64,000 nucleotides of DNA from an uncultured Chloroflexia bacterium. GTDB lineage: Bacteria > Chloroflexota > Anaerolineae > Anaerolineales > UBA4823. Location: NCBI GenBank assembly GCA_963695415.1, contig CAVOGL010000024.1:124802-188801 (forward strand), in the 5' to 3' direction. The first letter of the stretch is position 1, and each line of letters begins with the position of its first letter. Position numbers and translations under genes: made by a program. Below the pieces are notes generated by a model. It was not told where the DNA came from. It made no database searches and saw nothing but the letters and a program-made list of their open reading frames with translations. This document shows, one piece after another, positions 1-64,000 of the stretch.

Positions 1-52
1 CCGCTCAATTTATGAAGCTGTCGCAAAAGTCAATTTGGGACAGCCACTTTCC

Positions 53-865
53 CTAATGCCCGGACTTGATATTTTTGGTTCGGGTGCGCGCCAGGTCAAA
101 ATACATCACCGTTGGATCGCCGTATTCATTGCCAGCATGGTCTTGACCATGTGCCAGGAAAAGCTTTTGGAAGTGCCCTACCTTCTCCTGGCTGAGTTTT
201 GTCCGGGTGCTGATATAGCGCATTGTGTAGCCGGTGCGGCGCATCGCGCTGGTATTGGCATCGCTGCCGTGGATCAACTTTGCGGAGTGCAGGCTTGCCT
301 GGTTGGGCTGCAGCTCGATGGACACGGCTCGTTCGGCGTGTCTTTGAGCGGGTACGATCTCCGTGTCAAAGACGTTGGTTCGCGCATCCACGGATGCATA
401 GTCCGAATAACCATGGTGTTGCGTGCGCGGCACGACTTTAAGGCAGCCATTTTCCTCCGTCGATGGGTCGATAGCCAGCCAAACTGTCGCCACTTCCATC
501 GGTTCCATCCAGCCTCGCCAATAGGCAGAATCCTCATGCCACGGCACCCGCTTCCCTTTTCCTCCAGGTTTGCTGATGAAATGGCTTGAGAACAGAGCGA
601 TATCATCCCCCAGGAACGGCTGCACCAATCCCAGCACTTCTTCCGAAAACAGGAATTCATACAGCTGCGGGAAGGTGTAGTGCGGCACATCCATCATCTC
701 GGGGCTGAAATCGTCAGGTAGATCAGCTAAGATTTCTTCGAAGACTGTCTTTAACCGCGCAAATTTTTTCTCGGGCAGTACCGGTTCCCGGAAGATCAGG
801 TATCCCTCCGTGTTGTAATAGGCAACCTGTTCATCGCTTAGGCGGGTGGGCAATTTTGCTACCAT
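53..865 (-). CDS. phytanoyl-CoA dioxygenase (PhyH) family Fe(II)/2-oxoglutarate oxygenase
   Basis: 270-aa ORF; PhyH-type N-terminus (LSDEQVAYYNTEGYLIF), HxD iron ligands (PWHEDSAYW), distal His (LIHGSDAN). Confidence 0.8.
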   Translation of the reverse strand: MVAKLPTRLSDEQVAYYNTEGYLIFREPVLPEKKFARLKTVFEEILADLPDDFSPEMMDVPHYTFPQLYEFLFSEEVLGLVQPFLGDDIALFSSHFISKPGGKGKRVPWHEDSAYWRGWMEPMEVATVWLAIDPSTEENGCLKVVPRTQHHGYSDYASVDARTNVFDTEIVPAQRHAERAVSIELQPNQASLHSAKLIHGSDANTSAMRRTGYTMRYISTRTKLSQEKVGHFQKLFLAHGQDHAGNEYGDPTVMYFDLARTRTKNIKSGH

Positions 866-1026
866 AAGAATTCGCTCCTGGGTTTAAGGATTCCCGAAAA
901 AATTAGAGTTAATTTGTCTGATATGCCGATTATACCGGATTTGTTTCCATTGTCAATTTCTTTTCGGTTTGAGGATATTTATATGATAATATTGCCCTTA
1001 TTTATCCCTATTAAAACGAGGTCAGC

Positions 1027-1836
1027 ATGAAAAACGAGATCACCGACCAACAGATCGAGAGTTACCGCCAGCAGGGCTTCATTATCATCAACGAATTCCT
1101 CTCACCCGGTGAGTTAGAGCACTGGCGTGAAGTGACCCAGGATGCGGTCGACATCCGTCTTGCGATGAATTCACAGGCGAATAACCAGGCAATCTTGAAC
1201 AACCAGGGCGATCCGGATGCGTTCTACGCCCAGGTCTTCACCCAGTGTCTTCGCCTGGCGGATATCCATGATGGCATGAAGGAGTTGATGTTCGATGAGC
1301 GCCTCGGTCGCCTTGCCTCAACCCTGGCTCAGGTGGATGGCATTCGTATCTGGCATGACCAGGCATTGTTCAAGCCGGCTTATGGAAACCACACCGCCTT
1401 TCACTTCGACAATCCTTTCTGGTCTTTTTACCACAAGGACGCTATTTCGTTGTGGGTCGCACTCGATGACGCTACCCTGGCAAACGGCTGCCTGTGGTAT
1501 TTGCCAGGCACCCACCTGGAAGCCACCTTCACCGCCGTCGGGATCGGAGAGAATCTGGGTGACATCTTCAAAGCTTATCCCCAGTGGAAAAAAGTTGAAG
1601 CCCTCCCGGCAGCGTGCAAAGCGGGCAGTGCCGTATTGCACAACGGTTTGATTGCCCACGGAGCCGGTGCCAACATGACTGCTTATCCGCGCCGCGCCAT
1701 GACCTGTGCCTATATGCCCGACGGCAGCACCTTTAATGGACAGCAGAACGTCCTTCCCGATGATTATTTCCAGACCTTGAAGGTTGGAGATTTGCTCAAC
1801 GACGACCGCATCAACCGCCTGATCTGGCACAACTAA
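1027..1836 (+). CDS. phytanoyl-CoA dioxygenase (PhyH) family oxygenase, paralog divergent from 53-865
   Basis: 269-aa ORF; QIESYRQQGFIIINEFL, HxD (AFHFDNPFW), distal His (LIAHGAGAN). Confidence 0.8.
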   Translation: MKNEITDQQIESYRQQGFIIINEFLSPGELEHWREVTQDAVDIRLAMNSQANNQAILNNQGDPDAFYAQVFTQCLRLADIHDGMKELMFDERLGRLASTLAQVDGIRIWHDQALFKPAYGNHTAFHFDNPFWSFYHKDAISLWVALDDATLANGCLWYLPGTHLEATFTAVGIGENLGDIFKAYPQWKKVEALPAACKAGSAVLHNGLIAHGAGANMTAYPRRAMTCAYMPDGSTFNGQQNVLPDDYFQTLKVGDLLNDDRINRLIWHN

Positions 1837-2025
1837 AACGGTGTTTGGGAAGTAAATTCATGGGTTATTGCATGGTTGTTGCTGCTGGGTTCTGCTCAAT
1901 CAGGAGAGAGTATCCACTCCAGCGGCTTCCACTCCACCTAAACCGCGTAAACTGGCTCGTTTGGTGTTTTAATAGGGAACAAAACAACATCATTTTGCGT
2001 CTGAGAATGAAAGGAATAACTTCAG

Positions 2026-2574
2026 ATGTTTACCAGACCCTTGAACAAACGCCTCGTCTTGATCGTTGCCAGCCTGTTTATTTCACTCCTGCTTCTGGCG
2101 GGATGCGCCGGCTCTCCGCCCGATGCAGATTCCCCGGCAACCCCTGACCGCAAGGACCGTCTTGAACAGGATTCTCCCAAAACGGAAATTGACAAAGCCA
2201 TAGATCCGGTGTCTTCAGATGCAGGAAGCCCGGCTGAACCTGACCAGTCGCCCACCATCGCTGAGGTCCCTCCTGTGTTGCTTGAAGCCATCCTTGCCGA
2301 CCTCATCGAGCGCACCGGCGCAGAAAGAGAATCCATCGAGATACTCCATGGCAAATTCGTGATCTGGAACGACGGTTCGTTGGGCTGTCCGAAACCCGGT
2401 GAATTCTATACCCAGGCAATGATCGAAGGTTACCAGGTCATCCTGCGAGTGGGTGAGTCAGAATACGACTACCACGCCTCCGAACGCGGCTCCTTCTTCA
2501 TTTGCGAAAACAGTGATTTCCTCCCCTTCTCCCGCCCATCTGACCCGGGAGACAATAACGCACCTGAAAAGTAG
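2026..2574 (+). CDS. hypothetical lipoprotein
   Basis: 182-aa ORF with signal peptide and lipobox (LLLLAGCAG) then Pro/Asp/Ser-rich linker; no family recognised. Confidence 0.55.
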   Translation: MFTRPLNKRLVLIVASLFISLLLLAGCAGSPPDADSPATPDRKDRLEQDSPKTEIDKAIDPVSSDAGSPAEPDQSPTIAEVPPVLLEAILADLIERTGAERESIEILHGKFVIWNDGSLGCPKPGEFYTQAMIEGYQVILRVGESEYDYHASERGSFFICENSDFLPFSRPSDPGDNNAPEK

Positions 2575-2705
2575 GCTGACTTCCATATTCAACCTACCCC
2601 ATTTTCACCCGCCCCTGGTGCACAGGGCTCCTGGTATACCAGGCAGAAGCAAAAAAATCCCCCTATTCTCAACCGTTCCTGGTGAACCAGGCGAGACAAA
2701 AAACT

Positions 2706-2744
2706 CCCCCCCATTTTCACCGCTTTTTGGTGAAAATGGGGGGG
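2706..2744 (-). terminator. rho-independent terminator of the S8 protease gene (strongest of three hairpin modules)
   Basis: perfect 16-bp stem CCCCCCCATTTTCACC/GGTGAAAATGGGGGGG with 7-nt loop, 13 nt past the stop at 2757; followed on the minus strand by TTTTTT. Confidence 0.7.
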
Positions 2745-2756
2745 ACAAAGGGGGGG

Positions 2757-5700
2757 TTACTTTACTTTCAGCACCAACATTTCAGTCCATTTTGTCGCCC
2801 CACCCCGGGCGCCAGAACCGCGGTCACCATTGGTCACCAGCATCACGCCCAGTTCCTGAGTGTTGCCAGGCCACGGTCCAAAGTCGATCACCGCCAGACC
2901 CTCTTTATCGAAGGTCCTTCCGGGGATATCATTGGGGATGCCGTAGTACTGCTCACCCAGAGGTGTAACCGTCAGACCTTCGACCCAGTCTCCGGGTCCG
3001 CCGTAGTACCAGTCCTGCGTTTCTACAGCCATGTTGACGTTGGTCGCCAGCATGTCCGTTCCGGTTAAGCCAACCTGTTCACCACACACGATCAAAACTG
3101 TATTACCGGTGTTGGTCGAGTGTTCAGTGTAGAAGTAACCGACCGCATCACCCGTCGACAGGTCGTATGCGAACGTCAGGTGGCGTCCGTCTGACAGGGT
3201 TCCAAACCCGGAGATGTCACTGTTGAATACCAAGTAATCATCGACGCCATCCTGGTCAGTGTCCAGGTAAACGTAGTGGTGTACTGGCATCAGGTGTTCC
3301 TGGCGTTCCCAGGTGTTGATTGCGAACACCCACAAGAACGAGTCCTGATCTGAACAGTAACCCGCCGGGACCGGATATGTATTGATACCAATCGCGCGGA
3401 TGTCCGGCGTCGGTGACTGCTCTCCGCTTCCGCCGGTGGGTTGGTTCTCGCTCAGTGCCAGGAGTGAATACGAATCGACCTGAGCCGTACCAACGCCGGT
3501 GTTGAGCATCATTACCTCGTCGACCCCGTCCTGGAATCTCAAACCGAACTGCAGTGGGATCAATCGGGCAGCCTTTCTCGGCAGCACGTGCCACGGCAGG
3601 TGGATGGGGTGTTCCCCGTCATCCAGCGTGATATAGCCGTCATATTCATTCAATGTCAGTGCAGCCGGGTTTGCACCCTGGGAGCCGGAGTTCATATAGT
3701 TCGCCGGCAGCAGTGAGCCATTGATCGTCATCGTTACCTTGAACAGGGCGTCATTCCCATCCGCTTTCACGGTCACGGTGGATGGCACGCTCAGTGAAAC
3801 TGCGCCGCTCGCCTCGTCATTCGCATAGCGGAAGCTGGTGGACACGTTATACGTCCTGGCGCTTTCGCTGTAATTGCGCACGCGCACGAACTTGGTCAGC
3901 GTCACCCTTTCATCTGCCACATCGATGAAGCCGAAGCCCAGCGCTCCGGTCGGGTCCTGGTTGTCCCATGCCGCCGCTGGAGCCATGATCGCCTGGTCGA
4001 CGCGCACCTCACCACCGCCAATCCGGGTGATGGGAGCCAGGTCGCCAACCAGTGCGTTGTTCAGGATGTTCGTCTCGGCGTTGTTCATCAACAGCGCCTT
4101 CACCTCAACCGGTGACAGCCCATTCCCCAGCCACTTGTAGTAGCTGTTGGATTTCCAGGGCGGGTCAGCGATCTGGTAACCTTCAAGAAGCAGTGCTGCC
4201 GCGCCGGTCACCATGGGTGTAGCGCCGGAGGTGCCGCCAAATGCGCCTTCCCCGGTGCCGCTTCCCGCGATAGCAGAGACAGATGCGCCTGGTGCGCCGA
4301 TTTCGGGCTTGATCAAATGTGTGTTTTCATGTTGTGGACCACGTGACGAGCTGCCCACCATCGAGCCGACCAGATCTATGCCCTTGTCTGGGTCGAAGGT
4401 GACCATTGTGTTCGGGATTCCGCTTTTCATCATGTTCGAAACACTCTGGCTGACCATGTAGCCGGGGATATCGATCGGGCGGTCGCCGCCGTCAGCGCCG
4501 GAGAATGGCTCACCCGGGGCAACCAGACCGATGATCCCGACCAATCCGCCGCCCTGGCTGATGTTGCTGATCTTCAGGCTGAAGTTGCACGCGCCGCGAT
4601 CCACCAGCACGATGTAGCCGCTGAGAGAACCGGGTGCGAAGGCTGCACAGCCGTTCAGGTTTCCGCCTGCGCCATCCCCATACATAACGGGTCCCGACAT
4701 AATCCTGCTCAAAGGCACAGAGTACGACTGGAAAACTGCCGGATACAGACCTGCAATACCGCTTGGCGCCGTCACCTCCATCATTGGCTGGAAGGCGCTG
4801 GGAACGTTGGTCTGGGCTACCGACAAAGCTGATTTCGCCGCTGAAGGTGTCCCGTTCACATAGGGTTTGTCCGAGCCGTTTCCGGCTGCCGCCACAGTCA
4901 GCACACCAAGGTTTGTGGCGTTGTCAACCGCCGCAGCCAGGTCATCATCGAACGGCTGTCCGTAATCGGATCCCAGGGACATGTTGATAATGTCGACTCT
5001 GTCATTGGATAAGCCATCTCCGTTCGGATCTACGGCATATTCCATACCCTGGATCAGGGCAACACCGGAGCAGGCTGTAGATACGGAAGAGCACACTTTC
5101 ACTGCGTAAAGATCGACGCCCGGCGCCACACCGCCAACACCACCGATGATGTGGGCGACATGTGTTCCGTGACCACCGCCTGGACCCGCATCCAACGGGT
5201 CAGGGTCGGGAGCCAGGTTGCCGCTGGGCCACACGCTGCCGACGAAATCGTACCCACCGACAACCTTCGCGGTCGGGAAGCTGCCCGGCTCGATGATCGT
5301 CGGATCGTTCGCATCAAATTCATCCGGGTCTCCAGAACCGCCCAGTCCAGCATGCAGGTAGTCGACGCCGCTGTCCAGCACCGCAACCTTGACCCCGCTG
5401 CCGTCATAGCCTTCCGCCTGCACAGCCGCCGCGCCGATGTAAGGCACGGTCTCGGAAAGGTAGAGCTCGTAATCTCCGATCCGGTTGATGTGCAAAACAT
5501 CAGGATCGTCCGCTGCCTGGACAAGTGCATCTGCCTCCGCCTCGACAAACACGGCGTTCAGCACCATCTGCACCTGGCCCAGCACGCGTGCGTTCGGGTC
5601 CGCCTGCTTCAAGCGGTTCACGAATGCGTTCTGCTGTTCTTTCGCAGCCAGTTTTGCGGCATCGGTGTCTTCGCCTTTTGCCATGGCGCTTCCGCCCGAA

Positions 5701-5939
5701 TCCGCAGTGAGCTGCACAATCACCTGCTGCTTGCCGGTCGCTCCAAGCAGTTCGCTGTCAAGCGCCATCAAACCTGGATTGTCCATCACCACCGGCTCAT
5801 CAAGCTTCAATCCGGTAACCGATTCGGGTACATCGCGTCCTTCGAAGCGGCTTGGTCCGCCATCCTGAGCAAGCGCTGTAGTCGTCAGCGCCAGGACCAG
5901 GGAAATGACCAAAAGAAAGTTGAAAATTTTACGTTTCAT
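2757..5939 (-). CDS. secreted subtilisin-like serine protease (peptidase S8) with PA-domain insert
   Basis: 1060-aa intact ORF; signal peptide; catalytic motifs VAVLDSGVD, GHGTHVAHIIGG, GTSGATPMVTGAAALL; PA-like insert IVLVDRGACNFSLK. Confidence 0.9.
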   Translation of the reverse strand: MKRKIFNFLLVISLVLALTTTALAQDGGPSRFEGRDVPESVTGLKLDEPVVMDNPGLMALDSELLGATGKQQVIVQLTADSGGSAMAKGEDTDAAKLAAKEQQNAFVNRLKQADPNARVLGQVQMVLNAVFVEAEADALVQAADDPDVLHINRIGDYELYLSETVPYIGAAAVQAEGYDGSGVKVAVLDSGVDYLHAGLGGSGDPDEFDANDPTIIEPGSFPTAKVVGGYDFVGSVWPSGNLAPDPDPLDAGPGGGHGTHVAHIIGGVGGVAPGVDLYAVKVCSSVSTACSGVALIQGMEYAVDPNGDGLSNDRVDIINMSLGSDYGQPFDDDLAAAVDNATNLGVLTVAAAGNGSDKPYVNGTPSAAKSALSVAQTNVPSAFQPMMEVTAPSGIAGLYPAVFQSYSVPLSRIMSGPVMYGDGAGGNLNGCAAFAPGSLSGYIVLVDRGACNFSLKISNISQGGGLVGIIGLVAPGEPFSGADGGDRPIDIPGYMVSQSVSNMMKSGIPNTMVTFDPDKGIDLVGSMVGSSSRGPQHENTHLIKPEIGAPGASVSAIAGSGTGEGAFGGTSGATPMVTGAAALLLEGYQIADPPWKSNSYYKWLGNGLSPVEVKALLMNNAETNILNNALVGDLAPITRIGGGEVRVDQAIMAPAAAWDNQDPTGALGFGFIDVADERVTLTKFVRVRNYSESARTYNVSTSFRYANDEASGAVSLSVPSTVTVKADGNDALFKVTMTINGSLLPANYMNSGSQGANPAALTLNEYDGYITLDDGEHPIHLPWHVLPRKAARLIPLQFGLRFQDGVDEVMMLNTGVGTAQVDSYSLLALSENQPTGGSGEQSPTPDIRAIGINTYPVPAGYCSDQDSFLWVFAINTWERQEHLMPVHHYVYLDTDQDGVDDYLVFNSDISGFGTLSDGRHLTFAYDLSTGDAVGYFYTEHSTNTGNTVLIVCGEQVGLTGTDMLATNVNMAVETQDWYYGGPGDWVEGLTVTPLGEQYYGIPNDIPGRTFDKEGLAVIDFGPWPGNTQELGVMLVTNGDRGSGARGGATKWTEMLVLKVK

Positions 5940-6267
5940 TGGAATTTCTCCTTAGAATTTAAAACACATACAACTACTGGTTTAGTGAATTGTTTGCCAG
6001 AAAAAGCCATCATTATTTTATTTTCTTATTTCCCACCTCCATTTTTGCCAGAGTTGCTTCAATTCATTGCACCCTTCTTCATCCAGCGCCAATTTTAATG
6101 ATCTTTCCCCTGATAGGAATACCTTTTTTAGAACATTAATTATACGAAACGATTCACTGAGAATCTTGTGATCGTTCCTAACAAATATGTTAGGATTTCT
6201 AAGACTGGTTTGAAGTTTGTGATTAACATACCTTTTTCGGCTGCCTGTCTACGCACACCCCCAGGCG

Positions 6268-7287
6268 CTAAACCTCAACTCCCAGCGCAGTACGGATGAA
6301 ATAACCCAGAATGAAGCTGACAGCCGCCACGCCCAGGCTCAAGCCAGCCATCTCAAAAAAGCGCCTGCGGAAAGGCAGCCCTTTTGCCACCGAAATGTAA
6401 AAGTTAAACGCTGCGATGATCAGAATCGCCGTGCACAATACCAGTACCAGGCACAGGTAATAATTTTCGAAAATCAGGTAGGGCAGAATCAGCACCGCTA
6501 CGGTGAAAATGTAGGCGATGCCCGTGTAAAGTGATGCTTTGATGGGGTCTTTATCCGTTTCTTCAGAGCGAGTCGACAGGTATTCTGAGGTCGCCATCGA
6601 GAGTGCTGCGGCAATCCCGGTGATCAACCCGCTCAGGGCGATCAGTTGTGTGTTCTGCAGCGCCAGGGTCAATCCAGCCAGGGCGCCGGTGAGTTCTACC
6701 AGGGCATCGTTCAAACCAAGAACTATCGACCCGGTATAACGCAGGCTTTCCTCATCTAGCATTTCGATTAAGGCTTCTTCGTGGGCGTTTTCCTCCTTCA
6801 GAAAGGTTTCAATCTCAGCCACCTTTCCTTTTAAATTCGCGTACTCTTTTTGGGCATCCTCTTCACCACCCTCCATTAATTTGATTCCGAAGGTAAAGCC
6901 CAGGAGGCGGCTGGTCCAGGTATAAAACCAGATCGAGAAGCGACTGGGTTTTATGTCCTGTCTAGTGTACTTTTTCCACAGGTGGTAGTGCTTGAGTTCG
7001 TCAGATGCGATTTTTTCCAGGATTCTGCGGTTTTCTGGCGATTTGGTCACGTTTGCCAGGCGCAGGTAGATATGGTATTCAGTGATTTCGCTGCGCTGGA
7101 AGGAAAGGATTTGCCGCTTCAATTCATCCGGGATGTTTTTTTGCTCCAACATCGACTTCTCCCGGCTCAGCTCCTCTTCCAGCTCATCCAATTGCTCCAT
7201 CATCGCCGCCGGCACAGAGTGCGCCGGCCAACGCAGCTTGAGCTCTGCAATCTGCTTCTCGAGTTCTTCAATTTTTTCTGTTGTCAT
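6268..7287 (-). CDS. VIT1/CCC1-family iron/manganese transporter with N-terminal ferritin/rubrerythrin-like domain
   Basis: 339-aa ORF; EYHIYLRL...DELKHYHLW...EENAHEEAL di-iron-like helices, then GLNDALVELTGALAG and C-terminal TM helices. Confidence 0.75.
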   Translation of the reverse strand: MTTEKIEELEKQIAELKLRWPAHSVPAAMMEQLDELEEELSREKSMLEQKNIPDELKRQILSFQRSEITEYHIYLRLANVTKSPENRRILEKIASDELKHYHLWKKYTRQDIKPSRFSIWFYTWTSRLLGFTFGIKLMEGGEEDAQKEYANLKGKVAEIETFLKEENAHEEALIEMLDEESLRYTGSIVLGLNDALVELTGALAGLTLALQNTQLIALSGLITGIAAALSMATSEYLSTRSEETDKDPIKASLYTGIAYIFTVAVLILPYLIFENYYLCLVLVLCTAILIIAAFNFYISVAKGLPFRRRFFEMAGLSLGVAAVSFILGYFIRTALGVEV

Positions 7288-7484
7288 GGCGCCACCTGGT
7301 GACTTATTCTAACCGTATTTTTTAGTATTGACGGCTGCAAGTGACATCCGTCAGTAGTACTTAAACATCGCTTGCGTTTATAATTCTCCCGCGGCTCTCT
7401 GGTTAATCCTCAAGACATTTATGGCATGTTCAAGATAATTCTACTGCAGGGGCTGGGCAAATTCAAGAAAGGTAGGTTTTAACA

Positions 7485-8597
7485 ATGACCCAAAAACAAA
7501 ATCCAATTCAAGCTGTTCAGGAACACGGGCAGTCCATCTGGTATGACAACATCCGCCGTTCGATGCTGGCTTCCGGCGAGCTTTGGGCGCTGGCACAGGA
7601 CGGCATCATGGGGGTAACTTCAAACCCCACCATTTTCGAGAAAGCCATTGCCGGCAGCCAGGATTACGACCAGACTCTGCTGCACCTGGCAGACCAGGCA
7701 TTGTCGTCTGACGAATTGTTCGAGATCCTGGCAGTCGAGGATATCCGTGCCGCTGCAGACATCATGCGCCCGGTTTATGAACGCACATCAGGTCAGGATG
7801 GGTTTGTCAGCCTCGAAGTACGCCCGTCCCTGGCGCACGAATATCAGGCTACTGTTGATGAAGCCATCCGTTTGTTCAACACGCTTGACCGCCCCAATGT
7901 GATGATCAAGGTGCCTGCTACTGCCGCCGGCATCCGTGCCGTTGAATCCTTAATCGCCGCTGGCGCTAACATCAACGTCACCCTGATCTTCTCCGTGCAG
8001 CAGTATATCGCCGTCGCCGAGGCATATATTTCCGGACTTGAGCAACGCGCCGCCGCAGGTAAACCTGTCCACGGCATCGCCTCGGTGGCTTCCTTTTTCG
8101 TCTCGCGCATCGATTCCGCAGTGGACCCGCAGCTTGAATCAGCCGGCGCAGACGCTCTCCTGGGCAGGATCGCCATTGCCAATGCGAAAGTCGCCTATGC
8201 CCGTTTCGAGTCAATTTTCAACGGAGACCGCTGGCAGCGCCTCGCCGCCCTTGGCGCTCGTGTGCAGCGACCGCTTTGGGCGAGCACCGGCACCAAGAAT
8301 CCTGCTTACCCGGACACTCTATATATTGATGCCTTGATCGGTCCGCACACCGTCAACACCGTCCCTCCCGCCACCCTCCAGGCGTTCAAGGATCACGGGA
8401 AGGTCTCTCGAACGGTTGATTCTGGGCAGGCAATAGCGGTTGCTGACCTTGAAAAATTACAAGAATTGGGCATAGATATTAACGCGGTTTCCAATAAACT
8501 GCTGGATGATGGCGTTGCTTCTTTTGCGAATTCCTACGATGCCCTGGTATTGAGCATCGAGACCAAGCTCGCCGAATTGAAAAATGAACCAGCTTAA
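7485..8597 (+). CDS. tal: transaldolase
   Basis: 370-aa ORF; GVTSNPTIFEKAI and Schiff-base Lys region NVMIKVPAT. Confidence 0.9.
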   Translation: MTQKQNPIQAVQEHGQSIWYDNIRRSMLASGELWALAQDGIMGVTSNPTIFEKAIAGSQDYDQTLLHLADQALSSDELFEILAVEDIRAAADIMRPVYERTSGQDGFVSLEVRPSLAHEYQATVDEAIRLFNTLDRPNVMIKVPATAAGIRAVESLIAAGANINVTLIFSVQQYIAVAEAYISGLEQRAAAGKPVHGIASVASFFVSRIDSAVDPQLESAGADALLGRIAIANAKVAYARFESIFNGDRWQRLAALGARVQRPLWASTGTKNPAYPDTLYIDALIGPHTVNTVPPATLQAFKDHGKVSRTVDSGQAIAVADLEKLQELGIDINAVSNKLLDDGVASFANSYDALVLSIETKLAELKNEPA

Positions 8598-10380
8598 AGC
8601 GCACCTTGGACCATACCACGAACAGGTATTGGCAGGATTGGATCAGTTGCGCCAGTCGCGCATCCTGCCGCGTATCTGGGCGCAGGACCATACCGTCTGG
8701 AGTAAGTCTCCGGTTGAGATCACTAACCGCCTGGGTTGGCTGCACAGCCCGGACAACATGCCAGCCGCGCTCCCCAGGATCAACATGTTTGTTCAGGAAA
8801 TCCGCTCTGCAGGTTTTACCCACGCCCTGCTGCTGGGCATGGGCGGCTCCAGCCTGGCGCCTGAAATGTTCCGTAATTCCTTCGGCGTCAGGGCAGGTTT
8901 CCTCGACCTGGCGGTTTTGGACAGCACCGACCCGGGCGCTGTACAGGCGCAGGCAGCCAGACTCGACCTGCAGCGCACGCTCTTCATTGTCTCGACCAAA
9001 TCCGGAGGGACGGTAGAAACCATCTCGTTTTTTAAGTTTTTCTACAACCAGGTCCAGGCTCTTGTGGGGGGCGATCGGGTTGGGGAGCACTTCATCGCCA
9101 TCACCGACCCGGGCAGCGGGCTGGCGAAAGTGGCTGAAAAGTACCGCTTCCGGCAGGTGTTTGAAAATGACCCCAACATCGGCGGGCGCTATTCCGCCCT
9201 GTCCTATTTCGGGCTGCTGCCAGCCGCCCTGGTTGGCGTGGACCTGCAGCTGCTGCTGGATCGCGCCCAGGCAGCTGCCACCCGCAGCCGTCAGGGTTTG
9301 CAGGATCCAGGCGAATACCTGGGCGCAGTTCTCGGGCAGCTGGCTCTGGCGGGTCGCGACAAGTTGACCCTGGTGATGTCAGACGCCATTGCTGGCTTTG
9401 CCGATTGGGTCGAGCAGCTGGTAGCAGAGAGCACCGGCAAGGATGGGAAGGGCATCGTGCCTGTTGTCGGTGAGGCATTGGCTGCGCCGCAGGACTATGC
9501 AGATGATCGTTTATTCGTGCATCTTCATTTGAAATCGGATTTAACTCAGACCGGTCTTGAGCATCAAGCTCAAGCTGAGCCTCAAGCTCAAGCTGAGCCC
9601 AAAGCTCAAGCTGAGCCCAAAGCTCAAGCTGAGCCTCAGGCTCAAGCTGAGCCCGATGCCTTGCATGCGTTGCAGCAGGCAGGTCATCCCGTTATCCACA
9701 TGCAGCTGGAGGATGTCTACGACCTCGGCGCCCAGATATTCATCTGGGAAATCGCCACCGCAGTTGCCGGTCACTGCCTGGGCATCCAGCCCTTCGACCA
9801 GCCAGATGTTGAGTCTGCCAAGGTCCTCGCCCGGCAGATGGTCTCTCAATACCAGCAGGATGGTGCCCTCCCCAAACAAGAACCGGATTTTCAGCAGGGA
9901 GGAATCAGTATTTTCGCCGGTCCTTCAATGAGCTTTTCCTCAGACGCGCCGGGCGAGATCCTGCGCCAATTCCTGGCTTCGGCGCGCCCGGGCGATTACG
10001 TCTCCCTCCAGGCTTACCTCCAGCCTCTGCCGGAAATCGATGCCATGTTGAATCGCCTGCGCGCGCATATCCGCTTGAAGACGCGGCTGGCGACCACCCT
10101 TGGCTACGGTCCCCGCTTCCTGCATTCCACCGGGCAGCTGCACAAAGGCGATGCAGGCAATGGCTTGTTTATCCAGTTCACACACGTGCCCTCGCACGAC
10201 TTGCCCATCCCGGATGAGGCTGGTTCAAGCGGTACAGCCATCAGCTTTGGCGTGCTCGAGCTTGCCCAGGCAATGGGCGACCGCCAGGCATTGCTGGACA
10301 AGCGCCGCCGCATCATCCGCTTCCATTTCGAGGGGAATGCGCTCAAGGCGCTTGAAGAGCTGATCAGCCAGTTGCAGTGA
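8584..10380 (+). CDS. pgi: glucose-6-phosphate isomerase with internal QAQAEP repeat insert
   Basis: 598-aa ORF; PGI/SIS motifs LLLGMGGSSLAPE, FIVSTKSGGTVET, GGRYSALSYFGL; overlaps tal by 14 nt. Confidence 0.9.
   Translation: MNQLKAHLGPYHEQVLAGLDQLRQSRILPRIWAQDHTVWSKSPVEITNRLGWLHSPDNMPAALPRINMFVQEIRSAGFTHALLLGMGGSSLAPEMFRNSFGVRAGFLDLAVLDSTDPGAVQAQAARLDLQRTLFIVSTKSGGTVETISFFKFFYNQVQALVGGDRVGEHFIAITDPGSGLAKVAEKYRFRQVFENDPNIGGRYSALSYFGLLPAALVGVDLQLLLDRAQAAATRSRQGLQDPGEYLGAVLGQLALAGRDKLTLVMSDAIAGFADWVEQLVAESTGKDGKGIVPVVGEALAAPQDYADDRLFVHLHLKSDLTQTGLEHQAQAEPQAQAEPKAQAEPKAQAEPQAQAEPDALHALQQAGHPVIHMQLEDVYDLGAQIFIWEIATAVAGHCLGIQPFDQPDVESAKVLARQMVSQYQQDGALPKQEPDFQQGGISIFAGPSMSFSSDAPGEILRQFLASARPGDYVSLQAYLQPLPEIDAMLNRLRAHIRLKTRLATTLGYGPRFLHSTGQLHKGDAGNGLFIQFTHVPSHDLPIPDEAGSSGTAISFGVLELAQAMGDRQALLDKRRRIIRFHFEGNALKALEELISQLQ
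9565..9654 (+). repeat. 5 x 18-nt in-frame tandem repeat (QAQAEP/KAQAEP) inside pgi
   Basis: units caagctcaagctgagcct / aaagctcaagctgagccc read directly; encodes QAQAEPQAQAEPKAQAEPKAQAEPQAQAEP. Confidence 0.95.
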
Positions 10381-10445
10381 TCCTGGAAAGGGAAAGTTGT
10401 GTTTGTGTATAGTAGTAGAGATAAATTGCTGGCAGGTTGGCTTCG

Positions 10446-10757
10446 ACCGGAAGGATGTGCGAATGAAGAAAATATCCAGGCGTGAATTTATCAGGCTCGC
10501 GGCCGCTGGATTCGGCGCCCTTGCGCTTGAGCCGCTGCTCTCCGCCTGCGAGCGGGTGCCTCCAACCGGGCTGCCTGCTGCCCAGTCGCCCACCGCAGCG
10601 GCAACGTCCAGCCCCACTCCCCAACCCTCATCCACCTCAACCCCCGAGCCTACCCTCGAACCGACAGCCACCCCCACGTTCACCCCGCAGCCAACCGAGA
10701 CGCCGACACCGACCGCAACGATGCCGCCACCGCCGGAGCCGGTGGGGCTTATGGACG
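10446..10757 (+). repeat. 312-nt cassette copy A (5'UTR end + Tat signal + lipobox + Thr/Pro linker)
   Basis: manual alignment to 13287-13598 shows 5 mismatches (1 in UTR, 4 synonymous). Confidence 0.9.
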
Positions 10758-11527
10758 AAAACGCCGCCCGCACTGACTATGACGGGGAGACCTGGACGGT
10801 GTACAACCAGAACGGTCAGGTAACTGCCAGGTGGAACCCGGAAACCGAAGACTGGGACTACAATCCCGAAAACATGACCCGGAAAATTGCGGTTTTTGGC
10901 AGGGCTGAAATGTTTGGCATACCGACTATCCCCGCTGAGATGACCCAATTCATGCCAGTTGACCCCGAGGACAAGCAGGACTTGATGTTTAGGGTGCAGG
11001 ACGAAAACGGCAACCTGATCCCGGCACCCTTTGGGTTTGTCAGGACATCAGGCAAAGACACCGCAAATACTGTAGCTGAAATTTTTCTGCTCAGGTACAG
11101 GGGGCTGGTACAGGGGAAGGATATGGGGCCATACAAGAATTGGTTTGCGGTCCTGGAATGCCCGATTTCGCCTGACCGGTCTGTATTTGTGCTCCACTGG
11201 CTGACAGATCAGGAAAACAGTGAAGGTTCAGCGGTAACAGTAGATAGAGACCTGACACCCTTATTTGCAGGAGAGCCACTTAATAATACAATTATAAATA
11301 GCAAAGTAAGTAGAATTTCGCAGGCGGAAGTGCTGGAAATTTTCCGGAATTTTGAAGTCGGCCGGCAGCTGCTGCAGTTTTATCATAATGTCAAAGACGG
11401 TCCTCAATCTGAGCCGGTGAGAAGCCTGAAGGAGGCCATACTAAGCGGGACAGTTCCCCTAAACACAACCATAGATCATGATAATGGTACTATATTTGGT
11501 GATGATCTTCATTTTTTCAAAAAATAA
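10463..11527 (+). CDS. Tat-signal lipoprotein, C-terminal domain of unknown function
   Basis: MKKISRREFIRLAAAGFGALALEPLLSAC (twin-Arg + lipobox), ~60-aa Thr/Pro linker, ~250-aa unrecognised domain; 3' third visibly AT-richer; ATG at 10463 preferred over ORF-track start 10397. Confidence 0.7.
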   Translation: MKKISRREFIRLAAAGFGALALEPLLSACERVPPTGLPAAQSPTAAATSSPTPQPSSTSTPEPTLEPTATPTFTPQPTETPTPTATMPPPPEPVGLMDENAARTDYDGETWTVYNQNGQVTARWNPETEDWDYNPENMTRKIAVFGRAEMFGIPTIPAEMTQFMPVDPEDKQDLMFRVQDENGNLIPAPFGFVRTSGKDTANTVAEIFLLRYRGLVQGKDMGPYKNWFAVLECPISPDRSVFVLHWLTDQENSEGSAVTVDRDLTPLFAGEPLNNTIINSKVSRISQAEVLEIFRNFEVGRQLLQFYHNVKDGPQSEPVRSLKEAILSGTVPLNTTIDHDNGTIFGDDLHFFKK

Positions 11528-11618
11528 ACAATAATTGTCTTGCTGGGGAGCAGGTTTCTAAAAACAACATAGGAGTTCAATATTGTATCCGGGCGGGTAT
11601 CTGCTAAACTAGGAATAT

Positions 11619-12206
11619 ATGGGTGAACTCAGGCTTCCAAGGGCGGTATATTCAGCGGCTTGCTTTCTGCTAGCGATAGCCATCGTTCCCAAAATTTCTC
11701 AAACATATGCTGACATATGTTCTCCGACCAGGGTGGTCTACCAGCGCGCGTGTCAGAACTGATGCAAAAACTATATGTGTAAGGTGGAAAGATTGTGGAT
11801 ATAACGAGGACTGCCGCGACAGTGGTGTCAGAACAACCTAAGCCGGCAGTGCGACACAAACGAAGACTGTAATTCTGGGGGGCCATATCCGACTTATGAC
11901 GGCCCCTGCGGCCCGGTCTGCCTGGAGGTGACCGACGACAGCGGCGGAGAGTATTGCGTCGATACCGGGAATATTGATGTACAGTGTACCGGCGAGTTTG
12001 ATACTCCGAGCTGTGTTTACGCCGGACCTCTCAACGAGTGCGACAGATGATCCAAATGACGGTTCATGCCTGAATACTACTATAAATGTCAATTACGGCT
12101 GCTGGATACTGGAGCCATCAGTTGCTCCCAGCACTTCTCCCGGAGCTACAAACACCCCCAGACCCACTTCGCCACCCGTAGCTACTCCGACACAGGCAGC
12201 CAACGG
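11619..12206 (+). pseudogene. fragmented Cys-rich secreted protein gene (at least 3 frame changes)
   Basis: ATG 11619 after aggaa gives MGELRLPRAVYSAACFLLAIAIVP... (47 aa). Other frames continue ...CVRWKDCGYNEDCRDSG, then QCDTNEDCNSGGPYPTYDGPCGPVCLEV...ECDR, then DDPNDGSCLNTTINVNYGCW + Thr/Pro linker. NEDC motif recurs. Confidence 0.35.
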
Positions 12207-12209
12207 CTG

Positions 12210-12295
12210 TCCGACGGGCAGTATCTCCACCCCCTCCACGCTTTGCAGCCGCCTGACGTACTCCTCGATGGGCACGGAGATCACCGGCTGGTTGT
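12210..12295 (-). pseudogene. PIN-domain (VapC-like) gene remnant
   Basis: encodes VISVPIEEYVRRLQSVEGVEILPV, matching internal residues IIPLPIEEYVRRLQSVDGLEILPV of the intact vapC at 14201-14581; about 70 nt of nucleotide homology; no N- or C-terminal parts. Confidence 0.6.
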
Positions 12296-12315
12296 GTTAA
12301 AATACGCTTAAAGGC

Positions 12316-12636
12316 TTGGTCATGAAAATTGATATTGATATTGCATCAGAAACTATGACATCCTTCTGCCAGAAATGGATGATCACCGAATTATGTCTGT
12401 TTGGCTCCGTCTTGCGCGACGATTTTGGACCAGGTAGCGATATTGACGTTCTGGTTACTTTTTCTACTGAAGCTCGCTGGAGCTTGTTCGATCTGGTTCA
12501 AATTGAAAATGAGCTCAGCCAGCTGCTTAAACGGAAAGTCGATCTGGTTGAGCGAGAAGCGGTCGCACGCAGCCCGAACTATATTCGCCGGAAAAATATT
12601 TTGGAGAGCGCCAAAGTGATTTATGCAGCGCGATGA
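12316..12636 (+). CDS. mntA: MNT-type nucleotidyltransferase antitoxin (type VII TA)
   Basis: GSVLRDDFGPGSDIDVLV nucleotidyltransferase motif; overlaps downstream HEPN gene by 14 nt; ATG at 12322 is an alternative start. Confidence 0.8.
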   Translation: MVMKIDIDIASETMTSFCQKWMITELCLFGSVLRDDFGPGSDIDVLVTFSTEARWSLFDLVQIENELSQLLKRKVDLVEREAVARSPNYIRRKNILESAKVIYAAR

Positions 12637-12970
12637 TAACGCTTACCTGCTGGATATCCTCATTGCTGCCAGGAAAGCAATGGGTTATCTGGAGGCAGTT
12701 ACCTGGGAGGATTTCGAATTGAGTGAACTCCATCAGGATGCAGTCATGCGTACACTGGAAATTATCGGTGAGGCAGCTAACCGTGTTTCCGAAACCAAGA
12801 GAGAATCACTTCCGGAAATCCCCTGGATGCAAATCATAGGGATGCGAAACCGGTTGGTTCACGAATATTTCCGCATCAACCTGGAAGCTGTCTGGGACAC
12901 TGTGAAGCAGGATTTACAGGAATTGGTGAATACACTTGAACCTCTGGTACCGAAGGAAAATGAACTTTAG
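12623..12970 (+). CDS. hepT: HEPN/DUF86 toxin (HepT)
   Basis: 115-aa ORF with Rx4-6H motif (RNRLVHEY) and typical DUF86 N-terminus (YLLDILIAARKA). Confidence 0.85.
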   Translation: MQRDDNAYLLDILIAARKAMGYLEAVTWEDFELSELHQDAVMRTLEIIGEAANRVSETKRESLPEIPWMQIIGMRNRLVHEYFRINLEAVWDTVKQDLQELVNTLEPLVPKENEL

Positions 12971-12990
12971 TCCAAAGACCATCATTAAAA

Positions 12991-13018
12991 ATCTGTGGAA
13001 ATCTGTGCCATCTGTGGT
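12991..13018 (+). repeat. three direct ATCTGTG(G) repeats followed by GTTAAAAAT
   Basis: atctgtggaa atctgtgcc atctgtgg ttaaaaat read directly, 20 nt after hepT stop. Confidence 0.6.
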
Positions 13019-13060
13019 TAAAAATATCCACTCTAAAACATATCGGTATCTAACAGCCCG

Positions 13061-13325
13061 ACATTCGCCTCATTCGCCCATTCGTTTCATTCGTATTAAA
13101 AACCTCCCCGGGCTTCTCGAATACATACAGCTCCGCAATCTCCATCTCCGCCGGGAGACAGTATCAATCTGCTTCACAGTCGTTATTCCCCAAAGGATTG
13201 TGACGATTTACGGACGAATGACACCTGACAGCGAGGCAGAGGTTTTGTATATTAAAAGCGAGGCAAGGATAGACTGGTTGATCCTAACCGGAAGGATGTG
13301 CGGATGAAGAAAATATCCAGGCGTG
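13061..13325 (+). repeat. 265-nt repeat copy 1 (CATTCG array + promoter-like region + leader + first codons of Tat signal)
   Basis: about 96% identical by eye over the first ~235 nt to 14901-15135; one 1-nt indel. Confidence 0.85.
13225..13253 (+). promoter_or_regulatory. candidate sigma-70-type promoter of lipoprotein gene B
   Basis: cTGACA (13225-13230) - 17 nt - TATATT (13248-13253), about 50 nt upstream of ATG 13304; identical pair in the 15064-15092 copy. Confidence 0.45.
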
Positions 13326-13598
13326 AATTTATCAGGCTCGCGGCAGCTGGATTCGGCGCCCTTGCGCTTGAGCCGCTGCTCTCCGCCTGCGAGCGGGTGC
13401 CTCCAACCGGGCTGCCTGCTGCCCAGTCGCCCACCGCAGCGGCAACGTCCAGCCCCACTCCCCAACCCTCATCCACCTCAACCCCCGAGCCTACCCTCGA
13501 ACCGACAGCCACCCCCACGTTCACCCCGCAGCCCACCGAGACGCCGACACCGACCGCAACGATGCCGCCTCCACCGGAGCCGGTGGGGCTTATGGACG
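13287..13598 (+). repeat. 312-nt cassette copy B
   Basis: see 10446-10757; identity ends abruptly after ...cttatggacg. Confidence 0.9.
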
Positions 13599-14222
13599 CG
13601 ATATTTTTCTATGGGTGACACACAGGACCGTCCGCAGATATTAAGCGTTACTCCCAATATTATAGATATAAACGGTTTGGATGAGGCAAGCGGTTACAAA
13701 GATGTACGGATCGTGGCCACGTATTCAGATTCAGACGGTGCCAGCGCAATTGAGCGCGGATATGTAGGCATGTCGCAGTGCAGTATCAATCCGGGAGCGG
13801 CTTATGGTAGCAATTTCGAGCATAATTTCGCCAATTATTTCGGCGCTTACTATAATATCACCGGCGCGTGGGGAGGGGTGGCTACAAATAACGCCGCAGC
13901 TTTATGTGACGGAAACACTGATGGGTCAGGCTCCCCATGGACCAGCTTCTGGGCTGAGGCAGGTCATGAATTGCCCATGTCAAACCCCAACAGCATGATA
14001 ACCGTGATGAGCCACACCAGAGTGCCAAACGTAGTTAATAAAACCATTGACTTCATCTGGAATTTGAGAATTGACACCAATATCAGCGCCGGGACTTATT
14101 ACTATCACGGCATGGTTTCAGAGACGGCTGCAGCCGGAGGCAGCTATCAGAACCATGGCAAAGCCAGTTGGAGCGAACCATATTGGACTGGCGCGAACCC
14201 CTACCAGACCGTTTTTGCATAA
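13304..14222 (+). pseudogene. Tat-signal lipoprotein paralog; signal/linker out of frame (+1) with an unrelated C-terminal domain
   Basis: 13304-13618 encodes the same 98-aa signal/linker as gene 10463 then stops (..GLMDAIFFYG*). The 13323-14222 frame continues MGDTQDRPQILSVTPNIIDING... (204 aa from ATG 13611); no family recognised. Confidence 0.5.
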
Positions 14223-14581
14223 AACTCAGCCATCCTCCCATCAGACGTCAGCAAAGGACACTCGAAACGCGCCGCCAGTGCCACGATCGTGCGGTCTGCC
14301 GGGTCGCGGTGCTCCCATTCGAGGTTCAGGTTGTCCAGCCAATCCTGCACATCGACGGGCAGTATCTCCAACCCGTCTACGCTTTGCAGCCGCCTGACGT
14401 ACTCCTCGATGGGCAGTGGGATTATCAGCTTCTTGCGCTTGACCTTCAGCCCAATTTCCCAAACTGAAATCGAGCTGACCAGGATGCGGTCTGCCTGGGA
14501 GATAGCCTGTTTTGCGGGTCCGGATAACGCCTCTGGGTCCAGGGTCCAGTAAAGCAGAGCCGATGTGTCCAGGACGATCAC
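14201..14581 (-). CDS. vapC: PIN-domain toxin VapC
   Basis: 126-aa ORF; MIVLDTSALLYW (first acidic residue), SSISVWEI, DPADRTIVA, TSD motifs typical of PIN; GTG start abuts antitoxin stop. Confidence 0.85.
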   Translation of the reverse strand: MIVLDTSALLYWTLDPEALSGPAKQAISQADRILVSSISVWEIGLKVKRKKLIIPLPIEEYVRRLQSVDGLEILPVDVQDWLDNLNLEWEHRDPADRTIVALAARFECPLLTSDGRMAEFYAKTVW

Positions 14582-14815
14582 TCAGGCCTCTTCCCATTCA
14601 GCCAGGGTGGGCTCATTGATATTTTCCAGGTAGGTGACTTTGCCCTGCACCTTGCCAAACAATTCCTGAACGGAACTCTTCGGCTTGATCGGCGATATTT
14701 TCAGCACCGGTGTTCCGTGATCCGTGACGATCAACTCACCTCCGCTTGCTTCCAGCTCCCGGAATACTTCCAGCATCTTTGCTTTCAATTTGCTTTTCGA
14801 TATTGTATTTTCCAT
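14582..14815 (-). CDS. Phd/YefM-family antitoxin
   Basis: 77-aa ORF directly upstream of vapC; KAKMLEVFRELEASGGELIVTDHGTPVLKISP matches Phd/YefM fold pattern. Confidence 0.8.
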   Translation of the reverse strand: MENTISKSKLKAKMLEVFRELEASGGELIVTDHGTPVLKISPIKPKSSVQELFGKVQGKVTYLENINEPTLAEWEEA

Positions 14816-14838
14816 CCATGTACTCCAATATAATGACC

Positions 14839-14886
14839 ATAGTCATTACTATAGTCATTATAAATCAGGAACTATTTACCTGTCAA
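14839..14886 (-). promoter_or_regulatory. promoter and operator of the phd-vapC operon
   Basis: minus strand TTGACA (14886-14881) - 18 nt - TATAAT (14862-14857). Downstream lie palindrome TAATGACcataGTCATTA (14831-14848) and direct repeat ATAGTCATTA at 14839 and 14851. Confidence 0.6.
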
Positions 14887-14900
14887 TATCACCTCTCACA

Positions 14901-15165
14901 ACATTCGCCTCATTCGCCCATTCGTTTCATTCGTATTAAAACCTCCCCGGGCTTCTCGCATACATACAGCTCCGCAATCTCCATCTCCGCCGGGAGACAG
15001 TATCAAACTGCTTCACAGTCGTGATTGTCCAAAGGATTGTGACGATTTACGGACGAATGACACCTGACAGCGAGGCAGAGGTTTTGTATATTAAAAGCGT
15101 GGCAAGGATAAACTGGTTGATCCTAATCGGAAGGGAGTAACATGAAGAAAATATCCAGGCGAGAT
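14901..15165 (+). repeat. 265-nt repeat copy 2 upstream of and into the DUF362 gene
   Basis: see 13061-13325. Confidence 0.85.
15064..15092 (+). promoter_or_regulatory. candidate promoter of the DUF362/polyferredoxin operon
   Basis: cTGACA (15064-15069) - 17 nt - TATATT (15087-15092); same sequence as 13225-13253. Confidence 0.45.
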
Positions 15166-16111
15166 TTTGTGAAGATTGCCGCTGCTGGTCTGGGCGCTAT
15201 AGCGCTCGAGCCCCTGCTCTCCGCCTGCAAGCCCCAGGAAGTGGCTGTTCCTGTCACCGCTCCAACGGTGCAGCCAACAACCCCCGAGCCAGCGAAGACC
15301 GCAAACGGTCCCGATCTGGTCGTGGCGCGCAACCTTGAGCCGGAAGAGCTGGTGCGCAGGGCCCTGGCTGCCCTGGGAGGGATGCAGCGCTTCGTGCCCA
15401 AAGGCGCCAGCGTGATCGTCAAGCCCAATATCTGCGTGGCGTACCACACCTACGAATACGCCGCCACCACCAACCCCTGGGTGGTCGCAGCCCTGGTGCG
15501 GTTAGCCCTCGAAGCTGGGGCGCGGCAGCGTGCAGGTGATGGATTACCCCTTTGGCGGCTCCGCCGAGGAAGCCTACGTGAAGAGCGGCATCCAGGAGCA
15601 GGTGCAGGCTGCCGGCGGTGAGATGGTGTCCATGCCTCGCTTCAAATACGCCGAGGTGAACCTTCCTGATGCGGTTGACCTCAAGAGCACCCAGGCATTT
15701 CAGGATGCCCTCGACGCCGATGTGCTCATCGACGTGCCCATCGCCAAACACCACGGCTCTGCCCGCCTGACCCTGGGGATGAAAAACCTGATGGGGCTGG
15801 TCCTCGACCGCGGCGCCATCCACCAGGACCTGGGGCAGCGCATTGCCGACCTCGCCAGCCTGTTCCGCCCGGCATTGACGGTCGTGGACGCCGTGCGCAT
15901 CCTCAAGGCGCACGGTCCCTCCGGCGGGGACTTGAATGATGTCCAGCAGCTGGATACGCTCATCGCCAGCGCCGACATCGTCGCCGCCGACAGCTACGCC
16001 GCCACCCTGTTCGGCATGCAGCCCGGCGATATCGCCTACGTTGCCGCAGCCTCCCGCATGGGTCTCGGGCGCAGCGACCTGGAGAACCTCAAGATTGAAG
16101 AGATCTCGTAA
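15142..16111 (+). pseudogene. Tat-signal DUF362-domain protein, one apparent frameshift near 15520
   Basis: 15142-15621 gives MKKISRRDFVKIAAAG...LLSAC...VIVKPNICVAY...LALEAGAR. The 15530-16111 frame continues VQVMDYPFGG...IAKHHGSARLTLGMKNLMG (DUF362 hallmarks). Join at gcgcggcag-c-gtgcaggtg. Confidence 0.75.
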
Positions 16112-17690
16112 AGGAAAAGCTGCAGGCATTTCGCCATCGTCCAGCCGCTGGATCGTTGCCAGGAAAGTCGTCCAGTATGCCTGCCTGCTGGCTTTTATCG
16201 TCCTGTTCTTCGCTGCACGTCGCAGCGGGCTCGGGTCCACCCAGGATTCCCTCCCTGGATGGGTCAACCTGCCCATGCGCCTGGACCCCCTGCTCATCCT
16301 GGCAAACCTGTTCTCCAGCCGCGTCTTCCTGGCAGGCTCAGCCTTAGCCCTGCTCACGATTCTCCTGACCCTGGTCTTCGGGCGCGCCTGGTGCGGCTGG
16401 GTCTGCCCCCTGGGCACCCTCCTCGATCTTTTCTCGCTGAAGCGCTGGCGCGGGCATCGCCAGCCGCCTTCTGAAAACTGGCGCGCTGCCAAGTACGGCT
16501 TGCTGATCGTGATCCTGGTCGCCGCGCTGCTGGGCAACCTGGCGCTGCTCGCCCTCGATCCCCTCACCCTCCTCTTCCGCACCCTCACCACCAGCCTGCT
16601 GCCGGCTCTGGATTGGGCATTCACCCGCCTGGAGATCTTTCTTTACCCGCTTCCCTTCCTGTCCGGTGCAGTGTCAACCCTGGATGGCTGGATCCGTCCG
16701 CTCATCCTTCCCTCCGAGCCGGTTTATTACCGCAATGTGATCGTATTCACGGGCATCTTCCTCGGCGTGATCGCCCTCAACCTGCTGGCAGAGCGCTTCT
16801 GGTGCCGCTACCTTTGCCCTCTCGGCGCCATGCTCGGGCTGTTTTCCAAGGTCGCCCTGTTCCGCCGCCAGGTGGGAGAGGACTGCCGCGGCTGTGCCCT
16901 GTGCGAGAAATCCTGCCCCACCGGCACCATCGATCCGCAGAAGGGCTACTCCAGCGACCCGGCTGAGTGCACCATGTGCCTGGACTGCCTGGAAGCCTGC
17001 CCGCGCAGCCTGATCGCCTTCCAGCCGCGCCTGTCGGCAGCGCCCTGGAACCATTACGACCCCGGGCGCAGGGAGTTCTTGCTCTCCGCGGGCGCCGCCA
17101 TCGCCGCTCTGGCGCTGCTGCGTTCCAGCAGCCTGGCAAAGCGCCAGCCCCCGCACCTGCTTCGCCCGCCTGGCTCGCGCGAAAGCAACCAGGATGCGCT
17201 GGAGATGGAGCGCTGCATCCGCTGCGGGGAGTGCCTGCGCGCCTGCCCGACCAGCGCACTTCAGCCTGCCATGCTTGAAGCCGGATTTCAAGGGCACGCT
17301 ACCCCGCTCCTCGTCCCCCGCCTGGGTTACTGTGACTATGCCTGCAACGCCTGCGGTCAGATCTGCCCGGTGCAGGCGATTCCCCCTCTGAGCCTGGAGC
17401 AGAAACGCACACAGGTTATCGGCAAAGCTTACATCGACCAGAACCGCTGTATCCCCTGGGCAGACCAGCAGACCTGCCTCGTCTGCGAAGAGATGTGCCC
17501 CATCCCCGAGAAAGCCATCCTCCTCGAGACGCAGGAAGTGTACAATGCGCAGGGAGAGCGGGTCAGCGTGCAGGTTCCCCGGGTAGTGCGCGAGCGTTGT
17601 ATCGGCTGCGGCATCTGCGAATACAAGTGCCCCCTCAACGGCGAGGCCGCCATCCGCGTCTTTGTCCCCCAGACCTTCATTCCCTTTTAA
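16095..17690 (+). CDS. membrane-bound polyferredoxin (NapH/YccM-like, multiple 4Fe-4S)
   Basis: TM helices with GRAWCGWVCPLG and FWCRYLCPLG; CxxCxxCxxxCP motifs (CRGCALCEKSCP, CIRCGECLRACP, CIGCGICEYKCP, others). No ATG; TTG at 16095 overlapping the DUF362 stop is my best start guess. Confidence 0.7.
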   Translation: MKRSRKGKAAGISPSSSRWIVARKVVQYACLLAFIVLFFAARRSGLGSTQDSLPGWVNLPMRLDPLLILANLFSSRVFLAGSALALLTILLTLVFGRAWCGWVCPLGTLLDLFSLKRWRGHRQPPSENWRAAKYGLLIVILVAALLGNLALLALDPLTLLFRTLTTSLLPALDWAFTRLEIFLYPLPFLSGAVSTLDGWIRPLILPSEPVYYRNVIVFTGIFLGVIALNLLAERFWCRYLCPLGAMLGLFSKVALFRRQVGEDCRGCALCEKSCPTGTIDPQKGYSSDPAECTMCLDCLEACPRSLIAFQPRLSAAPWNHYDPGRREFLLSAGAAIAALALLRSSSLAKRQPPHLLRPPGSRESNQDALEMERCIRCGECLRACPTSALQPAMLEAGFQGHATPLLVPRLGYCDYACNACGQICPVQAIPPLSLEQKRTQVIGKAYIDQNRCIPWADQQTCLVCEEMCPIPEKAILLETQEVYNAQGERVSVQVPRVVRERCIGCGICEYKCPLNGEAAIRVFVPQTFIPF

Positions 17691-17740
17691 CGCCCGAGTA
17701 TTAAAAATAATATTTCTTTGCCATATTTGTTTTAATCGCT

Positions 17741-17770
17741 TATTCGAAACATTCGTGTTAAAAATCCCCC
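17741..17770 (+). repeat. CATTCG / GTTAAAAAyCCCC box copy
   Basis: tattcgaaacattcgtgttaaaaatcccccc; related to 13062-13109, 14902-14948, 57568-57620. Confidence 0.5.
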
Positions 17771-17837
17771 CATTCCACCCGGATTTGAAACCGGTATAAT
17801 GAGCACTCACCTTAGAATCCCAGGAGGCAACCAGCTC

Positions 17838-18545
17838 ATGCCGAAAGCAGCATTCGAAGTATTTCCCCAAAGCACGATTACCTTCCTCCAGCAGCTGGAG
17901 CAGAATAACAACCGTGAGTGGTTCGCTCAACACAAGCAGGAATACATTGACAACGTCCAGGTCCCTTCCCTGGCGTTCATTGAAGCGATGGCGGCACGCC
18001 TGAAAGGCATCTCACCCAATATCGTCTTCGATACCCGCACCAACGGCTCCGGATCCCTGATGCGCATCTACCGTGACGTCCGCTTCAGCCCTGATAAAAC
18101 TCCTTTCAACACCAATCTGGGCATCGTTTTCTGGGAGGGTGAGGGCAGGAAAAACGAAAATCCGGGGTTCTACTTCGATGTGGAAACCAGGGGGGTGGGC
18201 TTTTACGCGGGCATGTACGGCTTCAATAAGGAGATGCTGGAGGCATTCCGCTCTGCAGTCCTGGATGAAGAAATGGGTGCGGAGCTCGAAACCGCCCTCC
18301 AGTCCGTACGCTCAGCCGGATACCAGGTGGGCGGTGAGCATTTCAAGCGTGTGCCGCGCGGCTTCGATCCCGACCACCCGCGCGCCCACCTGCTTTTATA
18401 TAACACCCTCTATGCCTGGATCATGGAGCCGGACCCCTTCCTGATCACCCGTCCGGGTCTGCTGGACCTGGCTTTCAACCACTGGCAGAAGATGGCGCCC
18501 ATCCACCGCTGGTTGGTGAAGTTGACATGTTTTTCTCCTTTATGA
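17838..18545 (+). CDS. DUF2461 (TIGR02453) family protein
   Basis: FLQQLEQNNNREWFAQHKQEY and RIYRDVRFSPDKTPF signatures; AGGAGG 11 nt upstream of ATG 17838. Confidence 0.8.
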   Translation: MPKAAFEVFPQSTITFLQQLEQNNNREWFAQHKQEYIDNVQVPSLAFIEAMAARLKGISPNIVFDTRTNGSGSLMRIYRDVRFSPDKTPFNTNLGIVFWEGEGRKNENPGFYFDVETRGVGFYAGMYGFNKEMLEAFRSAVLDEEMGAELETALQSVRSAGYQVGGEHFKRVPRGFDPDHPRAHLLLYNTLYAWIMEPDPFLITRPGLLDLAFNHWQKMAPIHRWLVKLTCFSPL

Positions 18546-18653
18546 ATATCTCGAAATTCAGTCTCTAAAGCCATAACATTTTTGCCATTTTTTCGACCTA
18601 TTGGTTAAAGATACATGATCAGGTTCGGCATTTTGGTTCTATAAGGAGAAAAA

Positions 18654-19565
18654 ATGTTCAAAAAAATAATGATCGCATTGCTTTTGGTCTCGTTCGCAGC
18701 GGTTGGCATTTTCAGCGTAGCTAATGGTGCCGGTTCGTGGAGTCCGTTCCAGAATCAGGATCAGGCGGCAAAGTTGGTTGTGCAATCTGCGGAAACATCC
18801 GATGAATATCTCGATTTCGTTCAGGAGAGCATCTTCCTTGTTGGTGGCGACCTGGACGATTTAGAGAATCCGCAGGATGATCTGGAAGATGGCGAAGAAG
18901 AATTCAACCCGGAAGAGGATGTATATTGCAATGGAACTGCGACAAGTCCACATCCCGTAGGCACAAAACTGGCAGAGCTGTACCTGGTTTCTTATGAGGA
19001 AATCATGAGCTGGTACTGCCTCGGCTGGGGTTTTGGTGAGATTGCCATCGCCTACACCATCAGCATGGACAGCCTGACTCCGGTCGCCGACCTCTTCGCC
19101 ATGCATGAATCCGGCATGGGCTGGGGCGAGATCATGATGGAGCTCGGGTATGAACCGGGCGATTTCCCCAAGAAATTAAAACTTGCTCAACAGGAAAAGA
19201 ATTGGTGCGAAGTTGATCTTGAGTTTTCGAAAATTGCCAGGCTTGCTGAAAAGCTGGGTCTTGCCACCGAGGAAGTGACCGCTTGGTTGTGCGAAGACAG
19301 CGCCAATATCGGCATGTTGCAAAAGGCGGCAAGCCTCGCTGCCGAATTGGGCGTCCCCCTCGACGAGATCATCGCTAAACGTCAGGATGGGATGTCCTGG
19401 GGCGAGATCTTCAAGGAATACGACAAGATTCCTGCCAACCACAACCAGGAAAAGAAAGGGGAACCAAACCCCTCAACGTCGAACAAAAATCAATCCAATC
19501 CTGGGAATTCACCGGACAACGGTAACAAGAACGGTTCGCAGAAAAACGGCAAGTCAAAACCATAG
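18654..19565 (+). CDS. secreted hypothetical protein with repeated G(M/W)xWGEI motifs
   Basis: 303-aa ORF; signal peptide MFKKIMIALLLVSFAAVGIFSVANG; motifs GWGFGEIAIAY, GMGWGEIMMELG, GMSWGEIFKEYD; basic/Asn-rich tail. Confidence 0.6.
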   Translation: MFKKIMIALLLVSFAAVGIFSVANGAGSWSPFQNQDQAAKLVVQSAETSDEYLDFVQESIFLVGGDLDDLENPQDDLEDGEEEFNPEEDVYCNGTATSPHPVGTKLAELYLVSYEEIMSWYCLGWGFGEIAIAYTISMDSLTPVADLFAMHESGMGWGEIMMELGYEPGDFPKKLKLAQQEKNWCEVDLEFSKIARLAEKLGLATEEVTAWLCEDSANIGMLQKAASLAAELGVPLDEIIAKRQDGMSWGEIFKEYDKIPANHNQEKKGEPNPSTSNKNQSNPGNSPDNGNKNGSQKNGKSKP

Positions 19566-19590
19566 CCCTCCTGCCTCGCACCCAGTTTAA

Positions 19591-19623
19591 AGACCCGAAG
19601 GATTTTCAAAACCCTTCGGGTCT
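19591..19623. terminator. stem-loop between convergent genes (possible bidirectional terminator)
   Basis: perfect 11-bp stem AGACCCGAAGG/CCTTCGGGTCT, 11-nt loop; weak T-tracts on both sides. Confidence 0.5.
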
Positions 19624-19641
19624 GCATATCTGCATATCCCC

Positions 19642-19716
19642 CCTTTAGGGGGGATTGAGGGGGGTGCCTTTAGTGGGGATTGAGGGGGGTGCCTTTAGGG
19701 GGGATTGAGGGGGGTC
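19642..19716 (+). repeat. 3 x 25-nt G-rich tandem repeat overlapping the stop codon of the PNPOx-like gene
   Basis: cctttaggggggattgaggggggtg x3 (one mismatch in unit 2); unit 3 contains the last codons and TAA of 19695-20192. Confidence 0.9.
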
Positions 19717-20192
19717 ACCATCGCCCTGCCTCGTGCCTTCTCCGGGTACCTCATCTCCATCAATGAAACTCCCACCCCGTACGTGATGAAATCTCCGATT
19801 GGCTCGATCGCGATCACCGCAGTGGAATCCAAAATATTACTGTCCAGTTCGAGTCCTCGGAACAGTGCCTTCAGAACATCCTCGCCGACCTCGTCAGGCT
19901 TGAGCAGGCTTGCCTTGCCCGAAAACGAGATCGTCGCCGCTGGAATTTTTATCCACGGCATCAAGGGTATCCGTTTGGCGATCGCCACGGTCAAAGAGAC
20001 ACTGGGGTTGCTGCGGATATGCCGTACTTTCCACGCGTCTTTCTCTGAAGAGACATAAAGCTTCTGCTCATTCACGATATACACAACGCCAACCGTGCGC
20101 GCCTCGCCCTTTGCTGTCACCATTCCCAGGACGGCGAAGATTTCTTTCTCCAGTTCCTTCCAGACAAGCTCGCTGGTGATTTGGTTTGCCAT
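19695..20192 (-). CDS. pyridoxamine 5'-phosphate oxidase-like FMN-binding family protein
   Basis: 165-aa ORF; split-barrel PNPOx-like pattern (FAVLGMVTAKGEARTVGVVYIV...RSNPSVSLTV). Confidence 0.7.
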   Translation of the reverse strand: MANQITSELVWKELEKEIFAVLGMVTAKGEARTVGVVYIVNEQKLYVSSEKDAWKVRHIRSNPSVSLTVAIAKRIPLMPWIKIPAATISFSGKASLLKPDEVGEDVLKALFRGLELDSNILDSTAVIAIEPIGDFITYGVGVSLMEMRYPEKARGRAMVTPLNPP

Positions 20193-20223
20193 TAAAAAGC
20201 TCCTTTAGTTTGTTTATTTGCCT

Positions 20224-20986
20224 GCACTGAACGAAAAGCGGATTGCGTTTCGCGCGCAGTTGTCCACGCAGGTCCCGCACAGGATACATTCCGAGTTTTC
20301 CATTTTTCCCAACTGCACCATGCCGTTCACGTCCAGGCTCATCGGGCAGTTCTTTGTGCACAGTCTTGCAGTCCTTGCAGGCGGATGCGTCTGCCTTCAG
20401 CCGCAGTGAGGGCCAGTCGAAGCGGTTGCGCACCCAGCGCCCGATCATCATGAACGGCGCCATCCAGCAGATGGTATGGCAGCCAGCCCTCCGTCCGGCG
20501 ATGACCGCCACAACCGACGAACAGGGCGATCACGAAATAGTAGATGATGTAGGCAAAAAGGATCGGGCGGTCTGGTGAGCCTGCCACCGAGATGCCGTTC
20601 TCGGTGTGGTAGAAGAGGTCGACGCTGGAATAACCACCCGCACGAACCGCCAGAAAGAACGATCAGGCTGACCCACGGGACCCAGATCAGCCACTTGATC
20701 CAGTCGATCCTGCGCCCATTCACCGCTTTGTTGTTGACCGGCTCGACGATCTCCTGCATCCCCCCGCCCGGGCACACCCACCCGCACCAGGCGCGCCCCA
20801 GGAACAGCGACGAGACGAACATCAGCCCGAACATGATCAGGCTGCCGTTGACGATCCCGTTCATGGCCCCGTCGATGATGACATACGGTGAAAGAAAGTT
20901 CATCGTGATCGGGAAGGACAGGAAAGCAGGATCACAATCCCCTTGCGGATACGTTGACGCAGTGGTAGTTGTTTGTTCATTGCCAT
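20224..20986 (-). pseudogene. membrane 4Fe-4S protein (YccM/NapH-like), about 4 frameshifts
   Basis: five frame segments join into MAMNKQLPLRQRIRKGIVILLS / FLSFPITMNF...GRAWCGWVCPGGGMQEIV...SLIVL / FFLAVRAGGYSS...YFVIALFV / ...GCHTICWMAPFMMIGRW...CKDCKT / CTKNCPMSLDV...CILCGTCVDNCARNAIRFSFSAGK*. Confidence 0.7.
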
Positions 20987-20987
20987 C

Positions 20988-21574
20988 TCAATCTCCTATT
21001 CTTGCGGTACTTCGCCGTTTCGGATGCGTGTCGATGACATTTTCAGCCCATTCCAGGTTGGCGCGCAGGTTACGCATGCCGTTGTCCAGCGTCAGCATCC
21101 AGAAGAAAGTGCTCGCGTGGTGATGGGATTTCATGCTTGTACGGCCTCGATGCTTACCGGGCACCTGTTCATACTGGGCCAGGATGGCGCGCATGATCGA
21201 TGGCATAATCCTTCGAATTTGGCCAGAAGCCTCATCGTCGCGCGATCATGCCCAGCGAAAGAAGACCTGGATGAGCGGTGCGCTGCGTGGCTCCATCCAT
21301 CGGCGGCGGACCCGCCAGCCACTTGCAGCAATTCAGCCCGTCCATCAGCGGTGATGTGATAGACCTTGCGGTCCGGGCGGTTTTCCTGGTCGACCTTTTC
21401 CACCTGCGCATAACCTTGTTCGGTCAGGCGGTTGAGGGTGCGGTAGATCTGGCTCTGGTCGGCGGGCCAGAAGTGCTGCACGGAAGTGTCAAAGATTTTC
21501 TTCAGATCATAGCCCGAGTAGGGGTGGTAGTTGAGAAATCCGAGGATTGCATGTTCAAGCGACATACAAGACAC
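20988..21574 (-). pseudogene. PadR-family transcriptional regulator, up to 4 frameshifts in the C-terminal half
   Basis: intact wHTH (LEHAILGFLNYHPYSGYDLKKIF...QSQIYRTLNRLTEQGY...KVYHITADGRAEL). C-terminal domain only readable by frame hopping (WLAGPPPMDG / PLIQVFF / AGHDRATMRLLAKFEG / IMRAILAQYEQ...FWMLTLDNGMRNLRANLEWAENVI). Confidence 0.7.
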
Positions 21575-21755
21575 TCCTTATATAAGACTATACATATATA
21601 ATATTAGTATAATAGTAAAATTGTCTTACGTCAAGACCGCAGCTTAGAAAAAATAGGAGATAACATTCGTCTGTATTTTTAGGTTTTATCAAGTTGGAAC
21701 GCCTTTTAGCGTTTTTATTCCCCCAATAAGAGGATAACAATTCATTGAATAAAGA

Positions 21756-22684
21756 TTATCCCACCATGCGGCACCATTCGATGGTTTCCCGAACAGCCTG
21801 TACCATCGAGGTGGGTTTGATCCCAAACGCCTGTTCAGCTTTGCTGCTGTCGATGACATACGGAGAAGTCCACTGCAAACATCATCTCACCAACCTCCGC
21901 AATTTCTTTATTGAATAATCCCAGCAGCCGAATCATCAAGGGTCCACCATAACGGATCTTTACAGGTGTGCCCAGTTCAGCAGCGAGCATCTGCATGAAA
22001 TCATCCTGCGTCACTGGCGGATTGGTTGGTGCGAACCAGACTTCCCCCATGGCATCATCATGGGTGCCGAGAGTTGCCAGCAATCTTCCAAAATCCGCCA
22101 GGTAGGTAAAGGAATGCGGCTGGTCTCTCCTCCCCACCAGGTTGGCGGTTTTCCCCTGAACCAAAGGCAGGATCGTGTATTCGGTGAAATCAAAATCATC
22201 CGGACCGAAGAAATCGGACGCTCTGCCAACCGCCGCCCTGACTCTGCCCTTCTCGTGCGCCTCCTGTACTGCGCGTGCCATCTCCGCCCGGACATTGCCC
22301 TTGCGGGTATTCGCTGCGATTGGTGACTCCTCGCGAAGTATCCCTTTGAAATGCCCGTACATGTAAAGATTGTCACCCACCACCAGCTTCGCCCCATTTC
22401 TAGATGCGGTTTCCAGAATAGCTGTCTGGAGAGGCGGGAATTTTTCCGCCCATTCGTAATACTCGGGTTGCGCGCACTGGTAGATAGTCGTGGCATCCAT
22501 GGTGATTTTCACGTTATTCTCCAGGTCATACGCATCCGCAGCGATGACCTCCACGCCCTTCGGCAGCCTGTCTGACTTTCCGGTGCGATTGACCATTCGC
22601 ACCCTCTTCCCCTGGCTGGCAAGTTCACGCTGCTGTCCATTTGCCCAGGGGTCCAGTGCCAAAAATCACGTGCAGTTCATTCAT
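21756..22684 (-). pseudogene. NAD-dependent epimerase/dehydratase (SDR) family protein, 2 frameshifts
   Basis: MNELHVIFGTGPLGKW (Rossmann GxGxxG) stops after 19 codons. The main ORF 21835-22662 continues RELASQGKRVRMVNR... A C-terminal shift near 21885 restores ...SPYVIDSSKAEQAFGIKPTSMVQAVRETIEWCRMVG*. Confidence 0.7.
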
Positions 22685-23393
22685 TCTGTTGTCCTCTTTC
22701 ATTGATAAAATATTGGATTTTTATGTGTTCGATCTCGCGGCGAAAAACATCGCCCGGATCGGTGATAAAAGAAGGCATGTGCCCTCCAATCTCCATCGAT
22801 ACCAGCCCGTGCACCCGGCTCCAGATGACCAGCGCCGCATACAGCACCTCTATTTCTGCGTTTCCGGCGACCTGGCTGCCAGGCAGCCAGCATGGCTTTG
22901 AGTTCCGGCGTCCTCGTGGTTGCCGGATCTACCCGCATCCTGCCAGACTGGTAGGTGGCAAGCAGTGTCATGATCAGTGGTTTCAGGGCACCCGACGCAG
23001 CGGGAAGTGTGATCTCTTCTGGTGCGTGGTAACCCGGGATCGGTGTGCCGAAGATCAGCTGGTATCGCTGCGGGTATGTAATCCCCCAGTTCCGGTATGC
23101 CAGTCCCAGTTCTGTGATCCTTTCCTCATGCTTCATCCGGCTTAATTTTCTCCATCCTCTGTTTCCCCAAGAAGGATGACGAACAAAGCGTCCACGATTA
23201 GCGCTGTCACCAGCGCATCACGGTCGGGATAATAGTTATAGATCGCCGGGGCTGTAATGCCCAGCTTTCGGGCGATCGCCCTAAGGCTTAGTGCAGCCGT
23301 TCCCGCTTCTGCAATTTGTTCCCAGGCGGTAGCTTTGATGCTTTCCGCCAGATTGGGAAGTTGGTCGTTTTTTCGATCGGTCGAGCGTGACAT
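22677..23393 (-). pseudogene. TetR-family regulator, about 3 frameshifts; stop overlaps SDR start
   Basis: HTH LSLRAIARKLGITAPAIYNYYPDRDALV. The C-terminal domain is split into ...KHEERITELGLAYRNWGITYPQRYQLIFGTPIPGY... and QVAGNAEIEVLYAALVIWSRVHGLVSMEIGGHMPSFITDPGDVFRREIEHI in another frame. Confidence 0.7.
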
Positions 23394-23406
23394 GTTTTAT
23401 CCTTAT

Positions 23407-23441
23407 AAATAAACACTGTAATATATACTCAGCGTTTATTT
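23407..23441. promoter_or_regulatory. candidate TetR operator
   Basis: inverted repeat AAATAAACACTG - 11 nt - CAGCGTTTATTT (11/12 complementary), 14 nt upstream of the tetR start. Confidence 0.45.
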
Positions 23442-23602
23442 AATTTTTGTCAAGGGCGAATATTTCTCAACCGCAAAAAAGTTGAGAATAGGTTTGGACT
23501 TTTTCTTACCTGGGAAGGAGACCTCCGTCACTTCGACTGGATTTCCTGGGTTGATCGGTCCATAATGATCATCAGAGATGTACCACGGGGAAAAATAAAA
23601 AA

Positions 23603-23629
23603 CAGGACAGCTGATATTCACCTGTCCTG
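23603..23629 (-). terminator. rho-independent terminator of csp (23656-23862)
   Basis: stem CAGGACAG/CTGTCCTG followed on the minus strand by TTTTTTATTTTT. Confidence 0.65.
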
Positions 23630-23655
23630 CTCTGGTTCGCCAAAATAGGGGCGTT

Positions 23656-23862
23656 TTATATGGGCATTACTTCCTGTGCCTGCGGTCCTTTCGCTGCCTG
23701 AACAACGGTGAACTCAACCCGCTGTCCTTCGGTGAGGGACTTATAGCCTTCACCAACGATGGCATTGAAATGGACAAAAACGTCCCCGCCTGCATCGCGC
23801 TCGATGAAGCCGTAGCCTTTTGTAGCATTGAACCATTTAACCGTACCTTGCTCTTTCGCCAT
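23656..23862 (-). CDS. csp: cold-shock protein (CspA family)
   Basis: 68 aa; [15 protein letters not shown] (RNP1) and VFVHF (RNP2). Confidence 0.95.
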
Positions 23863-24021
23863 AATGTGGAACTCCTTGAATCTAAAAAAAAGTCACTATG
23901 TTTTGCACAGGTTCCAAATCAAAGGCTGAGCTTTTTATCAGAACTTCTGTATAAACACTGCTTTAGTTTAGCATAAAATGAGTGACCACGCTATATCATT
24001 TTATAGATTTCTGGGGATATT

Positions 24022-25137
24022 TTATTGTACACGAGCAAGCTTGCGCCGCTCTAATGGGTGTCCCAGGAGCTTTTCAATCGTACGCACCATGGCTGCGTCG
24101 TCCTGCGTGGTGAGTGAGAGAGCTGTACCCAGTTTTTCCATCCTGCCTGTACGCCCAATACGGTGCGTATAAGCGACAGCGGTGTCAGGCATATCATAAT
24201 TAATCACATGAGATATTTGCGAAACATCGATACCCCTGGAAGCAATATCTGTCGCCACCAGGATTTTGATTTTACCGCTGCGGAAACCGTTCATCGCCTG
24301 CTCTCGCCGAGTTTGTGAAAGGTTACCTTGCAGTGAGGTTGCAGGCAGCCCTGCCTGTTCCAGTGTCCTGGCAAGTTTTTTGGCACGGTGTTTCGTGCGC
24401 GTGAAAACCAGCACTTTACCACTGCCACTCTGGCGTAGGATTTCCATCAGCAGTTCCGGTTTTTTGCTTTGCTCTACCGGGTACTGGGCATGACCGACGG
24501 TATCAACAGGCTGAGAATCACCCAGTTCGATCGCTACAGGTTTCTTTAAAAACTCATTCGCCAGCGAACGGATTTCCTTGGGCATGGTCGCAGAGAAGAG
24601 CAGTGTCTGGCGGTTTGAAGGCAGTTGATTCAGGATGCGCCTTATGTCGGGCAAAAAACCCATATCAAACATCTGATCGGCTTCATCCAGGACCAGGATT
24701 TCAATATTATTCAAGTTGGCCTCTCTCCGTCCTATCAGGTCCAGTAATCGACCCGGACAGGCAACCACAATTTCAACACCAGCACGCAATCTCTCGATCT
24801 GCGGTTGGGCGCCGACCCCGCCGTAAATGCTTACGCTGCGGAAACCTGTCTGGCGTCCAAGGATTTTTATATTTGCATGGGTTTGTTCTGCAAGCTCGCG
24901 AGTGGGTGATAAGATGAGCACGCGCAGCCTGCCCCGCGATCCACTCATAAGCCGCTGCAAGATAGGCAGGACAAATGCGGCTGTTTTCCCTGTTCCAGTT
25001 TGAGCCAGACCCAGTACATCGCGCCCAGCTAAAATAGGCGGGATGGCTTGCTGCTGGATTGGCGTGGGTGTGGAGTAGCCAGCATTTGAGATCCCCGACT
25101 TTATCCGGGGATGAAAATCAAACGTTTCAAAATTCAC
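24022..25137 (-). CDS. DEAD-box ATP-dependent RNA helicase
   Basis: 371 aa; Q-motif, AQTGTGKT, DEAD, SAT, HRIGRTGR. Confidence 0.9.
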   Translation of the reverse strand: MNFETFDFHPRIKSGISNAGYSTPTPIQQQAIPPILAGRDVLGLAQTGTGKTAAFVLPILQRLMSGSRGRLRVLILSPTRELAEQTHANIKILGRQTGFRSVSIYGGVGAQPQIERLRAGVEIVVACPGRLLDLIGRREANLNNIEILVLDEADQMFDMGFLPDIRRILNQLPSNRQTLLFSATMPKEIRSLANEFLKKPVAIELGDSQPVDTVGHAQYPVEQSKKPELLMEILRQSGSGKVLVFTRTKHRAKKLARTLEQAGLPATSLQGNLSQTRREQAMNGFRSGKIKILVATDIASRGIDVSQISHVINYDMPDTAVAYTHRIGRTGRMEKLGTALSLTTQDDAAMVRTIEKLLGHPLERRKLARVQ

Positions 25138-25292
25138 AATATTCCTTTAACATAAAACTAGTACGCTTTCAACGCTTTTACCCGCTGTATCTATAGTGGT
25201 TTTTGCGCGTTGAAAACGGTTGAATTTAAATAATGTGCATCCATCCATCTCAATAGGATAGATGCGCGCTTCCAATCAACGGGTACGCAGGT

Positions 25293-25622
25293 TTAGTACC
25301 GCCGCGAGCTCCCGCGATTGGTATTCTTGCGCTTGTTTTGGTAGTTGTTGCTGCTCCCACCCTGGTTACGTTCCTCGCGCGGACGGGCAACACTGACGTT
25401 CAGCTGTCGGTCGTTCATATACTGGCTGTTGAACATCTGGATTGCATTTTCCATCTCACTCTGGTTAGACATGACCACAAACGCAAATCCTTTCGACATC
25501 CCACTGGCTCGGTCTTTGATCAGGTCTACTGATTCGACCTTGCCAGCAGTTGCAAACAATGTGCGTAATTCATCTTCAGTTGTATCATACGAAAGGTTTC
25601 CTACATAAACCTTGGTTTCCAT
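25293..25622 (-). CDS. RRM-type RNA-binding protein with basic Gly/Asn/Arg tail
   Basis: RNP2 VYVGNL and RNP1 KGFAFVVM; ATG at 25622 preferred over track start 25700, which lies inside an upstream terminator. Confidence 0.85.
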   Translation of the reverse strand: METKVYVGNLSYDTTEDELRTLFATAGKVESVDLIKDRASGMSKGFAFVVMSNQSEMENAIQMFNSQYMNDRQLNVSVARPREERNQGGSSNNYQNKRKNTNRGSSRRY

Positions 25623-25650
25623 GAAAAAAAAATCTCCTTTGGTTATAACA

Positions 25651-25687
25651 AAATAAAAACCGCCAGCCTCACGGAGGGGGCTGGCGG
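25651..25687 (-). terminator. rho-independent terminator after carD
   Basis: stem CCGCCAGCC/GGCTGGCGG, 10-nt loop, then TTTTTATTTT on the minus strand. Confidence 0.7.
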
Positions 25688-25717
25688 TGACCGTACCCAA
25701 TAGTAAGTTCGCAGTGA

Positions 25718-26218
25718 TTATAACACGGTTGTATTCAATAATCTTCCTAACTCGCTTTCAGCCTGGTGGATTGGAACGGAAAGGACAGTGCTCCACTCAT
25801 TCAATAGGGAATCCTTGGCGCGGCTTAGGATTGCATTATCATGTTCATTGATTTTCTTTTCTCGTTTATAGGTCACCAGGTCGCGGATCACCCGGCAGAG
25901 AGATTCAATGGTTCCGTCTTTTAACAGGTCTGTCAGCAGTGTTTTACGCGTATACCTGTCATCCGAAAGGGTTTCTCCTGGACTCGCCAGGATGCGAAAG
26001 ACTTCATTGAAATCTTTTGCCGGTGTGGGCATACGCAAACATTGCACTCCCTGCTCATTAATTGGAACCCAGATTGTCAGGTCGCGCACCTGGACAACGT
26101 AATAGGTGCTCCTGGTTCCGGTGAGTACTTTTTCTTCCCGCTGGATAATGCTTCCGATACCATAAACGCAATGCACCACCGGATCCCCAATCTGGAAGGT
26201 TAATTCCCATTCACTCAT
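25718..26218 (-). CDS. carD: CarD/CdnL-family RNA-polymerase-binding transcription factor
   Basis: 166 aa; N-terminal Tudor-like FQIGDPVVHCVYGIGSI and conserved middle/C-terminal helical region. Confidence 0.8.
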   Translation of the reverse strand: MSEWELTFQIGDPVVHCVYGIGSIIQREEKVLTGTRSTYYVVQVRDLTIWVPINEQGVQCLRMPTPAKDFNEVFRILASPGETLSDDRYTRKTLLTDLLKDGTIESLCRVIRDLVTYKREKKINEHDNAILSRAKDSLLNEWSTVLSVPIHQAESELGRLLNTTVL

Positions 26219-26562
26219 TTAGGCCTCTCTTTCTTTATTCCACGCCTTAGCAATTCCAGGTGCATCTCATACAGAGATCCTTACCAGGAATAGGCTTTGC
26301 ATAAAACAATGGTTGCTACCTTAATTCGATGATGGTTATCAATGTATCTGTCTAATCACTCCGGCAGCTAAAATATGATCTACCAGCACAATCTATCCCC
26401 TGGAGAATGCAGTTCGAGTAATTAAAAACCACCATTCCTGCAAAAGGAATTGTGGTTTCACATATCCTATGTAAGAGTAGTGATATTTTACCATATTATG
26501 TGGGATTTGGGACGATGACCATTATGCAATACAGGCATCACCCAATGCTGTTCTTATAATGA

Positions 26563-26592
26563 AACAGGACAGCTCCGAAAAGCTGTCCTGTT
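26563..26592 (-). terminator. terminator of csp (26616-26822)
   Basis: perfect 12-bp stem AACAGGACAGCT/AGCTGTCCTGTT, 6-nt loop, 24 nt past the stop. Confidence 0.65.
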
Positions 26593-26615
26593 CTGATCGA
26601 CGTCAAATCGTTGTG

Positions 26616-26822
26616 TTAAATTGCCACAACTTCTTGAGCCTGCGGTCCTTTTTGACCCTGGACAACGGTAAATTCTACACGTTGACCTTCGTCAAGGGTT
26701 TTATAGCCATCACTGATGATCGCGTTGAAGTGAACAAACACATCACCGCCAGCATCGCGCTCGATAAAGCCGTAGCCTTTTGAGCCGTTGAACCATTTAA
26801 CCGTACCTTGTTCTTTTGCCAT
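26616..26822 (-). CDS. csp: cold-shock protein (CspA family), second copy
   Basis: 68 aa; [20 protein letters not shown]. Confidence 0.95.
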
Positions 26823-27014
26823 GATTTGGAACTCCTTTCAAAGATTAATTGCTGGGTTATGCAGGAATTCCAAGTCAAAGGTAAAACTTTTTCTAGAACT
26901 ACTGTGTAACAAGCATCTTATATTATCACAGATTCCTCATTTTGTGCTGGTCAATATATAGGTATTCCGATAAAATCGGGCGAAATAAGTTCATCTTCAC
27001 GGGAAAAATATGCC

Positions 27015-28740
27015 TTGAACCAAACCATGAAATGCCCGAGCTGTGGTGCGACGGTCGAATTTGATCCGGGTGGGACTCCCGTTGTTCGTTGTCCCTATTG
27101 CCAGACCTCCATCATAATTCCAACCGAATTGCGCCAACCCGCATCCTTACCGGTCCAAATGTTTCAGCGCCCCGGTTGGTCAGACCAAATCCTGCAGCCA
27201 GCCCAGGTCGCCAGTATCCAGGAGTTAGCTCGACTTGCTCACCAGGGGGACAAGATTGAGGCGATTAAAATTTACCGGCAGGTCTTTGGCGCAAGCCTCC
27301 AGGAATCGATAGACGCCGTAGAAAGTATCCAACAGGGTCATAATATCTCTAACCCACAGACGTCAACGCCCGGTCCATTTCTGCAGGATAAGCAGGTCAA
27401 GGATGAGGTTTCTCGTTTACTGCAGGACGGGCGTAAGATCGAAGCGATTAAGTATTACCGCCAGGTTACCGGGCAGAGTTTGAAGGATTCTAAGGAAGCG
27501 GTTGATAATTTTCAATCAAACGGTTCTCTCAATTTGCCTGCTTCTCCGGGTACATACCCTGCCGAGAATATATATCTGGCGGTCAGCCTGGTATCTGTGG
27601 TAGAGCTGGTTCAGGCAGGTGAAGAACAGGCAGCAATTTCCGCCTTCCAGGGTGCATTTGGTGTCGGTTTTGCGGAAGCGCATGCAAGCGGTTCATAAAA
27701 TTTCCCTGGGCGTTACCCAGGATGCGCTGGCAATCGATCCAACCCGGCAAACATTCAATACCATCAAAATTCCTGAGGTTTCTTCCAAAGCCATGAAAAC
27801 AACCGCCGGAGTGGTTGGCGGTATCTCATGTTTATGGGTGTTTGGAGTGATTGCAGTGATTCTCATAACAGTAGTACCGGTATTGTTTGCTCTCAGCAGT
27901 TCGGGCGGACCCCTGGAATTCATCTGGAATCAAATCAACCCGATGGCATACGCCCGGGTTAGCTTGAGATTCGGTGAAGAGGGTAGAGCTCCTGGAATGT
28001 TCGATGATCCGCGCCAGATGACGATTGATCCGCAAGAAAACTTACTCATCGCCAATTACTCGGATGGTCGCGTTCAGAAATTTGATTCATCGGGTGACTA
28101 CATGATGCTCTGGAATATCGGAACGGAGAAATATGTCAGCGGGATAGCATCAGACCAGGATGGTGCTGTTTATCTGGTCTATCGCGGCGGGCTCTGGAAG
28201 TACGCTTCAGAAACAGGTGAGCTTCTGGGCAGGATGGCTGAGAATATGGATGCCTGGTTTGAGGTTGTTGCCACTACAGCCGATAATGGTGTTGTTGCCG
28301 CTGTGAATACGGAACAGATTATGCGCTTTGATTCGAAGGGAAATCTGGTTTTTTCCTTAGCAGATATCCCCGGCACGCAGAGCGGAAAGCCTGATAGAAT
28401 CCAGGACATCGCGGTCGATGGAGTTGGTGGAATGTATGTGCTTTCTGATCGCGGCACGATCAACATTTACACACCCCAGGGTCGTCTGGTCACTCGCTTC
28501 GGTAGCGCCGGTGATGAACAGGGTCAGTTGCGTGCTCCTTCAGCGATTGCGGTGGATGGACTGGGTAATATTTACATCAGTGATATCAAAGGGATTCAAG
28601 TTTTTACGAATGATGGGCGCTACCTGGATCGCATTGAGACCGAAGGTTTCGCCTTCGGCATGGAATTTGATGCTCAAGGCGCTCTTTGGGTGGTCACCAA
28701 TCTGCCCAAAGTTTTCAAATACGAGATCGTTGAACGGTGA
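27015..28740 (+). pseudogene. zinc-ribbon / 3 x L7-L12-C-like repeat / TM / NHL beta-propeller protein, one apparent +1 insertion at 27681
   Basis: CPSCGATVEF..CPYCQT; repeats IEAIKIYRQVFGASLQESIDAVESIQ and IEAIKYYRQVTGQSLKDSKEAVDNFQ. The third repeat AAISAFQGAFGVGFAEA|MQAVHKIS is completed only across the frame change. Then TM helix and NHL-like blades (GNIYISD, GGMYVLSD). Confidence 0.65.
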
Positions 28741-28834
28741 GGAGAAACTAAACCGCACACAGTCCGGAACGCTTATTTGTTACAATTCGATCTGTAACAG
28801 TCCAACGCCATCCTGTGCCTTAGGAGAGATCCAG

Positions 28835-30314
28835 ATGGACTACGCCCCAGAAAATGAAGGTCACATGCTCCAGGTCAGGAACTATATCGAGCACCATCCT
28901 GAGCCCGGTTACCAGCATGCCTCCGATGAAGCCAAAGAAGCTTTTCGCGACATGAAGTACGGTGTGCGCATCCATTGGGGGCTTTACACGCTGTGGAACC
29001 TGCGCAACGAATCCTGGAAATTTCTGCGCATGTCTCGCCAGCGGCGCCAGGCTTACCAGCAGCTTTACCAGGAGTTCAACCCCCAGAATTTTGATGCCGA
29101 CGCCTGGATGGAATTTTTTAAGAGGGTTGGTTTCAGGTGCTTTGCCATCACCACCAAGCACCACGAAGGCTTCTCACTGTTTGACACCCGGACGCGCGTG
29201 CGCAGCAGGATGAATTGGGCAGCTCCTGGCGGTCCGCAGATCGAAGACTGCGACCTGGCTTACAGCGTGATGGACACACCCTTCAAGCGCGACATTATTG
29301 CCGAGTTGTGTGCATCAGCCCAACAGCATGGCATCAAAACCGACCTGTATTTTTCCCACCCCGATTGGTACGACGCTGACTTTCGCCCCTACAGCTTTCA
29401 CCCTCTCCAAACCCAGAGAGTTCTACGATCTGCCGCAAGAATATGGCACGGTCGAGTACGTGAATTTACTCAAACCACCTCGCCACATATTGTCTCCTGA
29501 GCCATCTCCTGAAGAAGTCCAGCGCATGATGGCGCGACACCGTGCTCAGCTGGTCGAATTACTCACCAACTACGGCAAAATCGACATGCTCTGCCTGGAT
29601 ATGTGGCTTGGCAAGCCCGTCTGGTCTGAGCTGCGTCAGACGATCAAGCTGCTGCGCCAGATCCAGCCCGACGTTATGCTGCGCATTCGTGGCATCGGCA
29701 ATTACGGCGATTACTACACTCCCGAAGGGATTGTTCCCGCGGACAAAGCCGAGACCAATATGCCCTGGATGGTGATTTACCCCCTGGGACGCACCTTTTC
29801 CTACGAAACGCAGGTCCGGTTTCACAAAGGACCGGATTGGATCATCCGCAATCTGATCCAGTGCACGGCTACGGGAGGCAATTTCATGGTTGGGATCGGT
29901 CCTGATGCGGATGGCTGGTTTCACCCGCGCGCAATTGAGGTGCTTGAACAGGTGGGAGAATGGCTTCAACTGAACGGCGAGGCAATCTATGCCACCCGCC
30001 CTCACACTCCATGGCATGACGGTCAGGGTATCTTCTTCTCGAAGGCAAAAGACAACCGCTCCATTTATGCCTTCTTCTGCGAGGATGCCTGGAAAGAGGC
30101 GCGTAAATCAGGTCGTTTGATCCTTGGATCCATTCCAGTCCGGCAGGGATTGCAGATTACGCCGCTTGGTGTCGATTCAACGCCCACATCTTCAGGGCTG
30201 GAATGGTCCCAGGAGGGTCAATCCCTGGTCGTACACCTTCCTGCTCGAGTGAGTGAGCAGATGCACCGGACCATCCGGTTTGCCAGGGTTTTTAAATTCT
30301 CTTATTCATCATAG
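28835..30314 (+). pseudogene. alpha-L-fucosidase (GH29), frameshift near 29400
   Basis: YGVRIHWGLYT, FAITTKHHEGFSLFDT, then frame change (..DADFRPY | KPREFYDLPQEYG), DMLCLDMW, TGGNFMVGIGPDADG; ATG 28835 after aggagag. Confidence 0.75.
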
Positions 30315-30349
30315 TTCCATAGCGATCTTATTATCCTCAGGAGATAATC

Positions 30350-31099
30350 ATGCTGGATTTGACCATCAGATACCAGGAACTCGATCGAGACGACACAAGG
30401 CATACCATTTGGCGCATCGTTGAAAAGCCCGTGAGCCTGGAACCGTCCAGGGTCTGTATGCTGCTCTGCGATCTTTGGGACGACCATTGGTGCCGCGGCG
30501 CCGTGGACCGCCTGACTCCGCTTATCCCAAAGTTCAACCGGGTGATCCAATCCGCCCGCCGGCAGGGCATCTGGATCATCCACTCACCTTCGGAGATATC
30601 CGAGTTTTATGCCGGTACTCCTGCCCGCGAGCGCATGCGCAGCATGCCGCGCGTGGATTTACCGCTTCTGGAAGATAGGGATGATCAGCCGCTTCCGATC
30701 GATGATTCAGACGATGGCTGCGATACCGGCGAGACGACCTGGCGCCAGGCATGGAGCCGCCAGCATCCCGGCATCGAGATTGACATGGAACGCGACGGCA
30801 TCTCGGAAGACGAATCCGAAATCTACAGCTTCATCCACCAGAAGGGAATCGAATTCATCCTGTTTATGGGTATCCACACCAACATGTGTGTGCTCAATCG
30901 TCCTTTTGGGATTAAGCGCTGGGTGCGGCGCGGTTTTCCCATTGCCTTTGTGCGCGATCTGACCGATGCTATGTACAACCCTGCCATGCGTCCCTACGTC
31001 AGTCATGAACAAGGAACACAGTTGGTGGTGGACTATATCGAGAAATTCTGGTGCCCGACGATTTCCAGTGAAGAATTACAGCAGGGAGAGCAAATTTGA
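30350..31099 (+). CDS. isochorismatase-like cysteine hydrolase family protein
   Basis: 249 aa; MLLCDLWDDHW (Asp region) and GIHTNMCVLNRPFG (nucleophile Cys) pattern; family assignment from memory only. Confidence 0.55.
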   Translation: MLDLTIRYQELDRDDTRHTIWRIVEKPVSLEPSRVCMLLCDLWDDHWCRGAVDRLTPLIPKFNRVIQSARRQGIWIIHSPSEISEFYAGTPARERMRSMPRVDLPLLEDRDDQPLPIDDSDDGCDTGETTWRQAWSRQHPGIEIDMERDGISEDESEIYSFIHQKGIEFILFMGIHTNMCVLNRPFGIKRWVRRGFPIAFVRDLTDAMYNPAMRPYVSHEQGTQLVVDYIEKFWCPTISSEELQQGEQI

Positions 31100-31160
31100 A
31101 CGGGATTTGTTGGGATAGTCCAATCCTGGTTAGAAAAAGAATTTAATTCCAATAGAGATT

Positions 31161-32069
31161 ATGGAGGTCATTATGGTTAAAAAAATTCATGTTGTGATTA
31201 ACCCTCACGCAGGTCAACCGCAGCCAATTTTGAATCAGATCAACAGTGTGCTCTTTCCTGCTGGTGTCTTGTGGGATGTTTCGATTACCCGAGACAGCGG
31301 GGATGCAACCCGTTTCGCCCGTCAGGCGATCGCTGATGGCGCAGAAGTTGTCGGCGCCTATGGCGGTGACGGCACCGTCATGGAGGTGGCAGAAGCTGTC
31401 CAGGGTGGTGATATCCCCATGGCGATCCTGCCGGGTGGCACTGCCAACCTGATGTCGAAGGAATTGGGTATTCCCAAAAACCTCTCCCAGGCTGCCCAGA
31501 TCATGGTGGACCCCGAAAGCGTCATCCGTCGTGTCGATATCGCCCAATCCGGAGAGAAGCAGTTCATTCTACGCCTGGGAATAGGCTTTGGGGGAGAGAA
31601 GGTAAGACTGGCAGATCGCGAAATGAAAGATAAGTGGGGTATCCTGGCTTATTCGATCGCCGGTCTGAAGGCGCTCAAAACCGTCCAAATGACCCATTAT
31701 CGCATTACTGTGGATGGTGTGGAATATGAAGTCGATGGCAAATCCTGCCTTGTCGATAATGCTGGAAACCTGGGAATGCGCAATGTGACTGCATCCCAGG
31801 CGATCAGCGTCAGCGATGGCTTGCTGGATGTGATCGTGGTGCGTGACGCCAGTGTCGGCTCGTTGATCGCGATAGGTGACCAGGTCCTGGGTCGGGAAGC
31901 TAATCCGGACGCGATCAAGCACTGGCAGGGTCGAGAGATCTCCATCGAGTGCGATCCACCGCAGCCGGTCACGGCAGATGGTGAAATGTGGGATGACACC
32001 CCCGTTTCGGCAAAGGTGATGCCGGGTGTTCTGCCTGTCCTGGTGCCGCCGGACAAGCAGAAACAATAA
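31161..32069 (+). CDS. diacylglycerol-kinase-family lipid kinase (YegS/BmrU-like)
   Basis: 302 aa; VVINPHAG, GGDGTVMEV, ILPGGTANL motifs. Confidence 0.85.
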   Translation: MEVIMVKKIHVVINPHAGQPQPILNQINSVLFPAGVLWDVSITRDSGDATRFARQAIADGAEVVGAYGGDGTVMEVAEAVQGGDIPMAILPGGTANLMSKELGIPKNLSQAAQIMVDPESVIRRVDIAQSGEKQFILRLGIGFGGEKVRLADREMKDKWGILAYSIAGLKALKTVQMTHYRITVDGVEYEVDGKSCLVDNAGNLGMRNVTASQAISVSDGLLDVIVVRDASVGSLIAIGDQVLGREANPDAIKHWQGREISIECDPPQPVTADGEMWDDTPVSAKVMPGVLPVLVPPDKQKQ

Positions 32070-32536
32070 TGGTCGATATAGTCACTTCTCCGCATATTTC
32101 GCAGATCACCGATTATCTGTTTATCTCTGCCTTCCCGCGTGGAAAACACGTCGATGAGATCGTCGCTTTGGGTGTGCGCCTGGTGCTTTCAATGCATTGG
32201 GTGCGCCCCACGAAAATGTTGGGGCGACCACCGGTCAAGCTGTTATGGCTTCCGACAATCGATAAGCCATTCTTCCCCATGCCTATCAGAACGCTGAACA
32301 AAGGTGTACGGGCTGCTTTACCCGTTATCGAAGATGGCGGTTCCGTTCTTGTGAACTGCAAGGCAGGTGTGCATCGCAGCGTGGCACAAGCGGCCTGTGT
32401 GCTGATTGGCATGGGATACAGCGCAGATGACGCCATGAAATTGATCAAAGCGAAGCGTGCTGTGGCTGACCCGTATGTTGGCTATATTCAAAAGCGAATC
32501 CGAAAGTTCGAAAATCAATGGCATGACCATGGATGA
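32069..32536 (+). CDS. dual-specificity / Cys-based protein-tyrosine-phosphatase-fold phosphatase
   Basis: 155 aa; CX5R loop VNCKAGVHRS; start ATG overlaps kinase stop (TAATG). Confidence 0.8.
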   Translation: MVDIVTSPHISQITDYLFISAFPRGKHVDEIVALGVRLVLSMHWVRPTKMLGRPPVKLLWLPTIDKPFFPMPIRTLNKGVRAALPVIEDGGSVLVNCKAGVHRSVAQAACVLIGMGYSADDAMKLIKAKRAVADPYVGYIQKRIRKFENQWHDHG

Positions 32537-32775
32537 AATCAAGCTCACGGGGCTTCCAAGAGAAGCTATTCTCGTTCTGGACGACTACCACACCGTTCAC
32601 AGCCCGTAGGTGCACAATCTGCTTATTGAATTGGGCAGCTTACGCTTTGAACACCTTACTGGCAGTCATCTGGCGCAGTTTAATCAACGCCTCGAGTACT
32701 CAGGAAATCGACGAAGGAACTCTGCGCACGGCAGCTGCTGAGATTGCATCCAACTGTTCCGCCATATCCTCGTAG
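32529..32775 (+). pseudogene. short remnant of a MalT/LuxR-type STAND ATPase regulator
   Basis: frame from 32529 reads ...REAILVLDDYHTVHSP*VHNLLIEL (Walker-B-like LVLDDYH with in-frame TAG); rest only readable in another frame; no N- or C-terminal domains. Confidence 0.3.
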
Positions 32776-32825
32776 CACCAGGTTTCGTGTTGTGAACTAC
32801 ATGTGACTGAATAAGATAAAGAATC

Positions 32826-34712
32826 TTATATAGAGTTTGCGACCACCTCAACATTCTCAAACTGGCTGTTGTACAGCATCGCATAGAACCCGTCCTTCGC
32901 CAGCAGCTTCTCGTGCTTGCCCTGCTCAACAATATCACCATTGTCCATCACCAGGATCCAATCTGCATTGCGGATGGTCGACAACCGGTGGGCGATGATA
33001 AAGCTGGTGCGTCCCTTCATCAGCTCAGCCATGGCTTCCTGGATTAAAACTTCCGTCCGTGTATCCACCGAGCTGGTCGCCTCGTCCAGGATCAGCACTG
33101 TCGGATCCGTGAGGATAGCGCGGGCGATCGTCAGCAGCTGCTTTTGCCCCTGCGAAATGTTCGATACTTCTTCATTGATCACTGTATTATAGCCATCCGG
33201 TAGTGTGCGCACGAAGTGATCGACCCGCGTGGCTTTAGCCGCCGCGAAGACTTCTTCATCAGTAGCGTTCTCACGCCCGTAACGAATATTTTCCATGATC
33301 GTACCATTGAACAACCAGGTATCCTGCAGTACCATACCGAACAGGCAGCGCAGGTCACCGCGTCTGAATTCCTTGATATTCTGGTCGTCTAGCAGGATGG
33401 CACCACTGTTTACCTCATAAAAACGCATTAACAACTTGACCATGGTGGTTTTGCCTGCACCTGTCGGACCGACGATGGCGATGCGCTGTCCTGGATTGGC
33501 GTAGAACGAAAAATCATTTATGATGATTTTCTCGGGATCGTAACCGAAATGGACGTTCTTGAAGTCAACCTGACCCTCAATCTCACCCGTCAGAACAGGT
33601 GTCACAGTGTCAGGTATTTCCTCTGGTTCTCTAAGAAACTCGAAGACTCTCTCTGCCGCTGCCGCAGTCTGCTGGAAGATGTTGGAGATATTGGCAATCT
33701 GCATCAGCGGTTGGGTGAACGAACGCATGTACTGGATGAATGCCTGGATATCCCCCACCGTGATCGCGTTTTGAGCTGCGAGGTATCCACCCAGAACTCC
33801 CACAGCCACATATCCCAGGTTGCCAATGAAACCCATGATCGGCATCATCAACCCGGAAAGAAATTGGGATTTCCATGCAGAGCTGTAGAGCACATCATTC
33901 AATCCGCTAAAGCGGTCAATGCTGTCCGCTTCGCCATTGAAAGCCTTCATCACAACATGCCCGCCGTACATTTCCTCAACATGTCCGTTGATATGCCCCA
34001 GGTAATCTTGCTGCTGCTTGAAATATTTTTGCGACTGGCTGACCACCAGCCCGATCACCGCCATCGAGAGCGGGACTACCAGCAGTGCCACCAGAGTCAT
34101 CAACCAGTTGATCGTCAGCATCATGATCAAAATCCCGATGACTGTGGTCACCGAGGTTACGATCTGCGACAGGCTCTGGTTCAGTGTCTGGCTAACAGTA
34201 TCCACATCATTGGTGATCCTAGAGAGCACTTCACCATGGTTGGTGTTATCAAAATATCTGAATGGCATACGGTTGATCTTGGCAGCGATATCATTGCGGA
34301 AGCGGTAGGTGATGTCCATGGCTATATTTGCCATAATCCAGCCCTGGACGTAAGCCAGGATCGCTGAGAACAAATAAAGTGTAAAGGTAATCACCAGGAT
34401 CCGCCCGATATATTCGAAATCGATCCCCGTGCCGCTGCCGGAGATTTCCGCCATCACGCCCTCGAAGAGCTTGGTGGTGGCTTCCCCCAGTATTTTCGGT
34501 CCCGCGATCATAGCAACCGTCGAAGCTATTGCGATGATCATCACAAACAGGATCGAGATCTTATAGCTTCCCAGGTACTGTAACAGCTGTGCCATCGTGC
34601 CCCTGAAGTCGCGCGGTTTTTCACCTTTCATCATTGCCATGGGACCGCCGCGCATCATCGGTCCACCGCCACCGCTCTCCCTGCGAGTTGTTTGGTTTTT
34701 TTTGTTTTCCAT
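32826..34712 (-). CDS. ABC transporter permease/ATPase (type I exporter half-transporter)
   Basis: 628 aa; 6 TM + GPTGAGKTT, LSQGQKQLL, ILILDEATS. Confidence 0.9.
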   Translation of the reverse strand: MENKKNQTTRRESGGGGPMMRGGPMAMMKGEKPRDFRGTMAQLLQYLGSYKISILFVMIIAIASTVAMIAGPKILGEATTKLFEGVMAEISGSGTGIDFEYIGRILVITFTLYLFSAILAYVQGWIMANIAMDITYRFRNDIAAKINRMPFRYFDNTNHGEVLSRITNDVDTVSQTLNQSLSQIVTSVTTVIGILIMMLTINWLMTLVALLVVPLSMAVIGLVVSQSQKYFKQQQDYLGHINGHVEEMYGGHVVMKAFNGEADSIDRFSGLNDVLYSSAWKSQFLSGLMMPIMGFIGNLGYVAVGVLGGYLAAQNAITVGDIQAFIQYMRSFTQPLMQIANISNIFQQTAAAAERVFEFLREPEEIPDTVTPVLTGEIEGQVDFKNVHFGYDPEKIIINDFSFYANPGQRIAIVGPTGAGKTTMVKLLMRFYEVNSGAILLDDQNIKEFRRGDLRCLFGMVLQDTWLFNGTIMENIRYGRENATDEEVFAAAKATRVDHFVRTLPDGYNTVINEEVSNISQGQKQLLTIARAILTDPTVLILDEATSSVDTRTEVLIQEAMAELMKGRTSFIIAHRLSTIRNADWILVMDNGDIVEQGKHEKLLAKDGFYAMLYNSQFENVEVVANSI

Positions 34713-36982
34713 TATGAAAGCTCCTCCTCGCTCAGTTGCGATGTGGCAATTTCACGATAGGTCTCGCAGTTTTCCAGCAGTTCCTTATGTTTACCCTTGC
34801 CGACCACGCGCCCTTCATCGAGAACAATAATTTGTTCCGCATTTTTGATCGTAGCCACTCGTTGAGTTACCACAAGCACGGTGCTCTTTCCGGTCTTTTC
34901 TTTCAGCGCCCTTCGCAGCGCCGCGTCGGTTTTGTAATCAAGCGCCGAGAAGCTGTCATCGAAAATGAAGATCGGTGGTTTCTTCACCAGTGCCCTGGCG
35001 ATCGCCAGCCTCTGTTTTTGCCCGCCGGACACGTTGCCGCCACCCTGCGCAATCTCAGCCGCCATCCCATCCGGATTGGCAGAGATAAACTCGCTTGCCT
35101 GTGCAATTTCTGCCGCCAAAACTAAATCTTCCTCGCTGGCGTTTTGATCAGCATACAGCAGGTTGCTCTCAATCGTGCCCGAGAAGAGCATTCCTTTCTG
35201 CGGGATGTATCCGATCGTGTCGCGCAGGTCGCCCTGTCTCACCTTGCGCACATCCACCCCATCCACCAGGATAGCGCCTTCGGTCGCATCATAGAACCTG
35301 GGAATCAGGTTCACGACGGTGGATTTCCCGCTTCCTGTTGAACCGATAAAAGCTGTGGTTTGACCTGGTTCTGCTGTGAAGGAAATATCGTGCAATACGT
35401 CATCCTGTGCGTTGGGGTAGCGGAAGGAGACATTGCGGAATTCTACCTGCCCTTTGAATGCTTCTGGGAGCAGCTGCGGATCGGCTGGATCGGTGATGCT
35501 CAATTCTGTTTCCAGAACATCGGCAATCCTGCCTCCAGAAACCGCCGCTCTCGGCAGGAAGATAAACATCATCGAGAGCATCAGGAATGCGAACACGATC
35601 TGCATGGTGTACTGCATAAATGCCATCATGTCGCCTACCTGCATATTCGCCTCAGCCACCTGGTGCGAGCCAACCCAGATGATCGCCAGTGACAGCACGT
35701 TCATGATCAGCATCATCAGCGGCATCATCGTCACCATTACCCTCGCCACGAACAGGCTGGTATCCATCAGGTCACGGTTCGCCTTGTCGAAGCGCTCCCC
35801 TTCAAAATCCTGCTTGTTGAATGCCCGGATAACCATCATGCCCGAGAGGTTTTCGCGCGTCACCAGGTTTAGCCGGTCGATTAAGGATTGCATCACCTGG
35901 AATTTGGGCAGCGCCACCCAGAAGACGATCAGGATCAATGTGAGCAGTGCCATTACCGCCGCGGCGATAATCCACCACATCGACGCGCCAGTGCCCATCG
36001 CCCGGATCACCCCCCCAATACCGATAATTGGCGCGTAAAAGACCATCCGCATGATCATAAAGATCACCATTTGCACCTGGGTAACATCGTTGGTCGAGCG
36101 TGTAATCAGAGACGCCGTGGAGAATTGATCGAACTCAGCGTTGGAGAAGTTCTCGACTTTCACAAACACTGCCTTGCGGATATCCCGCGCCGCTCCTGCC
36201 GCCGTGCGTGCTGCCAGCAAGCCCGTCGCGATCATTGTTACCCCGCCAATCAGCGAGATCAGCAGCATTACACCGCCGGTGACCAGAATGTAGTTACGCT
36301 GAAGCTTGGCTGTATCCATTCCCAGCGCTTCGTACTCCGCTTTGACCGCCACCACAGCCATCTGGTTGAGGAAGCTCTCTCCCATTGCTGCGAACTGTTC
36401 ATCAACAGCCGCCGATAACTGTGCCAGTTGATCTGTGGGTAGTTGTCCCAGCAGGCTGAACAAATCCGTCCCTGGGGGCAAAGCGGCAAGTTGGGACATA
36501 TCGAATCCCTCCGCCATCCCCGTTTCATTGGATGGCTCCGCTATGCCTGCAGCCTTGGATGGGTCTGCCATTGCCTGTTCGATGGTGCTCACAATTACCC
36601 AAGACTTTGCCAGGATCGGGTTGATTTGGTCGATTTCTTCTTGAGTCATCTCGTTCCGCACGTAGACAGCTTCTTCCGCCAACGCAGGATATTCCTGCAG
36701 GTACTGCTCATATTCCGGCGAGTTCTCGTCTACCAGCGTGTAATAACCGAGTACCAGTTCTTGCTCTTCGGGTGTCATAAAAATCAACAGCCGTTCCATC
36801 GTGCCTTCGCTGACCGCAACCGGCACCGCGTTAGGCACCCCGCCTTGTTGGATGCCCACATTGATGATCCTGGAGAGGTAATCTGGCAGCGCCAGGTCAG
36901 CGTTCGCCTGCACAAACAACAAGGCGATAGTCAGCAGGATCAGAAAAGTGTAGGGTTTTAAAAACCGGATCAGTCTTAACAT
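34712..36982 (-). CDS. ABC transporter permease/ATPase with large extracytoplasmic insert, partner of 32826-34712
   Basis: 756 aa; GSTGSGKST, VSGGQKQRL, IFIFDDSFS; 1-nt overlap with downstream partner. Confidence 0.9.
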   Translation of the reverse strand: MLRLIRFLKPYTFLILLTIALLFVQANADLALPDYLSRIINVGIQQGGVPNAVPVAVSEGTMERLLIFMTPEEQELVLGYYTLVDENSPEYEQYLQEYPALAEEAVYVRNEMTQEEIDQINPILAKSWVIVSTIEQAMADPSKAAGIAEPSNETGMAEGFDMSQLAALPPGTDLFSLLGQLPTDQLAQLSAAVDEQFAAMGESFLNQMAVVAVKAEYEALGMDTAKLQRNYILVTGGVMLLISLIGGVTMIATGLLAARTAAGAARDIRKAVFVKVENFSNAEFDQFSTASLITRSTNDVTQVQMVIFMIMRMVFYAPIIGIGGVIRAMGTGASMWWIIAAAVMALLTLILIVFWVALPKFQVMQSLIDRLNLVTRENLSGMMVIRAFNKQDFEGERFDKANRDLMDTSLFVARVMVTMMPLMMLIMNVLSLAIIWVGSHQVAEANMQVGDMMAFMQYTMQIVFAFLMLSMMFIFLPRAAVSGGRIADVLETELSITDPADPQLLPEAFKGQVEFRNVSFRYPNAQDDVLHDISFTAEPGQTTAFIGSTGSGKSTVVNLIPRFYDATEGAILVDGVDVRKVRQGDLRDTIGYIPQKGMLFSGTIESNLLYADQNASEEDLVLAAEIAQASEFISANPDGMAAEIAQGGGNVSGGQKQRLAIARALVKKPPIFIFDDSFSALDYKTDAALRRALKEKTGKSTVLVVTQRVATIKNAEQIIVLDEGRVVGKGKHKELLENCETYREIATSQLSEEELS

Positions 36983-36997
36983 CTTCGAATGAACTCC

Positions 36998-37471
36998 TTA
37001 ATGCGGGAATACTTTTTCTATTTCAGTAACAGGTTCGAGCTGCACTGCTTTTTCGGTGATGAAGTTTAAGGCAGTCGTTAATGGCTCTTTTTCCTCGCTC
37101 GTAAATGCCATCGCCAGGTCGTCCAGCCAGCTTTGTCGTGCCTGGACGATTTCCTGCAGGATCATTTTTCCTTGTTCGGTCAGCTGGAGGTTTTTTACCC
37201 TCCGGTCTTCCGGGTCTTCAGTGCGCGTGATCAGTCCCTGCTGTACCAACCGCTCCACCAGCTGGCTGGCAGCTGCCGTGGTCACCCCCAGCTGTCCCCC
37301 CAGATCCCCCACACCGCAGTACATCTCGGTGTGGATGTGCATCATAGCGCCAAATTGGGGCATCGTCAGCCCATACTGCCGTAAAACAGGGAACAGATTT
37401 TGGATCGAGCGGCGCATGGAGACTTCCAGGAAGTTCCTCAGTGAGACCGCGAATGCGTCCATATACGCCAT
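36998..37471 (-). CDS. MarR-family transcriptional regulator
   Basis: wHTH LTMPQFGAMMHI...LGVTTAAASQLVERLVQQGLITRTEDPEDRRV; ATG 37471 preceded by GGAGG. Confidence 0.85.
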   Translation of the reverse strand: MAYMDAFAVSLRNFLEVSMRRSIQNLFPVLRQYGLTMPQFGAMMHIHTEMYCGVGDLGGQLGVTTAAASQLVERLVQQGLITRTEDPEDRRVKNLQLTEQGKMILQEIVQARQSWLDDLAMAFTSEEKEPLTTALNFITEKAVQLEPVTEIEKVFPH

Positions 37472-37641
37472 GGTTAACCTCCAGAATAGTAAAGAAAGCT
37501 TGATTTTATAGGTTGCTTTAGTTTCTGTCAAGGGATTCCTGTTTCAGTGTGGATGTTCAGCGAAATTGACACCCCCTAACTGTTCAGGGAAAATATCACC
37601 TTTGACCGAACAGTAGCGAGAGCAGTCGGTCCACTCTCTCT

Positions 37642-38655
37642 TTACCTGATTCCCATATGCTGTGCAGCCCGGAAAGTTAGCTCTGGATTTTTGACCACAA
37701 TTCGTGCTTTTTCGGTAGTCAATTTCCCAATTCTTGACAGGTGCATTAGCGTCGCAATAGGCGGAGTGTTGAGATTAATGGTACTGAGCTCAGCAGCATA
37801 GGTTCTGGCTTGTTCCCGTGCTGTCAGGCTTTCATAGCCCGGCTGTTGTCTCAAGCGCGCAAGGCAGCGCTCGTTTTCCGCGTGGACCCGGTCCAGCACC
37901 TCTTCCAGCAGTCGCAGGCTGTCTTCATCCCATTCGACAATCTCAACAATTCTGGTCTTTGGTATGCCCTTCCTGATTGGAAATTGTTGGCGGTATTGCT
38001 TCCTCATACCATACCAGTGATTCTGACGGCTTGGCACCGATACAATTTTAAAATCGGGCAGAACCAGTCCTGTGAGTGTTTTTCCGTGTACGCAGCTGGT
38101 ATCCAATCCGAATACCTGGTCATTGAAGACAAAAGCTTCCCCATTTCTGTGGTAATCGTGATGCCCAACGATCACAGGCTTTTCTCTATCATAAAGCTCA
38201 TACCAGGGCTGGTTGTAATTTTGCTTCATGTGCCTCTCACCACCCATTGTCCCGCACAGTACAGTCGCCAGTTGCTCATCCATTGCTACCCCAGGTTCCA
38301 CATACCCGTGCACCAGGATCGCTTCAGGCAGTTCAATCCAGGTTGGTAGCGTACTGCAAAAGTCAACCAGGTCAGGATATGCCTCGCCAGCCTGGATTTG
38401 TGTGATCCTTTGGGCAATAGCCAGCTTTACTTCGCCGCGCGCCGTGCGCATGTGTTTGCGCTCGTGGTTTCCCATCAAGGATTGGACCCCCGACCCATAC
38501 ATAATGAAATCCAGTACCTCTGGTGTCTCTGGTCCTCGATCGACGAAATCGCCAAGTGCGATCACCGCATCAGTATCCCCAATCCCGGACCCGGCAAGCA
38601 AATCCTGCAGCTCAGAGAAACAACCATGGATATCACCGATTACCAGTATTCGCAC
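37642..38655 (-). CDS. metallophosphoesterase (PPP-family Ser/Thr phosphatase / ApaH-PrpE-like)
   Basis: 337 aa; GDIHG, GDFVDRGP, GNHE motifs. Confidence 0.85.
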   Translation of the reverse strand: MRILVIGDIHGCFSELQDLLAGSGIGDTDAVIALGDFVDRGPETPEVLDFIMYGSGVQSLMGNHERKHMRTARGEVKLAIAQRITQIQAGEAYPDLVDFCSTLPTWIELPEAILVHGYVEPGVAMDEQLATVLCGTMGGERHMKQNYNQPWYELYDREKPVIVGHHDYHRNGEAFVFNDQVFGLDTSCVHGKTLTGLVLPDFKIVSVPSRQNHWYGMRKQYRQQFPIRKGIPKTRIVEIVEWDEDSLRLLEEVLDRVHAENERCLARLRQQPGYESLTAREQARTYAAELSTINLNTPPIATLMHLSRIGKLTTEKARIVVKNPELTFRAAQHMGIR

Positions 38656-38746
38656 GAGAAAAATTTTCCTATTTCAATCGACCTTAGCTCATGGCAAGAG
38701 AATTGTCAATTCTCCACACGTTATCCTGCTCCTCATCCGTAGTGTA

Positions 38747-38990
38747 ATGGCTGCAGAATTGAACACTGAAATGCCGCAATCATTCTTGGACGATATCTCA
38801 CCTATTATCCACTTTGGTGCTCCCATTTCAATGGATTGGTATCTGCAAGCTTGCTTCGGTCTCTTCATCCACTGGGGGATCTAATCCGCTGTTGGTATCG
38901 TTGCATCCTGACCCATCATGACACCCGATCTGGCAGAGGCCATGTTTAGCAGCCCTGATAGAATTAGGGAAGCAATTACACTTCGCTTTC
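38747..38990 (+). pseudogene. 5' remnant of a GH29 alpha-L-fucosidase paralog
   Basis: ...MDWYLQACFGLFIHWGI*SAVGIVAS*PIMTPDLAEAMF vs intact gene 42945: GWYLQARFGLFIHWGIYAAAGVEASWPIMTPDLAEAMF; about 80% nt identity by eye; stop and frame breaks. Confidence 0.65.
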
Positions 38991-38998
38991 CAGTTAGT

Positions 38999-40039
38999 TC
39001 AACTTTCTTGATTTTGATGGTGCAGTTTGGGTGATCGCCAGTTTCGTACGAAATTTACCAGATGCAGTCCTGCCCAGAACAATCCCGCCAGGATGAGTAT
39101 AGCAATATAGTCGATTAGTGGGATACGCAGGATTTCATTTAAGTAATTCCAACCGCGTTCACTATACACTCCTACAACCAGCCCAATATAAACGAACAGA
39201 AGCGCCCATCGAACCCATCGGGATAATCCTAGCCCGTGCATCTGGGTGATGATAAAGATGCCTCCAAAACCAAAAGCAAACATCGGCCAGATACCATTTC
39301 CCTGCATAACCGCCACCAGTGTCCCGTGTACTAGCACTGCGAACTCATTGACAAACATCCACCATTTATTGATATGGATCCGGGTGAAGAAAAGGCTGCC
39401 CTGCAGTAAAAGCAGGAACATGTACAGGAATCCGATCAAATGTCCGCTGGTAGACACCATTGGGTGGTACCAGAAAGTGTAAATTGTAGCCCAGGCAAAA
39501 AAGTAGCCGTGATATTTGCGCGCAAATCGGATCACCTGTTGGGATATGGGTACTTTCTTCCCGAAGAACAATCCTCTGCGTGGGTTCTCCATCAACATCA
39601 CCCACACCAGGAGCACAATCACCGATCCCTGTGAGCTGAAGATCGAAACATCTTGAGCCAGTCCATCATACCAGATGTGGCTCTGTACGAAATGCAACCC
39701 AATGAACAGGGCATTGATACCCAGGGCGATGATGTTTACCTTGTGCAGGTTGGTGGTGTATTTCAATTGGTTTTTCTGAGCTATATAGATCAATGACCAG
39801 ATTGCCACTTGGTGAAGCATATAAAGAGTCCAGACAACGGTTCTCGTCACCCATGTGGGATTTGGCAGTTTCCAGTAATACCATGCAACGCCCTGGTCGG
39901 GAAGTAGTTCGATCGCATCCAGACGACCTCCTGCCCACCAGATCAATCCGGTGAAGGCCAGGCTAAAAATAATCCCTCCCCACAAGACTAGCAAGTCTGT
40001 TCTCGTGTTGATTTTGTTTGGTTGAGTTTGAGCTGTCAA
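38999..40039 (-). CDS. polytopic His/Trp-rich membrane protein, unknown family, downstream of IorB
   Basis: 346 aa, about 9-10 hydrophobic helices, many intramembrane His (LHQVAIW, GLHFVQSHIW, WYHPM, LVHGTL, TQMHG); 16-nt gap to upstream gene. Confidence 0.6.
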   Translation of the reverse strand: MTAQTQPNKINTRTDLLVLWGGIIFSLAFTGLIWWAGGRLDAIELLPDQGVAWYYWKLPNPTWVTRTVVWTLYMLHQVAIWSLIYIAQKNQLKYTTNLHKVNIIALGINALFIGLHFVQSHIWYDGLAQDVSIFSSQGSVIVLLVWVMLMENPRRGLFFGKKVPISQQVIRFARKYHGYFFAWATIYTFWYHPMVSTSGHLIGFLYMFLLLLQGSLFFTRIHINKWWMFVNEFAVLVHGTLVAVMQGNGIWPMFAFGFGGIFIITQMHGLGLSRWVRWALLFVYIGLVVGVYSERGWNYLNEILRIPLIDYIAILILAGLFWAGLHLVNFVRNWRSPKLHHQNQES

Positions 40040-40055
40040 CGTTTCAGATCCTTTA

Positions 40056-42263
40056 TCAGTTAAATTTTAATGGTAACTGGCGTAGGCGCTTGCCGGTGGA
40101 TGTGTAAACCGCATTTGCCACTGCAGCCGGTACCGGTCCAATCGGCGGTTCCCCCATCCCAGAAGGAGTTGTCCCGCTGTTCACTACCAATACCTCGATA
40201 TCTGGCGCATCAGTGTTTCGAAGAATCGGATACTGGTTGAAATTGCCAGCTTGTAGCACTCCATCTTTAACCACCACAGATTCCAGAAGTGTAGAGCTGA
40301 TACCCATGGTGATGCTGCCTTCAGTTTGTGCTCTGACCCCATCCGGATTAATTGCCAGACCCGGATCAGCTAAAGCCGTGACCTTGTGAACCTGAATCTG
40401 GTTTTCCATAACAGAAACCTCAGCAATTTCAACGATAATGGTGCCGACATCGTAGCACATCGCCAGACCGTGCGCATGACCATCCGGCAGAGATGTCCCC
40501 CAGCCGGCTCTTTCTGCTGCTGTTTGTAGTGCGGTGCGTATCCGTTCTCCCTTCTCATTCGCCGGCAGGTTGCGCAACCGGAATTCCAATGGGTCCATAC
40601 TGGCAGCTGCAGCCAGCTCGTCCATGAAGCTTTCGATGGCAAAGACATTCGCCATCAATCCCAGTCCACGCCACCATCCAGTGGAAACTGGTAATTTAAC
40701 CAACCATGCCTTTGTCTGAACATTCGGGATAGCATAATGCAGGATGGATCCACGGTAAGAGCCAAAATCAGCCCCAAGCACAGACCCCATCACTTTTGGC
40801 AGGAACGGGAAAGCAACTTCACCACTGGCAGCCTGGTGCTCAAGAGCCAGGAGTTCTCCGCTGCTGGACAGGCTGGCACGCAATTGGTTATGCGTGGGCG
40901 GACGCACAAAACCGCTGCGGAAATCTTCCGGGCGGTTCATCGCCACCTGGACCGGTTTCCCAGAGGCTTGTGACAGGAGCGCAGCTTCAACAGCTGCTCT
41001 TTCATCGATCTTCCGTCCAAACCCGCCTCCAAGGTACACCGGGTGGACCACGATCTCTTTCTCATTCCGGTCAATTGCTTCTGCTACCGCGCCTTTCAAC
41101 CGGTTTGCTGCCTGAGTGGAAGCCCAGATTTCCACCCTATCCCCGCGAACATCCGCTACTGCAGCCAAAGGTTCCAGGTAAGCGTGGTATGCCATCGGGG
41201 TGCGGTATTCCGCCTCCACTGGTTTACCCTCTTTGAGTGCCTTCTCAGAGTTGCCTTCTTTCTGGATGACTACCCCCTGTCCCTTACCAATGGTCACCAT
41301 GCTCTCAATTTCTTCTTGCTGCCAGAGTTTACCTGCATCCCATTGGAGTTCCATCTTTGTCAGAGCCTGGTATGCTTGCTCCCGTGATTCAGCGACAACG
41401 CCAGCAAAATCTTTGCTTGTTACAACCTTTACCACACCGGGGTGGCTGTCTGCCTCACCGGAGCTTGCTTTGGTCAGCTTCCCTTCAACCGTTTCAGGTC
41501 GTGCCACCGCACCGTACATCATTCCCGGGACGCGCACATCGAAGCCGAAAATCGCCTGACCTGTGACTTTAGCAGGCAGGTCGACGCGAGGAAAGGTTTT
41601 TCCGATTACCTTATACTGACTGGGATTTTTTAGCGTTGGCGGATTCTCAGGTAGTTCCCACTCTCCGGCAGACTGGAAGAGTTCGCCATAAGTGCGTTGT
41701 TGGGCAGGATCGCTTTTTAGGCTGAAGATCCCATTTTCGAGCTTCAAATTTTCTACTTGTGTATTTAATTGCTTGGCAGCCTCCTCTCGCAGCAGTTCAC
41801 GCAGTGTCGCAGATACTTCAAGCAGCGGGGTGTATAGCCCGGCGATTGTAGTGCTTGCGGATGTAGCCACCGGGTCTGCCAGCCGGTCCGTACTCGAATG
41901 AGCAACCCGCATCTGGTCAAGGCTGATTTCCAGCTCTTCAGCCGCAATCTGGGCTAACCCAGTGTGAACGCCCTGACCCATCTCGGATTTTGGCAGGTAC
42001 AGGTTTACTGTATTATCTGCCAGGATTTCAAACCAGGCGTCCGGTGGTGCATCAACGTCTGATGGTGGTCCTCCAGATTCTTCCAACCATTCTGCCAGGC
42101 GTAGCCGCAGTGGGGGAGTACCCAGCTTTACCCCAATGTACAGGCCGATCGCACTGACACCGAGTACCATAAGGAACTCACGTCTGCTCAGACGTTTCCG
42201 TTTCTTCGGATGGGTTGGGACACTATCCTGTTTGGATTCAATCGAAGGGATGTTTTCGCTCAT
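40056..42263 (-). CDS. xanthine-dehydrogenase-family molybdopterin subunit (IorB / aldehyde oxidoreductase beta-like) with Tat signal
   Basis: 735 aa; RLSRREFLMVLG twin-Arg signal; Moco-binding family pattern (GGGFGRK, GLGLMANVFAIESFMDE). Confidence 0.8.
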   Translation of the reverse strand: MSENIPSIESKQDSVPTHPKKRKRLSRREFLMVLGVSAIGLYIGVKLGTPPLRLRLAEWLEESGGPPSDVDAPPDAWFEILADNTVNLYLPKSEMGQGVHTGLAQIAAEELEISLDQMRVAHSSTDRLADPVATSASTTIAGLYTPLLEVSATLRELLREEAAKQLNTQVENLKLENGIFSLKSDPAQQRTYGELFQSAGEWELPENPPTLKNPSQYKVIGKTFPRVDLPAKVTGQAIFGFDVRVPGMMYGAVARPETVEGKLTKASSGEADSHPGVVKVVTSKDFAGVVAESREQAYQALTKMELQWDAGKLWQQEEIESMVTIGKGQGVVIQKEGNSEKALKEGKPVEAEYRTPMAYHAYLEPLAAVADVRGDRVEIWASTQAANRLKGAVAEAIDRNEKEIVVHPVYLGGGFGRKIDERAAVEAALLSQASGKPVQVAMNRPEDFRSGFVRPPTHNQLRASLSSSGELLALEHQAASGEVAFPFLPKVMGSVLGADFGSYRGSILHYAIPNVQTKAWLVKLPVSTGWWRGLGLMANVFAIESFMDELAAAASMDPLEFRLRNLPANEKGERIRTALQTAAERAGWGTSLPDGHAHGLAMCYDVGTIIVEIAEVSVMENQIQVHKVTALADPGLAINPDGVRAQTEGSITMGISSTLLESVVVKDGVLQAGNFNQYPILRNTDAPDIEVLVVNSGTTPSGMGEPPIGPVPAAVANAVYTSTGKRLRQLPLKFN

Positions 42264-42751
42264 GATTCCTCTCCTCTGCCAGCAGATGCCAACTCAGCAG
42301 CGCGTTGTACCGCCTTGCGGATGCGAGGGTAAGTGCCACATCGGCAGTAGATCGGGTTCATTGCTTCGCGAATTTCCTCCTCACTGGGATTTGGATTCTG
42401 TTCAATCAATGCCGCAGCTGTCATCATCTGGCCTGACATACACCAGGAGCATTGCGGCACCTGTTCTTCCAGGAATGCTTGTTGGACAGGATGCAGGACA
42501 GGCTCATCTTCGTTATCCAGCGAAGCCAGGCCTTCGATTGTCCGGATTTCTTTTCCTTCTACGGAAGACAGCATAGTCAGACACGAACGGGTGGGCACGC
42601 CGTTGATATGCACCGTGCACGAACCGCAAGCCCCGATCCCGCATCCGAATTTTGTTCCGGTTAAGCCAAGTTCATCTCGCAGAACCCAAAGCAGTAATCG
42701 GTCTGGTAAATCACCTACCTGGTAATCTTGTCCATTAATATTTAATTGCAT
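42260..42751 (-). CDS. [2Fe-2S]-binding small subunit (IorA-like)
   Basis: 163 aa; CGIGACGSCTV and CSWCMSGQMM, CRCGTY cluster motifs; 4-nt overlap with the large subunit. Confidence 0.85.
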   Translation of the reverse strand: MQLNINGQDYQVGDLPDRLLLWVLRDELGLTGTKFGCGIGACGSCTVHINGVPTRSCLTMLSSVEGKEIRTIEGLASLDNEDEPVLHPVQQAFLEEQVPQCSWCMSGQMMTAAALIEQNPNPSEEEIREAMNPIYCRCGTYPRIRKAVQRAAELASAGRGEES

Positions 42752-42944
42752 GAATTCCTCATATTTTTTCGCAGGAACAATAAGCTGCGAGGATCATCTT
42801 AATTCTACCTGTTAAGTTTGCCATTTTTCTGGCTTGTTGTATTTTAAACCTGAGAACTGCCTTTAAGTTTGTAAAACGGCATTGTTTTTCATTTTTGATC
42901 GACCTTTAATAAATTCCAGGGTAAAATCCCCTCAACAGAATTTT

Positions 42945-44353
42945 ATGCCATCCTATCCTTCAGTCATGCGCCCTTCTCTTGGTTGGTATTTACAAGCCCG
43001 TTTCGGTCTCTTCATCCACTGGGGCATCTATGCCGCTGCCGGTGTCGAAGCTTCCTGGCCTATCATGACCCCTGACCTGGCGGAGGCTATGTTTGGCAAC
43101 CCCAAAAGGATCAGTGAAACAGATTACGCACACCTCGCCACCCAGTTTAACCCCGTGGACTTCGACGCTGCAGCCTGGGTACGCACCGCACAGGACGCTG
43201 GAATGCGCTATATCGTCTTCACTGCAAAGCACCACGACGGCTTCTGCATGTTCGACGCTCCGGGCACGGACTACAAGATCACCAACACGCCGTTCGCTCG
43301 CGATATCTGCCAGGAGCTGGCGCAAGCCTGCGCTGCTGCCAGCATGCACCTCGGCTTCTACTATTCACCCCCCGATATGCACCATCCCGGCTACCGCGAC
43401 ACGCGCAAACCTGCGTTGAAAAACTGGCTGGGTGAGCCGGACCGCCCGGAATGGGCGGAGTATCTCGACTATATGGAAAGTCACCTGCGCAAACTGCTCA
43501 CAGATTACGGACCGGTTCGAGTGCTCTGGTTTGATGGACTTTCCAACCATGCCAAGTATGATCCGCCTCGCTTTCATGCCCTGATCCGCAGCCTCAGCCC
43601 AGGCACCCTCATCAATGACCGGCTGGGGGATGGTTATGATTTCATTACACCGGAGCAGTTCATCCCAAAAGGGGGGATCCCGGTTCGTACCGGAAAACCT
43701 CCAGCCGCAGTTGGTCCGGACAGCGATCGCTTTTTTCGCCTGGTGCAGCGACTATATCGCATTCCCGGCATTCGAGTCTGGCTGCGTCAGCAGATTCGCA
43801 AATACCAGGACGGCACCCTCGAATTATCTCCGCTGTTGAAGGAACCATTCCCTCCTCCCGAACGCTTCCAACCCTGGGAGACCTGCATGACCATGGGTCA
43901 AACCTGGGGCTATTATCCTGATGAGACCGCCTGGAAGGCGCCTTCTGATTTACTGCGCAATCTGGTTGAAGTTGCCAGCCGCGGCGGGAATTTCCTCCTG
44001 AACATCGGTCCTACAGACCGGGGTAGTTTCCCGCTCGAAACAGTGCAACGCCTTGAGTACATCGGAAGTGGATGAAACGCTGCGGGGAGTCGATTTATGG
44101 CAGTACCTACACTTCTCTTCAGGATTTATCCTGGGGTCGCGCTACCCGTAAAGGCAGCCGCATCTTTCTTCACATCTTCGACTGGCCCATTGACGGTAAA
44201 CTTTCTATCTCCACCTTTCCTGACTCTATACACACTGCCAGCATCCTCGCTGGAGAAAGCCTGACCTTCACCCAGACCGGGGACCGCCTCGAAATAAGCC
44301 TCCCCCCTCAAGCCCCACATCCGGACATCTCCGTCGTGGTCCTCGAGATATAA
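42945..44353 (+). pseudogene. alpha-L-fucosidase (GH29), frameshift near 44066
   Basis: FGLFIHWGIY, FTAKHHDGFCMFD, GGNFLLNIGPTDRG; ..RLEYIG | WMKRCGESIYGS continues in the 44072-44353 frame. Confidence 0.75.
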
Positions 44354-44564
44354 CTTACACCGGTGGCGTAAGAGTCCAGCATCATACAAATCGATCGTAT
44401 CAAAATCGTATATTCCATCTAACCCTTCGCGCCCTTCTCTTGCTTTGCGGTAAAAAAAAACCTTTCGTGCACCTTCGCCCTTCTCCGTGACCTTTGTGTT
44501 AAATAAACCAAAATATGAGATAATTTATCCAATTAGCAGCCCCTCCATTCACAGGAGCAAAAAT

Positions 44565-45080
44565 ATGATTTACCTTGACAACATCATCCAACAGCTATCC
44601 GCCAACGCCGAAACCGTGCGCGCCTTCCTGGCGCACATATCCCCCAACCAGGCGGAATGGAAACCTGATCCTGAAACCTGGTCCCTTAAAGATGTCATGC
44701 AGCACTTCTACAACGAAGAGCGCATCGACTTCCGCATGCACATCAAAGAAGTCTTCCACGACCCGCCCATCCCCTGGGGAGAATGGCACGACAACCAGTA
44801 CATCCCTGTTGAGACCTTTCAGCAGGCACTCGACCTTTTCCTGCAGGAACGCGCCGCCTCCCTCGACTGGCTGCGCTCCATCCAATCACCGGATTGGGAT
44901 GTTGCCCATAAGGCATCCTTCGGTCCGCAAAACGAAGTCATTGTGCTCCGCGCCGGCGACATACTCGTCTCCTGGCTCGCTCACGACTTCCTCCACATCC
45001 GCCAGCTGAACGAGCTCAATTTCGCCTGGACCCAATCGCAGGCAGCCCCCTATTCTGTTGACTATGCCGGAGGTTGGTAA
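44565..45080 (+). CDS. DinB-family (DinB_2) metal-dependent four-helix-bundle protein
   Basis: AEWKPDPETWSLKDVMQHF and LAHDFLHIRQL His motifs; ATG 44565 after aggag. Confidence 0.7.
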   Translation: MIYLDNIIQQLSANAETVRAFLAHISPNQAEWKPDPETWSLKDVMQHFYNEERIDFRMHIKEVFHDPPIPWGEWHDNQYIPVETFQQALDLFLQERAASLDWLRSIQSPDWDVAHKASFGPQNEVIVLRAGDILVSWLAHDFLHIRQLNELNFAWTQSQAAPYSVDYAGGW

Positions 45081-45087
45081 TTATTCC

Positions 45088-45792
45088 ATGAAAACCGCAG
45101 CCATTCTTCTGCGCGTATCTTTTCTTTTACTGCTCTTTCTCCTCACCGCCTGCGCCGCTGGTTTTCAGACCACTGCCGGTGGTGCCGTTTACGTGACCAT
45201 CGATGAAAGCTTTGGCAGGCGCGAGCACGTTCTACCAGGCGCCGATCCCGGAACCTTTAAGGTATTAAAAGGGAAGGAATATGCAAAAGACCGCCAGCAC
45301 GTCTATTACCGCACTCAGCTGGTCGAAGGCGCGATTGCCGGCGACTTCGAAGCCTTTTCCGGCACTTATGCCCGCGACAGTGCCCATGCCTATTACCAGG
45401 GCAGAGCCATACCAGGCGCCGATCCGGCTTCCTTTGCCCCATTCAACATCCAGTGGGCACAGGATAGCAAAGACATCTATTTCCAGGATCGTCCCCTTGC
45501 AGCCTGTGATCCAGCATCCTTCAAACTGCTTGAGGACGATTGGCAGGTGGATGACCTTTGCGTCTACCGCGAAGGAAAAAAATTCCTCGGCGCAGATCCA
45601 CACACCTTTGAAGTGTTGAATTACTTCTTTGCCAAAGACGCCAACCAGGTTTACAGCGGTATCGGGATCGTCATCGAAGGCGCAGACGCCGCCACTTTCG
45701 AGCTGGAGAAAGGTATCTGTTTGGTCTGCGCCCGCGATAAGGAGCGCTGCTACCGCTACGAGGAAGCGGTCAGCTGCGATCAGAACCCTTAG
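45088..45792 (+). CDS. DKNYY-repeat lipoprotein
   Basis: signal plus lipobox (LLFLLTACAAG); repeated YAKDxxHVYY / FAKDANQVYS / DPxTFE motifs. Confidence 0.7.
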   Translation: MKTAAILLRVSFLLLLFLLTACAAGFQTTAGGAVYVTIDESFGRREHVLPGADPGTFKVLKGKEYAKDRQHVYYRTQLVEGAIAGDFEAFSGTYARDSAHAYYQGRAIPGADPASFAPFNIQWAQDSKDIYFQDRPLAACDPASFKLLEDDWQVDDLCVYREGKKFLGADPHTFEVLNYFFAKDANQVYSGIGIVIEGADAATFELEKGICLVCARDKERCYRYEEAVSCDQNP

Positions 45793-45869
45793 GCAGTGAG
45801 CGCCTTACTTCTTATGTAAAAAAACGAATAAGAAAGTAAAGGGTGTTCTTCGTTTTCATCCATTGCTTT

Positions 45870-45963
45870 CTTTACCAAATCTTTACAATCCATCCATGCT
45901 CTCTTTACATCATCTTGCTAGAATGTTCTCATCTTATATATCAAAATTAAGGAGAACATTCTA
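45870..45963 (+). promoter_or_regulatory. candidate response-regulator boxes and SD-covering inverted repeat upstream of the copper operon
   Basis: CTTTAC at 45870, 45881, 45903 (11-nt phasing); TTGCTA at 45915; perfect 12-bp inverted repeat TAGAATGTTCTC (45919-45930) / GAGAACATTCTA (45952-45963) whose right arm covers GGAG and abuts ATG 45964. Confidence 0.45.
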
Positions 45964-46578
45964 ATGAGTAGTAAAACTATCAAAATTTTATTGGTTGTAG
46001 TTTTTTCCCTGATTGCCATTGGCGCAGTCGGAATGGGTGTGGCTTATGCCCAGGACGAAACACCTGAAAATCCCTTCACCCCCGGTGGGATGATGAGAGG
46101 ATGGCGAGGGCAGGATGATACGGATTGGATGAACACGATGCACGCCTGGATGAACCAGACAGGCGGGATGCACACCCTGGTATGGGAAAATCTTGCAGAA
46201 GCCCTGGGTCTCACCCAGGATGAGCTTTCAGCAGAATTGGAAAATGGCAAGACCCTCGAATCACTGGCTGCAGAAAAAGGACTGGATCGCAACGTTTTGA
46301 TCACTGTTCTTGAAAATACTCACCAGGATGCTCTGGCGCAGGGTGTAGCAGATGGGGCACTCACCCAGGAACAGGCAGATTCAATACTGTCCCAAATGGA
46401 AGGTCATTACGAATGGATGATCGAAAATATGACCTCCGGCGATGGTTACAGCATGATGAGCGGGTATGGAAGTATGATGATGGGGCGGTTCTACAACCGT
46501 CAGGATAGCTCCAGTCAATTTTCCTCCGGCGGCTGCCATGGTTACGCTGCTCCCTCAGCTTCCCAGAACCGGCCTTAA
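45964..46578 (+). CDS. secreted Met/His-rich protein (putative periplasmic copper-binding protein)
   Basis: 204 aa; signal peptide; MMRGW, WMNTMHAWMNQTGGMH, YSMMSGYGSMMMG tracts; adjacent to multicopper oxidase. Confidence 0.55.
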   Translation: MSSKTIKILLVVVFSLIAIGAVGMGVAYAQDETPENPFTPGGMMRGWRGQDDTDWMNTMHAWMNQTGGMHTLVWENLAEALGLTQDELSAELENGKTLESLAAEKGLDRNVLITVLENTHQDALAQGVADGALTQEQADSILSQMEGHYEWMIENMTSGDGYSMMSGYGSMMMGRFYNRQDSSSQFSSGGCHGYAAPSASQNRP

Positions 46579-46641
46579 ATACACGTAATACTCACCTCCT
46601 GAGCGGTAGGCTGGAAAGCCGCCGCTCAGGGATTTAATCAC

Positions 46642-48267
46642 ATGAAACAAACCGACATAAAACAAGTTAAGATACATTCAAAAATCACCCGGCGGCAATT
46701 CCTCCAGGCAGCTGCTTTGGGGATGGGAGGTGTGGCTCTGTCACCTTTGTTGTCTGCCTGCAGCCAGATTCTAGCTCAGGACAACTTGCTAGTTTCCTCA
46801 CCCACAAAACAACCTGTCTTATCCACTCCGGCAGCCGCTGTACCGGCCGAATTGGTGGAGATCAGCCTCAAAGCTGCCCCAGGGAGATTCCAAATTCTCC
46901 CTGGCGCCGAGACACGCCTCTGGCATTATCAGGCAGACCTTCTTCAGGGCTCGCCGGCAAGTCTGCAATTCCTCCCTGGCGCTTATCCGGGACCGGTCTT
47001 GCGGTTGTCTCGCGGTCAGGTTTTGCGTGTTCACTTTGAAAACCAGATCAAAGAACCTACAACCATCCACTGGCATGGTCTCAGTGTGCCAGCTGAGATG
47101 GATGGTCATCCCCGGGATGCGGTTAATGATGGCGCAACTTTTGTTTATGAATTCCCTGTCATAAACCGCGCCGGCACTTATTGGTTCCACCCCCACCCGC
47201 ACCAGCGCACCGGTCCGCAGGTTTATTATGGTCTTGCCGGTCTTTTAATTGTCTCGGATGAGGCTGAAGCTGCCCTGGGGCTTCCTTCAGGGGAATTTGA
47301 CCTGCCCCTGGTGCTCCAGGACCGTCTTTTTGATGATCAGAACCAGCTCGACTACTCCGGCGATCCGATGGTTGGGTTCCTGGGCGATCGCATCCTGGTC
47401 AATGGTCAGGTCGATTATCGCCTTGAAGTTTCTGCCTCACCCTACCGCTTGCGCCTGCTCAACGGATCAAATGCCCGTATTTATAAACTTGCCTGGGACG
47501 ATGCAACACCTTTGACCGTCATTGCCACGGATGGTGGTCTGCTCGAAAGACCAATCCAGCGCGGATATGTGACCCTGGCGCCGGGTGAGCGTGTTGAGCT
47601 GTACGCTGACTTCAGCGCCGACAAGCTCGGAACACATCGCCGCCTGGTCAGTCAGGTCTTTGATGTTGGTGAAATCGGTATGGGAGCCATGATGGGGGGA
47701 CGCTCAACGGGATTGCCACAGGGTGGCGAGATGGTTGTCCTCCAGCTGGCTGTAACTCACACCGGGCAGCAGGATGTTCCCTTGCCAGAAACCCTGGGAA
47801 ATCAAGGTTTTTATTCTGAACGGGATGCCGTCAATTATCGCCGTCCGCGCCGGTTCGACCTCACCATGCACATGTCAGGTTTCATCAACGGGCGCGATTT
47901 CGAGATGGATTCGGTCGCTTCACATGAAGTCGTGCGTCTGGGGGACCTCGAAGTATGGGAGTTTAACAATCTAGGTGGTAGGATGGGGATGATGGGTGGG
48001 ATGGACCAACCGCATCCCATGCATATCCACGATGTGCAGTTCCAGGTTCTGGAACGCCGGCTGGGGGACGGCTCGAATCAGGTTTACAATTCCTTGTCTG
48101 CCGGTTTTGTGGATCATGGTTGGAAGGATACCGTTTTGGTCATGCCGGGTGAAGTCGTCCGCGTGCTGGTAAAATTCGAGCACTACGCCGGTTTGTTCCT
48201 GTATCACTGCCACAACCTGGAACATGAGGACGGCGGTATGATGCGCAACTATCGTATCGAAAGTTAA
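46642..48267 (+). CDS. multicopper oxidase (CopA/CueO-like) with Tat signal and lipobox
   Basis: 541 aa; RRQFLQAAALG...LLSAC; copper ligand motifs IHWHG, WFHPHPH, HPMHIHDVQF, HCHNLEHEDGGMM. Confidence 0.9.
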   Translation: MKQTDIKQVKIHSKITRRQFLQAAALGMGGVALSPLLSACSQILAQDNLLVSSPTKQPVLSTPAAAVPAELVEISLKAAPGRFQILPGAETRLWHYQADLLQGSPASLQFLPGAYPGPVLRLSRGQVLRVHFENQIKEPTTIHWHGLSVPAEMDGHPRDAVNDGATFVYEFPVINRAGTYWFHPHPHQRTGPQVYYGLAGLLIVSDEAEAALGLPSGEFDLPLVLQDRLFDDQNQLDYSGDPMVGFLGDRILVNGQVDYRLEVSASPYRLRLLNGSNARIYKLAWDDATPLTVIATDGGLLERPIQRGYVTLAPGERVELYADFSADKLGTHRRLVSQVFDVGEIGMGAMMGGRSTGLPQGGEMVVLQLAVTHTGQQDVPLPETLGNQGFYSERDAVNYRRPRRFDLTMHMSGFINGRDFEMDSVASHEVVRLGDLEVWEFNNLGGRMGMMGGMDQPHPMHIHDVQFQVLERRLGDGSNQVYNSLSAGFVDHGWKDTVLVMPGEVVRVLVKFEHYAGLFLYHCHNLEHEDGGMMRNYRIES

Positions 48268-48276
48268 AGGTCCAAA

Positions 48277-48960
48277 TTGTCCTCTCCGAAAATCCTGGTC
48301 GTCGAAGATGAGGCATCCATCGCCAACCTGGTTGCCTCATACTTGCGAAAAGAAGGCTATGAAGTTTTCACTGCGTCTGATGGTCCCGCTGGTCTCAAAG
48401 CTGCCCGTTCTCTAAAGCCGGATCTGATCGTGCTGGATGTCATGCTGCCAGGGATGGATGGTCTTGAACTGCTGGCGCAGGTCCGCCGTGAGTCGAATCC
48501 CTATGTCATTCTGTTGACTGCCCGCAGTGAAGAGCTGGATAAGATCGTGGGATTATCGGTAGGCGCTGACGATTACGTCACCAAGCCCTTCAGCCCGCGC
48601 GAATTGACTGCCCGGGTGAAAGCTGCCCTGCGCCGCCTGCACAGCGGCGTTACGCATCCTGCTGATATCCTCGATTTCAAGCACACCCACATCGATGTGG
48701 CTGCTCGCGTGGTATTGTTCGATGACGAGCCTGTCGATCTGACCGCCATGGAATTTGACCTGCTGCGTGTCCTTGCCGAATACGCTGGCATGGTTCTCAC
48801 TCGTGAACAGCTCCTGGAAAAGGTTTGGGGATCCAGTTATTATGGCGAGACCCGTGTGGTGGACGTTCACATCGGGCATCTTCGCCAGAAATTGGGGGAC
48901 AGCAGTCTGCTTGCTACCGTGCGCGGGGTGGGTTATCGTTTCGACGATGAAAGGGTCTGA
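48277..48960 (+). CDS. OmpR/PhoB-family response regulator (CopR/CusR-like)
   Basis: 227 aa; receiver (ILVVEDE, DLIVLDVMLPGMDG) plus winged-helix (VRGVGYRF); TTG start. Confidence 0.85.
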   Translation: MSSPKILVVEDEASIANLVASYLRKEGYEVFTASDGPAGLKAARSLKPDLIVLDVMLPGMDGLELLAQVRRESNPYVILLTARSEELDKIVGLSVGADDYVTKPFSPRELTARVKAALRRLHSGVTHPADILDFKHTHIDVAARVVLFDDEPVDLTAMEFDLLRVLAEYAGMVLTREQLLEKVWGSSYYGETRVVDVHIGHLRQKLGDSSLLATVRGVGYRFDDERV

Positions 48961-48966
48961 GCTAAG

Positions 48967-50101
48967 ATGCATATTATTCGGACTCATCTGGGCGTAAAAA
49001 TATTTCTCTCTTACCTGATCGTCATCCTGGTTGGAGCAATCGTGCTGGCTGTCTCTGTCTCTCTGGTTCTTCCCGGTGCTTTCAGCCGCCACATGCTGGG
49101 TATGGGCGGTATGATGGGCATGATGGAGGGCACTCACGAAATGAGCGATCTTTTTCAGGGTTTTCGCAGCGGTGTTTATGATGCCCTCGTCCTGTCTGCT
49201 ATTGCTGCCAGTATAGCCGCTCTGGTCGTTGGTTTAATAGTTACCCGCCAGTTGATCGCCCCCATTCAGGCATTGTCGCGTGCCTCTCAGCGTATCGCTG
49301 CAGGAAGCTACCGCGAGCGCGTTGAACTGCATCAGGATGAACCCCATGGTCTGGATGAGTTGGGTCAGTTAGCGCTGGATTTCAATCGCATGGCGGAGAA
49401 CCTCGAGCAGGTCGAAGCGCTGCGCCGTCAATTGATCGGTGATGTCAGCCACGAGCTGCGCACGCCGCTGACCACCATCAAAGGTTCACTCGAAGCCCTG
49501 GTGGATGGCGTCTTGCCTGCCATTCCGGAGACGTTTACACGCATCTCCCAGGAAGCCGACCGTCTTCAACGCCTGGTGGATGATTTGCAGGAACTCAGCC
49601 GGGTAGAAGCTGGTGCTTTCGAGTTGAACCTTCAACGACTGGACATTGATGTTGTCATCCAGTCTGCAGTTAACCGCTTCGAGCGCCAGTATGCTGAAAA
49701 AGGTGTCAGCCTCAGTATGAATCTGACCCCTGACCTGCCTGCTGTCCTTGCTGATGCAGACCGCCTGGGACAGGTGTTCAATAACCTGCTTGGTAATGCC
49801 CTGCAGTATACGCCTCAAGGTGGCGAGGTGGTTGTCACCGCACAGAAATCAGGGGCGGATAGTTCAGGTCAGCGTGCGGGATACCGGCATCGGCATTTCT
49901 CCCGAGCACCTGCCGCATGTGTTTGACCGCTTCTACCGCGCCGATCGCTCCCGCGCCCGCGTATCCGGAGGCAGCGGCATCGGACTCACCATCGCCAGAT
50001 ACCTGATCGAAGCTCACGGCGGGAGAATCTGGGTGGAAAGCCATGGCGAAGGCCAGGGTAGTAAATTTAGCTTTAACATCCCCTATCACAGCGGTTCCTA
50101 A
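48967..50101 (+). pseudogene. sensor histidine kinase (CopS/CusS-like), frameshift at a GGGG run near 49853
   Basis: TM, HAMP, H-box SHELRTPLT. ..VVVTAQKSG then the frame of 49748-50101 gives RIVQVSVRDTGIGISPEHLPHVFDRFYRAD, GGSGIGLTIA. Deleting one G from aaatcaGGGGcgg restores the frame. Confidence 0.8.
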
Positions 50102-50134
50102 AAAGCTTATGCAAGCCCGTCGCCAAAGTTGCCC

Positions 50135-51298
50135 TTAATTTTGATAAATCTTCGCCTGGAGCAGCATTAAATCCGGAAGCTCCTCTGCCCACTCGCGGAT
50201 CGCAGCCCAGTTCCGCCGGTCGCCGGCAGGCGCCTGGATGACCAGCATCGCGAACAGCACAGCCCACCACTTCAGCCGACCATACTCCATCCTGCCTCCA
50301 AACACCCCGATGCTAATCGGTCTGGAAGGGCGCGCTGCCTTGAGTACCGGTCGCAGGTAATTCTCCAGCCGGGTATAGCGTTCCTTAAAATTTAATCTCT
50401 TATCATTTTCCGGATGCTTTGGCAGTTTTTCATCAACAGTAATGGGGATCTCACCCATTCGCATATCGGCGGTCTGCGTCAGGCTCATCGCCAGGACAAA
50501 CACAGCCAGTGGCATTCTTTGCAGCGCTTTCCGGTTTCTCCGCAGGAAACCCCGGGCAGCCCGGTGCCAGCCCATGATCATCGGTGCCCCAACCACCACG
50601 CCAGCGTAGTTTTGCAGATCCTTGACCTGCTCTATCGGCAGGATATCGACCCGTAAACCGCTTTTTACGATCTCTTCCCCCACAATCTCAGCGACCTCCG
50701 CTGTTGAGCCTGCCATCGTCGCGTAGGCAACCAGGATTTTGCTCATGTCATCCATCACCCATGCTTCACAGCAATTCGTTTGATTTTTAGTGTCAGTTTC
50801 TGTAGCTTGCTCTACATTCAGGAAACCCAGGGCGCCGAACATCCCGCGCATCAACCTGTGACCGAAGTCAGGATTTAAGAACTGGTTCGGGCAGCTGCCA
50901 GGGATGACCGTAATCCCGTTCTCGTGGCACATGCGCACTGCATCTTGCGAGACGCTGCTCATGCTCGCTACCAGTCCCGGTTTTGTGCCCATCATGCAGT
51001 GCATCCAAACCCGCTTTACACCAAGGTCCACACATTGCTGGACGATGTCTTCGCAGATTTGGGGGTTAGTCAGGATGAAGACCGCATCCGGCTTCTCAGG
51101 GATCGACTTCAAGTCCGGGTAGCACGGGTCTCCTTCGAAACTGTTGATGCGTGGGTTGACCGCGCTCACCTCATAACCTGTTTCCTTGAATTTACGGTAA
51201 GCGCCGTTGCACCCCGTCTCGCGCCTGTCCGATACGCCGACAACGGCGATCCTTTTCTGTGCCAGGAAATCTTTCACAAGAGGGTCGATTTTTGCCAT
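50135..51298 (-). CDS. CoA-binding-domain / flavodoxin-like-domain fusion protein
   Basis: N-terminal KRIAVVGVSDRRETG...VNPR (YccU-like CoA binding); C-terminal KILVAYATMAGSTAEVAE (flavodoxin-like). Confidence 0.65.
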   Translation of the reverse strand: MAKIDPLVKDFLAQKRIAVVGVSDRRETGCNGAYRKFKETGYEVSAVNPRINSFEGDPCYPDLKSIPEKPDAVFILTNPQICEDIVQQCVDLGVKRVWMHCMMGTKPGLVASMSSVSQDAVRMCHENGITVIPGSCPNQFLNPDFGHRLMRGMFGALGFLNVEQATETDTKNQTNCCEAWVMDDMSKILVAYATMAGSTAEVAEIVGEEIVKSGLRVDILPIEQVKDLQNYAGVVVGAPMIMGWHRAARGFLRRNRKALQRMPLAVFVLAMSLTQTADMRMGEIPITVDEKLPKHPENDKRLNFKERYTRLENYLRPVLKAARPSRPISIGVFGGRMEYGRLKWWAVLFAMLVIQAPAGDRRNWAAIREWAEELPDLMLLQAKIYQN

Positions 51299-51402
51299 GG
51301 ATGCTCCTTGTTTTTGTTGTTTTCTTTTAAATGAGATGAACTTTCAGGTGTATTGTCAGTGTACTGCTGATTACGATATAAGCCTGCTTTATATTTTAAT
51401 GC

Positions 51403-52623
51403 CTATTCTACCTGAAGTGGAAGCGCTTCCCCCTTCATTCCATGATCGATCATCTGAAGTATCTCCCATGTAAACGCATGTGCGTCCTCCAGGCACTCTT
51501 CTTCGATGTACTCGAACCGGTCAGTCATCTGGTGCCAGTGTGTGCCAGTGGAGGCGTATTCGGGTGTCATTGCGCAGACTGTTACTGCGACCAGTCCACG
51601 CAGTGTCGCTGGTAGAGCATCATTGTAAGCCGTCCCGGGCATCTCCAACACACCCCGTTCAAGCACTGAGGCAGCCTTCCGTTCCAACTCCAACGCCGCC
51701 GGATGTGTGGGGTGTTTGATCACCAATCCATCGTTGGAAATATATTTGACCTGCCCCGTGCCCACCTCATCCAGGATGATATACACTGCCGGGTCTCCCA
51801 GCTCTTCCATGTGCCGGTCCAGGTATGCAGTCATCCCATGAGCCCCGGTTTCCTCACAGTCGGTGAACACCAGGTTCACCTGAGTGTGTCCTAAAGGTTC
51901 TTCGACCAGTCTTTTCGCCAGTCCCAGGATAACCCCAACCCCGGAAGCGTTGTCGTTTGCGCCGGGTGAAAAGGGAGTAAGGTCAGCGCTTGCCACCAAA
52001 CCCAGTACGAAAAATTGCACCGGAGCCAGGATCACGGCTGACCAGCGCAATCCCTCCCAGCCGAAAAGTGTGCCCAGACCAAAAAGTAACGCTCCCACCG
52101 CCATGCTCACGAACGCGCCACTCACCAGTACTCCAAACAACCGCTGCCACCTCGCCGTTGAATAGAACACCGGCGTGCGGTGTGTGTCGTAATGGGCACA
52201 GAGCACTATTCTGTTTTTACCCTCACGAACAGGAGCGATGCTGCCGACAACATTCTGGGTGAGTGCCTTAGGCGAGAACCACCTCGCCCAGTGGTTTTTG
52301 AATTCAGTTTCCGCCAGCATTCCCCACACCCCCATCAGGTTCAACAGCGCGCCGGTCCCCAACGCCCACCGTTCGCCCACGGTGAGACCCAGTAAGCTGC
52401 CCAACAGTGCAGCAGCAAACACTGCAAGGAAAGGCCTGTAGGTCGAGGTTCTCCCCTCGAAGGATTCGTATCCCACCTCACTGGCTCCCAATTTGATCAG
52501 TTCGTTGTGGATATATTCCCCAGCTTTCTGGGCTTCAGCCGTGCAGCTGCCGCGCCCGCCAATCGTTTCTGCCAGGTAGCGAATGTGCTCGAGTGAGTAT
52601 TGGGTGTAAGTTTGCATTGTCAT
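51403..52623 (-). CDS. membrane-anchored M28-family metallopeptidase
   Basis: 406 aa; HYDT, NDNASGVGVILGLAKRL, FTDCEETGAHG zinc-ligand motifs; internal TM helices. Confidence 0.8.
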   Translation of the reverse strand: MTMQTYTQYSLEHIRYLAETIGGRGSCTAEAQKAGEYIHNELIKLGASEVGYESFEGRTSTYRPFLAVFAAALLGSLLGLTVGERWALGTGALLNLMGVWGMLAETEFKNHWARWFSPKALTQNVVGSIAPVREGKNRIVLCAHYDTHRTPVFYSTARWQRLFGVLVSGAFVSMAVGALLFGLGTLFGWEGLRWSAVILAPVQFFVLGLVASADLTPFSPGANDNASGVGVILGLAKRLVEEPLGHTQVNLVFTDCEETGAHGMTAYLDRHMEELGDPAVYIILDEVGTGQVKYISNDGLVIKHPTHPAALELERKAASVLERGVLEMPGTAYNDALPATLRGLVAVTVCAMTPEYASTGTHWHQMTDRFEYIEEECLEDAHAFTWEILQMIDHGMKGEALPLQVE

Positions 52624-52629
52624 GTTTTC

Positions 52630-53445
52630 CTATAACATGACTTCCATCCCGTCATAAGCAGCCTCGACATCATGGGGATGGAAGATCGCTTCCAGTTCTG
52701 CGTGCAGCGGGTTGCCGGAGTGCGAGAAGTGGTGCGCGATCACCCTGCCTCCAGGGCGGATCAGACCTTCGGAGCGAATCCACCGGACCTGTTCCAGAAA
52801 TGATTCGAATCCCAGGTGCTGATCATACTCCCCAACGCCCAGGGTTTCCTCCAACACAACCACGTTAAAGGAGCGCCCCACCAGAGCCTTGCGGGTATCC
52901 TCCGTGAAACGCCCGGTATCGGTGGCATACAGGATGGCGTGATTCCCATCATCGACGCTGTAAAATAGCGCTTCCAGACTGCCCACCGCGTGGTGGGCGC
53001 GGTAAGCGCTGATCTTGTACCCGTTGGTCTCCCATTCATCAAAGGCGTGTACCGTATAGGATTCCAGGTGCATTAACGCCAAATCATGAGACTCTTGCCC
53101 CATGATTGCCGCCACATCTCGCGGACCATAAAGGTGCAGCGTGGGCGGAGGTCTCCGTCCTGTAAAAGCATCCACGCGCATCTCAAGATTTCCCATGAAA
53201 AAATGATCCATATGGGCGTGGGTCACCAGCCCGGTGGTCACGTTCCACAGGTTCAGGCTGAAGCGCTGCGCGGAAGCCAGTAGATCGGGTCCGAAATCGA
53301 TCAGCAGATCTTCATTGACCAGCAGCGCACTGCGCAGGCGTATATTCTTCCCTCCCAGAATACGTGCCTCGTTGCACGAATCACAGCTGCAGAAAATGCC
53401 CGGGTAGCCCTCAGCTGCCGCAGTGCCTAAAAAGAAAAGACGCAT
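52630..53445 (-). CDS. MBL-fold metallo-hydrolase
   Basis: THAHMDHF motif; Cys-rich N-terminus (CSCDSCNEAR, as in PhnP-like proteins); ATG 53445 preferred over 53499. Confidence 0.75.
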   Translation of the reverse strand: MRLFFLGTAAAEGYPGIFCSCDSCNEARILGGKNIRLRSALLVNEDLLIDFGPDLLASAQRFSLNLWNVTTGLVTHAHMDHFFMGNLEMRVDAFTGRRPPPTLHLYGPRDVAAIMGQESHDLALMHLESYTVHAFDEWETNGYKISAYRAHHAVGSLEALFYSVDDGNHAILYATDTGRFTEDTRKALVGRSFNVVVLEETLGVGEYDQHLGFESFLEQVRWIRSEGLIRPGGRVIAHHFSHSGNPLHAELEAIFHPHDVEAAYDGMEVML

Positions 53446-53458
53446 GGAATGTTCCTCC

Positions 53459-53974
53459 TCAGCCTGTTTCCGGTTTATTGCCTGAACTATAAATGTCAAT
53501 GGATTGGAAAGCAGCCAGGATATCCTCTTCGGAGATGGGTGTGTTGTTATTAATTTTCAGGTCCCAATCATAATGCACGTTAGCTGCGACCCGATTGTAT
53601 TCAGCCACCTGATCCATCGAAACTGCTATCTGGTCAACTCTGCTGCGGTTCTTAACCCGGTCAAGGCAGGTGTCCAGATCCGCAACCACCCTGATCATCT
53701 TGATGGAATGTTTTTCAGCGAGAGCAGCATAAAATCCTCGAAAACCTTCACCAGCCCCCAGGCTTTCGATCATCACCTGATCGTGAATCTCAAACATCCT
53801 GTCGATCGCCGCTTCGACCTTCATCCAGCCATCCTCGCCAGGCTGAAGGCTCAGCCAGATCGGCTCAACCCGCAGGAAGGAAATATCGGTATGCTCACCC
53901 ACCACGGTGCCAATATACGTTTTGCCGGCGCCCTTCGGACCAATGAGCATAAACAATGTCTTGAGCTTATCCAT
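53459..53974 (-). CDS. P-loop kinase-like ATPase
   Basis: Walker A IGPKGAGKTY near the N-terminus, small size typical of nucleotide/shikimate-kinase-like proteins. Confidence 0.55.
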   Translation of the reverse strand: MDKLKTLFMLIGPKGAGKTYIGTVVGEHTDISFLRVEPIWLSLQPGEDGWMKVEAAIDRMFEIHDQVMIESLGAGEGFRGFYAALAEKHSIKMIRVVADLDTCLDRVKNRSRVDQIAVSMDQVAEYNRVAANVHYDWDLKINNNTPISEEDILAAFQSIDIYSSGNKPETG

Positions 53975-54024
53975 GAAGGAACATTCCACAGTTTTTTCTT
54001 ACAGGAAATTACTGTCCCCAATTT

Positions 54025-54601
54025 TCATACAATCCGAGTGACCTCATCGATGGGCTTGCGCCACCTGGCATCCGGGCTTTCATCCGCGAAACCCAGGCAG
54101 ATCGCCGCAATCATCTCGCCTTCCTCACCCAACCACTCGCACAATTCTTCGTACGCATAAAACACATCACACACCCACAGCGACCCAATCCCCAGTTCTA
54201 CCGCTGCCAGAAGCATATTCTGAATTGCCGCCCCGATGGACTGGATATTGACCACGTCATCGAACATTTGCCCGGTCGAATGCTTTTCCCACGGTCGAAA
54301 TCCCCAGTGGATTGAAGACAAAGACAGTCACCGGCGCCCCTTCCATCACCCGTGCCGACCCCTCGCTGCTGCCGGGATCATCCCCCTGTGCTTTGGCATT
54401 ATCAATCCCTTGGCGCATAATCCGCAGCATCTCGCTGCGCCGATCTCCCTCGACAACCACGAAGCGCCAGGGTTGGCGGTTCTTTCCGGACGGCGCCTGT
54501 ATGGCTGCATGGAGAATGGCACGGAGCATCTCATCGGGTATTGGCGTGTCCTGAAATTTACGGATACTGCGCCTGGCAGCGATTGCATCTAAAGTGTTCA
54601 T
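54025..54601 (-). pseudogene. nitroreductase-family protein, frameshift near 54305
   Basis: [26 protein letters not shown]. ..VFVFNP then the frame of 54025-54321 gives [11 protein letters not shown]...NIQSIGAAIQNMLLAAVELGIGSLWV. Confidence 0.8.
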
Positions 54602-54764
54602 GGGATCCCCTTTCTCACGGAATTGGTTCTACTGGTTGACCAGCTTTCCCCTCGAAATCGTCATGGTCTTTGTTGGTTGATTGATTTTACCGCCTTTCTA
54701 AATGTTAAAATGCTTCTTACCAGGTGATGATGTGTATAATCATGGGCAAACCTTGACTTTACGA

Positions 54765-55639
54765 ATGCAAAGCATCGCCCTCCTATTTCTTCTGGCAGTC
54801 ATTTTTCTTTCCGCCTGCGCATCTCCTCGAACCATCGAGACAACGCCTGCCGCCACGCTGCCTCCTACGCTCCAGAGCCAACCAGAACACCCACACATAC
54901 TCCCACACCATCCAACCCTGCCACTTCTCTCGCCATGAATTGTGACGATTGGGCGTTACTCGACCTTGGAGAATACCAGGCTCAGAACAACACCTGGGGG
55001 AAGGGAACGCTCAGCGGCTGGTCCCAGTGTATTGGCATTGGGAATAATGACGATGGGACGCTTATCGCCCGTTGGACCTGGGATTGGCTGAACTCGGGTG
55101 GGAATGTCAAGGCTTATCCCGAGATCGTTTTCGGTCAGAAACCAGGTAGTTCGACCACCACAGCTTCCTTACCTGCCCAAATCAACAGCATCCGTTCCGC
55201 CACCGTCACTTACGATGTCGCCTCCACATACACCGGCAGTGGGAACCTGGCTTTCGATATCTGGCTGACCGATACGGACAACCCGTCCACCTGGGGAGTG
55301 CCGCCGATCACCCACGAGATTATGATCTGGCTGGATTACTATGGCAGCATGAGTCCGGGCGGCGCCTGGCAGGGGCGCGAGATGATCGATGGTGCCACCT
55401 ACAGCGTCTACGTGGGCGAGAAGTATGGCGACGGTTGGCGCTATATCGCCTTCGTCAGAGCCCCTAGGCAGCAGGGCGCAGGCACCCTCGAACTTGCCGC
55501 TTTTCTCACTTATTTACGCGAAAAGGGTCTCGTGACCGGTGAAGAATACCTGGCATCGATTGAGTTCGGCAATGAGGTCGCCGGCGGAACCGGCGAAACC
55601 CTCCTCAATATATATTCAATCTCAGTGCAAGCAGAGTAA
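54765..55639 (+). pseudogene. lipoprotein GH12-family glycoside hydrolase, frameshift in the Thr/Pro linker near 54875
   Basis: signal plus lipobox MQSIALLFLLAVIFLSAC. The linker continues in the GH12 frame as EPTRTPTHTPTPSNPATSLA. GH12 motifs YQAQNNTWG, VKAYPEIVFG, FDIWL, HEIMIWL. Confidence 0.75.
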
Positions 55640-55678
55640 CGTACCCGGTTTCCCGTCTCCCTCACGAGGAAAGCGATT

Positions 55679-55828
55679 TTAATCGGATCCCAGGTCGTTT
55701 AGCAGGTCCTCAAACCAATTCCTTGCAAAAGCGTGCGTCTGCAAACCATAATCGAGCGTCTTGAGCTGGTATTTAAGGATATCTTTGTAAGAAGCTGGGA
55801 TTTCAATCCGCCTGATTTCCTCGTTCAT
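55679..55828 (-). CDS. 49-aa hypothetical small protein translationally coupled to hutH
   Basis: not in ORF track (<60 aa). ATG overlaps the hutH stop as ATGA. MNEEIRRIEIPASYKDILKYQLKTLDYGLQTHAFARNWFEDLLNDLGSD is non-repetitive and helix-like. Confidence 0.35.
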   Translation of the reverse strand: MNEEIRRIEIPASYKDILKYQLKTLDYGLQTHAFARNWFEDLLNDLGSD

Positions 55829-57402
55829 CTGGCTATAGTGACTTTCTCACTAATGCTTTCGATCATCTGCCCACTGACAATCAGTTCTGCCAGAATGTTG
55901 ATATCTGAGGATGTCTCCCGGTCGTGCTCGAGGAAGGACACGCGACTGCGCACGGCATCATACACCTTCGCCGTCCCCTCTCCCAGGCGCTCCGCGGCAT
56001 CCGCACCGCGCAGGTCCACCGCCTGCGCCGCCGTCATCAGTTCGATCGCCACCACATGACGCACGTTCTCCAGGATCTCCAGGCAGTGCCGCGCCGCGTT
56101 CGCTCCCATACTCACGTGGTCTTCCTGGTTGGCGCAGGAAGGGATCGAGTCCACGCTGTCCGGATGTGCCAGAGTTTTGTTATCCGACACCAGTGCCGCC
56201 GCTGTGTACTGCACCATCATCAATCCGCCGTCCAACCCACTCGTCCTCACCAGCATCGCCGGCAGCCCGTGGTTCAGTTCCGGTGTCAGCAGCCTGAACA
56301 CCCGCCTCTCGGCGATGTTCGCCACTTCCGCCATGGCGATCCCCAGGAAATCCAGCCACATCGCCGGTCCCTGACCGTGGAAATTGCCTCCCGAAATTGA
56401 TTGCATACCTTCACCCTCAGGATCGGACGGAAATATTAACGGGTTATCCGTGGCCGCGTTGATTGCAGCACTAAATCGCTGGCGCAGGAAAGCGATCGTG
56501 TCCATCACCGGTCCCAGGACCTGAGGGATGCAGCGCAGGCTGTAGGCATCCTGCACCTTCTCTGGCGCTGAATCGATCAATCGGCTGCCAGCGGTCATGA
56601 AGCGTATATTCTCTGCCACATGCTGTTGTCCGGGTTGGTTGCTCGCCAGGTGCAGTGCCGGCTCGAACGCCGCCGAAAGCCCCAGCAGCGCCTCCAGGCT
56701 GAGAGCTGCTGCCGCCTGTCCATGGCGCAGCAGGTTCTCGGCATCGTGCACCGCCAGCGCCCCACAAGCGCTCATGAAGTCCATCCCGTTCGACAGCGCC
56801 AGCCCCTCCTTCGCTTCCAGCACGATCCGCTCGATCCCCGCCCTGCGCATCGCCTCCGCCCCGTCAAACAATTCTCCCATGTAGATTGCTTTGCCGCTGT
56901 ACCCGCCGTCACCTTCTTCCAGGTCGCGCGTTAACACCGTGGCGATGTGCGCCAGAGGCGCCAGGTCGCCGCTCGCCCCCAGCGATCCCTTCTCCGGCAC
57001 CAGCGGCGTAACCCCCGCGTTGAGCATATCCACCAGCGTCTGCGCTACCACCGGTCGCACCCCCGAGTGTCCCTTCGCCAGCATATTGGCGCGGATCACC
57101 ATCATCGCCCGTACCACGTCCTCCGGCAGTGCCTTCCCCACACCGCTGACGCACAGCACAATCAGGTTGCGCGACAGCGACAGAGCCTGGTCTGCACTGA
57201 TCACTCGGTTCGCCAAAGAGCCAAACCCCGTATTCACCCCATAGATCACTTTGCCAGGTTGTGCAATGGATCGCAGCACCCACTCGTGGCTGCGCTGCAT
57301 TTTCTGCCGGATCTCTTTATTAAATGGAGCGACTGGTTTATGGTCACGCGCCACCGCCACGATTTGTTCGATGGTCAACTCATTACCATTAAGCTCTATC
57401 AT
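55825..57402 (-). CDS. hutH: histidine ammonia-lyase
   Basis: MIO-forming GASGDLAPLAH; full-length family pattern; ATG 57402 with GGAGG 7 nt upstream preferred over TTG 57408. Confidence 0.9.
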   Translation of the reverse strand: MIELNGNELTIEQIVAVARDHKPVAPFNKEIRQKMQRSHEWVLRSIAQPGKVIYGVNTGFGSLANRVISADQALSLSRNLIVLCVSGVGKALPEDVVRAMMVIRANMLAKGHSGVRPVVAQTLVDMLNAGVTPLVPEKGSLGASGDLAPLAHIATVLTRDLEEGDGGYSGKAIYMGELFDGAEAMRRAGIERIVLEAKEGLALSNGMDFMSACGALAVHDAENLLRHGQAAAALSLEALLGLSAAFEPALHLASNQPGQQHVAENIRFMTAGSRLIDSAPEKVQDAYSLRCIPQVLGPVMDTIAFLRQRFSAAINAATDNPLIFPSDPEGEGMQSISGGNFHGQGPAMWLDFLGIAMAEVANIAERRVFRLLTPELNHGLPAMLVRTSGLDGGLMMVQYTAAALVSDNKTLAHPDSVDSIPSCANQEDHVSMGANAARHCLEILENVRHVVAIELMTAAQAVDLRGADAAERLGEGTAKVYDAVRSRVSFLEHDRETSSDINILAELIVSGQMIESISEKVTIAR

Positions 57403-57476
57403 CACCAAACCTCCTCGATTTCGTAGTCCATTGGGATAATAAGATCCGGAACTGATCCCTCGAATTTTTCTGCCAT
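57402..57476 (-). CDS. 24-codon upstream ORF coupled to hutH (TGATG overlap)
   Basis: MAEKFEGSVPDLIIPMDYEIEEVW; own RBS (gggagagg). Same-length paralog of the first 21 codons of the cyclodeaminase gene (MAEKFGIFDPEPGIPMDYEIE). Confidence 0.4.
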   Translation of the reverse strand: MAEKFEGSVPDLIIPMDYEIEEVW

Positions 57477-57530
57477 TTTATCAGCAACCTCTCCCGGCAT
57501 CCGAGCACATCAGCCAGCATATAGCCAGCT

Positions 57531-57555
57531 TGTAGGTCAGGTATCCCTACCTGAC
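57531..57555. repeat. 25-nt hairpin repeat, copy 1
   Basis: tgtaggtcaggtatccctacctgac identical to 63831-63855; stem GTCAGGTA/TACCTGAC, loop tccc. Confidence 0.85.
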
Positions 57556-57567
57556 ACCTGCCTGACC

Positions 57568-57620
57568 TATTCGCCCCATTCGTCCATTCGCATCATTCGT
57601 GTTAAAAACCCCCGTCCCCC
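57568..57620 (+). repeat. CATTCG array / GTTAAAAACCCCC box copy
   Basis: tattcgccccattcgtccattcgcatcattcgtgttaaaaacccccgtccccc in the hutI-hutH spacer. Confidence 0.55.
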
Positions 57621-57647
57621 TTCGATTTTCATGCAGCCCTTCGTGTT

Positions 57648-58946
57648 TCAGCTTTTCCCCGTCACTCCGTCCCCGGTCTCCCGTCCTCCCACATAAACCA
57701 ACCGCCCCCTTTTCATCACCATCACCACCGCGTTGTTGCCCAGCCGGTAGATGCTGTCATCGAAGGATGGCAGGTCCCAGACCTGGATGTCGGCAAGTTT
57801 CCCCTTCTCCAACGTGCCGCGGTCATCCAGCCCCACCGCCTGTGCCGCATAGTGGGTTGCCGACAACAGCGCCTCTTCAGGGCTGAATCTGTACAGCCGG
57901 CATGCCAGCTGCATCACCAGCTGCATCGATTCCATCCAGCATCCCGGGCAGAAATCGGTCGCCAGCGCCACGCGCATTCCCCGATCCATCATCGCCCGTG
58001 CATCGAACGGCTTGGGATGCCGCACCGCGAAATCCAGCCCGGGCATCACCACACCCACAACCCCTGCTTCTGCAAGGCTCTCGATCTCCGCCTCGCTGGT
58101 ATAGTTCAGGTGGTCTGCAGAAATCGCGGGCAGTTCAGCCGCCAGCCGGCTTCCGCCAATGTTGGCATACGCGTCCACGTGCATTTTTGGTCGCAGCCCG
58201 TGCTGCATCCCTTTCTCCAGGATGCGCCGCGATTCCTCCACACTGTAGTAGCCTTCATCGCAGTACACATCGCAGAAATCAGCCAGACCTCTCTCTGCCA
58301 CCTTCGGGATCATCTCATCCAGCAGCATTCCCAGGTAGCGTTCCCTGGTCACCTCAGCAGGGAAATCATGGGCTCCCAGGAAGGTACTCACCACGTCCAC
58401 CGGCTGCCAGGAAGCCAGTTCCTGGTTGATCTCCAGCATTTCAATCTCTTTCGCCAGGGTCAACCCGTACCCGCTTTTGCTTTCGACCGTTGTGGTGCCG
58501 TAGGACAGCATGCGCTCCAACCGCCCCAGCGCTTCATCGCACAGCGCATCTTTGCTGCTGGCGCGTGTCATCCTTACCGTCGCCTGGATGCCGCTTGGGA
58601 TTCCCATCGCGGCCACCTCAGCCGCATTGCGCGTCATCCTCGCCGCGTACTCCTGTGCCCGCGTGCCGCCGAAGACCAGGTGCGTGTGGCAGTCCACGAA
58701 CCCCGGCGCCAGGATCTTCCCGCTCACGTTTACCACGCGTGCCTGTGAGAGGTTGAACTGCGATTCCAGTTCGCTCAGTTCTGCCACCGCGGCTATGGTC
58801 TCGCCCTGTACCGCCACTGCCGCGCCCTTTCGTTGTCCCAGTGGGTTGCCAGCCTCCGGGCAGCACGTCAGCGCCATCATCGCCCCCTTCAATACCAGGT
58901 CTACTGCCGGCTTTTCCACTCTTTCTATCCGTGCGCTCTCACTCAT
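57648..58946 (-). CDS. hutI: imidazolonepropionase
   Basis: amidohydrolase metal motif FVDCHTHLVFGG, family-typical HVDAYAN, ATDFCPG; ATG 58946 chosen, ORF open to 58979. Confidence 0.85.
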   Translation of the reverse strand: MSESARIERVEKPAVDLVLKGAMMALTCCPEAGNPLGQRKGAAVAVQGETIAAVAELSELESQFNLSQARVVNVSGKILAPGFVDCHTHLVFGGTRAQEYAARMTRNAAEVAAMGIPSGIQATVRMTRASSKDALCDEALGRLERMLSYGTTTVESKSGYGLTLAKEIEMLEINQELASWQPVDVVSTFLGAHDFPAEVTRERYLGMLLDEMIPKVAERGLADFCDVYCDEGYYSVEESRRILEKGMQHGLRPKMHVDAYANIGGSRLAAELPAISADHLNYTSEAEIESLAEAGVVGVVMPGLDFAVRHPKPFDARAMMDRGMRVALATDFCPGCWMESMQLVMQLACRLYRFSPEEALLSATHYAAQAVGLDDRGTLEKGKLADIQVWDLPSFDDSIYRLGNNAVVMVMKRGRLVYVGGRETGDGVTGKS

Positions 58947-60689
58947 CCTTTGTGTGGGGTCCCAGCCGGTCACCCGCACCGGTACTGCCCCCAGCTGTCT
59001 CCGGTCCGAAGGTCGCCGTGGGTGACCACCACAGCGGAATCTTGATGGTCTCTCCGGTCAGGGGTCCCTTCCCCTCGCACACCTGCCGCGCGGTTTCGTA
59101 ACCCGCCTGCGCGTGCCGCACCACCCCAATGCCCGAATCCGTGGTCATGCACACATCCAGCCGCAGGTCGGCCTCCTCGCTCCCGTCGGCGATCATCGTC
59201 ACGCCGGTGTGTACCGCCTCGCCCATCGAGTAGTTGGCCTGGATTGCCACCAGGTCTGCCATCCCCGCCGTGTTCAGCAGCGCGTTCAAATAAGGCCAAT
59301 CGGAGATCAGGTCTCCGCCATCCTTCATCTTCTCCGATTCGAAGGTCGGGTTGACGATCGAGCCCGAGTCCAGGTTGTCGCGCGAGAAGCCCACCGGTCC
59401 CGCCAGTTCCCCGCTGCGGATCATCTCGTTTACCCGCAGTGCCAGTTCTCGCCGCTCCCCAAAGCCCAGGTAGCACACCCGCGCTGGCAGCGCCTCGATC
59501 GGCAGGGTCTCGCGCGCCAGCTCGATCCACTTCACCGTTGTCTTATCGTGCGGGAACATCTCCAGCACCAGCGCATCGATCTTCGCCAGGTCACTGGCCT
59601 CGCCCGACAGGCACGTCCAGCGGAACGGTCCCCTTCCCACCAGGAACAACGGGCGGATATACGCCGCCACGAACCCCGGGATGGTCATGGCCTCCGCCTC
59701 CGGCATGCCCGCGTCGCGGCACTCCTTGCGGATGCTGGTGCCGTATTCGAAAACCTGAACGCCCTTGTGGTAGAAAGCATTCATCGCCGCTAACTGACGC
59801 TTCATTGAATCGCGCGCCACCTGGAAGTAGCCGTCCCGGTCCGCGGCTCGCAGTTCAGCCGCCGACTTCCGCGCTGTAACCCGCCGGGATGTAAGACAGC
59901 GGGTCGTGGCACGGGCACATCTCGGAGATGATGTCCGGCAGCCAGCCCATCTCCAGCGCCTTCGGGAACAATTCTGCTGCGTTCCCCCACACCCCGATCC
60001 CTACAGCCCTCTTCTCAGCTTTAGCCTTTTCGGCGATCTGAACGGCTTCTTCCAACGAGTCCGCCTCGATATCGAGGAAGCCTCTCTCCAGAGAACGCTG
60101 GATGATTGCCGGGTTGGCATCCACTACCACGCATACCCCGCCGTGCATCGTCGTCGCCCGCGGCTGGTTACGCCCCATCCCGCCTAATCCTGCGGTCAGG
60201 TAGATCCTGCCCGCCAGGCTGCCGCCAAAATGCTGCTCGGCGATTGCGCCCAGGGTCTCGAAGGTGCCCTGGATCACGCCCTGGGTGCCGATGTACTCCC
60301 ACGGTCCCGCCGTGTACTGTGCGAACATGGTCAGGTTCTTGTCCTGCAAGATCGTAGAAGATTTCCCACGTTGCCTTCATGATATTGGTGTTTGCCATCA
60401 CCACCCTCGGCGCCAGGCGGTGTGTTTTGAACATAGCCACCGGCATCCCGGACTGGACCACCAGTGTTTCGTTGTTCTCTAACTCCATCAGTGACTGCAC
60501 GATGGCGTGGTAGCTTTCCCAGTTGCGGGCGCACTTCCCGATCCCGCCGTAGATCACCAGGCGTTCCGGCGCTTCGGCGTTCTCCATGTTGTTTTCCAGC
60601 ATGCGCAGCAGCGATTCCTGTTTCCAGCCTTTGCAGCGCAGTGTTTTTCCGCGCTGTGCCTTCACAGAATATAAAATTTCGGGTTTCAT
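58939..60689 (-). pseudogene. urocanate hydratase, 2 frameshifts (near 60349 and 59868)
   Basis: three ORF pieces 60168-60689, 59855-60349, 58939-59820 join as ..WEIFYDL|QDKNLTMFAQYTAGPWEYIGTQGVIQGTFET..PAGYSAE|SAAELRAADRDGYFQVARDSMKRQ..FEYGTSIRKEC.. Confidence 0.85.
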
Positions 60690-60714
60690 TGGGTTTCTCC
60701 TGGGTATGTAATTA

Positions 60715-61608
60715 TTAATCGAGTAAAGCCGTCTCGATGATTTGCTCCATCTTGAAGTCGTGCACCTGTAAGTAATATTTCAGCACCTCTTCCACCGCTC
60801 CCAGTGGCACCGGTCCGACCAGTTCTGCCCCAGCCACCATCACGCCGTAGCGTTTTGCCTCCGCCCGTACCGCTTCCAGCACGCGCGGGATCGGCGTTTT
60901 GGCGTAATTTACCAGGTTCATCGACACCTGCACCTGCCCTTTATCTTCCAGCGCCAGCCCCATCGCCCGCACGTAGCGGAACCCGCCGTTGATGTGCCGC
61001 ACAGCCCTGGCAATATTTTCAGCGACAGACACGTCCGTCGTCAGCAGGTTCACGTTGAATGCCACCAGTGGAAAGCGCACTCCGGTTACCATCGCCCCCG
61101 CTTTGGCGTTGAATGACGCTGGTCCCTCGTCCGGCGCCCATGCCGGGTCTTGCAGCTTCTTTTCCAGGGCTTCGTACTGCCCCTTGCGGATATCGGGCAG
61201 CCGTTCTCGTTCCGGTCGCAGTGCCGCTTCCTCGTAATAATAAACCGGTACCCCCAGGCTGCCGACATAGCTGCCGAACTGGCGCGCCACTTCCACCGCT
61301 TCAGCCGTCTCCATACCCCGTACCGGGATGAACGGCGCCACGTCGACCGCCCCCATGCGCGGGTGCGAGCCGTGGTGCTGGCGCATGTCGATCTTCTCGA
61401 AAGCCTTCTTCGCCATTGCCTTTGTTGCTTCCAGCACCGTTTCCGGATCGCCAAGGTAGGTGAATACTGAGCGGTTGTGGTCCGCATCCGAGCTTATGTC
61501 CAGGATCTTGATCCCTTCGTGTCGCTGCACCTCCGCCAGCACCTCTTCCACGAGAGCCAGGTCGATGCCTTCGCTGATGTTCGGTTCGCACAGGAGTACT
61601 TTTTTCAT
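60715..61608 (-). CDS. ftcD: glutamate formimidoyltransferase domain (in frame with upstream cyclodeaminase, no stop between)
   Basis: MKKVLLCEPNISEG, DADHNRSVFT, HPRMGAVDVAPF motifs of the FTCD N-type domain. Confidence 0.8.
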   Translation of the reverse strand: MKKVLLCEPNISEGIDLALVEEVLAEVQRHEGIKILDISSDADHNRSVFTYLGDPETVLEATKAMAKKAFEKIDMRQHHGSHPRMGAVDVAPFIPVRGMETAEAVEVARQFGSYVGSLGVPVYYYEEAALRPERERLPDIRKGQYEALEKKLQDPAWAPDEGPASFNAKAGAMVTGVRFPLVAFNVNLLTTDVSVAENIARAVRHINGGFRYVRAMGLALEDKGQVQVSMNLVNYAKTPIPRVLEAVRAEAKRYGVMVAGAELVGPVPLGAVEEVLKYYLQVHDFKMEQIIETALLD

Positions 61609-62283
61609 AGTTTGCCTTTTCGGGAAAGTTGTTTTGTCAGGGCATGGTTGCTCCTGTGCAGCTTGCAATGCCTCCACCTGCCTACTGATCTCCTCAGCCT
61701 GCTGTGCCAGGGCAGATACAATCGCAGCATCCTTGATCGAGCCCAGGTTGATTTTCACATTTTCCAGGCAGCCCAGAGCTCCGGCGTTTGCCAGAAGCCG
61801 CGCACAGTTCATATCCGACTCGGCCGCCGAATTTGTACGTCCCTCTAGTTCCTGGACCCGAGCGTTTGGAGACAGAGCCTTGCGTTCTCCAGCGGCACCT
61901 GTCAGCCGCTCTCACCCATGCCGCCTGGATCGCCAGCCTGCGCCGCTGCCGTTCCTCTTCGTTTTCCTTAGGCAGCCTGTAGCTCATCGAAATCGCCTGG
62001 AACGCTTCGCTGTCCAGCCGGCTGCCGGTCTGCAGTTCCTGGCTGAGAACCTCTGCACGTTCTCCCGCCTCATGCAAGCGCTCCCGTTCTTCAGTGGTCT
62101 TATTTTTCACCGGCAGCAGGCATACCATCGCTACCAGCGCTGCAGCCATCGCCGAGCGATCGCGGATGCCGACCCACCACCGGCAGTCGTGTCGTCCGGC
62201 CGTAAAACGTTCAGGTAAGTTTCAATTTCGTAGTCCATGGGGATACCGGGCTCCGGGTCAAAGATACCAAATTTTTCTGCCAT
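61609..62283 (-). pseudogene. formiminotetrahydrofolate cyclodeaminase domain, 2 frameshifts (near 62163 and 61915)
   Basis: ..YLNVLRPDDTTAGGGSASAIA | MAAALVAMVCLL..RRRLAIQAAWVRA | GAAGERKALSPNARVQELEGRTNSAAESDMNCARLLANAGALGCLENVKINLGSIKD.. then runs in frame into ftcD. Confidence 0.7.
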
Positions 62284-62521
62284 TTTATCAGTATCCTTGC
62301 ACAGCAAACAGATCCGGTGTCCACATTCAGCCTGAAAGGGCAACACATTGGTGCGCTACCTGGTCGATCTTAACCAAAAATATCAGCTTATAATTCCCGC
62401 CGCTCAGGGGTGGCACTGGCTTCTCATATTTCTGAGAACAGCACAACCTGGACCTGACAACACTGGATTCAGCAAATACGTCAGCATACCGCTGGAATGC
62501 TATTGCTGATTTCTATGATTA

Positions 62522-63600
62522 TTACGGTGTTTCAGAAACCCCACTGACCACTGACCTCACAGCGCTCAGCGTCGAATAACCGCCTAACTCTTGCGCAGCA
62601 GCGAGACTACCGTCACCACCAGGAAGAGTACAATCGCCGCCCTCATTTAGCAGTCCGCCCCATTTGCGCAGTTCCAACTGAAGCCATAGGTCCCCCACCA
62701 CGCGCAGTACGAGCGAAGCATGCAGCAGACCCACGGGCACGTACGCCGCGGACGAGAACTGCAGTTCTGCCCAGGATCGCGGGAAAATGATCGGTGCATG
62801 ACCGAAGATCATGCTCATCACATAACCTACAAAGAAAGCGTGCAGTGCCGCATCATACACCGGACCGGTGTAAAGCCCTCCGTAGTACAGCAAGATTTCC
62901 GCCCGAAATTCCCAACCAGATGAATCCACTCGTCAGGCACAGGGCGATATAACGCGTCAGCACAGCTGGGTGGCGCAGGTTGCGCACCGCCAGGTCATAG
63001 CGTAGTGACCAAACAGCCATCGCCGTCAAAGTCACCCCGCACAACCTCGCTGCCCAGTTTAAGTTCAGCAGAGCCAGCCCGGCAGCCGCGATTACCAACA
63101 CCCCCAATGCCAGGAAAAGCCGCACCAGCCTGACCGGAGTCCGCAGCACCCGGCTCAGTTCCAGCCGTTCTCCGCCGATTGTCAGCACAAGGAAAGCGAT
63201 CCACCAGAACACCACCTGGTAAATGGGTACCCCAGCCAGCCACAGCGCGTTACCCACCAGCCATGCCAGCCCACCAGATGCCATCATCCATGTGTGTGCC
63301 TGCGGCTCGCGCCGCACCATCACTGCCAGGATCAATACCATCCCCAGGCTGCCAAGGGTCATCAGCAGCGCACCCAGGGTAGGCAGCACCAGAAGGCACA
63401 CCCATCCCGCAGCTGCCACCACCGGTACCGCATACATCCATCTCTCCCGCATTGCCGCCGCCCGTTCCAGCGGGATCAAGACACCCAGGAACCCGGACAC
63501 CATCAGCGTCGCCATGGGAGAGAGCCAGGTTCGAAATCGCCGGCAGCTCCCAGCCCAGCCGCAGCAGCCCGCCCCACATCGCAAAAACCAGCGCCAGCAT
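62522..63600 (-). pseudogene. polytopic membrane protein, unknown family, 2 frameshifts (near 63510 and 62905)
   Basis: pieces MLALVFAMWGGLLRLGWELP..LALSHG | LMVSGFLGVLIPLERAAA...SGFIWLGI | AEILLYYGGLYTGPVYDAALHAFFVGYVMSMIFGHAPIIFP; start uncertain. Confidence 0.5.
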
Positions 63601-63830
63601 TGCCAGACCAACAAACGGCAGTGCCGGGACCTTTACCTTTTTATTGATCTTCCTCTCCTCCGCATGTCCCAGCCTTGAACTTTCCGGTCACAGGTATTGG
63701 CGCCAGCATCATGAATTCTATAAACCTCACCATTTTCTAAAAGGGCTAACATCCACCAATCAGCCAGGTCTCTCACCTCAGTGCCCAGCCTCAATCATAC
63801 CCCACTATTGTCAATCCCCCCTTCATTCAA

Positions 63831-63855
63831 TGTAGGTCAGGTATCCCTACCTGAC
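63831..63855. repeat. 25-nt hairpin repeat, copy 2
   Basis: identical to 57531-57555. Confidence 0.85.
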
Positions 63856-63877
63856 TTCCGGTTATTATCTGGATCCC

Positions 63878-64000
63878 CTAAGGCATCAGCCCAGAATTCC
63901 CCAGGCGCTCATGAATTTCATTGAAGGCATTGGCTTCAGCTTGGTTGATCACCTTGCTCTGGACGAGTTCACCCAGGATGGCTGCTTCCCGTTCCGTTGG
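63878..64000 (-). CDS. 3' end of an unidentified gene running off the window
   Basis: open minus-strand frame ..TEREAAILGELVQSKVINQAEANAFNEIHERLGNSGLMP* with stop at 63878-63880. Confidence 0.3.
   Translation of the reverse strand, partial: PTEREAAILGELVQSKVINQAEANAFNEIHERLGNSGLMP

Follow-up and report, generated by a model that had tools for sequence, protein, structure and literature searches.

Positions 10446-13286 and 13287-15134 of the window, the 64-kb stretch of DNA that was analyzed here, probably represent two units of a single tandem duplication with gene B at their junction, followed by insertions and deletions and with nothing to indicate a dedicated shuffling mechanism. Core genes of an Anaerolineae genome flank this variable locus, tal-pgi on the left and a DUF362 gene (gene C) and its Fe-S partner on the right (Table 1). 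Three blocks, namely the cassette, a piece of vapC, and the region upstream of the DUF362 gene, occur in the same order and orientation across the two units. Because the A-B, B-C, and vapC similarities are collinear in adjacent units, they argue for a tandem duplication with a chimera at its junction.

Table 1. Coordinates of the features discussed, in positions of the window.
Feature	Position	Strand	Description
Weak promoter-like pair TGGAAA-18-TATAGT	10384..10413	+	Within the unique 65-nt spacer that separates pgi from gene A
Cassette A	10446..10757	+	RBS, Tat-type signal with lipobox LLSAC, Thr/Pro linker, start of gene-A family motif (PVGLMD)
Gene A	10463..11527	+	Intact 354-aa lipoprotein, database protein P0001; Tat-type signal in a Sec-type uncharacterized family
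Pseudogene G2	11619..12211	+	Signal peptide, Cys-rich region disrupted by one frameshift and two in-frame stops, Thr/Pro linker truncated by vapC fragment
vapC (PIN toxin) internal fragment	12212..12274	-	Middle collinear block of unit 1; 95% identical to 14353-14415
MNT-HEPN (nucleotidyltransferase/HepT) pair	12316..12970	+	Toxin-antitoxin pair of unit 1
Upstream block B	13061..13286	+	Opens with CATTCG octamer element; CTGACA-17-TATATT at 13225-13253
Cassette B	13287..13598	+	Apparent truncated copy of gene A 5' end; putative duplication junction at 13286/13287
Gene B stub ORF	13304..13618	+	104 aa: module plus AIFFYG, then stop
T5 run	13604..13608	+	Beside the junction; read directly from the sequence
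Cargo B ORF	13611..14222	+	203 aa, separate database protein P0008; orphan
vapC (PIN) and vapB (Phd/YefM-like) pair	14201..14815	-	Intact toxin-antitoxin pair
Upstream block C	14901..15125	+	Native upstream region of the DUF362 gene; CTGACA-17-TATATT at 15064-15092
Gene C, Tat-lipoprotein DUF362	15142..16111	+	Broken by a 1-nt insertion near 15525
Membrane 4Fe-4S protein	16140..17690	+	Conserved DUF362 partner in Anaerolineae; 16140 is the query coordinate used

Collinear blocks in two adjacent units

The two copies of the cassette differ at 5 of 312 nt (98.4% identity; blastn E 1e-155). One mismatch is in the 5'UTR (10462), while the four in coding sequence (10504, 10693, 10729, and 10732) are all synonymous changes at third positions, as had been claimed in an earlier note on this DNA. 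The abrupt end of identity after GLMD that the note described was likewise borne out by the alignment, in which codon 99 still matches at its first base and identity beyond it is at noise level. The same holds for the near-identical regions with a promoter-like pair that the note had placed upstream of genes B and C: blocks B and C are 96.5% identical (7 mismatches and 1 indel in 226), and CTGACA-17-TATATT is present in both. The vapC piece is a third collinear block that the note had missed; it differs at 3 of 63 positions from its counterpart in unit 2, and similarity drops to about 60% outside this 63-nt core. Divergence amounts to 1.6% in the cassette, 3.5% in the upstream block, and 4.8% in vapC, values based on small counts that do not differ significantly (Fisher p 0.14-0.16) and would be compatible with a single age.

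Gene B tracks gene C up to ...GGTTGATCCTAA / GATCCTAA and then gene A from CCGGAAGG on. Genes A and C share 106 nt of homology (10448-10553 versus 15128-15232; 77% identical), the 5' edge of which is the switch point in gene B. To judge by this mosaic, gene B is a junction chimera, in support of the earlier proposal that recombination combined a C-like promoter and leader with an A-like signal and linker. An identity mosaic with sharp switches would also be expected from concerted evolution, in which the 5' ends of old, independent A, B, and C genes were homogenized by repeated gene conversion (from A to B in the coding part and from C to B in the promoter) without duplication of the whole interval. 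That the cassette (98.4%) is somewhat more alike than the upstream block (96.5%) and that the coding differences are all synonymous would accord with such a history. A conversion tract, however, has to be flanked by homology on either side, and no trace of gene-A family sequence was found in gene B past the 3' end of its cassette, which argues that gene B is not an older paralog awaiting conversion. Concerted evolution would also leave the collinear vapC block unexplained, and it is considered unlikely.

It is possible in principle that the duplication is false, with two strain variants of one locus, one with cargo A and one with cargo B behind the cassette, strung in series in a metagenome-assembled contig. 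The source contig is 209,586 nt long and has no close genome in the collections searched; every one of the best DUF362 relatives is a metagenome-assembled genome, such that the source probably is one as well, and what look like 1-nt indels in three genes point to an assembly that is prone to errors and probably based on long reads. Yet a join at 13286/13287 would rest on about 106 nt at 77-80% identity, far below assembler overlap criteria; moreover, the copies differ by SNPs and have unique contexts on both sides, and the upstream block likewise occurs twice. An assembly artefact is accordingly regarded as quite unlikely.

Gene A, its protein family, and its signal sequence

An exhaustive HMMER search with cargo A returned 22 hits, about 20 of which are true homologs (phmmer E 3e-32 to 1e-3); the family set comprises gene A and P0009-P0029. 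Members share a layout, to which gene A conforms, of a lipobox signal, a Thr/Pro linker, the motif P-x-V-x-x-G-L-x-x-x-N-A...W.V.N..G..TA.W, and then the domain, and 16 columns of the family alignment (A2) are invariant. Among these, P90, L96, N100, and A101 straddle the 3' end of the cassette, and the last cassette residues (P90...L96) are part of the conserved stretch with which the protein family of gene A itself begins, a point missed previously. Because the family motif spans the cassette 3' end, gene A is best read as a native, contiguous gene and cassette B as a truncated copy of its 5' end. AlphaFold confidence for gene A climbs from residue ~91, and GC3 is steady at 0.7-0.8 across the cassette boundary. 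Tandem arrays of this family exist elsewhere, one of them (L085) with at least 3 copies. A module boundary at the cassette 3' end was rejected on the ground that it falls within the conserved N-terminal motif of the family.

The earlier note had viewed the cassette as a module moving between cargoes, in the style of variable-lipoprotein sites or polymorphic toxins. This view was not upheld, given that the cassette ends inside the family motif, that only two near-identical copies occur in the window and the protein database, that the ORFs examined within about 10 kb to the left and to the right include no recombinase gene, and that the cargoes lack toxin and defense signatures. Specifically, neither cargo had a match in Pfam, NCBIfam, PADLOC, or PHROG; no protein other than P0001 was found to carry the module in a search of 5.8 billion proteins; no relevant inverted repeats were found; and neither extra module copies nor a similar arrangement occurred at 80 related Anaerolineae DUF362 loci. 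What the window, the protein database, and the 80 loci contain is, for the most part, the single duplication without other cargo partners that the note had named as evidence against its own reading.

A related possibility is a modular diversification locus at which a promoter/Tat-lipobox/linker module is recombined onto cargoes, perhaps with the T5 run as an on/off switch, comparable to Borrelia erp or Mycoplasma vsp/vlp. The three different mature parts behind related leaders, the conserved promoter-like sites, the exclusively synonymous differences within the module, and the earlier signal swap seen in gene A would all be compatible with it. This is nevertheless very unlikely in light of the low copy number, the position of the boundary within a family domain, the failure to find a recombinase or inverted sites, a T5 run that is short for slipped-strand switching, and the lack of an equivalent at the 80 loci or of another module-bearing protein in the database. 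A slimmer chance still is given to the more far-reaching idea that the module repeatedly serves as a recombination substrate in Anaerolineae, bringing new mature domains to the cell surface, with gene A as an earlier product, gene B as a fresh fusion lipoprotein that is intact or switched by the T run, and cargoes that are strain specific.

A twin-arginine signal was found in none of the roughly 20 true gene-A homologs, and all those with an N-terminus have a Sec-type signal. The gene A signal is 80% identical at the nucleotide level to that of the adjacent DUF362 gene, and its identity to the DUF362 signals of related genomes is only 47-69%. Further, the DUF362 gene is 80% identical over its first 91 nt (15142-15232) to the start of the cassette, which supports the claim that the DUF362 signal is a diverged version of the cassette signal, in the sense of an older relative. 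An older signal exchange is thereby indicated, since gene A, alone in its family, has a Tat-type signal and this signal resembles that of the neighboring DUF362 gene. The spacer in front of gene A (10381-10445) aligns only weakly with the B and C upstream regions. Gene C itself (PF04015, E 9e-34; TIGR01409, 18.2 bits versus a cut-off of 16.7) fits a DUF362 Tat lipoprotein that is paired with a membrane 4Fe-4S protein and has a reading frame broken by 1 nt, a frameshift overlooked in the earlier work. The Fe-S partner gene lies downstream of DUF362 at most of the 80 related loci in genome collections and serves here as a marker of the side on which the core genome lies.

The tandem duplication can be outlined as a history of three steps. 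In the first and older step, gene A would have gained the RBS and Tat-type lipoprotein signal of the DUF362 lineage, after which homologous stretches of about 106 nt (77-80% identity) lay in direct orientation a few kb from each other. In the second step, which is recent and evident from the collinear blocks, unequal crossover or slippage between these 5' regions of genes A and C most likely duplicated the interval from the gene A RBS to the end of the DUF362 upstream region and, at the junction, placed a DUF362-type promoter region in front of the coding start of gene A, yielding gene B. In the third step, unit 2 would have lost the gene A body right after GLMD, such that the module now lies beside the orphan cargo B and one base out of frame, while in unit 1 the MNT-HEPN pair would have replaced part of vapBC and a neighboring gene would have decayed.

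Gene B and the interiors of the units

As assembled, gene B is out of frame with its cargo. The body (ATG 13611) is shifted to +1 with respect to the cassette ORF and the T5 run adjoins the junction, both as previously described; the stop of the stub lies 3 nt past the ATG of cargo B, and the loss of one T from the run would join the module in frame with cargo B. Cargo A and cargo B have no similarity to each other, in agreement with the claim that the downstream domains are unrelated. GC3 within gene B is 0.71 for the cassette and falls to 0.54 in cargo B, for which a beta-rich structure is predicted with low confidence. Gene B could be a decaying remnant, or a short lipoprotein stub with a separate ORF behind it; alternatively, it could be a newly formed fusion lipoprotein if the T5 run represents an assembly indel, and the frameshifts in gene B and the DUF362 gene may both be such indels. 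An all-synonymous pattern of cassette differences has a probability of about 0.006 if both copies are neutral and of about 0.04 if only copy B is neutral. Because all four coding differences are synonymous, the pattern suggests that the gene B module has been kept under selection, and a functional gene fits better than a decaying remnant.

The interiors of the units share only 63 nt, and a duplication thus calls for at least 3 extra deletion or replacement events within about 2-4% divergence; the 63-nt block could also derive from a different vapC paralog, given the low similarity around it. The MNT-HEPN pair of unit 1 sits where unit 2 has the 5' part of vapC and vapB, and a perfect sigma-70-type promoter and a palindrome are located by vapBC at 14829-14886. 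No homologs of pseudogene G2 were found. The G+C content between the cassettes is 42-55% versus 60-68% in the flanking core genes, which, together with the toxin-antitoxin modules in the inter-cassette DNA, would be in line with a Campbell-type insertion, in which a foreign circle carrying a promoter/signal copy, cargo B, and vapBC entered the 5' region of a resident gene by homologous recombination and thereby duplicated a segment. An insert flanked by direct repeats is the outcome of a single crossover. The flanking repeats here, however, differ in segment, since A and B share the coding part and B and C the promoter part; in addition, mobility genes were not found, nor were plasmid or phage matches to cargo B. 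Such an insertion is the least probable of the explanations considered.

The feature is real, and the process is one of ordinary genome turnover that does not reveal a new mechanism. The locus provides a clean, datable case of a signal sequence common to neighbors seeding an unequal crossover that yields a new promoter-plus-leader chimera, and of a lipoprotein family member that exchanged a Sec-type signal for a Tat-type one. In a phylum that has received little study, the two cases usefully illustrate how genes are born and signal peptides exchanged. It should be noted for annotation that the "orphan" P0001 is a member of a real, uncharacterized family and that P0008 is a possible fragment or fusion partner.

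Comparison with known systems

Polymorphic toxin loci (CDI, Rhs, and MafB, with orphan cassettes) resemble this locus in having a conserved N-terminal part that gives way abruptly to variable C-terminal parts, with small genes downstream. Here, however, those small genes make up type II toxin-antitoxin pairs that are complete in themselves (MNT-HEPN, and vapBC on the opposite strand) and are not cognate immunity genes. An integron or attC array is not indicated, since the ORFs examined within about 10 kb on either side include no integrase and no inverted repeats bound the units. In the vsa, vsp, and vlp systems of Mycoplasma, a 5' lipoprotein-signal region is common to variable bodies and a homopolymer tract lies near one gene start; these systems use a site-specific recombinase with inverted sites, or long promoter homopolymers, and many silent copies. 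The shared 5' signal region, variable bodies, and a homopolymer near a gene start recur here. The many cargoes on one 5' region and the many silent copies do not (the 64 kb contain two near-identical copies and one that is 80% identical). No recombinase was found in the ORFs examined within about 10 kb on either side, nor were relevant inverted repeats or a long homopolymer, only the T5 run.

The erp genes of Borrelia burgdorferi (ospE/ospF/elp, with an "upstream homology box") carry a conserved promoter/operator and leader peptide before mature parts of independent origin, much as related leaders precede three unrelated mature parts here. They differ in having many allelic copies on cp32 prophages, compared with two near-identical copies and one diverged copy on a chromosome. 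The shared part in erp also stops just after the lipidation and sorting residues, whereas here it enters the folded domain of one cargo and is out of frame in one copy: A-B identity passes through the linker into the cargo A family motif (P90, L96), and only the older A-C similarity stops at the lipobox. Junction chimeras of tandem segmental duplications differ from the present case in that the interiors here have been almost wholly replaced, such that only three short blocks betray the duplication. With them the locus shares adjacent units with collinear blocks, whose divergences do not differ significantly on small counts, the joining of a unit end (the promoter region) to a unit start (the coding start), and pre-existing homology at both breakpoints.

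Repeats and genomic setting of the locus

The repeats agree exactly with those reported in the earlier note. The two copies of the 312-nt cassette, comprising a ribosome-binding site, a Tat-type signal, a lipobox and a Thr/Pro linker, differ by 5 mismatches, one in the 5'UTR and four at third codon positions that are synonymous, and their identity stops past the first base of codon 99. The blocks upstream of gene B (the second cassette and the ORF that follows it) and of gene C (the DUF362 gene) differ by 7 mismatches and 1 indel, and both contain the promoter-like pair CTGACA-17-TATATT; a search of these blocks against Rfam yielded no match. Likewise borne out were the diverged DUF362 version of the signal (80% identity to the cassette over the first 91 nt of this gene), the unrelatedness of the downstream domains (direct comparison of cargo A, the mature part of the gene A lipoprotein beyond the cassette, with cargo B), and the position of the gene B body in the +1 frame near a T5 run. 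The cassette ORF of gene B stops at 13616-13618, the T5 run lies at 13604-13608, and cargo B starts from the ATG at 13611.

The DUF362 gene and a downstream membrane 4Fe-4S gene form a pair that is kept in most of 80 loci compared from genome collections, nearly all of which are labelled as Anaerolineae or Chloroflexota MAGs. The closest DUF362 relatives share 76-77% protein identity, and the DUF362 protein of the relatives comes with a twin-arginine signal, a lipobox and a Thr/Pro linker of its own. In none of the 80 DUF362 loci did the module recur before another gene, and cargo A and cargo B were absent from all of them; one locus (L082) carries two complete DUF362 genes in tandem. Exact-pattern scans for the signal start in GTDB genomes and for the cassette/cargo junction in JGI metagenomes returned 0 matches each, and a looser lipobox pattern matched 2 metagenome contigs.

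The G+C content is 60-68% in the flanking core genes, 68% in the cassettes and 42-55% in the DNA between them, which includes toxin-antitoxin genes and the decayed gene G2. The repaired translation of G2, searched as a possible former source of cargo B as its C-terminal domain, had no homologues. The ORFs examined over ~10 kb to either side included no recombinase or transposase. A perfect TTGACA-18-TATAAT before vapB overlaps a 34-nt palindrome and is probably an autoregulated toxin-antitoxin promoter/operator. Elsewhere, pgi carries an in-frame low-complexity insertion of six tandem 18-nt repeats coding for (A/P)QAEP(K/Q) units, and a 225-nt repeat pair in the whole-window repeat scan is due to two 68-aa cold-shock-protein paralogues with 80% DNA identity. 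The homology between the upstream blocks begins exactly at a dispersed intergenic element made of three or four tandem 8-9-mers (CATTCGNN; variant AATCTGTGG) followed by GT(A/G)TTAAAAA and a C-run, for which Rfam gave no match. An assignment of the CATTCG...GTTAAAAA elements to attC sites of an integron was rejected, as they lack hairpin symmetry and no integrase occurs among the neighbouring ORFs examined.

Coordinates of the repeats and other features in the window
Feature	Position	Second copy	Identity	Remarks
Repeat unit	10446-13286 (unit 1)	13287-15134 (unit 2)
Cassette block	10446-10757	13287-13598	98.4%
vapC piece	12212-12274	14353-14415	95%
Upstream block	13061-13286	14901-15125	96.5%
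Gene A (P0001)	10463-11527			lipoprotein
G2, decayed gene for a secreted Cys-rich protein	11619-12211			signal peptide, two in-frame stops, one frameshift, Thr/Pro linker cut by vapC fragment
MNT-HEPN toxin-antitoxin pair				between cassettes
vapBC pair				intact; among the DNA listed between cassettes
vapC internal fragment				between cassettes
Cargo B ORF (P0008)	13611-14222
Promoter and palindrome before vapB	14829-14886			minus strand; palindrome 14829-14862
Gene C (DUF362)	from 15142
Dispersed intergenic element	13061-13111	14901-14951		also 17723-17773, 57567-57617; variant 12988-13025
pgi repeats	9540-9677
Cold-shock-protein paralogues	23656-23862	26616-26822		minus strand
alpha-L-fucosidase	28418-30314			two overlapping ORFs
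ORF with twin-arginine lipoprotein signal	46642-48267			signal 46681-46761

Gene A, its family and its signal

A word-indexed protein search with cargo A matched only P0001 itself, which is encoded on a contig of 209,586 nt, and no sequence match was found in Pfam, NCBIfam, PADLOC, PHROG or PDB. Exhaustive HMMER searching returned 22 matches, ~20 of them true relatives and two of them repetitive chance matches; cargo A is not an orphan. The relatives are lipoproteins and share a layout in which a Sec-type signal and lipobox are followed by a Thr/Pro linker and then by a conserved motif, P-S-V-x-x-G-L-R/M-P/D-E-N-A-A...W-V-V-K-N..G.V-T-A-T-W, which reads ...PVPLGLMDINAKTTVYDGTTWTVYNKDG in the closest relative versus ...PEPVGLMDENAARTDYDGETWTVYNQNG in gene A. 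Since the invariant columns of the family alignment include P90, L96, N100 and A101 of gene A, the motif spans the 3' end of the cassette (D98|E99). An AlphaFold model built on the family alignment (14 sequences, pLDDT 66.6) is confident from about residue 91 (76 for residues 91-100 and 92-95 for residues 101-120), with no fold match in the PDB. GC3 stays at 0.7-0.8 across the cassette boundary in gene A; for gene B it is 0.71 over the cassette and only 0.54 over cargo B. The motif across the cassette end, the model confidence and GC3 thus indicate that gene A is one contiguous native gene and that cassette B duplicates its 5' end, with the break falling within a conserved motif and not at a module boundary. 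Farther along gene A, GC3 remains 0.7-0.8 to about residue 200, drops to ~0.43 in the C-terminal half and is 0.07 for the final 14 codons; a separate origin of the 3' half is possible.

The family seems to inhabit variable, toxin-antitoxin-rich regions. One related locus (L085, 262-3006) holds a tandem array of at least 3 gene A paralogues at ~1-kb spacing. In another (L086, 582-2887), a gene A relative adjoins a Phd/PIN toxin-antitoxin pair and a Y1 (IS200-type) transposase. Upstream of P0009, the closest relative, lies a gene for an HTH/MqsA-like antitoxin.

No twin-arginine signal of any kind occurs in the ~20 relatives. That of gene A (MKKISRREFIRLAAAGFGALALEPLLSAC) shares 80% nucleotide identity with the neighbouring DUF362 signal, including a 20-nt exact run, whereas the DUF362 signals of related genomes reach only 47-69% identity to that of gene C. 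The similarity between genes A and C takes in the ribosome-binding site and ends directly past the lipobox, and we infer that gene A acquired its ribosome-binding site and signal from the DUF362 lineage. A caveat to such a transfer is that Tat-lipobox signals are stereotyped and recurrent in this genome: an unrelated ORF carries a twin-arginine lipoprotein signal (KITRRQFLQAAALGMGGVALSPLLSAC) with 57-63% amino acid identity to those of genes A and C and no nucleotide-level match.

Origin and coding state of gene B

Comparison of 10381-13286 with 13287-15240 revealed three blocks (cassette, vapC piece and upstream block) that keep their order and orientation across both units and whose divergences, on small counts, do not differ significantly. 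Such a pattern is the hallmark of a tandem duplication, here of a unit that began at the gene A ribosome-binding site and extended through the region upstream of DUF362. Its junction would join the end of one unit, with its DUF362-type promoter, to the start of the next, with the gene A coding region, and gene B has exactly this C-like/A-like composition. A three-way alignment shows gene B changing over from ...GATCCTAA to CCGGAAGG..., where the older A-C homology (106 nt, 77%) has its 5' edge; this homology is the likely substrate of unequal crossover. The unit interiors would later have diverged through deletions and replacements; with only 63 nt of homology left in them, this step is the weakest. 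On balance, gene B probably arose through a single unequal crossover, followed by decay, between adjacent lipoprotein genes with a captured signal already in common.

Cargo B had no homologue in a word-indexed search of 5.8 billion proteins and no match in PDB, Pfam, NCBIfam, PADLOC, PHROGs, plasmids or phages, and its single-sequence AlphaFold model is poor (pLDDT 44). Gene B could be a decaying remnant, or it could encode a lipoprotein stub of 104 aa that terminates 3 nt past the ATG of a distinct 203-aa ORF, which database annotation treats as a separate protein. An intact fusion, with T5 as an assembly indel, is plausible because two conserved genes of the window also carry 1-nt shifts; removal of one T gives ...GLMDAIFSMGDTQ... 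in frame. The first, DUF362, has a 1-nt insertion at ~15517-15530 (extra G near 15525; GCGCG[G]CAGC) relative to an in-frame relative (L008), and the nearest relative (L007, ~9985-10000; MAG MFD04716.bin.2.130) has a one-base shift at the same codon, which points to a sequencing error that recurs systematically at a GCGCGG-like context and not to two pseudogenes of independent origin. The second, alpha-L-fucosidase, is split into ORFs covering Pfam profile positions 22-206 and 190-345, with the frame change near CCAAACCCAGAGAG at ~29400. Programmed frameshifting at ATATTTTTC was rejected, as the sequence does not match a canonical slippery site and the needed shift is +1. Four synonymous-only coding differences have P ~0.006 if both copies are neutral and ~0.04 if only B is, which mildly favours maintenance of the cassette module under selection.

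Analogies with described systems

The earlier interpretation stands in part: gene B is supported as a chimera, and the likening of the locus to variable-lipoprotein and polymorphic-toxin systems is not. Variable-lipoprotein systems of Mycoplasma require recombinases or long homopolymers, and polymorphic toxins require toxin and immunity pairs. None of the features that define these systems or the Borrelia erp genes was found at this locus, and the three analogies are functional look-alikes only. In Borrelia, erp genes place a common promoter and leader before mature parts of independent origin (PMC10016077). They differ from the present locus in being numerous and in that their shared part ends at sorting residues, and it is very improbable that this locus is a modular, erp-like site of diversification. 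The process that does match the origin of gene B is the formation of chimeric genes at tandem-duplication junctions.

What the first reader, a model, noticed from the sequence alone, without database searches (positions are those of the whole stretch)
20224..23393. Four adjacent genes carry about 13 frameshifts in 3.2 kb while flanking genes are intact
By manual frame-stitching the counts are: membrane 4Fe-4S gene about 4 frame changes, PadR about 4, SDR 2, TetR about 3. That is roughly one per 250 nt. Apart from the shifts, the encoded sequences are still strongly family-like, with no obvious in-frame nonsense or heavy substitution. The neighbours are clean: the PNPOx-like gene on one side and the csp and helicase on the other. 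So is the 3.2-kb protease gene elsewhere in the window. A uniform sequencing-error process does not easily give this clustering. Possible explanations are a low-coverage or mis-polished assembly patch, a collapsed mixture of strain variants, or a very recent burst of indel mutations in a dispensable regulon (two regulator-plus-redox-enzyme pairs: tetR-SDR and padR-4Fe4S).
Basis: partly seen in the sequence, partly recalled or inferred. Interest (0 to 1): 0.6.

Follow-up and report, generated by a model that had tools for sequence, protein, structure and literature searches.

The report
Patch of single-base assembly insertion errors
Four neighbouring genes really are shattered by about 30 extra single bases in this sequence, but close relatives lack those bases and the pattern fits consensus errors in a metagenome assembly, not decaying genes.

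Summary
At 20.3-23.4 kb, tetR, an SDR/epimerase gene, padR and a membrane 4Fe-4S gene are broken by about 30 small indels. PadR alone has 12, not about 4.

Short-read contigs of 95-99.9% identical strains from eight independent metagenomes lack every indel they cover. One strain, about 99.5% identical over SDR and tetR, encodes TetR with no frame break from its start to 22879, as far as that contig runs.

The indels do not look like mutations:
- Nearly all are +1 insertions.
- They show no link to homopolymers, and more than half differ from both neighbouring bases.
- On the + strand the extra base is G in 13 of 24 cases.
- They also occur in spacers.
- With the extra bases skipped, PadR, the 4Fe-4S protein and SDR read stop-free and family-typical.
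- Substitutions remain mostly third-position and synonymous.

The patch is about ten times denser than the rest of the window, and a 5-kb control has none. It is not unique: DUF362, fucosidase, urocanase and a membrane-protein gene also carry +1 breaks. Its edge cuts through a conserved padR-Fer4-PNPOx operon.

Best reading, about 0.88: a local consensus error of an indel-prone, probably long-read and strain-mixed, metagenome assembly. The source reads could not be found, so this is inferred. It is not a biological feature.

The parts
22702..23393 (-). tetR-family regulator gene. It is broken by a compensated +1/+2 pair (23386, 23375), a scrambled stretch (23133-23184) and one extra base near 22878.
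   Evidence: Pfam TetR_N and TetR_C_33. tblastn with the intact L001 TetR falls in three frames. X1's version reads without a frame break from its start to 22879, as far as that contig runs.
21756..22684 (-). SDR / NAD-dependent epimerase-dehydratase (NmrA-like) gene with two single extra bases (22631, 21875).
   Evidence: Pfam PF01370. The L001 orthologue (309 aa, 71% identity) aligns in three frames. Contigs of X1, X2 and X4 lack both bases. The gene reads stop-free when they are skipped.
20996..21565 (-). padR (AphA-like, PadR + Vir_act_alpha_C) gene with 12 single extra bases between 21030 and 21325, about one per 27 nt.
   Evidence: Pfam. Homologues are uniformly 185 aa. Three-frame stitching shows 12 successive +1 steps. 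Contigs of X9, X36, X37 and X17 lack each base. The gene reads stop-free when they are skipped.
20214..20986 (-). Membrane 4Fe-4S (Fer4_5, NapH-like) gene with three extra bases (20364, 20516, 20659) and one missing base (after 20929).
   Evidence: Pfam Fer4_5 and Fer4. Contigs of X1-X4. With these handled it gives a 256-aa stop-free product with CxxCxxCxxxCP restored. Substitutions are 27/38 at codon position 3.
21656..21666 (.). Three single extra bases in the padR-SDR spacer.
   Evidence: X1 and X4 contigs lack 21656, 21664 and 21666.
23133..23184 (-). Scrambled 50-nt stretch in the TetR linker, with 9 small indels and 3 substitutions against a 99.5%-identical strain.
   Evidence: X1's version encodes VDAFASLGEAQEDSIRKFSPDEHEERITELG, which matches the L001 TetR.
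19695..20192 (-). Intact PNPOx-like gene. It is the third gene of the conserved padR-Fer4-PNPOx operon and marks the left edge of the patch.
   Evidence: The ORF is intact and hits Pfam PNPOx_N. It is 64% identical to the third gene of L002. X2 and X3 contigs match without gaps.
15127..16111 (+). DUF362 gene split by one +1 break near 15.5 kb. This is the same kind of lesion outside the patch.
   Evidence: Pfam profile positions 1-36 fall in one ORF and 34-199 in the next. An X1 contig has 1 gap here. Polarity is +1.
28361..30314 (+). Alpha-L-fucosidase gene split by one +1 break near 29.4 kb.
   Evidence: Pfam profile positions 22-206 and 190-345 fall in two overlapping ORFs. Polarity is +1.
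58939..60779 (-). Urocanase gene split by extra bases at 59867 and 60348.
   Evidence: Pfam Urocanase_N sits in one ORF, and the end of the Rossmann domain plus the C domain in another. Contigs of X1-X4 lack the bases.

Best explanation
The breaks are errors in how this metagenome-assembled sequence was built. They are not lesions in the organism's DNA.

A roughly 3.2-kb patch received a poor consensus that added single, mostly non-templated bases and garbled one 50-nt stretch. The surrounding sequence was called correctly. The patch is densest over a 1.5-kb tract where co-occurring strains differ by about 5%.

The likely cause is an indel-prone, probably long-read, assembly. Candidate local causes are low coverage, failed polishing, or reads of two strains blended in one pile-up.

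The underlying genes are ordinary and intact:
- a tetR-SDR pair, also adjacent in L001;
- a padR-Fer4_5-PNPOx operon, also present in L002-L004.

What is shown:
- The indels are absent from relatives.
- The spectrum is insertion-only and non-templated.
- The coding sequence underneath is intact.

What is inferred:
- The sequencing technology.
- The exact consensus failure.
For: 1. Every indel that a contig covers is missing from short-read contigs of near-identical strains in eight independent metagenomes. These contigs agree with one another against the window. X1 is about 99.5% identical over SDR and tetR, and its TetR has no frame break from the start to 22879, as far as that contig runs.

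2. Polarity: outside the scrambled stretch there are about 27 insertions and 1 deletion. Every other split gene in the window is also +1. Bacterial mutation is deletion-biased (PMC6054270).

3. Context: of 24 read-defined extra bases, 13 differ from both neighbours and none lies in a run longer than 3. That equals the expectation for random insertion (0.43), so these are not slippage events. The extra base is G on the + strand in 13 of 24 cases.

4. No decay: with the extras skipped, PadR, Fer4 and SDR are stop-free and family-typical. Fer4 substitutions are 27/38 at third codon positions and 22/34 codons are synonymous. The ratio of indels to substitutions is far above any natural ratio. One X36 contig shows 7 indels against 9 substitutions in about 230 nt of padR, and an X1 contig shows 1 indel against 3 substitutions in 621 nt of SDR.

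5. Spacers are hit as well. The patch edge cuts a conserved operon and leaves its third gene intact.

6. No indexed run holds the garbled padR stretch (best share 0.16, against 0.35-0.39 for other stretches).

7. Residual indels that fragment genes are a well-described property of long-read assemblies (bioRxiv 10.1101/2021.08.23.457338, PMC9262707, PMC8812927).
Against: - The reads behind this assembly were not found, so no direct per-base support could be checked.
- All comparison contigs come from other samples and therefore other strains, so strain-specific real indels are not formally excluded.
- Typical Nanopore consensus errors are homopolymer deletions, which this spectrum is not.
- My specific test of 'both alleles of a SNP kept side by side' was inconclusive (8 of 17 sites against 4.8 expected, P = 0.08).
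- One strain (X2) has a real-looking deletion of about 630 bp in padR. This shows the locus can vary naturally.
Confidence: 0.88

Rival explanations
1. The indels are real. In this strain the tetR-SDR and padR-Fer4 genes were inactivated very recently and are decaying as a dispensable island.
For: - The cluster is real and local.
- The genes are accessory regulator and redox-enzyme pairs.
- Strain X2 seems to carry a natural deletion of about 630 bp in padR.
- The Fer4-padR tract is a divergent allele, about 5% from four other strains. The locus therefore has a history of exchange.
Against: - About 27 insertions against 1 deletion runs counter to the deletion bias of bacterial pseudogenes (PMC6054270).
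- The insertions are non-templated and avoid homopolymers.
- There are no nonsense codons, and substitutions are still mostly synonymous.
- Twelve independent frameshifts in 300 nt, with only a handful of substitutions, is not a neutral spectrum.
- Spacers are hit too.
- The third gene of the same operon is untouched.
- The same +1 lesions occur in urocanase, fucosidase and DUF362.
Confidence: 0.06
2. The extra bases are real and arose in one event. A tract imported by recombination was copied by an insertion-prone synthesis, or heteroduplex mismatches were resolved by keeping both bases.
For: - The densest part (20.3-21.8 kb, 19 extras) coincides with a tract that is about 5% divergent from strain X1, while both flanks are 1% divergent or less.
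- The weak trend towards extras that could be synonymous third-position alleles (8/17 against 4.8) fits 'both bases kept'.
Against: - No such process is known in bacteria.
- The trend is not significant.
- SDR and tetR, nearly identical to X1, also carry extras.
- A consensus built from blended strains predicts the same coincidence without new biology.
Confidence: 0.04
3. The shifts are decoded, by programmed +1 frameshifting or four-base codons, so the genes are functional as written.
For: All shifts have the same +1 polarity.
Against: - The sites share no motif: contexts and codon phases are scattered (phases 5/5/7).
- None of the shifts is conserved in relatives at 95-99.9% identity or in orthologues.
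- Spacers carry them too.
- One site is a missing base, and one stretch is scrambled.
Confidence: 0.01

Closest known systems
Residual indel (frameshift) errors in long-read or hybrid genome and metagenome assemblies, as addressed by proovframe (bioRxiv 10.1101/2021.08.23.457338), Polypolish (PMC8812927) and Sereika et al. 2022 (PMC9262707)
   Same: Genes are fragmented by single-base indels while the underlying coding sequence is intact. Errors persist in patches where polishing or coverage fails. Independent short-read data lack them.
   Different: Classic Nanopore residual errors are homopolymer-length errors, mostly deletions. Here the errors are insertion-only and non-homopolymer, with a G bias on one strand. 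This points to a pile-up or strain-blending failure, or to another chemistry. The technology of this assembly is unknown to me.
Consensus errors where co-existing strains (haplotypes) are collapsed into one contig of a metagenome-assembled genome
   Same: The densest errors lie in a tract where strains differ by about 5%. The errors are insertions only, and the neighbouring low-divergence sequence is clean.
   Different: I could not show that each extra base is the alternative allele; the codon-phase test gave P = 0.08. SDR and tetR carry extras although one reference strain is 99.5% identical there.
Genuine bacterial pseudogene clusters (reductive evolution; PMC6054270)
   Same: Adjacent accessory genes are interrupted by frameshifts.
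   Different: Real pseudogenes show deletion bias, nonsense and non-synonymous changes, and are usually shared by close relatives. None of this is seen here.

Membership tests
Assembly/consensus indel artefact | Indels are absent from independent assemblies of near-identical organisms | tested here: met
   Contigs of eight metagenomes lack every covered indel and agree with each other.
Assembly/consensus indel artefact | The coding sequence is intact once indels are ignored (no stops, family-typical length) | tested here: met
   PadR, Fer4 and SDR read stop-free. X1's TetR has no frame break from its start to 22879, where that contig ends.
Assembly/consensus indel artefact | The error spectrum is unlike spontaneous mutation | tested here: met
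   About 27 insertions against 1 deletion. 13 of 24 extras are non-templated and none lies in a run longer than 3. G bias is 13/24.
Assembly/consensus indel artefact | The same lesions occur in unrelated genes elsewhere in the assembly | tested here: met
   DUF362, fucosidase, urocanase and a membrane-protein gene in this window. Other pieces of the genome are known only from unchecked notes.
Assembly/consensus indel artefact | The source reads do not support the extra bases | not testable with these tools
   No run held more than 0.39 of the words, and no Nanopore run was listed.
Real pseudogene cluster | Deletion-biased indels with nonsense and non-synonymous decay | tested here: not met
   PMC6054270.
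Real pseudogene cluster | Lesions are confined to genes or functional units under relaxed selection | tested here: not met
   Spacers are hit. The third gene of the padR-Fer4-PNPOx operon is intact.
Programmed frameshift / four-base decoding | A shared site motif, with the shift conserved in relatives | tested here: not met
   No common context. Relatives and orthologues are unshifted.
PadR-Fer4_5-PNPOx operon (gene content) | A 185-aa PadR with Vir_act_alpha_C, followed by a 248-aa Fer4_5 membrane protein and a 160-aa PNPOx-like protein | tested here: met
   L002-L004 gene tables. tblastn and BLASTP against the window.

The most novel reading that the evidence does not exclude
The extra bases are really in the DNA of one strain. 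A roughly 3-kb tract overlapping an imported, 5%-divergent allele would have been rewritten in a single event by a synthesis or mismatch-resolution process that adds single non-templated bases (mostly G on one strand) and almost never deletes. This would be a localised insertion shower with no known bacterial mechanism.
Probability: 0.04. Interest if true: 0.8.

Novelty: not a real feature. Interest (0 to 1): 0.07.

Why it matters
The value is mainly for data quality. These four genes, and at least four others in this window, should not be annotated as pseudogenes or used as evidence of gene loss in this lineage. Insertion-only, non-homopolymer patches that coincide with strain-variable tracts are a recognisable signature. 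Screening for it would help before frameshift clusters in metagenome-assembled genomes are read as biology. If the insertions were real, they would show an unknown localised mutational process, but the evidence is strongly against that.

Tried and rejected
1. Homopolymer or methylation-motif errors are rejected. No extra base sits in a run longer than 3 and there is no shared context.

2. 'Two alleles of a SNP kept side by side' was tested by asking whether each extra base could be a synonymous third-position alternative of a neighbour. The result was 8 of 17 against a null mean of 4.8 (P = 0.08), with codon phases of 5/5/7. This is inconclusive.

3. A simple codon-usage Viterbi scan for frameshifts across the window could not separate adjacent genes from shifts, and it called much of the patch non-coding. 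I dropped it.

4. The search for the source run failed. The best shares were 0.39, no Nanopore run was listed, and the garbled padR stretch reached at most 0.16.

5. The search for longer contigs of close strains by exact protein look-up failed. P0001 and the PNPOx-like protein are not on record, and csp gave one short contig without DNA.

6. Repeats or RNA elements that might explain a mis-assembly were not found. There were only chance-level short repeats and no Rfam hit.

7. A cyanobacterial HIP1 signal gave 7 sites against 2 expected, which is not at cyanobacterial level.

Paralogues in the genome and genome-wide frameshift density therefore could not be examined.

Full report
**What is there**

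All four genes lie on the minus strand.
- tetR: 23393-22702.
- An SDR/NAD-epimerase gene: 22684-21756.
- padR: 21565-20996.
- A membrane 4Fe-4S (Fer4_5) gene: 20986-20214.
- An intact PNPOx-like gene follows at 20192-19695.

The ORF list shows only overlapping fragments in different frames. Pfam places the fragments in the expected families.

An intact tetR (238 aa) and SDR (309 aa) pair sits in a Chloroflexota MAG, L001, at 71% identity. Intact padR (185 aa), Fer4_5 (248 aa) and PNPOx-like (160 aa) operons sit in three metagenome contigs, L002-L004. The gene content is therefore ordinary: two conserved regulator-plus-redox units.

**Checking the counts**

- SDR: tblastn with the L001 proteins puts the SDR in three frames, with breaks at about 22630 and 21876.
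- TetR: the same search puts TetR in three pieces.
- 4Fe-4S gene: four breaks.
- PadR: three-frame reading against 185-aa homologues shows 12 successive +1 steps between 21325 and 21030.

**Comparison with near-identical strains**

Logan contigs of eight public short-read metagenomes hold this organism or close strains at low depth, at 95-99.9% identity. These are X1-X4, X9, X17, X36 and X37. Wherever a contig covers a break, it lacks the window's extra base.

Extra bases in the window:
- 20364, 20516, 20659
- 21030, 21105, 21144, 21159, 21203, 21206, 21226, 21244, 21250, 21261, 21294, 21325
- 21656, 21664, 21666
- 21875, 22631
- 23375 (2 bases) and 23386

Other differences:
- One base is missing after 20929.
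- A break near 22878 is placed by tblastn. Contigs of X3 and X4 each carry one gap over that stretch.
- A 50-nt stretch (23133-23184) is scrambled.

The runs agree with one another against the window.

X1 is about 99.5% identical over SDR and tetR. Rebuilt from the listed differences, its TetR runs from MSPRP without a frame break through the linker to 22879, where the contig ends, and it matches L001.

**Is the cluster more than chance?**

| Stretch | Indel places |
|---|---|
| 19.5-24.5 kb | 32, plus 10 more in padR seen only at lower stringency |
| 32.8-37.8 kb (control) | 0 real; every long piece has 0 gaps |
| 57.5-62.5 kb | 8 |
| 1-19.5 kb | 20, several of them natural X2-only indels such as an 18-bp insertion |

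That is roughly 12 per kb inside the patch against about 1 per kb outside.

The window is not otherwise clean.
- Pfam shows split DUF362, fucosidase and urocanase genes.
- Contigs confirm extra bases at 59867 and 60348.
- All of these breaks have +1 polarity, as does one in a membrane-protein gene near 62.9 kb.
- Unchecked notes from this scan report many more split genes on another piece of the same genome.

**Nature of the indels**

- Context: of 24 read-defined extras, 13 differ from both neighbours and 11 lie in runs of 2-3. This equals the expectation for random insertion of a random base (0.43). None lies in a longer homopolymer.
- Base bias: the extra base is G on the + strand in 13 of 24 cases, and in 10 of 12 within padR.
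- Polarity: outside the scrambled stretch there are about 27 insertions and 1 deletion. Bacterial mutation and pseudogene decay are deletion-biased, and slippage is the usual source of single-base indels (PMC6054270).
- No decay: with the extras skipped, PadR, Fer4 and SDR read without a stop and look family-typical. The CxxCxxCxxxCP motif is restored at 20364.
- Substitutions: in the Fer4 gene the window differs from four strains at about 5% of sites. Of these, 27 of 38 are at third codon positions and 22 of 34 codons are synonymous. That is normal allelic divergence under purifying selection, with the indels superimposed on it.
- Ratio: indels are far too frequent relative to substitutions for neutral decay. 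One X36 contig shows 7 against 9 over about 230 nt of padR.
- Location: spacers are hit too. The left edge of the patch falls inside the conserved padR-Fer4-PNPOx operon and leaves the third gene perfect.

**Why here?**

Relative to X1, divergence varies along the locus.

| Region | Divergence from X1 | Extras |
|---|---|---|
| 20.3-21.8 kb (Fer4, padR, spacer) | about 4.6% | 19 |
| SDR and tetR | about 0.6% | fewer |
| 5-kb control | about 0.5% | 0 |

The hut region, at about 3% divergence, has a few extras. This suggests that the consensus failed where co-occurring strains differ.

My explicit test that each extra is the alternative allele of a neighbouring base was only suggestive (8 of 17 against 4.8 expected, P = 0.08). 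Other agents of this scan describe the same insertion-only, often G-rich patches in many other MAGs and reached the same verdict. These are leads, not independent evidence.

**Limits**

- The source reads were not found. The artefact is therefore inferred from comparison and spectrum, and has not been seen directly.
- The technology is unknown. The 209.6-kb contig and the error type suggest a long-read or hybrid metagenome assembly. Gene-fragmenting indels are well described for such assemblies (bioRxiv 10.1101/2021.08.23.457338, PMC9262707, PMC8812927; pipeline example PMC12313526). Whether this genome belongs to any such catalogue is not known.

**Verdict**

The best explanation is a local consensus or assembly artefact (confidence 0.88). 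Real recent decay (0.06), a one-off insertion shower (0.04) and recoding (0.01) are poorly supported. This is not a biological feature, and its interest is low.

Noticed in passing
window 21104-21750: One X2 contig (1145 nt, depth 7) joins about 21120 to 21750. That strain therefore seems to lack about 630 bp, including the PadR DNA-binding domain and its promoter. This could be a natural deletion or a contig misjoin.
   Followed up: partly
window 20300-21770: This tract is about 5% divergent from four metagenome strains that agree with each other, while both flanks are 1% divergent or less from X1. It looks like a recombination-imported allele of Fer4-padR. The substitutions are mostly synonymous.
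   Followed up: partly
window 19642-19715: A G-rich 25-nt unit (CCTTTAGGGGGGATTGAGGGGGGT plus 1 nt) is repeated three times head to tail and overlaps the stop of the PNPOx-like gene. The X2 strain has one unit fewer (25 bases left out at 19642).
   Followed up: partly
window 11050-12350 and 13650-14950: Almost no contig from X1-X4 aligns here at 90% or better. This is either strain-specific accessory DNA or another garbled patch.
   Followed up: no
L002 4001-5797; L003; L004: A conserved three-gene operon, padR (185 aa), Fer4_5 membrane protein (248 aa) and PNPOx-like protein (160 aa), occurs in other Chloroflexota-type contigs with the same 10-nt padR-Fer4 spacing as the window.
   Followed up: partly
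window 26910-28737: Two long + strand ORFs (26910-27695 and 27604-28737) overlap by about 90 nt with +1 polarity.
   Followed up: partly
whole window: Close strains of this organism appear at low depth in metagenomes labelled freshwater sediment, marine sediment, soil, estuary, aquaculture and 'outdoor'. That is an unusually wide habitat spread, or it reflects one large survey.
   Followed up: no

Follow-up and report, generated by a model that had tools for sequence, protein, structure and literature searches.

We show here that hutH, in the 64,000-nt stretch of DNA analyzed (the window), is directly preceded by a 24-codon upstream reading frame (uORF) that has about 70 nt in common with the 5' end of the cyclodeaminase (CD) gene of the same hut cluster. 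The uORF is most likely a patchwork of one lineage, in which a copy of the CD start region was joined to a hutH leader and would feed ribosomes onto hutH; it is an instance of evolutionary tinkering and not a conserved new regulator.

The reading frame before hutH and its counterpart in CD

The hut cluster, whose features considered here (uORF, hutH, CD and the hut neighbors) all lie on the minus strand, comprises the FTCD_C cyclodeaminase CD (61609..62283, with frame changes near 62155, 61905 and 61850), glutamate formiminotransferase (FT; 60715..61608, 297 aa from the ATG at 61608), the urocanase gene hutU (58939..60689, three ORFs owing to one extra base each at 60348 and 59867), the imidazolonepropionase gene hutI (57648..58979, with a C-terminal tail, VGGRETGDGVTGKS, unlike that of its relatives) and an intact, 525-aa histidine ammonia-lyase, hutH (55825..57402; PF00221; TIGR01225 equivalog, 570.9 bits at a cut-off of 539). 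In the relatives, CD stands alone and is about 195-200 aa long. The extra bases of the window at 59867, 60348 and 60710 are missing from short-read contigs, which themselves carry extra bases at 61631 and 61656 relative to the window, and indel artefacts probably account for both the apparent CD-FT fusion and the splitting of hutU. The distance from hutI to hutH, about 245 nt, is made up of genome-wide repeat elements and the copy of the CD 5' end; outside this copy the spacer (57485..57647) is lineage-specific and holds a CGAATG-rich repeat (about 57568-57608; present about nine times in the genome) and a hairpin element of 25 nt (57531-57555; seven copies, identical at 63831-63855).

The uORF (57402..57476; ATG at 57476-57474, TGA at 57404-57402), which independent contigs also carry without gaps, encodes MAEKFEGSVPDLIIPMDYEIEEVW. 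As the first-pass annotation had observed, it is free-standing and its TGA, which shares one nucleotide with the hutH ATG (57402-57400) in the sequence TGATG, comes just after a GGAGG; TGA and TAG follow in frame, which makes three consecutive stops (TGA TGA TAG). The Shine-Dalgarno (SD) sequence of hutH, GAGGAGG (57410..57416), is placed 7 nt 5' of the ATG and is common to the stand-alone hutH leaders of G022 and L144. The frame offset between uORF and hutH is not an assembly error, because two independent short-read contigs (runs X1 and X2; 57285-57515 and 57358-57466) cross the junction without gaps, and the TGATG overlap is unaltered in both. The contig substitutions listed near the junction are all in hutH, the two that were translated (57385 and 57391) being synonymous.

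The segment common to the uORF and CD consists of two nearly identical boxes separated by a diverged spacer. Box 1 (CTGATAAAATGGCAGAAAAAT; 57464..57484 before hutH, 62271..62291 in CD) matches at 21/21 positions, includes a start codon (ATG1, 62283-62281 in CD) and can also be read as extended -10-like TGaTAAAAT. It is found at exactly two minus-strand sites of the window (57484..57464 and 62291..62271), the count expected from 100 shuffles being 0, and the 12-mer CTGATAAAATGG occurs in the 4.83-Mb genome only in these two boxes. Box 2 (TATCCCAATGGACTACGAAATCGA before hutH, 57415..57438; 62222..62245 in CD) is identical at 22 of 24 positions (pattern TATCCC[A/C]ATGGACTACGAAAT[C/T]GA; 57438..57415 vs 62245..62222) and carries a second start codon, ATG2 (62238-62236 in CD), with the codons for DYEIE. 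The intervening spacer (57439..57463 before hutH) is equally long in both copies. The 70 aligned nt contain 17 mismatches, of which a single 24-nt block, picked post hoc, accounts for 15 (hypergeometric P=1.8e-7); although 15/24 positions have changed in the spacer, its length was exactly kept and its frame is open. The four within-box differences are all synonymous in the uORF frame (about 5.7 synonymous sites; P=4.5e-4). A whole-genome DNA search returned the uORF/CD pair at E=1e-8 and no third copy, and the equal-length homologous segments with a diverged middle that had been described for this locus are thus real. The spacer is not an inversion of that in the other copy (9/25 matches by eye). 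Aligned by eye with two compensating 2-nt indels, its identity rises to 13/18, a value drawn from two sequences only.

Each copy also has its own purine-rich ribosome-binding site, as first annotated, in the form of an SD-like tract 10-11 nt 5' of ATG1; folding predictions place the uORF tract (GGGAGAGG, 11 nt from ATG1) in a stem, and ATG2 of the hutH-proximal copy has no SD. Conservation between the copies ends 8 nt 5' of ATG1, and homology further upstream, that is, a duplicated promoter region, was not significant (local score 15 vs a shuffle mean of 15.8). Near-strain contigs carry no changes in 57403-57515 (113 nt), compared with five in the adjoining 118 nt of hutH, and on the CD side 12 changes are listed in the 75 nt 5' of box 1 and none in the boxes and spacer.

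Origin of the uORF and the arrangement in relatives

The CD homologs begin at the second methionine (ATG 62238, MDYEIETYL...; e.g., MEYELETF, MEYDLQTF...), and a CD paralog on contig C30 (cccATGGAATACGAAACAGAG) likewise starts at the ATG2 position. Protein P0002 is encoded on the same contig of this MAG. Judged from these N-termini, CD canonically starts in box 2 (MDYEIE), and MAEKF...GIP (box 1 and the following 15 codons) is an in-frame, lineage-specific extension. Because box 2 is the native CD start in the homologs and in the C30 paralog, copying proceeded from CD to hutH. MAEKF..PMDYEIE is not a family-wide CD N-terminus, since the closest stand-alone CDs begin at ATG2 and the housekeeping gene of the relatives is an FT-CD fusion without the peptide. 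The first-pass annotation, which placed the start of the cyclodeaminase ORF at 62283, needs correction in that the homologs start at the position of 62238 and the CD ORF of this assembly changes frame about three times.

The 3' part of the uORF has another source. In alignment A2 the uORF region tracks the CD 5' end as far as ACGAAATYGA and from there on the hutH leaders of G022 and L144 (AAATCGAtcGAGGAGG...ATGAT), so that the copied piece, which extends from the SD region of CD to CD codon 21, is followed by a hutH leader of native type (AAATCGA..GAGGAGG). The 3' end of box 2 (ACGAAATCGA) coincides with a motif of such leaders and is presumed, from this alignment, to be the recombination junction; the microhomology at the join (TACGAAATYGA in CD, CAC/TACnAAAnCGA in hutH leaders) may be partly due to chance. 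The earlier description of the uORF as a paralog of the CD 5' end was correct. It missed, however, that ancestral coding sequence of CD is limited to box 2, that the uORF 3' end derives from the leader of hutH itself and that many frame breaks interrupt the cluster.

In the closest relatives the gene order is hutC | CD-FT-hutU-hutI-hutH, and the hutI stop overlaps the hutH start as ATGA, with the hutH SD within the end codons of hutI (GAGGTG), in L141, L142 and L143 (hutH 78-81% identical), whereas the junction is TGAaATG in G013. The uORF thus occupies the site of the ancestral hutI/hutH overlap. It is absent from 80 hutH loci, from six within-family hutH orthologs and from four metagenomic loci that are about 80% identical; 8-mer and codon-degenerate two-box patterns had no matches in the genome and metagenome collections, an exhaustive phmmer search of 1.84e9 proteins returned only a self-hit, and a search with the CD N-terminal region found no other MAEKF..PMDYEIE. 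Rfam 15 covariance models gave no matches at E<=1 over 55500-64000 on both strands. A conserved leader peptide or RNA element co-regulating both hut units had been proposed, to be sought in relatives as MAEKF..PMDYEIE upstream of hut genes; none of the related genomes and collections searched has it, and by the refuting condition set in the first-pass annotation itself such a conserved system is not supported. The hutH tree is a polytomy and does not decide whether hutH was always in the operon or was re-inserted as a stand-alone gene with its own leader.

The relatives also differ in their regulatory genes. In L141 and L143, hutC, which encodes a GntR/UTRA repressor, lies divergently next to the operon, whose first gene is preceded by a palindromic operator; the window has the same enzyme set and order (CD-FT-hutU-hutI-hutH), with genes 70-88% identical except for CD (50-53%), but lacks the divergent hutC and operators and has instead the hutI-hutH spacer, the repeats and the uORF. 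There is no palindrome 5' of CD in the window and no adjacent divergent GntR/UTRA gene with an operator; GntR matches elsewhere in the genome are weak, at 43-45% across the HTH or at 27% across 145 aa for a match 67 kb away.

Proposed coupling to hutH and alternative readings

We postulate, with moderate confidence, that a duplicated initiation cassette gave rise to a chimeric mini-cistron that replaces the 3' end of hutI as the coupling partner of hutH. About 80 nt of the CD 5' end, comprising the SD region, ATG1, the lineage-specific extension of 15 codons, and the canonical start ATG2 with the first six codons of CD, would have been fused at a short microhomology to the native-type hutH leader, which would have supplied the SD GAGGAGG. 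Ribosomes would enter at the initiation region copied from CD and, while reading the 24 codons, open a stem formed between the interior of the uORF and the start of hutH; termination on the hutH start codon would then lead to reinitiation or to handover to the strong SD. Since the uORF TGA overlaps the hutH ATG, the mini-cistron would take over the role of the hutI 3' end, and since both hut translation units would have the same initiation region, they might respond alike to anything acting there. A duplicated cassette that drives hutH, one of the two options raised in the first-pass annotation, fits the extent of the copy, the join to a native-type leader and the position at the hutI/hutH overlap site; the coupling itself we infer from this geometry. 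Nevertheless, hutH may not need coupling, because its own strong SD is optimally spaced, coupling alone would not require box 2 to be conserved before hutH, and translation from ATG1 is putative even for CD, because CD homologs begin at ATG2.

RNA folding provides a possible setting for such coupling. In predicted hairpin 1 (57446..57497) the uORF SD is paired with the spacer and a 17-nt loop (UAAAAUGGCAGAAAAAU) holds AUG1; an equivalent hairpin, in which the SD is likewise paired and the loop with AUG1 is identical, is predicted for the CD copy (p=0.0065 and 0.0135 for the two hairpins vs 3'-arm shuffles), and a near-strain change at 62292, adjoining box 1, keeps its pair as G-U. Clean compensatory covariation was rejected: the 5' arm from hutH can pair just as well with the 3' arm from CD (-19.6 kcal/mol), so that hairpin 1 shows no true covariation, and orthologous CD and hutH leaders have no similar hairpins. 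Predicted hairpin 2 (57396..57442) pairs uORF codons 12-16 with the hutH start region (GGUGAUGAUA), whose predicted pairing probability is 0.89; its dG of -12.0 kcal/mol is not significant against shuffles (p about 0.1), and the z-scores of 121-nt folds are only -0.2 to -0.5.

The strongest alternative, although we consider it unlikely, is a duplicated promoter cassette, with box 1 supplying an extended -10 element (TGaTAAAAT), a discriminator and a transcription start site. ATG1 would then drop out of the transcript, CD would be made from ATG2, in keeping with the starts of its homologs and of the C30 paralog, and hutH, cut off by the repeat hairpins, would have gained a promoter copy with a short 5' UTR. 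Both copies contain TGATAAAAT, the 12-mer is confined to these two sites genome-wide, and the end of conservation 8 nt 5' of ATG1, with no -35 homology, is as for an extended -10; moreover, the spacer hairpins, predicted to be stable (z=-2.1), could block read-through, and a new promoter arrangement is plausible because HutC and the operator of the relatives are missing here. However, TGnTAAAAT alone is weak evidence, because it has 207 genomic occurrences, and a consensus scan, which demands a -35 element, found no sigma-70-type promoter. A promoter would also leave unexplained why box 2 was conserved in the hutH copy. Moreover, SD-like tracts precede ATG1 at equal distance in both copies, the inter-box spacer retained its exact length and open frame, and ATG2 before hutH has no SD.

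Selection could instead have kept both copies as a lineage-private translational operator or sensory leader peptide that acts at both hut units in place of HutC control, an option we regard as rather improbable. After loss of the HutC repressor and operator, such an element would have been copied from CD, the first enzyme gene, to hutH; as an operator it would consist of the SD-sequestering hairpin, with its invariant 17-nt AUG-bearing loop, plus box 2 (MDYEIE), and it would be read by a putative RNA-binding factor or via the nascent peptide MAEKF..IPMDYEIE. The clustering of mismatches and the synonymous-only box differences suggest old copies with preserved ends, the hairpin with AUG1 in its loop recurs in both copies, the near-strain contigs leave the uORF and, as far as changes are listed, the CD boxes and spacer untouched, and HutC with its operator is absent from the window. 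The synonymous box differences, the clustered mismatches and the unchanged uORF in two near-strain contigs suggest constraint within this one lineage. Against an element of this kind, there are two copies in a single lineage and nothing similar in any collection searched, Rfam included, hairpin 1 lacks true covariation and is not seen in orthologous leaders, no candidate trans-factor was found, and the box 2 differences could all have arisen in CD, whose coding constraint accounts for them.

We find it harder still to accept that the uORF is a neutral fossil, a rearrangement leftover such as a partial CD duplicate that was later deleted, with hutH relying on its own SD. The confinement to one lineage, the strength of that SD and the remodeling of the cluster (insertion of repeats, loss of HutC, and a CD only 50-53% identical to its counterparts while its neighbors reach 70-88%) would all agree with this. 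A fossil should decay uniformly, yet the ends are near-identical and the middle is saturated, the box differences are synonymous only, the stop/start overlap was retained and the uORF is unchanged in two strain-level contigs with diverged hutH. Finally, the reading of the uORF as the hutH N-terminal part severed by an indel error, which the abundance of single-base indels in this MAG and a hutH frame open 5' to 57477 might recommend, is essentially refuted: 57402 is crossed by the two gap-free contigs, hutH homologs all begin MIEL..., the uORF frame is closed by three stops, and the upstream hutH frame contains TGA and TAA, with only TTG and GTG as starts directly before the ATG.

Significance and comparison with known systems

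Since the uORF belongs to one uncultured Chloroflexota (Anaerolineae-like) lineage and introduces no new principle, its general importance is modest. Nevertheless, the ancestral and derived states can both be seen, which makes the locus a case of operon repair after an insertion broke a stop/start overlap, probably by fusing a copy of another gene's initiation region to the leader of the orphaned gene and so placing a mini-cistron at the old coupling site. The locus also illustrates how easily uORFs may be born from gene 5' fragments. Besides the probable indel artefacts noted above, two cautions for annotation follow: the CD start is ambiguous between ATG1 and ATG2, and the short ORF should not be labeled a conserved leader peptide.

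Leaders of the attenuation and ribosome-arrest types match the uORF poorly. The series of regulatory amino-acid codons that marks his- or trp-type attenuation is absent from MAEKFEGSVPDLIIPMDYEIEEVW, which has no His codons, as the first-pass annotation had noted, and there is no terminator-like site in 57300-57750 or 62150-62600. With regard to HutP-type antitermination in Bacillus hut, which involves a hutP gene and a leader RNA with repeated UAG triplets, the leader here has a single UAG and no phased triplets. TnaC, a 24-aa leader peptide 5' of tryptophanase, acts as the sensor of a catabolic operon through an arrest motif that is conserved across species and Rho-dependent termination in a long spacer. 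The uORF resembles it in being a 24-codon leader ORF directly 5' of the gene for an amino-acid-degrading enzyme, but differs in overlapping the downstream start and in occurring in no other genome searched; hence, it has no cross-species motif of the kind that marks ribosome-arrest peptides (TnaC, SecM, Erm leader type).

Gene pairs with ATGA or TGATG overlaps are translationally coupled by termination-reinitiation (Huber et al., 2019; PMC6728339). The uORF and hutH share the layout of such pairs, being co-directional ORFs with a TGATG stop/start overlap and the downstream SD inside the upstream ORF, and the hutI/hutH pair of the relatives is a textbook ATGA case. Unlike in the usual coupled pairs, the upstream partner here is a 24-codon chimera from the start region of another gene, and its coupling to hutH is putative.

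The leader ORFs of integron attI1 (ORF-11, ORF-17, ORF-18) are similarly short, have their own SD and ATG just 5' of a gene, and are chimeric, because a recombination junction creates or completes them and the incoming DNA contributes the stop; they boost downstream translation by coupling even if the gene has its own SD, and the amino-acid sequence of ORF-11 is largely irrelevant (PMC8876359). The likeness is a functional analogy, as the annotation of the hut cluster gives no hint of an integron, integrase or attI. Moreover, the 5' part of the uORF, unlike that of the integron ORFs, copies the initiation region of a neighboring metabolic gene, and the ends of its peptide, unlike the ORF-11 peptide, appear conserved between the two copies. 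We regard the uORF locus as a naturally occurring counterpart both of the integron leaders ORF-11 and ORF-18 and of the "translational coupling cassettes" that have been built synthetically.

The open reading frame before hutH and the assembly around it

The hutH gene is directly preceded by a 24-codon open reading frame (the uORF, MAEKFEGSVPDLIIPMDYEIEEVW; ATG at 57476, TGA at 57404-57402, with TGA and TAG next in frame), which, like all the uORF and hut features of the window discussed here, lies on the minus strand. Its stop overlaps the hutH ATG (57402-57400) as TGATG, and a Shine-Dalgarno-like GAGGAGG is positioned 7 nt upstream of that ATG. The segment 57484..57415 has a homologous counterpart (62291..62222) at the 5' end of the cyclodeaminase (CD, FTCD_C) gene: box 1 (CTGATAAAATGGCAGAAAAAT), which contains the first start codon (ATG1), is identical between the hutH and CD copies (21/21), and box 2 (TATCCC[A/C]ATGGACTACGAAAT[C/T]GA), which contains the second Met (ATG2), matches at 22/24 positions. 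Among the 17 mismatches over 70 aligned nt, 15 fall within a single 24-nt block (P=1.8e-7, the block having been picked post hoc). The window contains two copies of box 1 versus 0 expected, and no third copy of the repeat was found in the 4.83-Mb genome. Thus, the repeat match, the geometry of the reading frame and the search of that genome (E=1e-8 for the pair) bear out the first-pass annotation, which described the uORF as a paralog of the CD 5' end.

The window derives from a MAG of 31 contigs (completeness 92.7%, contamination 5.1%), and frame breaks are abundant in the hut cluster, where hutU is split over three ORFs and CD spans three frames. The uORF/hutH junction is spanned gap-free by contigs from two other public sequencing runs (X1, 57285-57515; X2, 57358-57466); all the substitutions listed in them lie within hutH, the two translated ones (57385 and 57391) being synonymous, and all hutH homologs begin MIEL... 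at the same ATG as the window gene. The uORF frame is therefore a real one, separate from hutH, and an assembly or frameshift artefact is essentially excluded by the junction contigs and the homolog starts.

Single-base frame breaks are numerous at 58939-62283 (hutU, the glutamate formiminotransferase gene FT, and CD) and occur also at 27604-30314 and 19695-21577. In the hut cluster, relative to short-read contigs of independent public runs, the window has surplus bases at 59867, 60348 and 60710, located in short runs of TT or AA, and lacks bases that these contigs carry at 61631 and 61656. Hence, the breaks resemble indel errors or lesions specific to the strain, and the split hutU and apparent CD-to-FT read-through 'fusion' are probably long-read MAG indel artefacts. 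In relatives, CD (195-199 aa) and FT (297 aa) are separate genes, and in the neighbouring frame the window CD would stop at a TGA overlapping the FT ATG (cTATGAaa). The short-read contigs suggest that the CD, FT and hutU breaks are assembly errors, those of CD near 62155, 61905 and 61850 being less certain; the functionality of the cluster hinges on this.

Direction of copying and origin of the hutH leader

Among CD homologs, the nearest stand-alone proteins (about 195-205 aa) start MEYELETF.., MEYDLQTF.. or MENEIQTF.., followed by ..L.P.D.TTGGGSASA, and the window CD can be aligned to them from its second Met onward (MDYEIETYLNVLRPDDTTAGGGSASA). Contig C30 of this MAG carries a CD paralog (69% identical) that starts cccATGGAATACGAAACAGAG and has no extension, an in-frame stop lying 21 codons further upstream. 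Since the homologs and this paralog begin at the second Met, box 2 is the ancestral CD start region, and copying ran from CD to the hutH leader rather than in the opposite direction. Box 1 and the next 15 codons (MAEKFGIFDPEPGIP) are a lineage-specific in-frame addition to CD. No likeness to this extension was found in the genomes representing about 185,000 species, in JGI metagenome contigs or in a 5.8-billion-protein word search limited to residues 1-45; phmmer, run exhaustively against 1.84 billion representatives, returned the self-hit and two weak matches to long proteins, taken as unrelated. Next to the hut-type C30 paralog (L124, 7593-8725) lie Hdr/FlpD-like redox genes and a divergently oriented ArsR-family HTH regulator instead of hut genes. 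This paralog has a frame break in the G-run directly following GGG(S), and the contig extends 58 nt beyond the gene.

In species genomes, the 80 closest hutH loci all lack the uORF motif, and the uORF is absent in all six within-family orthologs of the window hutH (G022, G014, G012, G013, G033 and G034). In the protein database, the closest relatives are loci L141, L142 and L143 (hutH 78-81% identical). Their gene order is hutC (GntR/UTRA, divergent), CD (195-199 aa), FT, hutU, hutI and hutH; the hutI stop and hutH start share 4 nt (..gag gtg acg aaATGAtt..), and the last hutI codons contain the hutH Shine-Dalgarno sequence. The junction in G013 reads TGAaATG. In the window, hutI and hutH are separated by a gap of about 245 nt, containing a CGAATG-rich repeat, a 25-nt hairpin element and the CD 5' copy. 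Stand-alone hutH leaders (G022 and locus L144) read ..cacc/tactAAA[T/A]CGAt[c/t]GAGGAGGatgactATGAT, and the window leader reads ..ctacgAAATCGA-GGAGGtttggtgATGAT. In a four-way alignment the uORF region tracks the CD 5' end to ACGAAATYGA and then the native hutH leaders, a pattern characteristic of illegitimate joining at ~8-10 nt of microhomology. The hutH tree is a polytomy and does not separate a hutH always placed after hutI from one re-inserted with its own leader. In G034 (L139, C19, 3470-6507) hutH lies directly upstream of CD-FT (hutH-CD-FT...hutI), which argues that its position relative to the other hut genes changed repeatedly in this bacterial order.

Remodelling of the hut cluster

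Identity between the window and L141-L143 reaches 83-85% for FT, 87-88% for hutU, 70-73% for hutI and 78-81% for hutH, but only 50-53% for CD, and the window cluster lacks both the HutC gene and the associated palindromic operators; hence, the 5' end of the operon was also remodelled. The operators of the relatives are long palindromes (e.g., CATATATACTCGTACATACGAGTATATATG in L143), and upstream of the window CD (61609-62283) two membrane-like, unannotatable ORFs (62522-62929 and 62853-63614) are found instead. The MAG also holds a second, dispersed set (hutH, hutI, hutU and an FT-CD fusion, at C16:93174-94667, C8:17576-18805, C8:232493-234125 and C6:35257-36769), 36-45% identical to the window cluster, which is therefore an additional set, probably acquired. 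The same-genus genome G001 has no window-type cluster. The hairpin repeat in the hutI-hutH gap (GTCAGGTA-GGGA-TACCTGAC, 25 nt, 57531-57555) has an identical copy upstream of the cluster (63831-63855) and 7 copies in the genome; the CGAATG-rich element (~40 nt, 57568-57608) has about 9 and is present also in the same-order genome G026. Both families behave like REP/MITE-type intergenic repeats.

Possible constraint and function of the duplicated cassette

All four box differences between the copies (4/4) are synonymous third-position changes (TTC/TTT, CCA/CCC, ATC/ATT, GAG/GAA) on ~5.7 synonymous sites (P=4.5e-4); thus, neutral sites look near saturation, as in the spacer between the boxes, and the two ends of the segment are preserved. 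The CCC>CCA change is assignable to the hutH copy with C30 as outgroup. Strain-level contigs show 0 changes in 57403-57515 versus five in the adjoining 118 nt of hutH. Of the changes listed for the CD copy, 12 lie within the 75 nt preceding box 1, and neither the boxes nor the spacer has any. Though small, these samples agree with each other.

The best-supported reading of the sequence comparison is that the uORF is a lineage-specific duplicate of the CD initiation cassette fused to the hutH leader. Such a join would yield a mini-cistron terminating exactly at the former end of hutI, which could supply hutH with ribosomes via termination-reinitiation. Its translation could also melt a predicted stem between uORF codons 12-16 and the hutH start (pairing probability 0.89, dG only -12.0 kcal/mol, p about 0.1). 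The main rival explanation takes box 1 (TGaTAAAAT) as an extended -10 promoter that was copied along with the 5' UTR and start, so that ATG1 would be untranscribed and CD would start at ATG2, as in its homologs. Scans covering the uORF and CD repeat regions found no match to an Rfam family, and neither a sigma-70 consensus promoter nor an intrinsic terminator.

The same local hairpin is predicted for both copies, with the Shine-Dalgarno-like tract paired to the diverged spacer and an invariant 17-nt loop (UAAAAUGGCAGAAAAAU) containing AUG1, and each hairpin exceeds in stability its counterparts with the 3' arm shuffled (p=0.0065 and 0.0135). No comparable hairpins were found in orthologous CD and hutH leaders. 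Clean covariation was rejected, as the hutH 5' arm and CD 3' arm pair equally well (-19.6 kcal/mol). Possibly, the two sequences share a lineage-private translational operator or sensory peptide. A neutral fossil would agree with the restricted distribution but not with the divergence pattern.

Hence, the uORF is a real, lineage-specific feature, explained in outline. As a duplicated CD cassette joined to hutH, it would be a new example of a familiar type, the coupling leader ORF derived from the 5' fragment of a gene, and of modest general interest. Coupling through ATGA or TGATG is well documented (PMC6728339), and the integron attI1 leader frames ORF-11, ORF-17 and ORF-18, which boost the next gene (PMC8876359), are likewise chimeric ORFs made by recombination before a gene.
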